DNA of 62,973 bases, counting the filler, from Choristocarpus tenellus KU-1152 (lineage: Eukaryota > Protista > Phaeophyceae), in the NCBI GenBank assembly GCA_964200185.2. It is 13 parts of 13 records of this genome, joined end to end, with 100 filler letters (N's around TTAATTAATTAA, not from the genome) between each part and the next. Parts side by side here need not be neighbours in the genome. Positions count along the whole stretch, not along the records: positions 24,495 to 33,551 come from CAXNAD020004037.1; 12 more parts are not named here. One strand, written 5' to 3'. Below, one piece after another: positions 1-62,973 of this stretch. Position 1 is the stretch's first letter. Every line of letters begins with the position of its first letter. The notes under the pieces were generated by a model, which saw only the letters and a program-made list of their open reading frames with translations, ran no database searches and had not been told where the DNA came from. The position numbers and the translations under genes were made by a program.

Positions 1-88
1 AGGAAAATGTCAAAAAAAAAATCATGGGAAGCCAAGCCCCAAATGGACAAACAGGCCAAAACTCGTACCCTCTAAGATACTTTCACTC
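1..88. mobile_element. MITE family A, partial copy (contig start)
   Basis: Ends in gtaccctctaagatactttcactc, the terminus seen in full-length copies at 42550-42808 and 45543-45801. Confidence 0.85.
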
Positions 89-339
89 ATCCTACTCATG
101 CAATCAAATAAACTAATATCCTGCCCTGGAACAGCCTAACCCGTATCTCTTATTCTTCATCGTAACTGCACAACCAACATACATAAACCAATAAACCTAT
201 TTGAACAGACTCGACATCTGACACATGCAAAGGTCGAAACTCCTAACCAAACACAATAAATGGTGGTATATATTTCGATTCCTCTTGCGTACGTAAGGAC
301 AGAAATGAACTGAACCAACAGTCTTCTTTTTTTTGCTGA

Positions 340-440
340 CATTTCAAATCCGACACGTGCAACCAAATCGCACCAAAAAGCGAAAATCGAAAATAGGTAA
401 GAAAACGGACGCCGGCACCCCCCCCCAGATACTTTGACCC
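340..440. mobile_element. MITE family B variant, partial
   Basis: Shares atccgacacgtgcaaccaaatc and the terminal ccccagatactttgaccc with family B copies and with 59515-59561. Confidence 0.65.
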
Positions 441-3400
441 TATATTTCCCAGGATAATTGGGCAACTCTCTTGCATGAGTTTGGTTCAGCAATGCGACTT
501 TTTCGCTTTCTGCCAGGTACTCTGTGTGTGCTGCAGAGGAAATATATAGTCGACAAAATATTGTAGTATTCACAGGTGGTAAGCCCAGTGGGGTTTGCAG
601 ATATACTTGACCTTTAGCAACCCCCATGAAATAGCAATTTCGGGCTGCAAACTCAGACTTAAGTACACATGTGGCCTGAAAGTGCCATGAAACGAACTAT
701 CCTATCATAGGGCAACATCCATCCATGCCCTTGGTCAAAATGATAAAACTGCATACTGGGGATCCCAATCAAGCACAAGTTTGCTTCTGGAGGCAAGCCC
801 CCTCTCTTCAGGAAGCTTTCTGGGGTGTGGGAGATGATACTACTACCATGGTATTGTGCTCTTTTGGTGAAGATTTTATGCTGGACATGCCTTCTGTGGG
901 ACGAGTCAACATAGTAGTAGCAGTAGCATCAACATATGGCGATCGATGCGGGTATTGAAAAAAGTGCTATAATGTTCTATTCTTGCCACATAGGAAGCAT
1001 GTATCGGTTTGAAGGTAGATGCAAGCACTGTGGAAACTTGTAGGTGGTAGATAAACCTGTCTTTTAGGGTCTTGCAGCTGGTCATGTTCCTCTGGTAGAG
1101 GTTTAAATGATGACTATTTTCGAGCAGAAGTATGAAATATAGCACTAACTTCAGTCGGTGAGCCCTTTCAATAAATAACAACGTGATGGTTAGTAAGGCA
1201 TGCACTACTTATACTAGTCCTACCTCTGTGCCATACGTTTGCACCACGAAACATCTGGCCTCGCCGAGCGATAACGGCGCCGAATAGGACGATAACCTCA
1301 CAGAATGAAATCGGGTTGATAATCTCAACTTTCTCAGTAAGTTGGAGGTCGAGAATCATCAGGTACAAACTCGAGGTGCTTCAAGCCGTCAAAGTAGGGT
1401 CTTTGGGGGTGATTTTGAGACTAGAACTGGGCACGTTGAGGGTCAGAACGTCAGCATGGCAGCACTAGCTTGATTATACTTCTGTACGGCCAGCAAGTTC
1501 AGCACTTTCCCAATTTCGGGTAATAGAGTGATCCGTTTATTTTTGTCAGCACCACCTAGTGTGTCCTGCTTCCCCTGCTCTTTGTCGTCATGGACAACAC
1601 ACTGCCTCTCCCAACCATGCTAGCAGCTCTTGAGCCCAATACCAATCCTGTGCTGGGTAGCTGTTGGTGATACAGCATATCCAAGTTGGAGGAGAGGAGT
1701 TACTGACGAAACGGCATATTCAATTGTCGTTGATGTCCTCGTTACACAGCATCTTTTGTGTTTAGTTTGCTGCATGAGGTGTAATGTCAGGAAAGGAGGA
1801 CGGCTATAGTACACGAAGAAGATACTGGGAAGAGAAAACTTTCTTTTTTGGAGTCAAGGGATACTGTGAGGGGTGTAGAACAATCCAGAACAACGAAAAA
1901 AATAAGAACAATCTGAAATTCCGAGATCACGATTTTCATTTCAACACTCCCACCATTTTTCTACATCAAAATGCGAAAATCTCAAATTGCCTCAAAATTT
2001 TGCGATCGTTTTTTCCCTTATATTTTAACCTAACCCTCATCCCAACCCCATCTCAAACCCCAACCCCAACCCCAACCCCGGAACATACGCAAAGTATGGG
2101 GAAGTACAGAAACAAAAGAGGGAAAAATATCACCAAAAAATTAGAATTTGAAAACCTGACATTTTTGCAGGGGCTGACTACCGAAAAATGTAGCACTGCA
2201 CAAAGTGATGATTTCCAACTTTCGTTATATTTTTATTTGTTTAGTTCTTGATTGTTCCACGTCCCTTACGGCATATCACGGCACCCAGAAATACGCCGTG
2301 ATATTTGGTGCTTGTATCCCTCTTCTTAACTTTTATCAGCTATTCATAACCTTTTAACAAGAACAGCAAATAAACCTTGGGAAAGTTAACCCTTTACCAT
2401 ATTACAAGGCAGCCTTACATTACGGTGATACCCCTATGCACAGTCCATTACAGCACACCTATCTCTTTATTTGTGCTTGGATTTGTGAACCCCTTAGATC
2501 CTCCTGATTGACATAGCGTTCTACCAATTTACAAAAACGCCTAAGGATACGGACCTAGCAGCAACAGAGACGATGAGGGATAGGCAGGAAACAAATTAGT
2601 TGCAGCTTAGCTTGATGACATCGTGGGCAAACTACCACCGCCAGTAAAATCATAGGAAGTGCTACAAGGAATATGCAACTGTTCAAGGGAACAATAACAA
2701 TACCACTGCTTACTGTGTGTCGACTTATCACTACTAACACCACCACTAGTACTGCCATGGTGGGTAGGTTTTGTATAGTGATAAAAAGTACAATCACCAC
2801 TATTCACTTGACAACTACTGTCACTGCCACTCACTGAAAGTGAATGATGAGAAGCACAATGTCATCCATTCCGCACTTTTATCAGAATGGCAAACATGGC
2901 ATTCAGACAGTGTTGCTCGCAGCCACCTTGGTAGAAACAAAGCATATCTGTGGAAGAAGGAATGCGTAAAAGGATGGAGAGAGAACGAGTCACAAAGCAG
3001 CCCCATTATTAAAAACCTGATAAAATACTAAGTTTCACACACAAACATAAATGGTTATTATTTACAATGCCTTACACGCGTGTGCAAGAAGACCAAATGT
3101 ACAATATGAGAACACCGATAGTTTATAGCATCAGTACTACAAGTAACCCACCCACGAAGACCCCCTCTATAGCACATGTTGGAGTATCAAAGATCAACTA
3201 GAACACATAATAATCCTGACCCTAACCCAAACTTGTGCAATGCGTACAATAGGTACACTTAATTAATACACTACTCAAGGAAGATATTGACGATATCGGA
3301 CACTATAGGCTCATTCCCTCCAAACTTCACCCTCAACAACTCTAGCATCTTGCGATAAAACATTGCCTTGGTGAATGTACTTTGCTGAACAAAAGTACTG

Positions 3401-3665
3401 GTTATCTCGTTCACGCTTTGGAAATGAGTGCAAGCGATGTACAAAGGTATTCACATTAAAAGTTATCAACCTACCAAAATGCAGCAGTTCACAACCTTTT
3501 CAGTTTGGGTCAAAGTAGGACAAAGTTCCTGAGGAAGGACGAACGGGGTATGACATCAGGACTACGTTAATCCCCAGTAACCTTCCTTCGCCTGTGCTGT
3601 GGTTGGTTCAACCAACGTCCTTCCCAGCATCGTGACCATAAGCCCCGCTGCCAACTACCTGGCAG

Positions 3666-3760
3666 ACTGAGCTCCTCCCCAGCATGGTCCACATGGGCCT
3701 CGCTCTCAGCAAACTGACTTTCGTCAAAGTTCATACTTCGTTCATGGTTTGTTTTCTTGG
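3666..3760 (+). CDS. Possible isolated exon (TELLPSMVHMGLALSKLTFVKVHTSFMVCFL), product unknown
   Basis: cag| acceptor and |gtaaga donor flank an open frame; no family recognised. Confidence 0.2.
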
Positions 3761-3774
3761 GTAAGAGCACAGGT

Positions 3775-3846
3775 GAGTGAAAGTATCTTAGAGGGTACGA
3801 GTTTTGGCCTGTTTGTCCATTTGGGGCTTGGCTTCCCATGATTTTT
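3775..3846. mobile_element. MITE family A, partial copy (contig end)
   Basis: Reverse complement of the element at positions 1-88. Confidence 0.85.
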
Positions 3847-3946
3847 NNNNNNNNNNNNNNNNNNNNNNNNNNNNNNNNNNNNNNNNNNNNTTAATTAATT
3901 AANNNNNNNNNNNNNNNNNNNNNNNNNNNNNNNNNNNNNNNNNNNN
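3847..3946. other. Artificial contig spacer (44N-TTAATTAATTAA-44N); also at 12583, 16576, 19601, 24395, 33552, 40235, 43277, 47058, 51200, 56159, 60335
   Basis: Identical 100-bp pattern occurs 12 times; TTAATTAATTAA puts stop codons in all six frames. Confidence 0.98.
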
Positions 3947-5208
3947 CAGGGAGGGGGGGGGGGGGATTCTCTTTAACGTAGTTGTCGACGGGCAGCATGT
4001 CATACGTGCTTGAACACAAAATACATTAATATAATATGTAGTTGCTTCCACTCGAAAATTTTATACCAGTCTTCGCTTCCACAAAATGCGATTCGTGTCT
4101 CTCTAAAGGAAAGAGGATATAGTCCATATATATATATACTGAACACATGAGAGGGCATAATACTTTTTACACTCAGAGCATCACAGTATGAACATGACCA
4201 AACAGCAAACTTGTTCATCAACATGGGCTATGGCAGGAAGTCTGTGGAGAGACGAAGTGTCAGTCATGCCCTCACGAGGGAGACTCTTTCTCAGGGTGAT
4301 GTGTACAGAACCCAAAAACGCACCCAACTTCAAGCTGTGCGTATCAGGGGAATGTACTGTTCCCTTTTTCACTATTTGTTAACCAATTTAACAATACAAA
4401 GAGCAACACTGTAAAGTGAATCGATTCCCAAGTTGGATGCCCCTTTTCCTTCCTTTGTGTCAACCAGGTGTGGAACAGTGAGCAGGGCACCTCTGAGGCG
4501 GGCTTGCTCAACCTCTACCCATGGTTCCCCAATGTACACTTCCCCAAACTTTTAGTCTACTCTGATCTGCTTACTATTCCTAGAAATCTAGATAATACAC
4601 CTGAATCAGATCTTCACTATTGATATCCTTATTGCAGATTACTAGTGGTAAAAGTAGTACAAAAAAAAGGTTTACATTTTTTTCTCTCCAGTCAGAATAC
4701 TCCAGTACACTTAACTACTTGATACTTGTAAAGAATTCCTTCTTTGGAAGTTGTGATCATACCACTACTTGTTGCTTTCACAGTAATTAATCCAGTCTCC
4801 ATGAGAGCAAAAGAAATAACCACCTCTGTGCAACATCCACAAAGTACATCAACAAATGGACACAGAGCAATGTTAATGAAATAAATCAGGTTAAGCACAC
4901 AATCAGCACAAAATTCGAAAACTGTGCGCCCCAATGATATACAAATCAGTTGAATATGGCCTTTATGTTGTGTAAAGAGGGGATGGTAACCATTCAGTAG
5001 AAGACAAAACGCAAAACCATGCCAACTGCAGGAGCATCAACTCAGAGTTGCATCATCCAGGAAGACTTGCAAGAAAGTCAGAGTTTACACGCTCTAACTG
5101 CAAGCAGTCATGTATGTTGTTCCAGCGGTAATCTCCCCACCGTACACCCACAATGGACAACAGGGTGTGGAAATATGGGTTAAGGGGTGGAAGGCACAGG
5201 GGGTCTAC

Positions 5209-5966
5209 CTGGCTCTTCATCGGGCCCATCATTTTATCCGGAGATGCCATGGGGTTGGCCTGTCCCGGCAGGTCTTCTCTCCTGAGGATTCCATCTTCCT
5301 TAGCGGCGTAATAACCCTTGCGCCCTTGAAATGCAGTCTCTGAGAGGAAGCGGCCATTACTTCTGAGCCGTTTTGCCCTCGTAAGCATCTGCCTAAGTAG
5401 TGGTAGTGTCATTGGTGGAGTTCAATCAATGTTAGGAGTAAGGGAGGGTGGGGGTATGAAGGGACGGTGAGAGGTAAGGGTACGTCGGAGGGTGGTGTAG
5501 GCGTGTAGATCAGGTGTGGACGTAGAGGATAGATTATCAGGAGATGGATTAGGAGGGTTCATTGTGAAGGCATTAAGCGAGGGGATTTTGAGGTGTCAGG
5601 AAAAGAGGGGGGTTACGGTGGGTAATGGTGGAAGAGGCATGGCGGTACTGTTGATGAGTTTTTTCTTTTCCACTGGTGCTGACTTTCACTGATCTGTCAT
5701 CATCCCAACAAAGGAAACAGAGAGGGGGTAGCAAACTTTCTCATGACCTCAAATACCCCAAACACCAGTCCAATGTCGCAATAAAGCACACTCTTATCCC
5801 CTCACTTGTGGCTTAGCTCCTCCTTTTCCAGAGGTTTATCTGATTTGAGAATCCCTGTGATGCTGTGTCGAATGATACCGACAAGGATAACCATCAACAT
5901 CAGAGGGAACACCACCCAGTCCCTGATTGCCGGGTCCAGCATCAAATGATCTCCTCCCCCTCCCAT
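5209..5966 (-). CDS. EMC3: ER membrane protein complex subunit 3, first two exons (5966-5806, 5392-5209); 3' exons not identified
   Basis: Spliced translation MGGGGDHLMLDPAIRDWVVFPLMLMVILVGIIRH...QMLTRAKRLRSNGRFLSETAFQGRKGYY...NPMASPDKMMGPMKSQ matches the EMC3 N-terminus (LDPxIRDWV; RAxxLRxNG; NPM); phase-consistent GT-AG intron. Confidence 0.93.
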
Positions 5967-6436
5967 GATGTTGCAATATTTTTTGAGGGAAAGTGATCTA
6001 GTATGCTGTTGGGATAATACCAGCGGAAGGGAGCACGCTCATGTACCCTGTATAGTAGCAGTCACAACCTACTCGTACATTCGTTTTGTATTGGACATTA
6101 CCAAAATGTACTTGCTTTAATAATACTTCGAAGGCAGTTGGCTCCGTTTGACACTTTTTCATAACTTACACGAAATAGTTTTTTCAAGGTCTGTCATACT
6201 TTGATTGTTGAGGAATTACAACCTCAACACCTTCTGGTGGACAATTTTGGGCGCCCTGGTAAGTAAGGGGAAAGTTTCCTGGATGAGCTAGCTACGCACT
6301 CGGTAGGGGGGAGAGGAACTGGAGGCTACAGCAGGAAAGGGGCGGTCAAATCCCGCCTACAACAAATAGTCTCTGTAACAACACAGGTAGCCCTGTCTAG
6401 ACGTGTCATGCGTTTGAAGCTGGAGACACCAACCAG

Positions 6437-7290
6437 GGAGATGGGCAAGGAGAGACTTGTTAGATTCTTGGGATGCTTCCCTAGCTCCTCACCCTGGGGT
6501 GCAGGAATAGCTAGGTTGGAGGCACAGGAAGGTAGTGGTACAGCATAGCTGGTAGTGAAATAGGAAATAGATAAATGTTTTTCACATTTATGACAACTCT
6601 TACTTTTTAAGGGATTTCTGACAACATGTGAATAGTTTTCATTGGTTCTTCCCCTGACACATCTACAAAATATTAGAGGGTGTAATAAAAATATAGTTAA
6701 GGTTACCTAAAAAAGTAGGAGTTGCCATAAATGTGAAAAACATCAACTATGTCCCTGTTTAGATGCTAACCCTAACCCTAATAATTATATTGTTATACTA
6801 TTAGTTTGACTTTTTCCTTGACACATCCACAAAATGTCCAATGGCATAATAATAATATTATAGAGATGGGCAGGGAGGGGATTGTTAGATTCTTGAGGTG
6901 CAGGACTAAGGTAGGTTGGAGGTGCAGGAGGCCAGTGGTGTAGCATAGCTGGTGGTAGTAAAATAGTAATTTGATTATAGAAAATGATTTTCACATCTAC
7001 GATAACTGTTACTTTTTCAGGAGTTGACTCAAAGTATATTGGGTGAGGTGGGGGGTCTATACCAGGGTATCCATTTGGACCCTGACTAGGAAAAGTGCAC
7101 TTACATTATCCATCCGACACAACATGCAACCAAATCACCCAAAAATTGCGACATGAAAAAATGGGACACAGATGGACAGCCGCCACCCCTCCTCAGATAC
7201 TTCGAGCCTGTTCTGACATTCGAGTGGCTTTTCATTGGTTTTTCCTCTAAGATATCTGCAAAATGTCATAGGGCATAATATTAAAAATAT
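6437..7290. repeat. Dispersed repeat family D: two diverged local copies; core also at ~11712-11770 and (reverse) ~31283-31345
   Basis: Shared core ttttcattggttttcccctgacacatctgcaaaatgtcagagggcataata; ~6572-6612 and ~6705-6750 form an inverted pair. Confidence 0.7.
7026..7208. mobile_element. MITE family B, inserted into repeat D
   Basis: TIRs gactcaaagtat.../...agatacttcgagcc; flanks agtt/tgtt. Confidence 0.8.
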
Positions 7291-7859
7291 TATGTAATAC
7301 TACACGAGGAAGTTATTAGAAACCCAGTATAAGGTGAAGACAAAATCTGAACCAACAATTCGTTTAAACGCCATGGTGTGGAACTCCTGTCTGATTCTGG
7401 TCGTTTTCCATTCTATTGATTATATGAAGACAAGTGCCCTCAGTTGATGACGTTCGTGTTAAAAACATCTATTATGACCCGTATAGACGTAGTGATCAGT
7501 AAGGGAAACATCCTACTATACGTAGTACATACATGTGAGATTGGGTGATTTCGGAAAGGAATATAGAATATCGAAATCGGTTGATGAACACCTTTTCGAG
7601 AACAGAAATATAAGATAACGGCTACTTTGACCCTTCAATGTCTGGTAACCAGCTCATCTTTATTTTGGTATATATAGAGAGATTCAAGAAATAATTTTGA
7701 TGACGTCAGCAAATTATAACTAAACTCCTGACCCAATTTTCGTGAGCCTTACAGTCGGTTTGAAGGTTTACGATTAGTGTGTGGTGGTGTTGAGGTGTGT
7801 TGTGGATGCGTGAATTGGTGGGGTGGACGGCATAATACATATTATGTGGATATAGCATA

Positions 7860-7910
7860 TATGTATGTGTGTGTGTGTGTGTGTGTGCGTGGATGTATGT
7901 ATGTGTGTAT
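7860..7910. repeat. (GT)n/(GTAT)n microsatellite
   Basis: Direct reading. Confidence 0.9.
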
Positions 7911-8999
7911 GGTTCTATATAGGCTGGAAGACATTACCAGCATTACAGGCTGAGCAAAACACTCTTTCTTATCTGCCCTTTGAGCAGTTGAGAATCTCGA
8001 CTGCCAACTCATAACCTAACATCGTCTTTGTTGCGGGAATAGAGCAGCATTTGAGCTTTTTGTGGGCGTGTGAGTTTTTGAAGGTAGGGTAATATTAGTT
8101 ATTATTTTGTTTCAATACTCTGCTTCACAAGAGTCTGGAGACTTTCTTGACAGCCTGTGGTCAGTCATTACACACTGCACTACCTCTCATTCTAACTACT
8201 AGAAGATGGAAATACTGACAATCTGCCTGTTGCACTTTAACTAAGTGTTGTACTTGGTTTCATTCCTGACTTTCTTGTTTCTCACACACATTGGGTTCAG
8301 CACTCCCACCACTTGTCACTTCGTCTCCTCCCTTGAATCTTGTGCTGAACTATTAACTCGAAGTTTCCACCTCGATCATGGTCCACTGTTTTTTTTGTGG
8401 CACAACCGCAGATGGTAGAAGTATACAACCCGTTGTGTTTGGCACATGGAATTGGACATCGAAGAAAGATTGCTGGGAAATATGTCTAGTGTTAAAGGGG
8501 TTCGAATCCTTCAAATTCATGTAGGGTAGTCACCACCTTACCAGCTGAGGCCAGTACGAGGATAAACCCATTTACTATGTATGGACCCCAAATGAGATCG
8601 ATCTTGTTGGTGACTGATGAGTGCAGTAGGTATGAAGGTAAGTATGGTACAAATAATTATTACACGATTTATTATTGATATTTTAGTAAGACAACACTGA
8701 TGATATAATAGTCATAGCTGAACGTCTCGTTTGTCACCAATATACTACGACAACATGCTGACAAGGTGGGAGATATAATATTCGACCATACGTTCACACT
8801 GGTGTTCTTTGTATGTGGTGTTGATGTGAAGGAATCTTTTCGTGGATAAATATTGATGCAGATGCGGCCAGAGCCTACCTACGAGGCCATCTCTCCTCTG
8901 TTCTTTCTTCTCCTGATCTCTTTCCTGGCCCAGTTTTCGCTTCTTTCACAAATAACGGCTTTCAGAGCAAATCTGCACCACGATCTTCACTCCTTAGGA

Positions 9000-11540
9000 A
9001 CATCTCATGGAACTATTACCATCAATGCACCTCTTCCCGTATGGTACCCAAGATTCTATTATAGGTCACCGTAGACAGGGCAGTCTTCAAACGATGCCAT
9101 ATACTTCTTACATGAGAATGTAGATGTTTTACATTATTGATGACTCCTGGAGATGTCCTAAGGAGACTTACCCCCGCACTGCGTATCATGACAAGGTCCC
9201 AAGAGAATTACATTCTCACAACACCAGGACGATAAATGTTGAACCAATTGATGATACATTAATGTGCTGCCTAAAAGAGGAGAAGAAACAAATATCTGGA
9301 AGAGGAGCAATATGCTGCTGCACAATTTTGAAGAAATTGTAGCACTTCTTGGATATAGGGTGGGAAAGCAGTGTTCATGCCATACCGCAACACAAACAAT
9401 GGTGCCATCTTGTCCCTGCTGCAGAAGCTTAAAGTTCCTTTTGCGGGAAAAGTCGCACGATTCAGAGCAGGTATGGATGGTGAGGTCTCAGTGCTAGAGG
9501 GACTCGAATGCGTAATGGAAAGTTTTCGCTCGCATGTGCCTGGTAGCAAGGCATTTTGGGCCCAGAAAGTAAACATTTACATTGTATCCATTCATCGATG
9601 CTTATCAAGTCTCCTACAATACAGTCCTACGTAAATTGACATAATCATTTCTCACTCATATATCCTCATATAACTAATACAATACAGGGCCTTCTTGCCA
9701 TCATGTAGAGCAAGGAGGTTGTAGGACGCCCTTACTAATTCATCACCATATGAACTGTTTTGAGAGAACGGATGGCATGGTCAATTTTATGAATTTCTTA
9801 CGCTGTTCAAGTGACAGCGCTAAGCTCACTGGCCGAGATTCATTGTTTAGTTGGTTGTGTTCTACAGTATATCCTCCGACACGGATTCATCCTACCGAAA
9901 TTGTCCTGCACTCGCACTACAAACTATAGTCATGTCACAGTTTCTATAGGTTGAGTTGGCCAGGCATTAGATAAAAGCATTGATGATGCGTGGCTCAACG
10001 ATTTTGATTAAAATTACCTGAGAGGTAGGCAAGGTTGCATTTTACGAATCCCAAGACCTACAGTATCTTAGAGGGAGGGTCAGGCGTCCATTCAACGCAT
10101 CTATCACCCTGTAGTTATTTTCATATTGCATGAGTGAACGTGTCAGATGTAAAGGCAATTTCCTTCATCTGAACGCACTTTCCTTTTCTGTACCCCTGCC
10201 AGGACCAAATCTGAAAGAAAATCACCCATACAACGGGCATCGAATTAGAATGCCAAAGGCTCCAAACTTGCCTACATCTCAATTAGTCTGGCTGTTTGTG
10301 AAGGGAAGAGATATTTTCTTTGGCAAAAAACAGGACTGGTGATACCGCAACGAGGAGCAAGTGAGCAAACACTCCTCTTTTATACATTCCAACATAAATT
10401 TTTATCAGCAACATGGAAGATTTCAAATACGCACACAATCTATTGAAGCCTTGATTGGCGGTTGTTGTAACCTGGACATCTCAAAGGAGATTATTTGCTG
10501 AGAGAAAGGGAAAAATAGATGTCTCTCATTACCAATTCTTGCAGGTGTGTACCTACTTGTCCCAGAAGAGTATCTATGACCCAGAGTATCTGATCTGGGG
10601 GGGTGGGTTGGAGTCTACACCAGGGTGTCCATTTGAGCCAAAATCAGGAAAAGTGCAATTACATTATCCCTCCGACATGTATGCAACCAAACCACCCAAA
10701 AATCGCGACATGAAAAAATTGACCCCAAATGGACAGCCGCCACCCCCCTGGTACTTTGAGCCTATCATACATAACTAAAAAATCAGGGTTCTCCAGGAAG
10801 TATTTCAGGAATGTATTTCACCATCATCAACTACCATTGAGCCGTTGCGTACCATGGTGGTCAAAGTGTGAGGTCGTGTAGTGCAACAATCTCAGACATC
10901 TTGTACTGCCTGTTGCAGATTGGTGCATGCTACATTTTGGCAACGGGGGACATACATGTTACCCATCACCAAAAGACTGGAATGGGTACTGATCTCCATG
11001 GATGAAACAGAACACACTTGCACATGCAATTGCACAACATCGTTTTTCTCATTCACACACTTAAACAAGGATTTAAGTATTGTACCTTCAGAACACCCTG
11101 CGCACCCCACACACATGCACATAACTCAATCTTGGAGTCCCAGTCATACAAAACTGTACACACTCTTCCAGCACAACTTTGAACATCATTCTACACCCTG
11201 ACTGGCTATTATTGGCAGGGTTGCACCAGACTAGAGAAATACATGCACCCAGACGAACATGTTGCGACAATTCTGTGGGGCAATACACTTGTTAAGAACT
11301 CCTGCTCCCCACTTGCAATAACTACAATGGGCCACTGTAGACTTTCTATGGCGACCATGATGGGGTTCTGAAGGTTAGGGCCCTTCCAGACAGCATTAAA
11401 AAAATCGCATCCTAAGTCAACCATCTCAATAATTTTGAGCAAAAAGTGGTTGGAGTACAGGTGGAGGCAAAGGGGAGAGGTGTCTGACAATAGTAACAAA
11501 TATCCACTGATCCGGATGTAGCGATAGGTACTGTCACACT
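9000..11540 (+). pseudogene. Degenerate Helitron-like Rep relic (stops and frameshifts)
   Basis: ESFRSHVPGSKAFWAQK|GLLAIM*SKEVVGRPY*FITI resembles the Helitron Rep motif (GSxxYW...DLxAM...GxPxxFxT). RTHLHMQLH (~11008-11034) is HUH-like. NNYNGPL*TFYGDHD resembles the later NxYNP..LL..W..N.D motif. Confidence 0.42.
10578..10762. mobile_element. MITE family B, full length
   Basis: TIRs gacccagagtatctg.../...gtactttgagcc; interior similar to other B copies. Confidence 0.85.
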
Positions 11541-13709
11541 CTCAAGTTAATATCGTCAAGAACACGAAACTAGTGAACAGCCGAAACTAGTCTCTGACCC
11601 TGTAGAATATGTTGCACGATGTTGTGTTGTCCTAGAAGGAACATACTGGTTGGGACGATAATAAGGAGGAAATGACAATATGGAAATGATTTTATATACA
11701 CATATGTATATAGTTTTCATTGGTTTTCCCCTGACACATCTGCAAAATGTCAGAGGGCATAATAATATAATAATATGGAAATCCGATAGGAACCGCACGA
11801 ATCATTTGTTCATTCTCTACCACCACTATTATTGTTGGGTTAATATGCAGCCTTCTCCCCTTCATATTCATTATTTTCCTTCTTCGCAATACATACCATG
11901 TTTGGGGTACAACAACTATATTATTGTTCTGAATGGCGATAATATTGTTGTAGTAGATATATATTAATGTACTTGATATTGTTGTAGTATTATAGTTTAT
12001 TAGTTGATTAAATGTTCAAAGCGGCATTATAACTCTCAATAGGTCAATAACTACACATAATAGACATATAGATATACACAACAACCCATCATCCCAAAAA
12101 CCACAAAAATGTACCAGAAATAAATATTTTTTAAATATTGCATTTTAGAAATTGCAAAAAAATATATAGACACAATATCATCGAAAACAGTACAATAATT
12201 TGAAAGGAAAGAAATATTCATAAACGAATCTCAAAAATCCAGAACTAGAGAAATCAAAAACTGGTATTTAAAATAGAAATATGGGAATACCTCACATTTG
12301 TCATAATTTCTGAGTTCTAAATTTTGCTTATCCTCAAACCTTCTTCCCATAACCAAAAAAAGTTCAAATTCCTTGGAACTCTCTGTTTACTACAGAGGAC
12401 TCTGGTCCCCTCACCACCACATTATAATTGGAAAAGGGAATGGTAGTAGTTATCATAGTTGGGCAGTAACTCGGAACCTTTTCCAAGGTACGCCCCCCCC
12501 CCCCCCCCCCCCCCCCCCCACCCCCCCCGCACAGCCCCGCCACCCGGCGCCCCGTGAGGCGGGGGTGTCGGCGAGGCGCCCCNNNNNNNNNNNNNNNNNN
12601 NNNNNNNNNNNNNNNNNNNNNNNNNNTTAATTAATTAANNNNNNNNNNNNNNNNNNNNNNNNNNNNNNNNNNNNNNNNNNNNCCATGTTTTGTCGCATTT
12701 GGTTTTGTTTGCTATCCGGTGCCCTGGTGTTGTGGTGATGGCAGTGGAATGGAGAACTCAAGGAGATCAGCTCCTCCTTCATGGGTGTATCACCCGAATT
12801 TGAATTGGCTCTCTACACCATGCTGTTCCTGCTGGACAAGGTCTGTATAGGCGCTCTTGCCTATTGCTTGATTGGTTCTGGTTGTATTTTTTCCTTGGTA
12901 TGACAGTTTCAGATTCTTGTTTCTTGGTAAGACTCTGTTCAATGCTAGGTACTTTTGTAGTGATGGTACTAAATACACCACTGTTAATGATTGTGAGATC
13001 AATCATTAGGGTTCAGTTTCAGAACCTTTTCTTTTTATGAATTTAATTTAATTTTTTTGATGTGTTGCAGATGATATGAGACATAAGACTGGATTAGTTG
13101 TCTTTTTTTCTTTTGAGGGTTCCATAACTCTGGCGTGTTCAAGTAGTGCTCAAGTAAGGATTTTTGCCTCTGATATATCGACAGTCAGCATGGGGAAGTG
13201 ATAGATAGGAGTAGAAGGAGTTGATTGTTATCAGTTCCAGATGTTCACCTGGCTCCGTGACTCTCAACATGGAACGAATGAGATGTTTCAAGTTTTGGAA
13301 ACTAAAATTGTACCATTTAGGAGATGGGATGATACATCTTGGGTAACTACCCTTGAGTTACATGTTGGTTTAGTGAACCACTTGGAGGCAGAGTGAAGTA
13401 TGGAGGACTGCAAAGTCTGCAGTGAGGTAGAAGAGGAAGGGTTTTATATAGAGTTGTGACTTTCTCAGAATCAATCAATGATCGGACCAGCAACTAAGAA
13501 CAACCCATTTTATTTACTTAGTTACACATTTTGAGACGGAGCTAAAGTTTTTGTAACTGCAACAACTTCAAAATATATTTTTTGTTCCCTCAACATCTCT
13601 CTCCCCACATTTACCTCCCCCCGGATGCAAATCTGCTCTTTCCCGCCTCATCCACTTCCTTAACCTTGGGTGGCGTGCGTGTGCTTGTGATGAACTACGG
13701 CGGCATCAG

Positions 13710-14580
13710 ATGAAGACCACTGTCACACTTGGTCCCTACAGGTAGAGAGCGCCTACTAGGGTTGGGAAACCTCTGCCTGTATGCCCATTTTTTTTTTCAG
13801 TGTAGCAGTAGGCATGTCATCATTTTTTTACTATTTATCGTCTTCGAGAGTAGAGAATCAACAGAACTGATCAAATCTAAATAACCAACGGATGTCACTT
13901 CGCGAAATTTGAACTTCCGCCTCTTGATTTCACTTTTTTGTTTGTTTGTCAGAAAGTGTTTTTTTTTTTAGGTAGATGTGTGTTACTGTTTTTCGGTTTG
14001 TTGTTTGTTATGGCTATGTGAGAAAAAGCATTGATGGAAAAGGGTAAAAAGTGTGTATGTGGAAAGTTGTCGTGAAAGGCAGTAGGAGATATCGGCCTTG
14101 GCGATGATGGTCATGCTGCACTAGATAGTGGCCTTGATGATGATGGTCGTGCTGTACTAGATAGTGGCCTTGGCGATGATGGTCATGCTGCACTAGATAG
14201 TGGCCTTGATGATGATGGTCATGCTGCACTGCTGTTGAAGTGCTCCATCTTTTAGTTAAGAGAGAATAGAAAATTTCACTGCCCATCAACTAGTAACAAC
14301 AACAAAGTGGTGTGGGAGTGCGCTAGACTGTTGTTGCTGTGCCACATGAAAGGTATCCCCTATCCCATGCAACTCATTTTCTGACCTCACTGACCAGCAC
14401 TTTTTCTTACCTCTCCTTTCTGATTTCTGTTGTCCTTGCTGCCTGCCTGCCTGCCTGCCTGCCTGCTCTTTTTTCTTGTTTTACTGATTGCATTTTCTCA
14501 ATTGTATCAGGGCTCTAATTACCACATACATCACGAAGCAGGATGGTGGGTCGTACATTGGTTCTGCATTCCCTTCCGAG
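13710..14580 (+). CDS. Two possible small exons (13710-13741, 14511-14580) encoding MKTTVTLGPYRALITTYITKQDGGSYIGSAFPSE; product unknown
   Basis: AG acceptors (the second with a clear polypyrimidine tract), a phase-2 join keeps the frame open, and the second donor would be GC (gag|gcgtga). Confidence 0.3.
14088..14230. repeat. 36-bp minisatellite, about 4 copies
   Basis: Unit atagtggccttg(g/a)(c/t)gatgatggtc(a/g)tgctg(c/t)actag. Confidence 0.9.
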
Positions 14581-16675
14581 GCGTGATTTATCCACACGTG
14601 CACTCATTAATTACGCTAGGTCTTCCCTGTTGTTAACTTACGTTACACCTCCCTTTCCTCATGTACTGTAATACCTAGTAGGAATTCTTAGAGTACTTGA
14701 AAAACTTGTGTTGGCAGTATGCATTTAAAAAAGAGAATTATCACTGTTAGATACCTTTTTTCTATTTGCCAGCATTAGGGGTTCTTTGAATTGGCAGCGC
14801 AGGGACGATAGTGGGTTAGGGTTAGGGTTAGGGGCTACAGTGGCAAGTGCTATGCATCCTTTATTGCAGGTGCTGGGTCAAGTCCATGGTTGATAAAAAT
14901 GTGTTGAATTGTGTTGAGAGGTTTTCCAGTTCATTTTTGCGTAGGTGTAAACGTCAGGAGTGGCATCCTAAGAGGCGGTTGCCCACCAAGGCATGAGTGA
15001 AATGAATCCAGACCTGACTTGTGACATGGGCTTGCTGTCGTCGCCCCCTTGCAGCAGCACCTAGGCCTCAGGGTTGCAATACACACAACACTTCTTTTGT
15101 TTCCTTTCTTTCACAGGTGAAGTAGTAGTGTTGGCTTTGTGCCTTCTGAATGAATTGCTCTTGAGGTGCTTGTTCGTCACACACAGTTGTCCACATCTCA
15201 TGTCCAGGTTGTTGTGTGGTTGATGGATAAAGATGTCACTGTGAGGCATGTATTGTTTATTTATCAAAGTCAATTTTCCAGTTTCCTATATCCCACTCTG
15301 AAGTAGAGGTTCTTGTCATCCGTCTCCTGTTACATTAGATCCCATCATGCTGTCTGCTTAGGTGGAATTATTATGAACTTATGTACTTCACATTTGGTAT
15401 TTTGAAAAGAAAGAAATATTGAATATATATATATAGTCTTGCAAAGTGTTCATATTATGTTCATATTGAACAGAGGAAAAAATGGGAGAACTTACGTGTT
15501 GAACATGGTATCAAAGCTTAGAACTTGACTTCGAACAATGATCTTCCTTAAGGCCAGGAGCAAGAACAGGTACGTAAGCATTGACTGCCAGGATGAAAGA
15601 GACTACTCCTTTTTGGAACTTATAAGTTACTTCTTACTTACTCTTTGTGCGCGTTTTTTTAATATTTGTATCGTACGGGTTCCCAAACAGAGTTCATGTT
15701 GATTGCTGGGTGGGTAGGTAAGGTTGATAAATTGTTAAGCTTACGTATGTGGAGGAATCCTGATATGGAGACAGTGTGGAGGATGTAAGTCAAGTGAGAC
15801 AACCTAGGTTCACACAGCCTAGCACAGAGGCAAAAGGCAATTTCCAAGGGGCATAAACTTCAGACCATGGTAGTGGACAGGAGAGATTTCACTTTTATTT
15901 GTATCATTCAGCTCAAGATCAGGGATTATTTGTATCATTCTTGGTCCCATGGCATTTGATCTCAAAAGAAAGTAGTAGTTGTAATAAAAATATTTTTGTA
16001 GTAAAAGCAATAGTAACATTAGTAGGAGAGAAGGAGAAAAGGAGAAAGGAAAGACAACCGTCTTCTTACAGTTGAGAATTTGATCAGAGGAGAGGTTACA
16101 TGTCAACAAGCAAAGCGGCCAATGTCGTACAGCACTATCACGAGGGGAAGGGGGTTTAGCTGAGAAACAGAAAGTGGCTGGGTTTTGTATGTAAACAATG
16201 CAGTTTGACCCACACCCACGTAATCAATCCTACTCATCCGCTTTACGTTGTCTACATCATCCATCCATGATGTATGTATGTACCCCCGTTTGTTTGTATC
16301 GTGTAGTACGGAATTTACCCTAGCCATGCCATATCAGGGTTAAGAGTTTCATTTCTTCCAACTTTTTCTTTTATTTACTTCTAGTAGCAGTAATGGTAAA
16401 AACAGTGGATTTTAAAAATCGAGGATGGAGCGGGGCTGTCAGGATGGTTGTTCTGCGAAAACGGTCTGGAAAAAGTACTGGAAGGTTTTTTTTTGCAACT
16501 GTTTTTGCACTTGGAAGGGCTCGGGATATGTCCTTTTTTTGGAAATGTTTCAGCACTTTTTAAGGGTCCGGATATNNNNNNNNNNNNNNNNNNNNNNNNN
16601 NNNNNNNNNNNNNNNNNNNTTAATTAATTAANNNNNNNNNNNNNNNNNNNNNNNNNNNNNNNNNNNNNNNNNNNN

Positions 16676-18999
16676 TCCCCCTTCCCCTTCCCCTTCCTCT
16701 CCCCGTACCTCCTCCCCTTGTCCTTCCCATGGCGTTTATTCCAACCTTGCCCTCCAACTTCCCTTGAACCTCGCTGCTCCCATTGCTGCTGTTGCTAATG
16801 CCACCACCACCATAGTGACTACTCTCTACTGCAACCCCTGCTCTCTTTAACATCCCCCTACCAGCCTGAAGGATATTCTTCACTCTCAGTTTTTCCTCCC
16901 CAGCTGAAAATCTTGGCTTCTTTTTTGGAGAGGGCTCAAAGCTCCCTTTGAAAGAACTTTCAACATATCTCTCATTGATTCTGGTGGAACCATCAACACT
17001 ACCACTAGCAGTGACTGTAGCACCACCAACCCAGCTCTGTAGCCTATTGTCATCTGTGGCAGAAGGGGTCGCTGTACAACAGGTGCTGTAGCAGGTACTT
17101 CCCATGACTGCACTGTGGTGAACCCCTGTAGCTTGACTGCAGTCTATCCAATGATCATTTTTGGGAGGATCAGCTACAAATTCATGTGCTTCTTCTCTCC
17201 TACCCTCCTTAGTTGTGACAGTATCTGCCCCGACACCAGTAGCAGGACCAGCAGCAGCTCCAGTTCCTGGTGAAGCAAAAACCGTTGGTTCCTCTACTGG
17301 GCCAGTCACCGTGGATAGCCCCGCCTTCGTACCTGCTCCAGTTTCGCAATCCAAACCTTCCACTCCACTCAACACCGCCAAATTGGTCAACAAACCCATC
17401 TCAGGAAGTTTTGCTGGTGTCTTTGAGAGAACAGTCACCCCTTTCACAGATGACACTGGTAACGTCGACAACTCCTCTCCTGCCTTTGCCGTTTCCCCAT
17501 TCAACCTTTCACCTTGAGTCACAGGTACAGAAGTCGCAGGCACAGAAGCCATAGGTACAGTAGCTGTAGGTACAGAAGCTGCAGATACAGAAGCCGTAGG
17601 TACAGCAGCTCTAGGTACAGAAGCTGCAGATACAGAAGCTACAGGTACAGAAGTTATAGGCACAGAGATGGCAGACAGAGAGACTGCAGGCCTAGAAACT
17701 GGACTCAGCACTGCAGCCATTGCTCTGGCAGCCCTTGCAGTTGCTTCCGCTGCTGATGCAGTTGCCGCCTCTTCCCTCTGTCTCATCCTCCTCCTCCGAT
17801 TCTTGATTGAAATCTCTTTATCCAAATAATATCGCCCCGATCCATCCCCTTGCCCAGCTTTGGTTTCCACCTCTTCTTTCTCCTCCTCTGAACCAGCAGG
17901 ACCAGGAGCTTCGGCAGGAACAGCAATCTTTTCTACTTTTGCCTCTAGCTCTGCCTCCAGCTCCACACCCAATTGCTGATCCCTTGATCTCTGCATTTAT
18001 GTCACATATATTCAATGTGTTAGTATAGCAGGTGTAACGATAGCAGTGTGTTATTGAATTCAGTGTGTGGCCTGGTAAAGGATCACACCTAAACAAAGAG
18101 TCCTCATTGGTTGTGGAATAGAAAATGTTGAAACACTAGTGTCCTGAATCGAAATAGGTCATGATTATCAACCAAATCCACTCAAAAAGGCACTAAGGAC
18201 ACCCCTATTTCAGCACAGAGGGCAAGAGGCAAGACCCGCAAAACACCGAGTACAGCAAGCAAAAAGAATGTGACAAATGAGACTGCTCTTAGGTAAGAAT
18301 AATTGAATAATTTAAAGGTTCTGATATCAATCATTCTTTGATTGAATGAATCAACCAGATAAAGTCCGTCACAACTCATGAAAAAATCTATAATAAGGTC
18401 AGACACGCTGTGGTAGGTAGGTCAGACATACATAGCAGTTCAAGAGGGAGGGGGGGGACCGGAAAATACCACAAATAATACATAGTAGTTAGTAGGGTAC
18501 CAAATACAACTCCTCATCATCAGCAGAACAGTTTGACCCCGTAAAAGAAACCAATGACAATATGAGGTACTGAATATATACTGCAATCAGTATGCATATA
18601 ATGGAAGTATACCTTACAACATCATACCAATCCGCTGAAATCCCCAATATGCGGTTGGTGGGAATCTCTGATTTGTCCTCGAAATCACCAGTCCAGTTAT
18701 ACTTTTTGCTACGTTTTGGTACCCTGTGTAGTAGTTTCCCAAGGGGTTCAAACTATTGGACAAAGGCTATACCGAAAAAGGACTGCTGTCCTCCATACCA
18801 TTCAGCAATACAAAAAAATATGTTACCAACTTATCACCGCTTCCTAGCTCTGTACCTTTCCCCTGCCAGGTAGGTGTGTACCAGGGCGCACCAGACGTCC
18901 TGCATCCAGAGGCACCCAAGTATCCATCGACTCATTCCAACCGTCAAACTGGACCTTTACCGCTCGAAGCACTGATGTGTCATCGCCACCAGTACCCTT
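16676..18999 (-). CDS. Chromatin-reader-like protein: Tudor-knot/MBT-like exon (18999-18856) plus a long low-complexity exon (17990-<16676); partial at both ends
   Basis: VKVQFDGWNESMDTWVPLDAGRLVRPGTH is a Tudor-knot/MBT signature. Phase-0 splice to a ~438-codon open exon with SVPTA-type repeats, an NLS-like PSPKKKPRF and an RGRGRG tract. Confidence 0.7.
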
Positions 19000-19700
19000 C
19001 TGCATCAACACAAAAGAAGACATGGAAGTTGAACATGGAGCACCCGATGGGACAGGAGTTCAATGAATAGATGGTGTGAGAGGGGGGCGTGGGTATATAG
19101 GAGATAATGCAAGGGTAATGTGGGGAGGGGGTGAGAACATGAGGTAAGAATATTCCTTCGCCTTGAGTGCACTACAGAGAGCTTTTGGCTGTTTGTCACG
19201 TTGAGAGAGAGAGAGAGAGAGAGAGATAGCTGTTCAACCAGAAATAAAAATAAAGCAAGTGGAACCCATCAAAAACAAATTGTACCTGAATATTTCAACC
19301 AACAAACAGAGTGTGGACTGATTTTCTTTCACCTGTGGTCAGAGTGGTAACAACAAATCTGACTGGGAGGCACCTCCTAACAGGCGCTTGGATTGAGATA
19401 GTGTGTGTGGGTGAAACCTCGTAAGTCACTACCAAATGTATCAATACTACAATTTCAAACTTCAAGATGAACCGAACCAAGGTCAAGAGCCTGGAAATCC
19501 CTTCCCCTTTCCCCCTCCCCTTCCCCTTCCACCAATTTCTAGGATTGCCGTGCAGTCCTCAAGATAATTGCGAAGTTCCCATACAAACTCACTCACCCCC
19601 NNNNNNNNNNNNNNNNNNNNNNNNNNNNNNNNNNNNNNNNNNNNTTAATTAATTAANNNNNNNNNNNNNNNNNNNNNNNNNNNNNNNNNNNNNNNNNNNN

Positions 19701-19939
19701 GGTAGAGCCGCGTCCATTTCGGGGTCAAATTCGAATGTTCTGATTTTGATGTAATTTTGACTATCATGTTTTTGAGGAAGTGTCAATATCCTTGTTCCGG
19801 ACACACCTTTTGATCACGTGTAAATTTTACCTACTCCGAAACATATCGGAGTAGGAAAATTTCATAAAACACCTGTGGAAAGCCAAGTCCCATATGGACA
19901 AACAGGGCAAAAATCGTACCCTCTAAGATACTTTCACTC
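19701..19939. mobile_element. MITE family A, near full length
   Basis: Family A interior and ctaagatactttcactc terminus. Confidence 0.85.
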
Positions 19940-20139
19940 AACGTCAGGGGTCCTCTTTACCCCAACAAAAAATTCTACTTCCATCTAGAAGGAAGAAATC
20001 AGCCAAAATATTATTTTTTACTCTACAATAGTGGCATCTACCTTAAAATAATAAATGGATATACTTTGTACCAATAAACCTGTCGACCCCTTCTATGCCA
20101 ACAAAACAATCGAAGTGACGACCATCACACAAAATGAGA

Positions 20140-23100
20140 TTAAGCAGAGGAAAAAGAGGAAAAACACGTGGAGAAGTCATCCAAACCCTCCTTCTCCTGG
20201 TCCCTCCTGCTCTGCCCTGGCAAAGCCCTAAACCACCGTTTCTTTGTGATGGTGTTTGCTATAGGCTTACTGTTACTCTTTGAGGGTGAGGATCTCCCCC
20301 CCACAGAACTCACATCTACATCATGGGAAGGAATGAGCCCTTGCACATCCTGAGACCCTTCAATCACAGGCTCCCCTTTCGACTTGTCAACAGCAGCACT
20401 GGCCTTTCGACTATCAAACTGCTTCTCGTCAGTGATGGCGAATGTCGAAGCCGGTTTAAAGTCACCATCTTCGAAGAAAATCTCAGCAAGACTGCTGTAA
20501 GAGGGGGGGGGCGACATTGGTTTGTCTTGCCCATTCGGCCATTGACTTTCCATGGATCCCTGTTGCCCCCTTTGTCCTGGATCTTGCTGTGTACGTTGTT
20601 GCACTAAGGGATCACGCTCCTTACCCTGGTAAGGTTCAGAGAGGTCTTTCTGTTGCAGTACATCCCGTGGTAGAGCCTCACTTTCATGGTCGTGCTCATG
20701 GCATCTCACACTGTAGCTCATCAATTGTTGGTCCACCGTGTCAACCCCTGACTGTGCCCTCGACTGATGCTCTAGTGTGGGTGCCAGTGACTGACCCTGT
20801 GAACGACTGTACTGGCCATCACCATTCCTCTCGAAAACAAATGGCCGCTGATCAGAACCAAATTCTGACTCCCTCCGGTTTTCCTTCCTTGACTGAGGAA
20901 TTTGTGGCGGTAAATTTGGCACATTGACCTGTTCTTTGCGGTCAACCTCTTCCTGTGTCCCCCTGCTGCTCATGAACTGTTGACCTGGTATGTCATCCCC
21001 CATCCTAACTCCCAAGTGTCCCCTTTCACCCGGTGTTGGTAACTGCCCTGAACTAACGTAAAGCCCACAATCACGTCGCCCAGTCCTTGGCGCACATTGA
21101 TCAACATCAAAGCCTGAACCCATCTGTTGATTTCTCCCCTCAAACGGGTCTTGCAAGTACTCTTGCTGTTTGCTGTGCTTCTCCTGCCTCCTGCTCGTAG
21201 GATGTTGTACATCCATCGTATTGACCGCCCGCCCTCTTTGTCTTGGTAGTGATCGACTTCGGAAATGGTGCTGCTCAGTACCATTCTCCTGAGAAATCGG
21301 TCGCTGATCTCCACTAAAATCTTGATGGTCCATACCTCGTGGATTCTGCCCATTGAATGGTCTACTGTGCTGGGCATCAGAGAATGGATCCAGGGGGGTA
21401 TACATTCTGGACGAGTGTGGTCTACCACACTCTATCCTTTCTTTTGCCCCTCCCCCCACTGTCTCAGTCTGTCCCCTTGACCACTCTCTTTGCCTTGGTA
21501 TTGATCTGCCTCGGACACGACCATGTCCGCCACCATAGTCCCGAGTCTGTAGTGACTGCTGGTCAACATCGAAGACTGGACGGCTTACGGGCTCCAGAGG
21601 TCCCTCAGAGGGCCCAATCTGATGGGCAGTGATGTTCGGATCAAGAGAGCCATCCCCTCTGGAGGAGTGCGGTTGACCCCAATCGGCCCTCTCCCCTCTC
21701 CACAATCCAGATTGTCTCTCAGTCTGGGTGGGCAAGCCCGTGGAATGATAGGGACGCATATCTCTCTTCCCTGATAAGTTTTCTGTGAACTGAGAATGTG
21801 CCATCTCACTTGAATGCACAGTGTTGTACTGTCCTGGTATTCCCCGATCCAATTGCTGCCCACCATTGTAGATATCATACTTATAAAAATCGGAAGACCT
21901 TCGCCTACTCACATCGATGGACTGTGAGATCAATGAGTCCTCCATATGTGGTTGCACCGGTGGATCATGGCCGCCCATCCTGCCAAAGGATACACCCTGA
22001 AGACTGGTACGATTTTGAAGTTCCTTCACACAAGGTATTGACGCTCCCCCCACCTTCACATTTCCCACAGGTCGCTGGTGAGGATGACCACCAGGCTGCC
22101 TTTGCTGGTCTTTGTGATATTGTTTGTTGACTCCCTGTGTGTCCGCAGCTGGAGGTAGGTCAACACGCTCATTCCTACCGCCGTTACTGAAGTGTGATGG
22201 GTGACTGTTATACGCCAGCCCTTGTTGACCCCTTCGAGTCTGCCCCCTCCCCTGGTTCCTTGTCCACGTCCTCATCATACTGGGGACTCGAGGTGATTTC
22301 CGCATCCTCAGTCCCCTAGCTTCACAGAAGAATTCCACAAGGAGGCGTGCTTCCTGACATGGTCAGTAAAAGGTCCATACACCAGAGCAAATGAAAACAC
22401 TTCTTTGTCGCGTGAAGCGTTTCAGATGAGTACAACAAACAGAGGAGTTATCCCTTCGCCAGTCTCAGGGTTTGTCTGTAAACAATCAGCAACATGACCC
22501 ACTGCAGATACTGTGCAGAAGAATTGCATGTATTGATCACCAAAAAATTCACGTCTGTCAAGGCTTGGGAAAAGAAACTATTTGATGCCTAAAAAGCTAT
22601 ACTACAGCAGAGTCAAGAATGGAATGTTTTAAAATATATTACAACCGCCTGGAAGCACTGAGAAACTAAAAGGGGCATTTTAAACAAGAAAAAGTATCAC
22701 AACCTCCACCAGACAAAGCATGTTGCAGAATGCAACCTGGAGTTGAGCTCACACCTGTTTAGAGGCACAGACTAAATCCAGGGAAACGTCTTCAAACACC
22801 AGGCTCAAAGAGCGTATTCGCACATCGGGAAAGTCCTGACATACGATTGGTGGCACGCAGGCAGTAGGCATATAATTGGTGGATTACTGGGGTATCACTT
22901 CTTTGTGGCATCTGAATAAAAAATAGATACAAATATTCCTGCAATACACCTTCAAATTTTTTTTTGCAGCTATGTCTGTTTATCACTAGGCCCATAATCC
23001 TCCAACACAAAAAAACAAGCTTGAAGATGGAGAGATAGATGAGGGTTCAGTACCACCACTCTAGGCACAAATGAGGATGTACGATCACCATGCACAATGT

Positions 23101-23803
23101 GTGGACTGTCTTCCTCTTAAACAAAAAAACACAGTCACTTCTTAGGACATGAAGAGCTTCTTGCTCCAAGTACTGCAAATTCAATTACTGAGAGCTATTT
23201 CCTCGTCTACAACAATATTAAAGCGCTTCCTTTCTCAAAGAGGGAACAGCTCTCAGGAAAAGGATATACACACATAAATATGTGTAGATTTGTTCCAAAT
23301 TATTAAACACCACTTCCACTTTTGTGATATTCTTGTATGCAATGTTTCACTGGGGTAACTTACCATTGGTCAAGAAACTTGATGGTCAAGGCAAATGAAC
23401 CAGTATGGTACTGCACTCAATTCTAAGCAGGGTTGTATGCACATCTATAAGGGACATAACTGGTACACTACACAGCTCCACCCCGGTGATAGGGAGTACT
23501 TGCAAGACAGAGTCAATGCACTGTGGAGGTTCCACACAATGTTGGTCTCACTCTCCTGCAGTGTAGAGTCTATCCAGAGGGCAATTCTTCTACCAGAGGC
23601 TTTCCTTGTACAGTATCCTACATTGGGTTTAGTTTCCCACAAATACTGAGCTACTCACAAGTAATGCATGCAAGCAGGTGCAAAGAATTGGACGGTTTCA
23701 ATTCAGGACCATAAAGCAAGAGCAAAATGAGCACAATAGACCGTACCTTCGTGGCCAAGAGGAGCTCCTTGGTGTAGCCAATACTTGAGTATTCACCCCC
23801 AAC
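20140..23803 (-). CDS. PH-domain protein with a ~730-aa disordered C-terminal exon (exons 23803-23747, 22835-22755, 22353-20140); 5' partial
   Basis: Phase-0 joins give VGGEYSSIGYTKELLLATK|DFPDVRIRSLSLVFEDVSLDLVCASKQ|EARLLVEFF, typical of the C-terminal half of a PLC-type PH domain. The 2.2-kb open terminal exon is rich in Q, R, G and S. Confidence 0.7.
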
Positions 23804-23934
23804 CTGCAATGTGCAACAGCAATTTGTACAAGCAAGGTCCGCACAACACAATGGACATGATAACACACATAGAGAATCGGTTGGCATTCACTACAGGGCT
23901 CTACCATCAGCTCGAAACTCACCGGCAGGAAGAG

Positions 23935-24180
23935 CAGCAACAGACAACTTATCAACAGACGACTTATCAACAGACAACTAATCAACAAACAACTTATCAA
24001 CCAACAACTTATCAACAGACAACTTATCAACAGACAACTTATCAACAAACAGCTTATCAACAGAAGACTTATCAACAGACAACTAATCAACAAACAACTT
24101 ACTAACCAACAACTTATCAACAGACAACTGATCAACAAACAACTTATCAACCAACAAAACTTATCAACAGACGACTTACA
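23935..24180. repeat. 15-bp minisatellite (caacagacaacttat), about 16 copies
   Basis: Direct reading. Confidence 0.92.
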
Positions 24181-24358
24181 AAATTCCCAAAACCAGTATC
24201 ATTTGAGGCCTTCGGTAGTCATTCTCATGACCGCTCAGCGTAAGTTGCCCATCATAGATGTGCAAATTTTGTGAGCAATCCCACACAAAGTGATTGTCAC
24301 ACTGAGCAAAATAACATATTCCACACTACAGACAATGTAACACTCAATGCTAGCACCA

Positions 24359-24394
24359 GGCTCAAACTATCTGGGGGGGGGGGGGGGGGGGGGG
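24359..24394. mobile_element. MITE family B terminus at contig end
   Basis: ggctcaaactatctggggg. Confidence 0.65.
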
Positions 24395-24799
24395 NNNNNN
24401 NNNNNNNNNNNNNNNNNNNNNNNNNNNNNNNNNNNNNNTTAATTAATTAANNNNNNNNNNNNNNNNNNNNNNNNNNNNNNNNNNNNNNNNNNNNCGTAGT
24501 CCCGCTCCATCCCCAATTTTGAAAATCCTCTGTTATCAGTAGGTAGCTGAATGAAGTCGTTGTCACGCTCTAAATCACATGATGGCGACCTGCGCGATCT
24601 CCTTTTGAAATCTACGTATCTGCCACCCGGAAACGACAGGTTGTGCTCATCCAAAATATTTGTTTTGCATCTTTTTTTTAGTTAGGGTTGGGATAGGAGT
24701 TGGGAATTGCATAAGCATGCATTATGAGGTTGGGCTCGGGTGAGAGCCAAATCCAACACACAACTCCTTGGTGGGGGGGGTGTATGTTGCTACTGACTC

Positions 24800-25340
24800 T
24801 AACCGTTACCTGCTTCTCCACCTACCTCTCGATATCACATGATGAGATGGATGGAAACAAGGGTTACTTGTGGAAGTTTGTGGAATAAGCTGGAAGTTTT
24901 GAGGACATCTAATCAAACCAACTGAGAGGTAGGCAGGGTTGCATTTTAAGGATTCCGAGAAAGGGTAAATGATTTTATTTTGTACAAATGCAGAGTCTTG
25001 GCTGAATTTTGGTGTCGCTTTGTGTGTGGGAAGAAAGGTGAATACCAATTCTGCTTAAACTATTGTGCGCATAGAATGCAACGAAATAGTGTATTGCGCA
25101 GGATAAGAAAGATGGCTTAGAATGCAAAGCATCCAAACCTGCCTTCCTCGCAATTGGTTTGGTTCATTGACTAAGAAGGAGGAAAGTGTTAGAAGGGGAG
25201 TGTAAACCTTGATCATCATATAATCCACAATTTTACTAAACAATAATTGCAAAAAAAGGCATGTGATCGTTTAATGTATAGTGGTGTTCGAGGATTTCAG
25301 CACTACTGATCTGGATGTTCCGGAGGGAGGATATTGACAT
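24800..25340 (+). mobile_element. Second, internally deleted copy of the putative Helitron relic
   Basis: Colinear matches to the first relic: ctgagaggtaggcagggttgcatttta (~24922 vs ~10018), ccaaacctgccttcctcgcaattgg (~25132 vs ~10262), ctgatctggatgt (~25306 vs ~11507). Confidence 0.5.
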
Positions 25341-26076
25341 CATCCAAGTAGGGAAACCCCATTATTAGACAAATACTACCACTATTACTACGACCTGTAC
25401 TGGACGAAATACTATGACGACCTTCAATGCATTTGGAGGCTCTCTTTTGTGTTCTTCCCTGTACAACAGTAACAAACGCAGTGTTGTATTATTATTATTG
25501 GAGTACAACTACAACAACAGTCCCTTTTCCTCATAATAATGTACGAGTACACAATTTGATGTAAAAATAGTCAAAAGCATACTATCATCCTGCCTTGGTT
25601 CTCGTGCATTGTTGGGTTCAGCACTCCCACCTCCTACCCCTCTTTGACCCTTTTCCTCCCTCTTCTTATCTTTCGCTGGACCCGTCCCAAAGACAATAAT
25701 AAGTTGATCTTGGTCCAATATTTTTTCTGTGGTATAGTACAGACAGGATGGTCGTATAACAATATATTGAACATTTCACATGGAATGACCCTTGGAAAAG
25801 AACGTTAACGTTGAAGAGGACTGGCTGAGTTGTAGACCTACACTTTTGCTTCAACTCCTGAGTGAGGTAGTGATGACAACACTCGACATCATTTAAGTAT
25901 AAAACATCATCACCATGTTGAGTTACTGCAAAAAATATAAATTAGAGGGTGTGATTTCTTCGTTCGGTAGTACTCTGTAGCAGCAGAGATAGATATGTAG
26001 GTGCAGTTTTCAATTGGGATATGGCAAGTATTACCTTGTTGTGACGAACAGAGAACTTTCATGTGTAGAAAACCCA

Positions 26077-28600
26077 ATGTTAACGGTTTCTGTTCCTCGC
26101 ACGAGCGAGTTGGTATTCTTCTCTAGCCTACATGGAAGGGCAAGAAGAGAACAACGAGGCATCGACAAGCGTGATTTACAAGCAGCAGTAAAGTATGGCA
26201 GACGGGAAATGACGTTTAGTGATCCACGAACTGGACGACCAAGGTGGAAGTACACATATGCCAATATTGTTTACATCACCGATGAGTCTTCCACTCGCGA
26301 GATTACCTCTTGGAAGGAACCCCTGGCAATACCTCATGCGGGGCTGACACAGGAGCAGGTCGATGAGCACGACAAAACGCGTAAGTGGCTACTACAGAAT
26401 CCGTCGTTGTGCACTTCGCACACCGTCATTGTGGTGGATCAATCCGCGTCCATGAGACGGTCTGACGTGCTCGACTTTCGTAGCCGATCTGAGGCCGTTT
26501 TTGCGACATTGTCTCTTGACTTTGTTGCCAAGCAGCGACTGGCTCGGGAAGGCATGGATACGTGCGTGGTATCCCTGGTTCGAATGGATCATGAAGGCCA
26601 TGTGCTTTTTGAGAGGGAACCTATGGGTTTGGTGCTGTATAATAAGTTCGTTGACCTCCACCACAGTTCTTTGCCGGCTTCACACGGCAATTACCTCCCT
26701 GCACTGGACGAAGCCGAACGATTACTCAAGCGCCGCTGCCACTGCTCCTGCGCACTATGCTTGCTTTTCTTATCCGATGGAAGACCAAGCGACAAACGGA
26801 TCAAGCGTAGAGAATTGGAGGCGGCGATGGCAGGTCGAGTGCAAGCTTTGGCAAGTATCTTCGGCCAGCAGCTCACAGTTGGTACTGTTGGGTTTGCTGC
26901 CAAAGATTCAGACTTTTCTATACTCAGGGCCATGGCAAAGGCCGCGAGAGAAGCGGGTGCGAAAGTCATGTTCCACCAGCCTGAGCTTTCATCCTCAGGT
27001 CTAGGAACGGCCATTGCCCAAAGCGTCACCTCCCTTACGGCTACACGGGTGATGCTCACATCACTGGCAACAAGGCATGGTGAACTCCGTGCACCACTTC
27101 GTCAAGTGGAGAGAGAGGCTGCGGCCATCCACTGGACCCATGACCGTACAATTGTAGGTGTGGACGATGGGTGGTCCTTTTATACAGTGGGTGTCATGCG
27201 CTGCGAATACTCTGATGTTAAGGCTCGGTGTGGTGGAAGCCCTTGGTTTCGTGTTGAACCCTTCTGTCCACGAGCTAATGGTATTGCCATAAAGAACAAG
27301 GCACTGGGACAGGGTGCCCAGCGATTGGTCTTCGGTATGCAGGTGATGCAATTTGAAAATCACAGAATCCCAACTGTATGATTCTAAGTACTATCATTGC
27401 ACATATTTATGTCTTGCACTGTAAGAACTATCTTTATTATGCCTTACATCAGATCTTGCCAATAGAAGTAGTGCCCACCATTAGGCTTACTAGTTTGTGT
27501 TCCTCCATGCCCTTCAATTTGAAAGTTTACTCATCTCCCTCCAAATCACACTTGTCACAATTATATGCATGCTAATAATGCTACATGTGGAAGACCTCCA
27601 AGGGGTCGTAGTTGAGTCTCATCCAATTTTTCATGCCATTGTTTGGTAGTGATGACCTACATTCCATGTTGCTTGTCCACATCAGGAAATTGAAGTGCGC
27701 AACAACATCAAGGCCTTGGTGGGACCTCGTCTCGTGGCCAAGGAAAGCTGTCATGATACATCCTGTGACAACATTGACTTCCACCAGTCCTTCGCAAAAA
27801 CACAGCTGATGGCCAGCCGGATAGCAGTCAAGTTTAATGAGAAAGTTAAAGATCAGATATCCCTCCTTGGCCCAAGCTTTCGATCAAGACATGTGGCCAA
27901 GATCACCTTCCTGCCTTGTTGGGTATACTTCTTCCGTGAGCACGGTGTAATGTGTAGGGTTCTTGTGGAGAAAATGTTGCCACCACGGGGATACACAAAG
28001 TGGAACAGCAACAATGGTTACGTCCTCCACCTTCCTGTAGCAGAGACCTCAGAGAACATGGTGCAGGGCAAAAAAATAAGCACAATCCAGGAGGGTGATG
28101 AGGATGGCACTATCTCGAGCACTTCCAGTGGTTTAAGTTACCTAAATGGCACTAGTGATGCAGGCAATAGAACCAGGCTGATGCCAGGAATATCTATCGA
28201 AGGTGCTCATGAAAAGACTATAGTTTGTGTTAGCGACATTGGGAGTGATAAAGGAAACTATATTCGAGGGGCGTCACCTCCACATCAATCCACAGGCTTC
28301 CACTTCAGTCCACAGGCAGGGGACTTCCCGCAAGCGTTTTCACACTTCTCATACGTGCATACGAAACGGAAAATGCTAGTGTGTGATCTGCAGGGTATAT
28401 TATCCAAAGTGCAACCTCCTGTGGATGGCCGCTCAGGGGTTTTCGAGCTGACAGACCCTGTTATTCACTACAAGTCCACCAAGGGTCGGCGCCAAGTGTA
28501 TGGGCATACAGATATGGGCATGAAAGGTGTGCAAGAATTCTTCAAAACTCATATGTGCAACGATGTTTGCCAGCTACTAGGTATTGCTGGTTTCAGTTAA
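26077..28600 (+). CDS. DUF4258/BECR-like putative RNase - vWA - alpha-kinase (eEF2K/MHCK family) fusion, ~726 aa; exons 26077-27342 and 27686-28600
   Basis: N-terminal SLHGRARREQRGIDKRDLQAAVKYG...RWKYTYANIVYITD...EITSW; vWA MIDAS VVDQSASM and LSDG; alpha-kinase motifs LGQGAQR, VAKES, VEKML, KWNSNNG, PQAFSHFSY, VCDLQG, LTDPVIH, YGHTDMG and the zinc site HMCNDVC. One phase-0 GT-AG intron. The start codon is uncertain. Confidence 0.88.
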
Positions 28601-29199
28601 TTATGCAGTACAAGATTTCTTAGATGGAACACTTATTTGCAATGGGCCCATGATATTTTGTTTATTATGCTTTAGGTGTCCTTTCTTGCAGTCAAGGTCA
28701 GGAAAGTTTCTTTTTTGTAAAGACCTCCAGCTTAGGTGTGTGTCAAAAGCTTGTAATGGCTTTGGAAGGCATAGTATGGGCACTCAGAAGTCATGTGTAA
28801 TTGCTGTAGTTAGGACAGGTATCTGTATAGTTAGAAGATAGTTGTGCATACAAGTTCCGAGTAGTTTTTTTACTTCAGTCAGGAAATGTGCAACATTCCT
28901 CAAGGTGAAGTTGTTTCGTGATTGGAATGGAATGGAATAGATGTAACACTACAAATTTGAAGTTTCGATCATTTTTTTGCATAATTTGTGTACCCCCAAT
29001 CCGCATCTATCTGCAGGTGAGTTGGTGTGGGCAGAGATGATCAATTTTACATCGATTGGTCTTGGGGTGTTGCTATTTGTTGTTTCTTATCTTGCGTCTG
29101 TGTAGTCAACAGTCAAGCCTGAATAGAAGCAAATGAAGCGACGTGATATACTTTTTTTGCTAGCGAAAAGACTTCCGGTCTCGTTTCAACCAATCATTG

Positions 29200-30120
29200 A
29201 ACCTCTCACAGCTCAGCATGAGGAGATATGTCCATGGCAAGTTTCCTGTGCAAAGTAACGTTTGGCAACTGCAGCTTCTTAGTATATGCAAAGAGCTCTA
29301 TACTTTTACTAGCGTCACTTACAGATTGGGTAGATGGTGTGTGTCACCCATCTCCCTCTGCGTGTCGGAGTTGTCTCTAGGGGGGAATTTTCAACTCTCA
29401 TCTACTAAAACTGAAGGTTCTCCCGGAGAGACTTTCTCATAAATGGTGGAAGACAAAGAAGTCTGCTAATTAGGTGGCTCCCAATGCCTGGGTCTGCTTC
29501 ATCAACCGCCCAGCCAGGTTTATGTATGCCTTGATCAACCAACACCTGAAGAGGTTGAGTAACACCTGCAGAAAGAAGGCAAAACTCTATAGCAAATTGA
29601 AGGAGGGTATGTACCTGGCAGGGTTGTGAGATCCCTAGTAGTTGATTCATCTCCTCAATGTGACCTTCTGAGCTGCATGTATTAATAGTGTTGTCATATT
29701 CATGTTGGCGAGGGGGTTGTTTGAGGAAGATACAGTACAGCGGCATAGTGAAAAGTACAAAAACGAAAAAAATCCCTCTGTCAGTTACTCTTGTGCCTAT
29801 GTGTCTCCTTTGTGGTTGTCCCCACCATGTGAATTTGCTCATATTAGCTCGATATGCTGCAAGTTCTCCTTGCTTCTTAAGATGCTCTTTATTTTTATGC
29901 CGAAAGCAAAGCAAGAAGCCCTTCTCGTCACATCATTTCTCGGCAATATACAGCCTTGTTCATGAAGACATTGTAACCTCTTGTCTTCGACTGTACAACC
30001 CTTGTAGAAAGTATGTACTCCGGAGTACATTGTCACACCTGGCTGGTATCATTAGTTGAAGTCAAATGTTGTGCTAATAATGATACTAAGTAGGCCCCTG
30101 CCTAATCAGCCAATGCTTAA
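29200..30120 (-). pseudogene. Possible ISL2EU/Harbinger-type DDE transposase relic
   Basis: VLVDQG...LLCLPPFMRK...QF** and NTINTCSSEGHI resemble DDE_Tnp_4 motifs (xDxG; PPF...QF; NTxK...PxG.I); multiple stops. Confidence 0.38.
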
Positions 30121-31399
30121 GACATTCCCTGGTGTCTTCACAAGACTTGACCAACCAATAAAATGAATCGAAGATTGTTCCCTAACCAAGTGAGCCTGCC
30201 TGTAGACGTAAAAACACAATTTATACAACTGAAGTGTTTTTAACTGTGCAATCTGCATTACACCTTTTTGCCCTTGTGCTGGAAGATGAGGATATTAATA
30301 CAAGCATCAATCCCAAATGCATGCACTTGCTCCCAACTTCATATCAATATTAGGGGAAATCGTTGTTTTCCGTCCTTCCTTGGCTTCACCACATATTTCC
30401 TATTATTCGTACGGTTATGTCTCAGTTCCATTTCCTGCTTTCTTGTTGTTTGTGGCGCTCATTTGGCAGTCAAGGAGGGTAGAATAGAGGGGGAAAGGTT
30501 GAGTAAAAAAATATCTCCATTCTCTTCAATAACCAGGTAGAGGGGAAGGGGGCTGATATGATGATAGTTACATATATATCGACCACTTCGCATCTAGTTG
30601 TAGCTACTGACTAATATCATATGCTTCGAAGTGTACTCTGAGAAAAAGATATATACAAAGCGCATACATATATCCTTAAATGCGAGTCCCAGCAGGTGGT
30701 AGTACGATGGTGATGTCGTAAGGGCAGGTGCCATGCAACAACAACTTCGTGCAGCACAAGGCTCTTCTTTCAAGGTCATCGCGTGCATTCTCTACCAGGC
30801 TCCGTACAACATGCTGCGATGTGATTGGACCACAACAGCATTATCGTAAAAATAATTTGTGGAACTGGCCTGTCAGATTGGTCTAGAGAAGTGGAAGTGG
30901 ACCACAACTAACTGTAACCCTTTCTGGATCACTTGAGGAGACTTTCAAGTGACCTCCCAGGCAGGTTAGCCTTAATGTGCCGTTGAGCTCTACAATTTTC
31001 ACGGAGTGGCAGAATATATTTGGGAAGTTGACTGTTTTAACGTCTAGTGCTACTTACTATTCTTTCAAATACTCTCTTCACTACCCAAAGCTAAATATGG
31101 GTTGTAAGGGATACATAGTTGTAAGGGATACATAGTTGTAAGGCACCCCATTGAAGTGTACTGTGTGAATTTCGAGTAATTTTAAACCACTTGATCCATT
31201 GCTGAAAAGAGTTGAGATTAAGACATTAAGTTTGTATGGCCATTACCATTAACTTTGTCTGTAGGAAAGATACTATATTGTTATATTATTTTGCCCTCTG
31301 ACATTTTACAGATGTGTCAGGGGGGAAACTAATGAAAACTATACACATACAATCCTGTCCATAGATATTACTAGTAATTTTAGATATGAAGCGAACATC

Positions 31400-32700
31400 A
31401 TAAAGTGGTATCAGTAGCTTCGCGGTCTGTGGCAATCTTGAGTTTTTTCACGTGCAGCCGCATCAGATATACAACAATATATATATCAAATGAAAGGGTC
31501 TGACAAGAGCTTTTGAAGGTTTGTATCCACGAATGTCCAGGCTTCGGGGAACGGGATCTATGTCCCGATTAACAATGGAAAAAACGCAAGTTTGAAGGTT
31601 ACGACTTCAAGACGGACAAAAATGAAGTGATTGGCTGAGCTCCTTGCAGAAAACTGATCCGGGGTAGGTCCCTACCCAAGTTTGGCTGGTGGGGCTGTAC
31701 TGAAAAAAATTTCAAGATTTTCGGACATCTTTTTAACGCCTTTTGCAGACTTTCTGTGAACACACACACAGGTGACCCACACAGCAATATGGACCACGAC
31801 AGTGAGAAAAGGAGATCCGACAAGGTCACTCTGCTCCCTGGATCTACCCTCGGCACCTTCTCTGTCGAGATGTGACCAAAAAACAAGTTCCGTGTGACAT
31901 TCGGTGCGATGTTAGGCGACAAGAAAGTGCGTGGACTGTGGCGCAGCAGCACGATCAAATCGCGTAATGGACCACGCGGCCACGACACTGACACTGAGAG
32001 AAGATACATTGAAAGCATTACTACACAAACGTGGTTGGATCTTCAACCACCTCGGAGCACTGCTCTGCAGTCTCTGCCGCCTCGGGAAAGCAGGAAGAGA
32101 GCAGCGAGTCTATAACCAGGTGTGGTGCAGTGACGAAGTCTGTGGGGAAGCCTGGTCACGGCTGGGCGAAGGGAGAACCAGAGTGACCGACCGAAGGAAC
32201 GTTTGGGGAGGAGAGTAGTGCGACTGCATGCCATTGCGCTCAGGAAACGCCTAAGCGAAAACCCTGGTATAGAATATCTTAGTAGTCGACAGTTGCCGCA
32301 GGCCGAAGCTGTTTTGAAGCTATGGGAGCCAGAGTGGCTTAGCAAACGAGAAAGAAGGTGTTAGGGTTGGGCTACAAGGGCTCTGAAGCCCGAAAGAAAG
32401 TAACCTATTTCCGGCGCTCAACGAGGAAATGTGATAGTAGAGACTCTAACACTGCGAATCCTGTACCTGTGTGTGAACGACGTGAAAGACCGTCAAACGG
32501 CACTCGAGATGGCAGCAGGATATGCGATGGTCAGATCGGAAACTGTGAGCAAATGGGAGAGAGAACTCCTAACTAAGGGTCACATCAAGGTTTCGGAGCA
32601 AGGGCGAGGCGAGATGCGTTTCGTTCTGGGCCTCGAAGAGGACACCCTTACCGAGGTCAAAGAGTGGATTCACGAACACACAGGAAGAAAAGGTGGGGAG
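31400..32700 (+). mobile_element. Probable DNA transposon 5' part with an IS630/Tc1-like HTH region, degenerate
   Basis: ALEMAAGYAMVRSETVSKWERELLTKGHIKVSEQGRG...LEEDTLTEVKEWI resembles the N-terminal HTH/linker of ITm transposases; upstream frames are broken by stops; no catalytic DDE seen. Confidence 0.42.
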
Positions 32701-33410
32701 GCTTTTTCCCACCTAAACTTATACTTTAATCAAGTAATAGTGTGTCTGTTGCCACTCTTGGTGACCTACAATCCCGGGTTCGAATCCCAATATGACCGGT
32801 CTTTCTTCAAAAAAAGAAAAAAATGGCGAAAAATAAAAAACGAAGCCCGTACTCTGGAGGGCATTGTGACTGGCATCACGAATATGCTTTTATTTTTTGA
32901 TCTGATGTCTACATCAAACGTTATGACGGGACAACCCCAGACGCATAAGCTACTGGTACCACTATGTGTGACAGGCGAATAACACGAGCATTTCTTCTTG
33001 TGTTCTAACAGAGTGCCAGCATTACACGCGCATAGCGCGAGCATTTCTTCTCACGTCTTAGCAAACACGAACAGTTGTGACAGACGAATAGTGCGAGCAT
33101 TGTTTCTCGCGTTCTAACAAGTGTGAACAATACACGATATTAGTAACACAGGTAGCCTTACAAACAGAATAAATGCTGATTTCGTAGAAGATACAGAGTA
33201 AGATTCGTAATGCATAAGTAACAAACATTACAGAAGAAAATGTCGAAGTTCCTAAGAAGTTGCAGAATAAAGGTTTATGATTAGAGTACGTGTAGAGCAG
33301 TTGCATAGAAGATCAAAGAAATTGGGTGGATGATGAAAACAATAAGAGGGCTTTTGGTCAAAACACCTTTACCCCCCTTAATCAGTTTTTTAAATATTGA
33401 ACTTAACATT

Positions 33411-33551
33411 GGCTTAAAGTATCTGTGAGGGGGTGGCGACTGTCCATTTGGGGTCATTTTTTTCATTTCGCAATTTTTGGGTGATTTGGTTGCATACGTC
33501 GGATGGTTACTGTAAATGCACTTTTACTGATTTTGACCCAAATGGACACCC
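33411..33551. mobile_element. MITE family B, partial (contig end)
   Basis: ggcttaaagtatctgtgagggggtggcg plus family B interior. Confidence 0.8.
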
Positions 33552-33787
33552 NNNNNNNNNNNNNNNNNNNNNNNNNNNNNNNNNNNNNNNNNNNNTTAAT
33601 TAATTAANNNNNNNNNNNNNNNNNNNNNNNNNNNNNNNNNNNNNNNNNNNNAAAGGTGGGGCTTCATCATCAGTCTAGACGTGAGAACAAAGTGGATCTT
33701 CCATGTGTGACAACTCGAATGACGAGCTGTACCAAGTCCGTGGAATTGTTCACATGAAGAACTTCCATAGTTTCATTCTTACAGAAA

Positions 33788-33900
33788 GGTCTGTCAGTGA
33801 AATCATGGACTCTTGACTGGGAACCTCAACCAGTACCACGGTATAACGGTGTACGGCATACGGCAATAACGGTATAATAACAGGCAAACATGCTTTCCAT
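33788..33900. repeat. Dispersed repeat family E; reverse-complement copy at ~46938-47052
   Basis: tcagtgaaatcatggactcttgactgggaacctca...cagtaccacggtataacggt...aaacatgctttcca occurs at both sites. Confidence 0.8.
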
Positions 33901-35540
33901 TATGATTTGCAGCACCTTGAAAGTGAAGAGTTTTGAAAAAAGGGTTGTGAGGATTCAAATTGTCAGGATCTTAAAAAAAGAGTAACCCAATAGTTTATGA
34001 ATTCACTCATGTGACGTTGTATCCATGGAGCTTTATTTCTACAGAGAATAGAACCACATATTACAACACACACAAGAGACAAAGAACTATTCGATACCCA
34101 TCTGAATCGAAGGTCTCAAACCAAAAACACTGAAGAAATTCATTTTTGCCTCTTTGCAGCAATGTACCGACCCGATCTAACCCACTTTTTTTCACTTTTG
34201 CACTCTCTTCAAGAAAATATGGTGTCACTTCAACATAGTAAAGGAAGGTATGGGAAGACTGACCGTCCACCCACGTCACCACGATCAACCTCTCTCATCA
34301 AGGTTTCCTATCCCCCTTTAATTGCCCTTTCTACTGGCAAGAAGTTGCTTCTCGATCTCCTCCTTACAGGAACGAATTCTTGAGATGTTCCTAATACCAA
34401 CACTGCATTGCTTTGCTACACTGCTGTGGTTGGTTCATCTTGTGCCTACCTAGCCAGTCAACCACTTCACCCTAATCAGTCAAAGATATTCACTTACCTC
34501 TTTTTGTGGGTGCAACCTGGTGCGTCATCCTTACTCTTCTTGTAGTGCTTTGCCATGCTGGGAGGTATTGACTCCAAACGTGTTTTCGAAATTTCCCCCG
34601 AAAGCAAACAAACCCCTGTCTGACTGACATCTATAACTTGTTGGCGAAGAGAGTTTTTTTTCTAGTTGGAGGAGAAAAAGTCACAGGTACAATAATGGGA
34701 TCATTATCACTCGTGATGCCCTAGTCACCCTTCTTCTTATCAGAAATATACTCATTGGGAGCATGACAGTTTGAAGCACAGCCTCATCTCATTTATCCCC
34801 ATCTAGATCCACACTGCCACAATTTCCAAGGAGGTAGCCTCCTCATCAACGACTAGTTATTTGTGCTTAGAGAAATATATATGATGGTCTGGGCATGTTG
34901 GTAGGAATGAGACAGCGACGTTGCACTGCACACAGCATGGCTAGAGTATAGACAAGGTACTCTGTAGTAGGCTCTTACATGATCCCAAATGGGGTTTTGG
35001 TAATCCTTGACAGGCATGTCTGTTCATATCAACACAACTATGTTGAAGACGGAAAAACATAACATATATAGAGGCATCAAAATGAGCCTTATTTAGGGTT
35101 CACTTAAAAAGGGCAATTGATGGTACTGTTTCAAAAAGTATTCCCTCTTCCTTTTTTTGGCTCTAAATTAATCTCTTCCATATTTATGGGAAAGACCAAT
35201 TATTTTCAGTCATAGATCTTGAAGGACATGATTACATGATATTCAAGATCCTGGCACTTAAATAGTTTTTGTTGAGAAAGTTCAAGGATCGTCCTGCTTA
35301 TTGGGTTTCGTTGTGGTCAACCTTGTTTACTCTACGTATAACAACCTTTATAGATACTACTGGTACTAACTATAGTATAAATTGATGCAGATACAAGGAG
35401 CAAGTTTTACTTGTCTCACCATAAAGATGAAGGACAACAGAACATAAATCGAACAACATGATGGGAAAAGTAAGGAGTAACGATTTCACAAACAAGATAG
35501 AAGGAGGATCATTTCGTTAGGTCCATTTGCTTTACCATAG

Positions 35541-38500
35541 TAACACTATACGTGTGAAAAGTTTGAAGGTTGCGACCAAACGGCTGAACATGCCTCTCCC
35601 TGGGGTACGGGGATTGCTAACCCCAAAGGCCAGCCCCCCAACAGCAGTAAGGTCCAGTATAAAAGTTGGTCCAGGAAGACCAGTATCATTAACGAAAAAG
35701 TAAGTGTTGGTCTTGACGATAGAATCCTTGTATGTGACCCTTTCCATGTCGGAACTGGTACATCAGTCCAGGGGAATGTTGATAACTTGGTCAGGGTAAT
35801 CTTGTTCGTTCTATGGGAAAGGATCCCCTATACTCTTGTTCTTGTGCGCCGGTATGACGCAGCGTTACTATAGAAGTGCTGGGTCAACGGCCTATATTCT
35901 AAGTGTTCGAACCTAACCTTGTGGATGCGTGCTTTCCTTTGGGAAGTTTCACTTAGACATTTTCTCTAGCTATGTGTCATGCTTCTTTGTGCAATTGAAA
36001 TTCTGGAACAATCATCGTTGCTCCCTTCTACTCTCCTCCTCTCTTGTTAGAACCCCTGAGATGGCGCCGTTGCAGCTTCCTTCCATTGAATGGAGTGTCC
36101 TCAAACTCACAGCAAGCGTCATCACGGTTGGGTGGGAGAAGTTGATTGAGGGCAACGGAAACGAAAAATTGAACTCGGCGATGAGCGCATGGGGTGGGGA
36201 TGTCATCTCGATTGCGAGTGACGAGACACGTAGGGAACCAACGGATGTGGAGCCAGTGCCATTCTCGCCCTCCACGTCGAAGTTCGCGAAGCAAGCGATG
36301 GTGAGTGGATCGGTCATCTAAATGAGCAATTTGCACCAGCTTAAAAAAATACTGACGACAAAGTACTATTTATACTTAAGATAGTACAGTCTATATATCC
36401 CATGACGCGGGCTTCCCCAACATCTAGAATAGGGAGCTTTAATGTCGAGAGTCTGGCAGTGGTAGAGAGTGTGCATAGCGGCTTCGAACGGTAGGTATTA
36501 TCGCAAACATTACCTGCATTGTTTACTAAATCTATAAAAAGAAGATAGTGGTTGTTGGCCTTCACTAGTACCCCTAATACTCCAATGCAGTCAAGAATAC
36601 GAGCACCTTCAGATTCCAAGGACTACTTGAGAGTGCTACCTGGCACGCTCATTGTTGTTGCTGAAGATTTCTGTTTTACGTTGTACTATCGCTTTTTGCC
36701 AACCAGAGATACGCATTTCCTCTTAGACAAACTCTTTTGAAACATCACCTACCCGTTCTATTTTAGGTAGTGACGCTTGCGAATCGATATATTTATGTTA
36801 GTTTCTCTCCTTGAAATAGCAAATGCTCCGTACAGGTCTGACCCTGATTGCTTGTTGCGGTATATTCTCACGCAGGATAAAATATCTGACTCTGGCGAGG
36901 GCACACAGGAGGCCAAATTAGTAGTGCCACAAGAGCCAGCGCGAGCAACAAAATTTAATATGCCCAAATTGCATGAATTACGCCTTTGCGTGAAGGCGGA
37001 AAAGAAAAACAATGTGAAGTTCTTCGAGGACTTTGTACAGGGCGTTGTAGGTAACATGGAGAATGGACAACCAGAGGTGAGAGCTTCTAACAAGTCAAAC
37101 TTGTTCCAACATTGTTCCTTGGTCATATCTGGATAAGTAATGTAAGGCGGGAGGGCGGGAAGATCAGGACTTGTGGCATTTTTTGTGGCCAATTGATGTA
37201 GATGTTGCCACCATGCTCATGAGTGCAAAATGTGGCAGATTGTGTGGGTCTTTTGTACAGACTTCAGATCTACCTACATGCAATGAAGAACAGGCACTCA
37301 ACCTCTGTGTCTTTTTGTTCATCTGCATCAAGGAATTAATGTGATCTATTCAAAGTTGTGTAAATGGAACATAAAGCACTTTGTATCTCACCAGGCTCGA
37401 AGAAGGTTCTATCAAGTTTCTTTTCTATACTTCCAGGAGTTAGGTATTTGGTATACTATTCAAATGAATATTGACTGTATTGCACAGCCAAATTCTGGTA
37501 TTGCTTGAGTAGATGACTCTTTACGATATTCAAGATTGTAATGCTACATTCCCTTATGATTATGTGCCTGCTGAGGGTGTGTCATTCAACACGTTCAGAG
37601 AATAGCAGTAGGCATAACAGCTCCACTCGAGACTATGTTCTCCCCCACTCCTTGGTGATACCTGACAATTGAGGATCTTTTCTTCTGTAAATTATTCTCT
37701 CATTTCAACTGCAAGAGGTCAGTGAGTGTGTATCCTTCAACTGAACCCCAAATCCTTCACTCAAGATCTCCACAGATGAGCCAACCAGTGTATCGTCAAG
37801 CCATTCACATACATGCAATGGATGAATGTTCACTCTGTGCTACAGGCCAGAATCTATCTTTTGAATTTGTATTGTTTCATGGTGCAGTGGTTGTGATGTT
37901 TTTCCATGTCACACACCCCAAACTCAGACAGTTGTCTAGTGCCTGGTACAGCAGGTGATTCGCATTGCCCTTGTGTTGATGGTAATTATGCTCTGCAAAT
38001 TGTTGCACTGTACACATTTGTGTATGCTGCTCTCTCTCTCTCTCTCTCTACTATACCCAGAGGGCTCAAGTGTGTAATCATGTGTACATACTTTACATAC
38101 TTACTGTGACCGGCAACTTGTAGAGCTCATGTTGCCTTAGGTGGTGGTTACACGGAAACGCGTGGTATAAGCTCTTTCGGTCTCTTTTTTTTTTGAGCAG
38201 CAAAGTCTCGCGAGCTCTATATAGCGGCAGGATCCTAATGCAAAGGAGACACAGTAATGCGTCTAGGAGGAGAGAGGGAAGGGATACGTCCCAGCCTTGG
38301 CACAGACAGTGAAATGTCTCTTGTATTTGAACTGATACCTGACAGTGTGCCCCATGTTTGCCGAAGAGGTTGGCAGAGCACAAATGGTCAAGAAACAGGC
38401 ATGCACAAATATATATTAATGTGTATAGGAACCCTCTCTCTCCCTTTCCACCAGCAAAGAGCTGGTGCTCATCCCTATGCCCGCTCACACCATTTTGCCT

Positions 38501-39640
38501 CCGTAGTCCACCTTTGTCCTAAAATATTTGTGACCTATAGGGCAGTGTATGTCGTAAGGAGAAATGTTGTGCCAACGTTATTACAAGATCAGTTAAGATC
38601 GGCTGTGTACTATTGCAAATTTTGCAACATCATGGTTTCTTGGTTGAACCGTCCAGTAATGTTTTGATCATAATCTTCCACTAATTTTGTAGCTCGATGA
38701 ATAGTTGGCGTAGTAATTCCCTTTTTTACCTCTTCCCAATAGCCTTAACTGATGAGTGGGTTCCTCTGCTATTACTTGGGTTAGGGTTAGGGTCAGGGTT
38801 AGGTTTAGGGTTATCTTTAGCTGTGTTATGATTGAGGGGGGTTACAGAACCAAAAAGCAGACGAGAAGCGCACAGGTTTCGACCGTTTTGCGTTTTTAAG
38901 CCTGTATTTCAATCTTTTTTGTAATTCACCCCTATTTCTATGGACGAAGTCCTAATTTTTTTTTTTACATGAGAGCGCTTATTTCCCCCAACTGGTTCGT
39001 AAATATTCAACAGAATCCGCAGAATAGACCTGTACGCAATCTCTACTAAAAAGAGCCAAATTTTCCACAAGTTCGCCAACATCCTCAAAGTGCAACTCTA
39101 GTCTCCTCTCGATTTTTTTTACTATCAGAGTACAGGTTTAATGGCCACAATAAATCAGAAGAAATGCCTTGCTAGCTCGGCTGAATGTCCCAATAAATCA
39201 CTTTCCAATGGTGCACATGTTCCTCTTCTCTTGTTCTTGTTCCACGTGCCCTAGTCCTCTCAGGCCCGACATCAACTTGGCTGCCATGTAGTGGGAGTTG
39301 TTCAAAACCGGTTCTATACTGATTGTCCCACTCCACACACACCCTAGAATGTGAATGCGAAGTCCATATGGGCATTGATGCCTACTAATATATACCTGCT
39401 TTGTGTATGTATGTATGTATGTATGTATGTGTATTTGTCTGCTGCACATAGACCTCGCCTATGGACATAGTGGTGAACGCATTCAATGATTTCGAGGCCA
39501 CCTCTGGCGACGTCGCCTTCTTACAGACAGCATATGACGGCGGCATGAAGGTGTTTTCCCTCTCTGAAAAGAAGTTCCTCAGCCACCGTCTAGTGGGTGG
39601 GGTCATCGCCATCTCCGCAGGCTACATACGCATGTCCAAG
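35541..39640 (+). CDS. Uncharacterised multi-exon gene (exons 35541-35699, 36051-36300, 36876-37076, 39452-39640); partial
   Basis: Four exons with strong donors (gtaagt, gtgagt, gtgaga, gtgagt) and AG acceptors join in frame (phases 2, 0, 0); the first exon is basic and S/T/P-rich; family not recognised. Confidence 0.65.
38777..38813. repeat. Interstitial TTAGGG-like tract (others at ~2027-2080, 14814-14832, 61215-61260)
   Basis: Direct reading of gggttagggttagggtcagggttagg. Confidence 0.8.
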
Positions 39641-40468
39641 GTGAGTGATAGACTTCCTCCTCGATTTAAGCAATTAGGCAGTGGTGCTTGCTGTGATTGG
39701 CCCTTTTATTCCACTGTCCGTGTTTGTTGGCCAATGGGCACTTCTAAAGGATTGGGGGGGGGGGGGGGGAGGGAAAAGGAGTTGGAGCATTGTCTTAAGT
39801 TGATTAGTTGGACAGCGCATTTTAAGATGTCAACATTTTCTGATTTTAGTGTGCAGGTGAGAGAACTAGTCCTCCTTCAATCCACACCGCCCACAATGTG
39901 GCCAATACATCTACATCTTGTTGCCATGTGGAACTCAAGAACCACTGTACTGATCAAGGTATTTCATAATCAGCCTCTTATCCTCATGCTATCAAATTCT
40001 ACAAGCTCTTGACAACCTTTTTATAAAGAGTTAACTCTTATCCTCGTCTCACAAATGTTTGATTTTAACAGTGCCGCCCTCTGGGTGTGATTCAAACTCT
40101 TTGATCAAGAGCTGGTACTAATAACCACTGTACCAGATGCAAATGCTGAACTATATGCCTGTGAACCCACCCCCCCCCACCCACCACCCCAACCCTCCCA
40201 CCAACCAAACAAGAAAAAAAAAAAAAACAAAAAANNNNNNNNNNNNNNNNNNNNNNNNNNNNNNNNNNNNNNNNNNNNTTAATTAATTAANNNNNNNNNN
40301 NNNNNNNNNNNNNNNNNNNNNNNNNNNNNNNNNNGGGACCCTTATAACGTGCCGCAACATTTACGAAAACAAAACATATCGACACTTTTACCAGGACATT
40401 TTTGGGTCAAACCCATCCTCCATAGTATGCTCCTTCCTCAATTTTGCTGAGAGACTGTTCATGGAGGA

Positions 40469-40647
40469 GACCTAAAGTATCTGGGAAGGGGGGGGGGTCT
40501 ACACAAGGGTGTCCATTAGGGTCAAAATCAGGAAAAGTGCATCTACAGTAACCATCCGACGTATGCAACCAAATCACCCAAAAATTGCGAAATGAAAAAA
40601 ATGACCCCAAATGGACTGTCGCCACCCCCTCACAGATACATTGAGCC
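40469..40647. mobile_element. MITE family B, full length, TSD AGGA
   Basis: TIRs present; agga on both flanks (40465-40468, 40648-40651). Confidence 0.88.
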
Positions 40648-40705
40648 AGGATGGGAGGCTATTGTTAAAATATCACCTGAATCATCCAAATAATAAAGGT
40701 GATAA

Positions 40706-40883
40706 GACCCAAAGTATCTGGGGGGGGGGGGGCGCGTCTACTCCAGGGTGTCCATCTGGGTCAAAATCAGGAAAAGTGCTTTTACATTATCCATCCGACG
40801 TATACAACCAAATCACCCAAAAATGGCGACATGAAAAACTGACCCCAAATGGACAGCCGCCACCCTCCCCAGATACTTTGTCC
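40706..40883. mobile_element. MITE family B, full length, TSD ATAA
   Basis: TIRs present; ataa on both flanks (40702-40705, 40884-40887). Confidence 0.85.
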
Positions 40884-41099
40884 ATAAACCCATGGAGATT
40901 GCTTGATGTTTGGAGAGTGGTTGATTGAAGCTAAGTGGGGCGTGCAGCACCCCATATAAAATCAGAAATATTTCCTTTTATGTGTGAAATGTTCTCATAT
41001 AGCTAATTACTAATAAAAGGTTCTGATAATTTAATCACTAATGATTATTCTCTTACTCCGTATACAGTTTAACACAACTGTTCCATAGAGTTGGAAGAG

Positions 41100-43037
41100 T
41101 CTAATCGAAGTCCCTCCTTAGCTCAAGCAACGTTTGAGAACTGAAAAGAAACCAACTAGCTATTGAACTCACTGGAGAAAGAAATCCAAACACAAAGAAA
41201 GTTATAAATTCAGAGAGAAACAAACCACTAAACATAGTCTGAATTTAGCAAAGCCCTTGCATGCCTCCAAAAAATATTTTTCTGCTAAAGGCTTGGTCAA
41301 CACATCTGCATGGTGCTACTCATCTGAGGTAACGTGAACAATCTTTATTTGTCCATTGGCTACCAAGTCCCTTAGGAAATGATGTCGCACATCTATGTGC
41401 TTAAATCATCCCATAACTCAAAGGGTTGTTATCTAAATGGATGGCTCCTCTGTGTTATCCTCATACACTACACAACACGAACCAGTCCTATCAGGTTGCA
41501 AGAACTCCAACCAACACACCTCGCAGAAACAACAACTCCTTCACACAGTCCCCCATGGCTATGTACTCTGCCTCTGCAGTCGACTGTACCATGACGCGTG
41601 TTGGTTCCAAGAACGCCAAGCAACTGCTGCTCCCCCACACATCACTGCCCCACCCGATACGGAGCGCCTGTCAAAAGTCTCATTGGCAAAATTAGCATCA
41701 TCGTAGGTCATCAAATCCAATCCTGTTCCTTTACGGTAGGTTAGGCCCAACTCTCGCGTCCCTTTGAGGTACTTGAGGATCTGGGACATGGCTCTCCAAT
41801 GTACTTGGCTCAGAGCATGCGAATGACGGGCAACAGCTCTTGCTGCATTAGTCACATCTGACCTGGTCATGTCGCTGACCCACATCAACCCTCCAACCGC
41901 CTCTCGGAAGGGACAATCCTTTGTGACATTTTTCCCCTCCCTAATTCCAAGCTTTCTGGACGGGGCTGCAGGGACGGGAGTGGTTGATTGGATGGGAAAA
42001 CGTTCACACAAGCTGTCAATGTGGTTAGCCTGGGTAATGGAGAGGGTAACACGCTTCTAATCTCTTTTGTAAGTGCAACCAGAAAACTGAGACAACAAGC
42101 CAAGGTTTTTGGTTGGGAACTCTTCATTCAGGGAAGCACAAAGATCATTGCAATCATCACCAGAAGCCAAAACCATCATATCATCTACATGGACGGCAAG
42201 CATCATCTTGACAACACCATCCTTCCCGAGTCTAAATATACACGGGTCAATCAGACACTGCTCAAAACCATTGCGCATAAGGGTGGAAACCAGCTTGGTA
42301 TTCCAAGTCCTAGAGGCTTGCTATAAACCATATAGGGATCTGTGAAGGCATACGGTCGTATAGGAGAAATCTCCACATCCCTGTTGGAGGCACATGTATA
42401 ATTCCTCATCCAAGTCAGATTGAACAAATGCCTGCTGGTCATCTAGGTGCCACAATGTCAAGTCCAACTCATATGCCATACTGGCCATCAGCCTAACTGA
42501 TGAGGGGGAAGGAGTGGCGGCAGAGGTCTCAAAATAGTCAAGATCATAAGAGTGAAATTATCTTAGAGAGTACGAGTTTTGCCCTGTTTGTCCGTTTGGG
42601 GCTTGGCTTCCGATGGGTTTTTTAAATGACATTTTCTACTCCAAAATGTTTCGGAGTAGGTAAAATGTGTACGTTATGAAAAGGTGTGTCTGGAACAAGG
42701 GTATTGGCACTTCCTGACAAATACGTTAACAAAAATTACTTCAAAATCGCCACATTGGATTGTGGCCCCCAAATGGGCGCGGCCCTACCCTCTAATATAC
42801 TTTGGCTCTAATCCTGACCAAAACCCTGAGCTACTAACCTAGCCTTAACCGCATTAAACATTCCAAAAGGACCACTGTTCCACTTGAACGCCCACTTGGA
42901 ACCAATGGCCTTACGACCTAGAGGTACATCTGCAGCACTGAAAGTAACCGTGTCCAACAAACCGTCGAACTTCTTAGACATGGCCTCTTCCCCGGCCAGT
43001 ATTCAGACTTTTGAGTCTCAGCATAAGATTGAAGGAC
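41100..43037 (-). mobile_element. Ty1/Copia retrotransposon relic (RT and RNase H), frameshifted and split by a MITE
   Basis: AMSKKFDGLLDTVTF...GRKAIGSKWAFKW; GFEQCLIDPCIF; LAVHVDDM (YVDD equivalent); FREAVGGLMW..TRSD; YDDANFANETFDRRSVSG; ADVLTKPL. Confidence 0.92.
42550..42808. mobile_element. MITE family A, full length (259 bp), inside the Copia RT
   Basis: TIRs gagtgaaattatcttagag.../...ctctaatatactttggctc; flanks taa/taa. Confidence 0.88.
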
Positions 43038-43038
43038 T

Positions 43039-43276
43039 GAGTGAAAGTATCTTAGGGGATACGAGTTTTGCCCTGTTTGTCCGTTTGGGGCTTGGCTTCC
43101 GATGGGTTTTTTTAATGACATTTTCTACTCCAAAATGTTTCGGAGTAGGTAAAATGTGTACGTTATGAAAAGGTGTGTCTGGAACAAGGGTATTGACACT
43201 TCCTGACAAATACGATAACCAAAATTACATCAAAATCGCAACATTGAATTCTACCCCCCAAATGGACGCGGCTCTA
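43039..43276. mobile_element. MITE family A, near full length (contig end)
   Basis: Near-identical to 42550-42808. Confidence 0.88.
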
Positions 43277-43376
43277 NNNNNNNNNNNNNNNNNNNNNNNN
43301 NNNNNNNNNNNNNNNNNNNNTTAATTAATTAANNNNNNNNNNNNNNNNNNNNNNNNNNNNNNNNNNNNNNNNNNNN

Positions 43377-43570
43377 GGGTTCGCCCTGGTTGGTCATCAG
43401 ATGTGGGGGTGACTGGAAATCAGAGGTGAAGGGGGGTTCGCCCTGGTTAGTCATCAGGTGTAGGGGGTGACTGGAAATCAGTGGCGAAAGAGGTTCGCTA
43501 TGGTTGGTCATGAGATGTAGGGGGTGACTGGAAATCAGTGGCGAAGAGGTCGCACTGGTTGGTGACAAGG
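43377..43570. repeat. ~57-bp tandem repeat, about 3.4 copies, truncated by the contig start
   Basis: Unit ggttcgccctggttggtcatcagatgtgggggtgactggaaatcagaggtgaag. Confidence 0.85.
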
Positions 43571-44199
43571 GTTTTTAGAATATGGGGAGAAAATTGAATA
43601 GGGAGGAATGCAAATGTAGAAATAATAATAATAATAATACAGAATTTGTGACCAAAACAAAACACACAAGTAAATGGTATGTGCTGTTCACTGTATCATA
43701 TGTCTACTGAGAGTTGAAGAAGGTGTGCACTCTTCCTAGCACGAGGTAGTATCAATGACGCAGTGACACAGTGGAATATATGAAGCATGTTATTTTGCCC
43801 TCTTACATTTGCAGAAGATGAGTCAGGGAAAAACAACAGTATCGCCAAGAAAATCGTCGATGACTGACGAAACTCTTTCTCCTTTTTTGTGATAAGGATC
43901 AAGGACTCGGATCTCTAAAAAGTAGGTGACAATGACAACTGTTGGTTGCACACGGTCGTGTTGATGGGACAGCAGTGAGATAGTCAGACAGGAACAAGAT
44001 CAAGGTGAAGAAGCTAGTGATATCAGCAGAGATATACGACCAAGCCTGGAAAGAAATATAACAGGTTTAGCTCAAACCCAAAGCTTGAGTTGGAGCACTT
44101 CACATCAATACCCTAACCAATGTGAGTCATTCATGATTGACCCCAAAGAAACAAGAATAACTAAAAGGACATCAAACAAATCACTAAAGTTTATTTGCT

Positions 44200-45542
44200 G
44201 TACCTTGCCAGGGCCACCAACCCACTCCCTCAGAACTGGAACTACTGGTTACAGCAGCAATTAACCTGGCCCCAGACCCAAATGCTTATGTTACACTAAT
44301 GGAAACAGATGGATTCATCCAAGCCCACATGGCTGAGGTGATCTAGAGATCTGGGTCACAAACGCTAGCCACGCACCTCAGTGAGACGGAGGCCAAACAA
44401 GTTGCCTGACTCTTCAAATCCTGGTCCCTCTCTTCTTGCTATTGGAGCTATTGGACAAAGGTCACTCCCCCCCATCTGGCACAATCCAACATTGAATAAG
44501 CAGACAATACCTCACTGTGGACGCTAGAGAAGATATTGGAGGTAGCAAACTCAGCGGGAACCACCGAATTCTTTGAAGGGGTGTGTGAAAACGTGTCTCT
44601 CCTACTCCTAGAGACATACCAACATGTACAAGCATAGATGCCCACAAGTTCATCGGGGTTGGCTGAATCCTCTATGAAGTATCGCCAGCATGCAGCCTGC
44701 GTAGGATCACTGGTGGCCACTCTCCCCACCTCTTTTGGCAAGTCAAAATGGGCCTCATGGAGAGTCTTTCTCACTGAGCAATCTATAAGAAGAGTCCCTC
44801 CAGAAGACTTACAGGTAATTATTGGCCTGGGCTGGGTGGCCTGGGGGAGGAACAACAACCCCCACTCCTACCCCAGAGGTCCACACTCTGGCAGCCTATG
44901 ATGCCAGGATCACAAGGAGGGTACAGACAAAATCACCCGCCTCCTCAACGGGATCCGCTTCAACTCTTTCCAGATGCAATTGGCCAACCTTTCTGACAAA
45001 GCTAAAGAAGGGAAGGAAAGTTCCTCGCTAGCCCTGGCCCACAACCAGAGTCAGTGTAGATTGTAATTGTATGGACCTCCAGACAGCCTCTGGAACAGCA
45101 CCTTGCCAAATCCCTCCCATAGAGTTTAGAATTACTGCCAGCAGATCCCTAGGGAGGAAGGAGGCCCTACTGAACAGGTGACCAGTTGCTGGGAGCAGGA
45201 GGCAAAAGGTGGATACTAGACATGCTCGTACTTACCCTAGGGCAGGGGGAGAGGACCATCAACCCGCACCAAAGGTGAAGCATGTCGGTCAATTCTGCAA
45301 AGGAATGAGCATCCTTGGCGCTATGGAGGAAGGTAGCCCATTTACAGTGGGTCGAGTTTCCGCATGAATCTGGTTTTCCATGCTGGGGTACTTGTGGACA
45401 CCAGATGAGCCTCGTACCGGGACAAAGGTCTCCTGAATGTCACATCTTCAGAAGTGCAAGCTGTTGAAGTAATTCCCCACTGGAACCGTGGTTAAAGATG
45501 GCCAATTGTGTGCCTTGGTAGAGAGGACAATATGTAGCTTGG
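44200..45542 (+). mobile_element. Non-LTR retrotransposon relic (CRE/R2-like, C-terminal zinc knuckle and restriction-like endonuclease region)
   Basis: GLAESSMKYRQHAACVGSLVATLP and PPIEFRITASRSLG...VDTRHARTYPRAG...SILGAMEEGSPF resemble post-RT and RLE segments of such elements; many stops. Confidence 0.62.
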
Positions 45543-45801
45543 GATTGAAAGTATCTTAGAGGGTACGCGTTTTGCCCTGTTTGTTCATTTGGGGCTTGGC
45601 TTCCCTCGGGTTTTTTTATGACATTTTCCTACTCCAAAATAGTTTGGATTAGGTAAAATGCGTACGTTATCAAAAGCTGTGTCTAGAACAAGGGTATTGA
45701 CACTTCCTGACAAACACGATAAACAAAATTACATCAAAATCGAAACATTGAATTTTGGCCCGCAAATGGACGCAACTCTACCCTCTAAGATACTTTGGCT
45801 C
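45543..45801. mobile_element. MITE family A, full length, TSD TTGG
   Basis: ttgg on both flanks (45539-45542, 45802-45805). Confidence 0.88.
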
Positions 45802-45992
45802 TTGGTGTGAAAATATTTTTGTTGGTGTTGCGGGGTTTGTGGTCTCAATTCCATTGACTGAACTCATGGGGCTCACAACAACTGGTGGCACTAATTACTC
45901 TATTCCTATTGTGGGGTTTGCAATCGTCCACACTTACTATGAATTAGTTGTGTACTTGTCTTCAGTGCAAAAAGCGTACATGGAACAGAACA

Positions 45993-46255
45993 GAGTCAAA
46001 TTATATCAGAGGGTAGAGCCATGTCCATTTGGGGATCAAAATCCTATCCTATGTTGCTATTTTGTAATTTGGGCTATCGTGTTTTTTTGAAGATGTCAGC
46101 ACCCTGGTTCCAGACACACCTTTTCATAAGGTATATACATTTTTCCTACTCCGAAACATTTTGGAGTAGGTAAAATGTCACTAGAGTCCCCTGGGAAGCC
46201 AAGTCCCAAATGGACAAACAGGGAAAAACTCGTCCCCTCTAGGATACTTTCACTC
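45993..46255. mobile_element. MITE family A, full length, opposite orientation to 45543-45801
   Basis: TIRs present; flanks aaca/aata. Confidence 0.85.
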
Positions 46256-46299
46256 AATACAAATGAGTGGACAATAGTGAGTCAATACATATATCACTG

Positions 46300-46700
46300 G
46301 CTCTCCATCCTGTTATCTACTCCACTGGTGGTGTCTATAGTGTATCAGCACCACTAGCCACGAACACAAGCAGCCTCCCATCCGCCCCACTCATCTACCA
46401 GCATTGGTGTAGCTGCACCTCGTTGCTGCAGCTGAGGTGCGAAAGCGCGCCCACTACGAGGGTTCTTTTGACCCTCATAGTTATAATCTCAACTCCTTCG
46501 TGGTGGAAAGTTTTGGGAGCGTCAGATGGAAACAGCCCGACAGGTTCTTCAGACTGAAGGGGGGCGGGAAGACCCACAGGAGGAAAGAAATAAAGAGAGA
46601 GGAGGTAAGAGGGAGAGCAATCAATCAGAAGATCATTCAGGAAAGAGTGAACATGTGGAAAAGTGAATGAGGGGAGGTTGCAAGGTCCCCTCAAACTGGT
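46300..46700 (+). mobile_element. 3' end of an RLE-type non-LTR retrotransposon
   Basis: AAAEVRKRAHYEGSFDPHSYNLNSFVVESFG matches the RLE C-terminal AE..K...Y....F.VE.FG motif. Confidence 0.65.
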
Positions 46701-47157
46701 TTACTTCAAGCAGATGTCGTCAACTTCAACATGTAAATGGCGTATGTCATATAAACGACAGATCTTCAAGATAGGTCACTTTTAAAGGTTTTCCTTCGTT
46801 GGAAGATGACTCTCACACATAGATTGTTGGAAATGACCTTCACATACATATCACCACTAAAATTAACGAAAATATTTCATCCATTAAATTCTCAGCATTT
46901 GAGACATAGGAACGCAGTAATAATAATACAACATAATGTGGAAAGCATGTTTGTCTTTTTCTTATACCGTTATTGCCGTATGCCATATACCGTTATACCG
47001 TGGTACTGAGTGAGGTTCCCAGTCAAGAGTCCATGATTTCACTGACGGACTTTTTCCNNNNNNNNNNNNNNNNNNNNNNNNNNNNNNNNNNNNNNNNNNN
47101 NTTAATTAATTAANNNNNNNNNNNNNNNNNNNNNNNNNNNNNNNNNNNNNNNNNNNN

Positions 47158-48373
47158 CCCCCCCCCCGCCTCCTCGATTGACCCCCCCCTTGGTGTGTGA
47201 CTTTGCCCTGTCCTGTGGCAAGAAGATGGTGTGTCCTTTCAGCTTAGGCATGCAGGCCTTGACTGCTGGGATGACATCCTCGATCATGAGCTTCTCATAA
47301 CTCTCACCGTCCACAGTGCCTGACACAAGCACCTTGGTGCCCTTGGGGTGGTGTTTGCTGGAGTGTTGAGTAACCTTAGTGTTCACGATTGGCCAGATCC
47401 CGGTTTTCCCCATCGAACAACACCCTGTTGGAGAGCTTCCTTGGGCAGATCACAATTGAACATCACCTTCGTAATGCAGCACGTATTCTGTGCCTGTGTG
47501 GGGTTGGGGGGTCCTGAGTGGGGTGGGTGCAGGTGTAGGTACACACACCTTGCCCATCTTTGAGGATGTAAAACCACTACTTGTCCACACGTACCCAGTC
47601 ATACAGATTTTCCACTAATACCTCACTTCCCTCCATCCTGTGCGTGTGACTGATGACAAAAACCTACCCTGTTGACTTTCTGCTCACTGAGAAGGCTGGC
47701 TTAACCCACCGCTTGACCTTCTTGACCTCCTCGCGCTTGCACACACCCCGCAACATGGTAAGGGAGACCCCAGCTTTGGCTGCCTATTTGTGGAAGGATG
47801 TGTGGTGCGCTGATGGGACACCCCAAATTTCAAGGATACTTGTACAGTGGCCGCATCGCCCCTTTCGATGTGGTACGAGGTCCATGCATTCACCCCATGC
47901 AATATGGCCATCATATTCCTTGAGATGGCGAAACACTGTGATTCGGGAAGTTTTGAAGTCCTCCACAATGGCTGCCGCCATGCCCTGATGCATCCGAATC
48001 TCATGCCCTCTCGCCTCCAGGCAACGTACCACCACGCTGTTCTTCTTTGGGGTGTTTGAGTCCTGTCCCGAGATAGACTTCCGGGTGACAACAAGATGAG
48101 TGACCTGCTCGAACCAGGGGGGACCTTTGTCCTAGGCATCCCAATAAACAGCCACTGTGACGTTTTCACAAGGTTTTCGAACCCCCGTCAAATGCAGATC
48201 AGTCAATTTTGCACTGGTGATCCTCCACAGTCATGACAACCCACCATCTCGAAATTTGCATGCCTCCCAATCTATATGAGAACTAAGCCTTGCCCAGAGG
48301 GTTAACACGTGGATTGTTCCTGGGGGAAAGCGGACCTTGCAAAAATGTTATGTTTTATTCTGCATGGAGGAAG
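47158..48373 (-). mobile_element. Tc1/mariner DD39D-type (plant mariner/Stowaway-parent-like) transposon relic
   Basis: HRKGRCG; YDWVRVDK*WFY; ITKVMF; GKTGIWPIV...SSKHHPKGT...LMIEDVIPAVKACMP...TIFLPQDRAKSH. The 5' terminus reads ta|cttcctcc, like the CTCCCTCC TIR at a TA site (48374-48375). Confidence 0.85.
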
Positions 48374-49863
48374 TATACATTTGTGCCCTCTAACATTGTG
48401 CATTTATGCCAGTGGGAAACCACACCTATATCACAAGGACCCTTGTAAAAATAACAGTCATCAAAAATGCAAAAGGGGTATCTAAAAATGATTTAATATT
48501 TGAAAACTATACAACAATGCCCCCTAAATCGTCAGTAACTACAATGCAATGTGTACACTGCTGCTGTGCCTCTAACCTGCCCTAGCCCTACAAAGGTGAG
48601 CAAGGACACCGGGGGAACAAGACTCGTGACTATACTTCAAAGTATGTGTGTGGAATTACATTAAATCTATTGTAGTTGGTTGGTGAACGACCTATTCGTT
48701 CCATGAAAGGTTCAATTTCTAATTGACAATTTACCTGTATCTTGTGCTATTGGATCCAATACATCAAACTTTTTTCTTGGGAACCATTGTACTCCGTTCA
48801 ATATTGAACACTGATGTACAGACATCTGGGTCAATCATCCCAGAAAATTCAGTGGCCTACATGATTTACAAATTTACGTGCTGATCGAGACATGCAGCGA
48901 CTTGTATCTTTTGCAGCTGGTTGAACAAGTGGTCCAAAAGTGTGGGCAAGGCAGAGACAACTTTGAAAGACTGCATTAATCACCATTGACCGGAACAATG
49001 CTTGTCTGTGGAAAGCAAAAATTAGTACAAGTGACTAGGACAACTGGTTCCATCAGGTCTTTATGAGGGCATTATCCAGCGAACCTACAGCACAATCTGC
49101 AAATGGGAAGACTCTGTGTCAATGGCTTGAAGGCAGTCCATGTTCGGAACTATCTAGCGATCTTGAGCTCTGTGAGAGGAAAAGTCATATAAGATCGCAA
49201 TAATGTGCTTATACAATCATTTCAAACAAGTACCGTTTCAGTTGTTCAGAGTCCCTCGCTATTGCTCCCAAAACAACAGTTTGATAAAATGAGTTGAGAA
49301 AAGAAAACAAGAACACCATGGGGATGTATGTGCGTATGTAAAAGTCTACTCCACAAAATCCGGCATGCCTTGACATTCTCCAGGGGTAGAATGTGTCCAG
49401 TTTGCTTCCAATAAAAAAGTGTATCAGCAAGAACTAAGCATGGAAGACCATTGGGGTGGATACAGGTTGATAGCAGAGAGAGAGAGAGAGAGAGAGATAC
49501 TAGTGTTGGAAGCGGTTACCATGGTGCACTGAGTGATGGAAACTAAGGTTGGACCCATTGCAGAAACGTGCCAGGCCTAGTGTAGGAGAAAACTGACAAA
49601 AAAGGCACTCTTCAAAGCTTGGACTAGGCAAGAATATCTTTTCAGTGCATCTTGGATCATCCATCAAGATATACTCGTGCTCTGGCCAAGGCCCCAAAGA
49701 AAACCGCACACAATGCTTGCCTAAAAAAATCGTAATTACAAAACCAAGACAATCCTAGCGAAAGTAACATGGATACAAGTGACATTCAACATCGCCTCGG
49801 AGAGCCTCAGCAAAATGTTCCCAGATTCTCCCCGACCCCCTCTCGCTTGCCCTTGGGGTCTCT

Positions 49864-50058
49864 TCAGTATCCTTGTGGAAGCACCATACTAATCCCTTCA
49901 CGGCTATCTAAGGACATCATTTCAAATGATGAGTCTTCTCGTCCCGATACCTCCTGATAGCCAACCTTTCCCCTGGCCTTGTGAGTCTTCCAGATGTTGT
50001 AGACAACAACAGATGCAATCGCAGTCAATGAGAGTACAATCAAAAGAATGGCCAACAC
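49864..50058 (-). CDS. Terminal exon of a probable membrane protein (TM helix plus cytoplasmic tail with YQEV)
   Basis: Polypyrimidine + cag acceptor; VLAILLIVLSLTAIASVVVYNIW followed by basic residues, GYQEV and a stop. A possible upstream exon lies at ~50625-50676. Confidence 0.5.
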   Translation of the reverse strand: MLAILLIVLSLTAIASVVVYNIWKTHKARGKVGYQEVSGREDSSFEMMSLDSREGISMVLPQGY

Positions 50059-50814
50059 CTGCTTGGAGAAAAATAGAAAGGAGCGCGGGGGAAAAGACAC
50101 CAAGTATGTAGTTCTTGCCACGAGTGCAAAATCTTGGATGATCCTAGAACTTTTGGGCAGGTGTACCTTTCTGTTACTTGCTCTTGACGGAGCAAACGGC
50201 ATGTAAGCTAATACCAAACGTATTTGACGTATGTGTGACTAAAAGGGGCGAAGACTTCGGTCGTGCCATCAGTGGAGCGACGAAATCATTGCAGGCAGGC
50301 AGAGGTTCTCTACAAGCAGGCATTCTATAGAATGATGACACCGATAGGAATGGTGGAAATCGGAGGTCTTGAAAAGGTCAAAAATCAAAACACCGTCACC
50401 ACATACAGGCGACTAAACGTCACAATATGCTGGGTCACCATGATATCATCTCAAGCACCCCACACTTTGGGCCGTGACAGTCACTATCACACTTTAGCAT
50501 ATTTGATAAACAAATGAGAAGCTCTAAGGATGAAGATACCACTGTTGAACGCCCACGCGAAAAACACTACAAGCTGCGTAGAAGCTAGCGCTCAGAGCTT
50601 GCTTCGGACTATTACAAACGCACCTCTGAGTCCTTGAGCTCCTCCTCGATCCCGCGTTGCATCCGGTGAGATTGACTAACCGTGAACCGTTGCGGTGAGT
50701 CCATCACGGAATTTATCAGTCTCCCACCAGATATGGGCCGTGTTAAGTTCAAGTTTTTTTTGTCCACACCCTTGACGTATGCACGGTCAGTTGTCAATGA
50801 ATACGTTACCAAAG

Positions 50815-51091
50815 GATATGGCGCACTTCTTTCTCCACACTATATTGAATATATTGAATTGCTTGATAATGTTTGTTCTGTCACAGGAAGGTGGTCTAAG
50901 TAACCAATCCAAATACCTCAAACACTATGAGGAGTTGTACCGACTTGGGAGGGGACATGGATCATTTTTTCTTCCCCACTATGTTGAATTCCTTGATAGT
51001 TGATTACTCCATCACGCCAACCACATCAAAGTAACCACTCCAAATACCTCAAACACTATCAGGGTTGTACCGACTTGGGAGGGGACATGGA
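50815..51091. repeat. ~129-bp tandem duplication
   Basis: aagtaacca(a/c)tccaaatacctcaaacactat...gttgtaccgacttgggaggggacatgga occurs twice. Confidence 0.8.
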
Positions 51092-51157
51092 AAATTAATG
51101 ATAGAAGAATACACTACAAAACACGCACACATTCAAACCAGTGGTAGCCAAGATACA

Positions 51158-51199
51158 GGCTCAAAGTATCTGGGAGGGGGTGGCGGCTGTCCATTTGGG
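51158..51199. mobile_element. MITE family B terminus at contig end
   Basis: ggctcaaagtatctgggagggggtggcggctgtccatttggg. Confidence 0.8.
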
Positions 51200-51299
51200 N
51201 NNNNNNNNNNNNNNNNNNNNNNNNNNNNNNNNNNNNNNNNNNNTTAATTAATTAANNNNNNNNNNNNNNNNNNNNNNNNNNNNNNNNNNNNNNNNNNNN

Positions 51300-51380
51300 G
51301 CCAAAATTACATCAAAAATCGCAACATTGGATTTTGGCCCCCAAACGGACGCGGCTCTACGCTCTAAGATACTTTGGCTC
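51300..51380. mobile_element. MITE family A, partial (contig start)
   Basis: Ends in ctctaagatactttggctc. Confidence 0.8.
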
Positions 51381-51854
51381 TCTCTCTCTTGGTTATTCCT
51401 CGTTCTATTTGAAACATCTAGTTGTCATCAAGACACTGAACGATATGTATGTGTGTATATACATAAATTAAGAAAAGAAGCATTTAAACTCAGTGAAGAA
51501 AAAAGTGTGTGATGATATTTCATTTGATTTAGTTGAAAGTCCAGTACACACTTGCATCAACCAAGAAAATACCTACCCCGCTGCTCATACTACACTAATT
51601 TCCGTGCATCACAGGTCTAGGAGCTTTGGGTTAGTATATGAGGAGAGTATGTAGTGCTACACGATACAGCAATTGCTCTTCATTCATTGACAAGGCAGAA
51701 GCAATACTACATATCCCACTAACACACAATTCAAAATCAGCCAAGGACAAAAAACAAAACAAAATGCACATGCAGAGCTCACCATTCCCTGTGTGAGACG
51801 CTTTGCAAATCCTCATCTAGAAGACGGGAGGAGTGATCACAGGGATGAACTCAC

Positions 51855-53018
51855 CAGTGCAAGGTGTAGTTTGCGACTCAGCTTGAAGTAGCGCTCCTTG
51901 GTTATCTCCTTCCCACCATCTGGGAGAAGTGAGGGAAATCGCAAATACTCACTGGATATCTCCTAAGATGGGGCGAGAAGAAGGCAAATACAATGACTGA
52001 GATCATATACACATTTATTTATGTGTCTGAGATTTAACTTTGTTGTCTGTAAGCTACCATTTCGTCCAAACTCCTGAGGTTGACTGTAGAAAATCGAGAT
52101 CGAGATTGTACTACCACTTTAGATTGAAAGGACTGGAGTCTGAGCAATGGTCTGCGTAGTAACCCAATATCATCGACTTGAATTTTGGTGGTGTGGAGGT
52201 TCCACTTCCTCTCATCTCACCCTCAGAATAATCCTGATCCCTGACTTGTTCACATCATCTTTGACTGACCTCAATGAATGGACTTCTTCTTAAGGCATGG
52301 CGTTGGTGAACACACTGTGGAGTATTTACGATGGGATTTCCCTGCTTCTTGTATGGCACAGGTGCATCACCAGGGTTGACTGTTGTCACCACCTCGTCAC
52401 TCTGCAGATTCTGCACAATTTCCCACTGTAATCGCCTGACCTCCATCCTCTCCATATCTGACATATCCAGCTGGGGGCATTTCTCCTCAGACTTTCGACT
52501 TCGCCTACGACCCTTAGCAAGCTTCTTGGCCATGTAGGTAGCATATGTTACATGTCGAGGCTCTGGATTGGCCAATTTACCTTTGGTTGTCGTAACGCTG
52601 TTCTCTGGTGAACATTGGAGCTCTCGCTCTAGCTGTGCGACAGATGATAGTGATGCTTGTTAGGGTGCTCAGTTCAATTGTGTGTTCGATCTCTGGATGA
52701 CGGGGAAGCGGCATGTTGCGTCAATTTACCATGGGTTAGTTGACTGGAATCTAGTCTACGGACAGATAAGGATGATCTTTAAGCGGGTGTACGTGAGGCT
52801 TTGTCTTAGGGCTGTAGATACAATGCATGTTTCCTGCGTACAGATTTCAAAAGAGGAGGTGGTAAGTGAATGATTAGAAGTCGTTCCTATACCTGATCCA
52901 CATGATTTCCCCCTTCCAAGATCCAATCAAGGCTCTCCTCCTTTTCCTTATGCTCCTTCCCTGCCTCCTCATTATCCACTGTTTCCTCAGGGGCTATATT
53001 GCCGCCAGGGCTTAGCAT
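51855..53018 (-). CDS. Uncharacterised protein with an EF-hand-like segment (exons 53018-52893, 52632-52270, 51962-51855); 3' partial
   Basis: Three phase-0 GT-AG exons join in frame; RHALRRSPFIE|EISSEYLRF...DGGKEITKERYFKLSRKLHLAL resembles a degenerate EF-hand. The start ATG is uncertain. Confidence 0.6.
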
Positions 53019-53329
53019 CGTCCTACCATGGTATCGCCGAGGGGTCTTTACTTGTGTCATATATCGTGGAACATCCAGTTGTGGAGACCCATGCCTCTTT
53101 GTATGCAATCTATATTGATCCTCTCCCATTGGGTAGTGGTGCGAAGCAGTGCCCATTGCATGCTGCTTTCTGAGGGAGGGACTTGTTCACTAGAGTGTAT
53201 GACAGTTGTACGGGATACGTTTGTGGTGGTGAAAGAACATCGTTTCATGGGTTTGGTAAAGATGATCGAGGCATGTAGTTGACGTTCTTTACCCTTTTCT
53301 TCACGCCTCATCTCAGTGTGGATGTGGAC

Positions 53330-55674
53330 ATGGCTGCCATAGCTGCAGCTATTCTCCGTGGTTCTACCACACCTGACCATCTCGATGGGATCCTCGAACG
53401 CGGCCCCGCAATTGCTGACCTCCACTACGTGGATCCAGTCGGGAGGTCGTTGGTACATATCGCAGCAGGTGCAGCTGATGTGAACTCCCTTCGCTGGCTC
53501 GTGGCCCACGGCGCAGATCCACGAGAGCGGTCAAGGAGTGGTGAAACCGCCCTCCATATTGCGGTAACAGAAGGTTACTTGGACGTGGTAGTTTTTCTTC
53601 TAGATGAGGTAGGCATTCGTAAGGAGGCTATCTCTCAAGAAACACTGGATGCAGCGACAAACAGCGGATACCAACACATCTTAGAAGCCATCACACATCG
53701 CTTGTCTCCCCCGTTGCATCCACCCTCCTTGGATGCCTGTACATGGGGAGTCTCAAGCATCACACCTCCGAGTGTCTCCAAGGAGCAAGTGTGCACCGAT
53801 GCTGAAACGGAGGGTGGCATTTCACATGGGAGAGACCACATCAAGTGTGCCCCAAGAGTTGTAACTGTAAGCAACTTGTGTAGGGAGGTAGCCAGTAGGA
53901 GCAGTCGCCAGCGGGAAAATATCGACGATGGTCAAGTTGGCAGCAGGGGAGGTAGCTCTGCACTCGAGCTCGACAGTCGACGAGTAACGAGGGGAGGCTT
54001 CTTCGTGTCAGGGGCCTGGTCCAAGGCTGGCATATGTTCATGCTTTCACATTCGTCACCGGAACCTCCTGGGCAAGCACGGGATTGTCTTTGACATGGGT
54101 GTGTGCCCGGGGGAGGTAAAACGTTGTGCTGAAGGGCTAGCTTCCTAACGTGTCAGATGTGCATGATGTTTTCTGGGTAGAGATGTACTATCCTTCCGCT
54201 CAAGTGCTGCCTCCATCTGGGAACCCTTGCTCACTTAAACCACCCATCTGATTTGTGCTTTATCTAAAGGTGGTGCACGCCAAGCATGTCTTCATTTCCC
54301 ATGGCCACCTGGACCACTGCGGGGCTGTTGTTATGCACGCCAGGTTACGTGCGAAAGGGGATACCCGCCCACCTGCGAAGTACTATGTGCCGAGTGGGAT
54401 CGTGAGTAGCCTTGAGAAGGTAAGAGTCGCTACCTATGCAGATGCGCACATGTGTATATTTCCATTGCTCTCTTCCACTAGCCTCGATATTAGTAGTTTT
54501 ACTTCTGATGAAGTTGTTCGCAATAATCCTGTGGTGGTGGAAATGAAACTTGTGGGTAATATGTGCAATGTAGTAGATGGGTGCCCAATTTTTGTGCATG
54601 TCAACAAGATATTGAGCACGCCTCTATGTGTCAGTTGAATTTTTTTCTCCTATGGGCAAGAAATAGGCTCAGGTAAATTCAACCCATATGACAAATGAAT
54701 AAATATATATAGTGAGTAAGTGCAATGTATTGAAACAATTCAAAGCATGGGTATGGCTGTGAAAAATGAATATTTTGAGTTTGTCTAAACATTATGGTTC
54801 TCTGTGATGGTAGAAGTGGTGTCTAGAGTGGTGCAGACTATTTTCCCTTCTGTTCTGCCCTGCAGGCAAAGCAGGCCTTCGAAGAAATGAATGGGCAGAA
54901 CATACCCATGGACATTGTGGGAGTGTCTCCAGGGAGCAGAGTGGACCTTGGGCAGGGGTGCTTTGTACGCCCCTTTACAGTTCAGCACAGGTGCAGATCT
55001 CTTGGCAGTGCCACCCGTCCACCCAAAAACCCACGTTCTTTTGGCCAAGTCCAAAGTTCTGAAATACAAGTGTTGCTTAGTGTAGATGCAATGTGAATCT
55101 GTTCGTCCCTGCAGATTCCTTCACATTTGAAGGTGCAAGGATCATGCTATGCTGAGAACACTGGGCTTATTGATGGGAAGCTGTTTCACTGATGCACTGA
55201 TAATGTCACTCTTTGTGACAGGTATAAGCAATGTTGGTTGGTAGTAGTATGTTTTTATTTCATGTCTTGGAGTTGTATGTGATGCAAGGGGTGTCATACC
55301 ATATTTCTAGACGGAAGATATATAAACCTGTATGATGGGTGTAGATGAATAGAGGAGTGACATTCATGTGCTCTCCCAATACTTTGTCCAGTCCCCTGCC
55401 ATAGTCCAATGATACCCAGCCCGCTATGAATTGTCCTGTCTCTACTCCCAACCCTATGGTATCTCAATGATTAACTGCACAAACTAGCTAAGCCAATGCC
55501 TCCTACTCCCTCCCCCCTGGCCAAAATCTCCTCTTCTCACAAATGGGCTTCTGACTACCTGTATGGGGAGAATGTCAGGGTGGAGGCTCTAGGCTTTGCC
55601 TTGCTGCGATGTAAGTCAGATGGTCTGAAAGAGGAGTACCGTGGGATACATTCCCATAAGCTTGCTGCCCTTAG
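53330..55674 (+). CDS. Ankyrin-repeat / TM-type ribonuclease Z (metallo-beta-lactamase fold) fusion; exons 53330-54115, 54270-54419, 54866-54990, 55579-55674; 3' partial
   Basis: ANK repeats GRSLVHIAAGAADVNSLRWLVAHGAD and GETALHIAVTEGYLDVVVFLL. RNase Z motifs WSKAG (EGxSxxG-like), FDMGVCP, VFISHGHLDH (HxHxDH), HRVEALGF and GLKEEYRGIHSHKLAALR (TM-type KL/flexible-arm motif). All splices are phase-consistent. Confidence 0.87.
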
Positions 55675-56100
55675 GTGATTGCTGTCTGTGTGTATGTTTT
55701 TTTTTTGAGACTTTGCGGTGTGATTGTAGGGTGAGATGAGAGTGTTACTGCTCAACTCTACTCCTGATAAGTATTTCTTGTTTGTCCACTCCCCCCCCCC
55801 CTGGTTCCCAACAGAAACCCACAAGCGGAAGACTCCAGATCATTGAGGTTGAGAAAGTAGTGCTGCAATCAAACTCTCAAGAGTAAGTAAACTTGACAGG
55901 GGCCGGTCCCAGCGTTTTGTTTGCAGGTAATGGTAGTTGCACATTATTTTTGAAGTACTGTGCTGCGCCGGCATGAATATTGTTGGGGCATGCAGCTTTT
56001 ACTTTACAATGCCCTTCAAGTATTTCTCTCCCATGGCCAAGCCCTGCCTATATGTGTTACATTGTTGCCTTCACTTGTCACACCTCTACGATCAACACCC

Positions 56101-56140
<40 letters not shown>

Positions 56141-56819
56141 ACCCACCCCCCCCCACCCNNNNNNNNNNNNNNNNNNNNNNNNNNNNNNNNNNNNNNNNNN
56201 NNTTAATTAATTAANNNNNNNNNNNNNNNNNNNNNNNNNNNNNNNNNNNNNNNNNNNNCCTTTAGCAAGGCCCAGCCGAAAAGTGTTCAAGAGAGAAAGA
56301 AAGTATGGTGATACTCCACCCCCCCCCCTCCCCCCCCCCCCTCCCCCCCCCGACGGACTGTTTCCAGTTTATATTTTGCAAACTTTTTTTGGTTGTCACA
56401 GCTCCTTGGGGAAAGGCTGGGATTGGATGGACACATGGGTAAATGTCGCACGTTTTTTTTTCATATATGGATAGTTCGAAATATGCCTAAGGTTGCTTGT
56501 GTTCGATGCATCGCTTAATGTGTGCCAATTACGACACTTCGGGTATTTCTGGAATGTTTTTTTTTTTATCGGCGCTGCAAAACAAAAAATGCAAGGATCG
56601 TCTACACCTTCAACAACAACCCAGTATATGTATGCATTTAACATCTTCATACTTTGAAGTAAGCATTTTCTAGCACACACGTAACTCCTTTTGTTCATAT
56701 AGTTCTCTTTAAAGTATTCAAGTCCGTTGATCCCACTATGACAAATCGGTGCATATTCAGTCATATAAACACCCTCACACACTCTAATATACATACAGTA
56801 CTTCACACACTTTGCCCTA

Positions 56820-57099
56820 GCCGAAGAGCATTTAAGAGGGTGGGAATTTTGCCCTGTTTGTCAGTTTGGGGTTTGGCTTTCCACAACTTTTTTTTTATGT
56901 CCCTTTTTCGGTTTTCTGTGCGAACACAGTGAATTACCTACCTAAGATGTATACGACTATAAAAAAAGGTGTGTATCCGGAAACAAGGATGTTGACACTT
57001 CCTACCAAAGACGAGAGTCCAAATTACATCAAAATCGCAACGTTGTTGGATTTACGACCCCAAACAGACGCGGCCCTAACCCCTTCAATGCTTTGACTC
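56820..57099. mobile_element. MITE family A, diverged copy
   Basis: ttttgccctgtttgtcagtttgggg... interior and a ctttgactc terminus. Confidence 0.7.
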
Positions 57100-57213
57100 T
57101 CTTGTTGAAGTCTTCAACTCCAATTAATCCTGTTTCAGTGTCTCCCTACATTTCTTAAGAATCTAAGCTAAGCTCACCAACCTCTCGACCCGCAAAACTT
57201 GCCCACGTATCAG

Positions 57214-57765
57214 GACAGAGGTCGAGTACCGCTCCCACCGCCTGCATGCCCACCCCTGGCAATGCCCAGCATGTGGCCAGAGCAATGCTGGATTAATGTT
57301 CCCGGTTTGTGAGCTGTGCGGCAACAAGTTGGGTCCTGCCGGGGAGGACCTGGAAGCTCGTCTGAAGGATGACGTTCAGAAGGCGCTGATCCATGCAAGG
57401 TGCAGGCGAGGTAGAAGTTTTGGTTGCCGGGCATGAACAAAGGGGGGGGAGAGTCATACATTGCAAACACCCTGCAGCACCCTTTCTGTGCTCTGTGGAC
57501 ATATGTCCTCTTGGTGCCCTCTCTATCTGAGAAATCTCTATCTCTCTCCCTAACCCTCAACTGTTTGACCTCTTCCCCACTCCACCATTTTGCCTTGTTT
57601 AACGGACTTGGCACTATAGAAGGAGTATTGACTTGCCAGACAGTGGCTCGATTCGCAGTGCTGGTTGTGACCCCATCGATAGATACTGTGATGACCCTCC
57701 CGATGACATCCGTGGCAAAGGCTGCTGTGCAGCTTTTGAACCTGCTGGAATAGGAGACCAGGCAG
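57214..57765 (+). CDS. Exons of a protein with a RanBP2-type zinc finger (57214-57399, 57620-~57765); partial
   Basis: HPWQCPACGQSNAGLMFPVCELCG fits W-x-C-x2-C-x3-N-x(n)-C-x2-C; flanked by cag|...|gt; phase-2 join to the next exon. Confidence 0.6.
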
Positions 57766-57789
57766 GTTGAGAGGTTGGCGAGGTATAGG

Positions 57790-57862
57790 GAAATAATAAT
57801 AATAATATAATAATAATAATTATTATAGTAACAATGACAGTGGCAATGAGTTATGATGATCA

Positions 57863-57904
<42 letters not shown>

Positions 57905-57995
57905 ATACTACCACCACTACTACTACAACCACCACCATCACCACCACCAGTACTACTACAAAATGATACTTCGAGGTATATATATATATATATAT
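57790..57995. repeat. Compound microsatellite (AAT)n-(CTA)n-(CAC)n-(TA)n
   Basis: Direct reading. Confidence 0.9.
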
Positions 57996-58999
57996 GATAG
58001 CAGTAGATGGGGAGGAAATGTGACAGTCACCAACTGAAGAGGAGCTAGTGACACAGGTTCACAAAAAAAAGATGTGGACCTAGAGTGGATTTGATAGTGC
58101 AGAGGTTCTAAGAGAACTTGAATGTGTTCCCATGCTGGTGACACGGATGGACGTAAGATCCCTAGGGACTACTATGATCCTATTGCAGAGGAAAATATGT
58201 ACCTACATACATATGTGTATGTGTGTATATATATGTATATTCTGAAAATAAGACAGAAATAATATGTATTTTCAGCAAACTCTATTCGAAGATTCTAGTT
58301 CAAAACATGCAATTTTCATAAAAAATAACCGACATGAAAATTGATGAACAAAAGTTCTGTACATGTATTTTTTCAAACAAAATGTTCTCTGACCCCTGAG
58401 AGCGGTTCAACCCGAGATTTTAAAAAAAGCTAAACCAACAGTGTCGCCCTGCCTTACCTGACTCTTCTCTAACGCCCTCCTTGTCCTATTGCTCTTGTGC
58501 ACTCCGGCCAGGATCACAATCCCTCCCTTGCTGTGTGTAGTGCATCGATGCCAGGCATGAGGAAACCTTCCCATTGTGATGAGAAGGGGGTGAAGGGTTC
58601 ACTGGACGGGTCAGTAGTCGGCAAATGTTTGGCAGCATTGACAGCACCAGAAGAACTGGTGCTAGAGGCAAGTGTTGGCGACGGGCAGTGCTATCAATGT
58701 TCAACCTGAAGGCATTCTATTGGTTGAAAGTAGTACTTAGGTTGTTCTATTGGTGCAAATGTTGCTACTCGCTTTGTATGTTTGAGAAGTGCTTGTTGGT
58801 TGTACGTTGGCAATGAGACTGAACAAAGAGTCGGTGAGTTGCCATGTCCATTATTTGGGTTTTGAGGGTTCCTGTGGGTGTTGGAACATGGACGAACACA
58901 CATGCACTCCTTTTGAATCGCCCCATATGTCCTTTTTCTGGATAGTGTATTCCCTGTAAGAATAATCGAGTTGACGTTTTGGGTTGTCACAGTGTCAGG

Positions 59000-59092
59000 T
59001 AGATTGATAGATAGATAGATAGGAAGACTGATAGATTGATAGTATGATAGATTGATATATTGATAGATTGATAGATAGGAAGATAGACGGAC

Positions 59093-59135
<43 letters not shown>

Positions 59136-59192
59136 ATGATATATTGATTGATCAATAAATAGATAGATAGATAAATAGATAAATCGATAGAT
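59000..59192. repeat. (GATA)n microsatellite
   Basis: Direct reading. Confidence 0.93.
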
Positions 59193-59514
59193 GAAAAATA
59201 AATTTGATCCTCTGGATTCCCACCTCATACTATCCTTAGGTCGAAGCATTGAGTCTGCTGTTGACCCTGATCCTTACCTATTTGCCCAGCCAGCGTCCCC
59301 CCCACTTTTGCAAATGACCCTGAGAACAGAAAAAATATCTCAAATTCAAATAAGTCAAGGTTCAGATCTTTGCTAAAAAAACTTTGTAGCATTGAATAAA
59401 GTTTCCCTTGGAATTACACAACAGGAATTGTGTCTCTGGTTTAGTTGATGGGGTGCTACATTTGTGGAATGAGGCGCCTGGAGCCAGTTCAACATGTTAA
59501 ACACACCTACACTG

Positions 59515-59713
59515 GGGTCAAAGTATCTGGGGGTGTGTGTGCCGGCGTCCGTTTTTGACCCTGGCTCAAAGTATCTGGGGGGGGTGGCGGTTGTACATTT
59601 GGGGCCAATTTGGTTCCATACATTGGATGGATAATGAAAGGGCACTTTTCCTGGTTTTTGTCCAAATAGATACTCTGTTTTAGACTCCCCCCCCCACCCA
59701 GATACTTTGAGTC
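59515..59713. mobile_element. 47-bp TIR-bounded mini-element (59515-59561) abutting a MITE family B copy (59563-59713)
   Basis: gggtcaaa...tttgaccc followed by ggctcaaagtatctggggg...cccagatactttgagtc. Confidence 0.75.
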
Positions 59714-59761
59714 TTGCAAAAGTTTGTCTTTTTTTCTAATACTGCCGTCAAGATAGAGAGG

Positions 59762-59793
<32 letters not shown>

Positions 59794-60437
59794 GTCAGAC
59801 CAAGGGTAACACTTATGGCCAATGACAAGATGATAGATCATATCTTTCAAATACTTCCCATCTCCAGAGGGTGGTGAATTACTGACTGGTGCAAGGCGGA
59901 AAGCCAGCCAGCCAGCCAGCCAGTCAGTCAGCAGCACTGATGTTCCCAAGCCCCATAGAGGCAGAAGTAAGAGTATAATCTGGTTTGCTGCCTATCATTT
60001 TTTTCTATATCCCCTCGCCCCTGTTTTCTTGAGGACACCTGTTAGTACCAAAACTATTTACTGATGGAGTAAGAACTTCTGTAGTGCTGCAGCCATCATT
60101 TTGTGAACAAGAATGTTGCATTTGGGAGCATGTCCCCCTTCAAAAATTCCTATCGATCTCTAGGCGACTCACTCATGCTATACATAGTGTGGCTAGCTGT
60201 CCCAGAAACCATCTTTCTCACAACATTATATAAATCGCTGTCAGATTGGTCCAAAAAGGGGAGGGGGTTGGGGGGGGGAAGGGAAGGGAAGGGGGGGGGA
60301 GGGGCAATACCGACCCCCTCCCCCTTATCTTCTANNNNNNNNNNNNNNNNNNNNNNNNNNNNNNNNNNNNNNNNNNNNTTAATTAATTAANNNNNNNNNN
60401 NNNNNNNNNNNNNNNNNNNNNNNNNNNNNNNNNNTGG

Positions 60438-60469
<32 letters not shown>

Positions 60470-60470
60470 T

Positions 60471-60502
<32 letters not shown>

Positions 60503-60687
60503 GACTGTGTGAAATGTCAATGATACAAATTATGTTTTTTGTATGCTACTAACTTGCAAAGCATTCAGGAACCCACAGTTCCGAATGCATGCCAAGCACT
60601 GATGGTGGACAGAGTTTACCCAACAACAAGATAAAATATGAATCCTTGATTTTTCCGTTGGGATGGTTTGGGGGGGGGGGGTGACAG

Positions 60688-62855
60688 ATTTTGGCAGAGG
60701 TCTTGGCTGTGATGTGTGTAGCAGCCCCTACACCTGCCAAGTCCAAGGAGGGTGGAGCATCTGCCGCAGGACATGGAGAACTATTGGGAGGCATGGATGG
60801 CCTGCCCTCTGAGACATCACTCAGGGAAGGGGGGGGGAGGAGGGATATGGTTCCTATGGGGTCAGGCCACTCGACTTCAAGAGGGCGCGGTTCAGAATCT
60901 GCTTCGGCAAGGAGAAGGAACCAAAACAGTTCTGCTGGTTGGGGTTCGGGAGGAGGCAAGGACAGTTCCAGAGGTGGAGGGAGTGGCAATGGTGGTGGCC
61001 GGACGGTAGGGGGGGGGCATCGTGGTGGGATGGAGATAGTGCATATAGCAACGCAGGCGACTTTCAGTCTGTTGGACAGACTGGGGCAGTGGGCTGGGTC
61101 AAAGGGTGGGGCAGGGGAGAAGCCTTCGAGGAGAAGGGGAGAGTCGACTGCTGCGGGTGAGGGATGGCCTGAGGACTCCAGACGCCGGAAGTAAGAACTA
61201 GTATGATGTGTTCTGGTTAGGGTTAGGGTTAGGGTTAGGGATAGGGATAGGGATAGGGTTGATGGTGTTGTGTCCTTGAACTAAACCAATACACCATTGA
61301 AAGTGACGAAATGTATGGGTCTTTTTTAAAGAGTCGAATAACTTCATAGTGACCGACTTGTTGTACTTGGATGGACGGAGGTAACACATCCATGAAGAGG
61401 TGACATTTTTACTAACTGAACCATTTGTACATTAATGCTGAGTTCAAATAGTGTGCTCTAGTCCAAGTATTTCTTGAAGCGGTTGTTTGGACAAGTCACT
61501 TCTGTCTGTCTTCTACTGTTGTATATTTTGTAGGAAGGCGTATTGATTGTCTGTCTACAGGGGGTGCTTCTGATGTTGAAAAATGTCAATGCCCAACTGG
61601 GGGTGAACTACTCCCCTCATCACATCCACAAACATACACAAACATAAACACACAATTGTATGATCAAATCCTTCAAAATACTGTGTATTTCAATGTCTTG
61701 ACCTGCATTGGGGCTTGCTGCCACCGCTGCCACCACCACGACCCCAGAGCCCTCTTGGAATTTCTGGAACGGGTTCCGAGGGAAGTGCTGGTTTGTGGGG
61801 CCATGCGTGTGAGAGCATACACGAGAGCTTTGCGTTACCTTGAGGAACACATCAGGGCGGAGCATGCTAGGAGACAGTTGCAGGGCCAGGTGTGTTCAGT
61901 GCATTGTATCAGATTCAACTATTTCCTACCACTGTGTAAGAATATTCATATCGGCAGGGCATATAGTCGACCTCCAATTTGTGGCGGGCATCTGACTTTC
62001 CCTTGGAATTTTAGAATGCCACCTATTGTGTAGTTCTTTGTGTGGGGGGTGGGCAGATCGGTGTGGCGGTATGGCGGTATGACTTGTACCGATGGGAGTA
62101 TAAGCTGTACTTATCATAGTGTTGTTGGTTTCTCTCACAGTTGTACTGTGGTACAACCTCTGGGTGATGGAGGTTTTGCTTGTTCTGTGTCCCTTTCCGC
62201 CAGGTCTCTTTTGATTTTATACCCTGAAAAGTAGAGCATGGGTGTATACCCCGGAGTATGCATCAGAAGTAAAACAGGAGTGGGGTGCTTGTTGGAAGGG
62301 TTAGGGTTACGCCACACCTTGAAAAGAACCCAAACATACATCAGAAAAATTGCTGAGGTAGGTGTGAGAAAATAGAGCAAAATCGGTTATACAGCCATTG
62401 TCATTACAAAAAAAAAAAATGGTGTTTGTCTCGGAATGGATCATGCACGTTAGTTTTCTGTGTGTAGTAAACATAATTACGACTTTGAAGTGGTATTTTA
62501 GAGTTAGGGAATGATCTCGCGGTACTGGAAAAAAACAAACACAATCAATTATTTTTATTTTTATTTTTATTTTTTGGAGTTATTCTGATGTGTACGCAAT
62601 ATAGGTGGGGAGCTACTAGGCATGTAAATAAATGTATACTAGTACGTATGTAAAAAGTATGCAACTGATTTATGACCCCGCCCCTTCTCATTCTCCACCA
62701 CCTCCACCTGCTTTCCATGATCATCACCCTGTGCCTGGTCCTGGGGTGTTGGGGCGATGCAGGGAAGTTCCTGGACCCAGGGAGGAGTGTTCCGGAATGA
62801 TGGGGCTAATGGATCACTACCGGTGTTGAAACCTGCGGAGCTACACCAACTGCAG
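60688..62855 (+). CDS. ATR: Serine/threonine kinase ATR (PIKK family), internal exons 60688-61190, 61748-61889, 62763-62855
   Basis: ATQATFSLLDRLGQW and FLERVPREVLVCGAMRVRAYTRALRYLEEHI match the ATR segment at the start of the FAT region (QTVFSMLDHLTQW; FLDLIP...AYTRA...E); splices are phase-consistent (2, 0). Confidence 0.82.
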
Positions 62856-62866
62856 GTGTCTCCTCC

Positions 62867-62905
<39 letters not shown>

Positions 62906-62973
62906 TTTCTCCCCCCCCCCCCTTTTTTTTTTCGGGTGTGGAAAAACACCCCGGGGACCAAAAAAAAACAAGA

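Follow-up and report, generated by a model that had tools for sequence, protein, structure and literature searches.

A predicted Colicin-like nuclease fold joined to vWA and alpha-kinase domains in a protein of Choristocarpus tenellus and its eukaryotic relatives

Gene structure and genomic context

The window analysed here is a stretch of 62,973 nucleotides from the brown alga Choristocarpus tenellus KU-1152, and all positions are counted along it. It contains one copy of a gene for a 726-amino-acid protein that combines a small N-terminal domain, a vWA domain and an alpha-kinase (Table 1). A preliminary description of this DNA had placed the three domains in the same order at 26077–28600, and order and coordinates were both borne out. 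Its claim of one intact open reading frame did not hold, as an intron divides two exons and interrupts the region encoding the kinase N-lobe. The exons were derived from two long open frames (25993–27381 and 27656–28600) and splice reconstruction, and the spliced product is identical, letter for letter, to database protein P0001. The GC content is 39% in the intron vs. 52% and 48% in the exons, and two DNA runs span the intron with no visible joint. Among brown-algal relatives with the flanking motif, 11 read through into the kinase. In shorter brown-algal products, nearly all of them unspliced read-throughs, a Val (GT of the donor) comes next at the same site in 45 of 48, as expected from a shared intron donor.

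Table 1. Features of the three-domain gene, with positions counted along the window.
Feature	Position	Strand	Details
Exon 1	26077..27342	+	codons 1–422; N-terminal domain, vWA, first strands of kinase N-lobe
Colicin-like BECR (DUF4258/Ntox49-like) domain	26101..26325	+	residues 9–83; predicted fold, from profile and structure searches
Predicted active-site codons	H19 26131–26133; R23 26143–26145; R27 26155–26157; T77 26305–26307	+	
vWA domain	26410..27066	+	residues 112–330; D121-x-S-x-S125 and D234 kept; MIDAS Thr absent (G204-N205)
Intron	27343..27685	+	phase-0 GT..AG, 343 nt; position common to brown-algal homologs
Exon 2	27686..28600	+	codons 423–726 and stop; remaining alpha-kinase incl. 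K441, E517, D656, Q658, D679, D698 and zinc ligands
Disordered Ser/Thr-rich insert in kinase	28037..28288	+	residues 540–623; pLDDT <50

The window is interrupted by 12 paired runs of N (e.g., 24395–24494 and 33552–33651), each spacer of 100 bases consisting of 44 N, 12 bases and 44 N, and it looks like a series of separate contigs joined by these spacers. Genes across spacers may therefore not be true neighbours, and the safe context of the gene is 24495–33551 only. Within these limits, none of the ORFs tested outside the gene gave a Pfam match. Elsewhere in the window we noted an ankyrin-repeat exon (53279–54148, +), a weak match to the M-HEAT region of ATR kinase (61452–62033, +; E 1.7e-4), a 740-aa low-complexity frame rich in Gln, Gly and Arg and free of Pfam matches (20140–22362, −), and a tandem repeat of 15-base units that stays open in several frames (23698–24274). 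A further segment (41559–42056, −), which has no Pfam match, resembles a remnant of a copia-type reverse transcriptase/RNase H.

The N-terminal domain has a predicted Colicin-like fold

When modelled alone, the N-terminal domain gave two helices and four strands with a pLDDT of 87. The motif reported for it earlier is present (SLHGRARREQRGI...VKYG...YTYANIVYITD...EITSW); its conserved Ser corresponds to S16, whereas its Gln (Q26) proved variable. Near-invariant residues of the domain are H19, G20, R23, R24, R27, I29, G41, T68, D69, E75 and T77. Four of these, H19 (291/292 domains), R23 (294/296), R27 (296/297) and T77 (298/305), are each kept in >97% of domains, and 98 of 100 full-length homologs retain all of them. 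Across distant taxa the domain is also the most conserved part of the protein (59% vs. 44% for the vWA domain and 44–55% for the kinase).

Colicin-like BECR topology is described as being of the helix-helix-four-strand type, with DUF4258/Ntox49 placed in that group; the pre-helix and strand 4 bear the active site of the group, and most characterised members cleave tRNA (10.64898/2026.08.28.747851). Strand 4 carries an S/T site, and the signature of Ntox49 is given as 'H, [KR]' (PMC3482391). In the predicted models, the N-terminal domain has the pre-helix, the helix and the four-stranded meander that this definition asks for, a conserved His on the pre-helix with Arg nearby (H19, R23, R27), and a Thr on strand 4 (T77, within strand 74–80).

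Structure searches led to the same superfamily. With VIA-align, 28 of the 29 top rows were colicin, CDI or toxin-antitoxin toxins, headed by 7vd7, colicin E5, CdiA-NC101 and BrnT (Z 7.1–7.5, values below 8 that may reflect a common arrangement; rmsd 2.3–2.9, 66–73 aligned), and the first unrelated row followed at Z 4.3. ParE gyrase inhibitors, which are not nucleases, were also among the top rows. Foldseek ranked colicin E5 first in the PDB with a TM of 0.73 but an E of 0.05, and no PDB match reached E ≤0.001. Among viral models, a phage DUF4258 protein matched with TM 0.78, rmsd 1.7 and E 6e-4, and DUF4258 clusters of the Atlas matched with TM 0.73–0.74. The preliminary description had named DUF4258, BrnT or RelE as the matches to look for; DUF4258 proteins, BrnT and colicin E5 were recovered by the structure searches. 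By fold, a Mimivirus protein matches the domain as well (TM 0.75).

At the sequence level, the match to Pfam DUF4258 (PF14076) scored 17.7 bits (E 0.0045), below the gathering cut-off of 25 bits, and spans profile positions 2–33 only. Among 36 family members, 21 matched DUF4258 at E ≤0.1 (best E 1.9e-4), while any other Pfam family was matched by at most 2. A DNA motif from the first half of the domain retrieved 19 viral stretches, and 13 ORFs were scanned after 6 near-duplicates had been dropped; 9 of these phage ORFs exceeded the DUF4258 cut-off and all 13 matched at E ≤0.02. The profile match to the retrieved ORFs was 97.3%, a figure that is partly circular since the first half was the search motif. 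The second half alone falls in the same register as prokaryotic DUF4258-like sequences (EITSW to IITVY), but this alignment is not significant, 6 of 60 column shuffles scoring as high. Searches by tblastn against phages and plasmids gave only E >1, the PDB sequence search with the N-domain profile gave nothing relevant, and the PF14076 search returned zero loci. In addition, two giant-virus assemblies (L003:3-2477, −; L007:592-3066, +) encode a protein of ~825 aa that combines a SAM domain with a DUF4258-like segment (HG-x2-R-x3-R) and that ranks among the best non-family scores to the eukaryotic N-domain profile.

Colicin E5 tRNase, CdiA-CT NC101 and BrnT are the best solved structural matches (Z 7.1–7.2), with identities of 9–15%. 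H19, R23 and R27 share the i, i+4, i+8 spacing of colicin E5 K25, Q29 and R33, an equivalence drawn from spacing and range ends and not from residue-level superposition; the VIA-align range on colicin E5 starts at offset 14, which fits it. In colicin E5 these residues are reported to bind the scissile phosphate (PMC1669751), and His replaces K25 here. His248, on the last strand in this toxin group (PMC5737660), falls near T77 by range ends. The toxins differ further in that no secretion protein and no antitoxin or immunity gene was noted with the present family. With DUF4258/Ntox49 the domain has in common the topology, the N-terminal H-x3-R-x3-R-x-I motif and the Thr on strand 4, but this family scores below the Pfam cut-off and has extra invariant residues. 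Moreover, DUF4258/Ntox49 domains are stand-alone or C-terminal, whereas here the domain is N-terminal in a eukaryotic kinase of 650–750 aa.

Taken from models and conservation, residues 9–83 very probably adopt a Colicin-like fold with H19, R23, R27 and T77 at the active-site positions, and the domain is a well-supported candidate for a toxin-derived fold. The resemblance to DUF4258 and the BECR fold proposed in the preliminary description thus stood, while its RelE-like assignment gave way to the Colicin-like group of tRNases, which is closer.

The vWA domain and the alpha-kinase

The vWA domain matched PF13519 at E 1.7e-5 (25.8 bits vs. a cut-off of 27), and its model matched many vWA domains by VIA-align at Z 16–21. 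H115 and R137 are invariant in the family, and D121-x-S123-x-S125 with D234 was kept in all 100 full-length homologs. The canonical MIDAS is given as DxSxS...T...D (PMC11090510). In the present protein the loop that usually bears the Thr reads S202-H-G204-N205, with no Thr at 201–206, the loop being placed by the usual vWA pattern and not by superposition; of 100 full-length homologs, 99 have G204 and 82 have N205. Aligning the vWA domain to PDB sequences did not help to place the MIDAS Thr. The earlier report of a complete MIDAS was therefore overstated: the vWA fold, the DxSxS motif and D234 are present, the threonine is not.

The exon 2 product matched the alpha-kinase family PF02816 with E 3e-36, and the kinase model matched MHCK-A by VIA-align at Z 21.3. 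The full-length model (pLDDT 82.8) matched MHCK-A, TRPM7, an Entamoeba kinase and eEF2K. Alignment with MHCK-A showed R416, K441, E517, D656, Q658, D679 and D698 together with the zinc ligands H642, H711, C713 and C717, all of them near-invariant. In line with the preliminary description, everything expected of an alpha-kinase (Lys, Glu, Asp, Gln and Asp residues, N/D loop, zinc finger and fold) was thus found. Of 100 full-length homologs, 82 keep the whole catalytic and zinc set; the rest mostly have a Cys at H642 or are truncated at their ends. The disordered insert, which measures 11–141 aa in homologs, is a candidate autophosphorylation region. Just before the kinase P-loop Arg, Q415 (27319–27321) replaces a Glu found in 150 of 152 homologs, and a second DNA run gave the same base at this codon; this private change may weaken the present copy. 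A complex prediction of residues 9–84 with 95–726 (score 0.00, mark 0.34) speaks neither for nor against contact.

Distribution and phylogeny of the family

The N-domain profile matched 845 clusters at 50% identity (E ≤0.001). Among the best 150 of these, a vWA domain follows the N-terminal domain in 116. Another 26 stop within 45 residues, and the remaining 8 carry unrelated tails suggestive of intron read-through or a frameshift. Seeding with vWA motifs gave 158 relatives, ranked by whole protein, which favours full-length loci; of the best 80, 78 carry the N-terminal domain and the other two begin at a contig edge, which supports a coupling of the domains. Named sources include brown algae, Chrysoparadoxa, Epipyxis, diatoms, Heterosigma, Aphanomyces, the dinoflagellate Polarella, two Paulinella, the cryptophyte Hemiselmis, green algae and chytrids, and the order of N-terminal domain, vWA and alpha-kinase is obligate across several eukaryotic supergroups. 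Several homologs are complete transcripts, so in these relatives the N-terminal domain is transcribed together with the kinase. The database labels of the proteins are alpha-kinase or hypothetical protein; routine annotation has thus missed the nuclease-like domain.

No fusion was found in prokaryotes or viruses: two sets of pattern matches from viral contigs (8 and 107) contained no relative, and (narrow) family profiles gave no vWA or kinase match next to the motif in any of 139 loci from viruses and prokaryotes, the genome scan having covered 120 of ~690 stretches. One record labelled 'archaeon' (P0352) lies on a 2.4-kb contig and was not accepted as a prokaryotic fusion.

A tree of 27 rows of named full-length proteins, with no root or donor set, grouped the brown algae in one clade (100/100), in which the C. 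tenellus gene is basal and Ectocarpales have two paralogues. A single branch (100/99) united chytrids, oomycetes, Paulinella, Chlamydomonas UWO 241 and Chrysoparadoxa. Stramenopile monophyly was rejected (AU p 4e-22; 16 rows vs. 10) in a test that left out one row of unknown taxon, used a group named after the tree had been seen and involved four long branches. The tree fits lateral transfer or old paralogy with losses.

Selection, copy number and neighbouring genes

Selection on the gene is purifying. By simple counting, pairwise dN/dS was 0.16–0.46 and stayed <1 in all 52 pairs and in every region; over 7 disjoint pairs, the N-terminal domain (0.22) and the kinase C-lobe (0.21) were most constrained, with the linkers at 0.47–0.56. 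The survey for positive selection and copy-number expansion proposed earlier gave no positive selection at domain level and no large expansion among the named brown algae, in which each species has one to three records and the gene is inherited vertically; it is not strictly single-copy. Of the refuting outcomes listed in the preliminary description, none of those examined here turned up, as regards the fold, the conserved His and Arg, the presence of the domain in transcripts of relatives and the copy number.

The neighbours (56 ORFs from 21 loci) are eukaryotic and mixed housekeeping genes, none recurring and none a PP2C phosphatase. At L158 (4079-7377, −), L177 and L207, a rhodopsin-histidine kinase-receiver gene in pieces adjoins the homolog; L177 and its neighbours hold extra stops.

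In one metagenomic lineage (L157, L159, L160, L169, L171, L173) the family is multi-copy, tandem and mosaic, its copies diverging block by block in the vWA loop; L173 and L159 have their genes arranged head to tail. L157 and L169 have common flanks and an identical N-terminal domain, yet diverge by up to 21% in sharp blocks that cover the later vWA domain and the vWA-kinase linker, with changes concentrated in the loop after the MIDAS Asp (D234). Assembly chimeras could have shuffled these blocks, yet divergent versions must exist.

Across 80 metagenomic loci, 13 contained in-frame stops (20 in total). Comparison of close locus pairs gave 7 stops in 14,397 codons for the gene vs. 13 in 14,919 for the neighbours, misaligned stretches being included in both counts; as stops are no commoner than in neighbours, frequent pseudogenes were rejected as a sign of defence. 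L193, L199 and L201 bear the same three in-frame stops in the homolog and represent a fixed pseudogene.

Discussion

The reading that we favour, and hold tentatively at somewhat less than even chances, is that the protein is an RNase derived from a bacterial toxin, likely a tRNase, and that its kinase and vWA domains control it in cis. This is the most economical account of an obligate chain of three domains in which two catalytic sets are retained. The effector part would be a ribonuclease, predicted to be of the colicin E5 type and likely acquired from bacterial toxin systems. A trigger would reach the vWA domain and be bound at the Thr-less MIDAS metal site with its variable neighbouring loop; the alpha-kinase would then switch the nuclease on, with (auto)phosphorylation as the gate. 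The nuclease would cut tRNA, as most characterised Colicin-like members do, or another translation-linked RNA, leading to translation arrest, dormancy or death of the infected or stressed cell. That the N-terminal domain is an active RNase seems, from its modelled fold and conserved residues, reasonably probable; a defence role and the order of sensor, switch and effector are what we infer beyond this.

Among known proteins, Dictyostelium VwkA and ciliate vWA alpha-kinases likewise have a vWA domain ahead of a C-terminal alpha-kinase (PMC2827801). VwkA has been linked to myosin II and contractile vacuoles, and no nuclease-like domain is described for it in the account available, the comparison being one of descriptions only. 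The TerY-P system also pairs a vWA domain with a kinase, as a proposed metal-sensing phosphorylation switch in anti-phage defence (PMC11090510), but it uses separate genes, a conventional Ser/Thr kinase and a PP2C phosphatase, in contrast to one chain with an alpha-type kinase here. None of five proteins tested matched PADLOC or NCBIfam, and the links to TerY-P and to eEF2K are analogies only. In IRE1 and RNase L, an RNase in one chain with a regulatory nucleotide-binding domain shuts down translation. The same arrangement and effect are described for SAMD9, PrrC and RloC. All of these would be functional analogues; their folds are unrelated in every part, and any likeness would be convergent.

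Counting against an RNase is that the BECR fold also covers non-nucleases such as ParE, and this bears on the strongest alternative, which we consider unlikely: the N-terminal domain may have been domesticated into a module that does not cut but binds RNA, the ribosome or a translation factor and directs the kinase to its substrate, the kinase being the output, by analogy with accessory domains in eEF2K and myosin heavy-chain kinases. Alpha-kinases are reported to need extra domains for substrate targeting (PMC2827801), purifying selection is strong, and the invariant G20, R24, T68, D69 and E75 exceed the catalytic set and suggest a conserved binding surface. However, the four best-kept residues are the Colicin-like active-site positions, retained together in nearly all full-length homologs, and binding alone needs no His.

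We also regard as unlikely that the protein is an active kinase-regulated RNase with an ordinary role in stress or RNA processing rather than in defence, for example the production of tRNA halves in nutrient, cold or dark stress. Low copy number, vertical descent in brown algae, the lack of a selection signal and random neighbours agree with such a role; the patchy spread, a tree that conflicts with taxonomy, the tandem and mosaic copies of one lineage and the toxin ancestry of the domain argue against it. Release as a weapon against bacteria, endoparasites or competitors is highly unlikely. Ntox49/Colicin-like domains are often exported effectors in bacteria (10.64898/2026.08.28.747851; PMC3482391), and one bacterial match (L090) has the domain at the end of a 297-aa ORF, the C-terminal placement usual for toxins. 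Here, in contrast, it stands at the N-terminus of a chain with an ATP-dependent kinase, the Pfam labels of the listed homologs include no delivery domain, and only 8 residues precede it, leaving no room for a signal peptide, so the protein likely acts in its own cytosol. Finally, there is very little chance that the toxin likeness is accidental or convergent in an ordinary VwkA-like kinase with an unrelated N-terminal domain, despite the sub-threshold Pfam score, Z <8 and a second half of no significance by sequence alone, since three structure libraries converge on one superfamily, DUF4258 is far ahead of any other Pfam family among the members, and the (partly circular) profile match is high.

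The RNase under kinase and vWA control may be part of a wider picture, possible but rather doubtful as a whole: a widespread cell-autonomous immune effector in which a colicin-E5-type tRNase, captured from bacterial toxin systems, was joined in one chain with an alpha-kinase switch and a variable sensor of the vWA type, and which passed laterally among algae, oomycetes, chytrids and Rhizaria. Conflict-like traits are the scattered taxa, the rejected stramenopile monophyly, and the tandem copies with block-wise variation near the MIDAS Asp. Against the favoured reading count the sub-cut-off DUF4258 score, Z <8, purifying selection, vertical descent in brown algae and housekeeping neighbours.

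Ntox49 has already been recorded in stramenopiles and viridiplantae (PMC3482391); the available text of that paper mentions no alpha-kinase or vWA domain with it, and the architecture may stand in its supplementary files. Searches at title and abstract level found no paper describing the fusion of N-terminal domain, vWA and alpha-kinase, and the architecture is apparently real, widespread and undescribed. The function of DUF4258 is given as unknown (PMC11980606), and the present family would offer DUF4258/Ntox49 its first function test. It would also add a kinase-RNase fusion built from folds other than those of IRE1/RNase L. Little is known on how algae and other protists stop infection inside the cell, and the family provides a single-gene candidate with named mutable residues in tractable Ectocarpus, diatoms and green algae. 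If the immune reading is true, microbial eukaryotes and seaweeds would have in this protein a convergent equivalent of RNase L/IRE1 and SAMD9.
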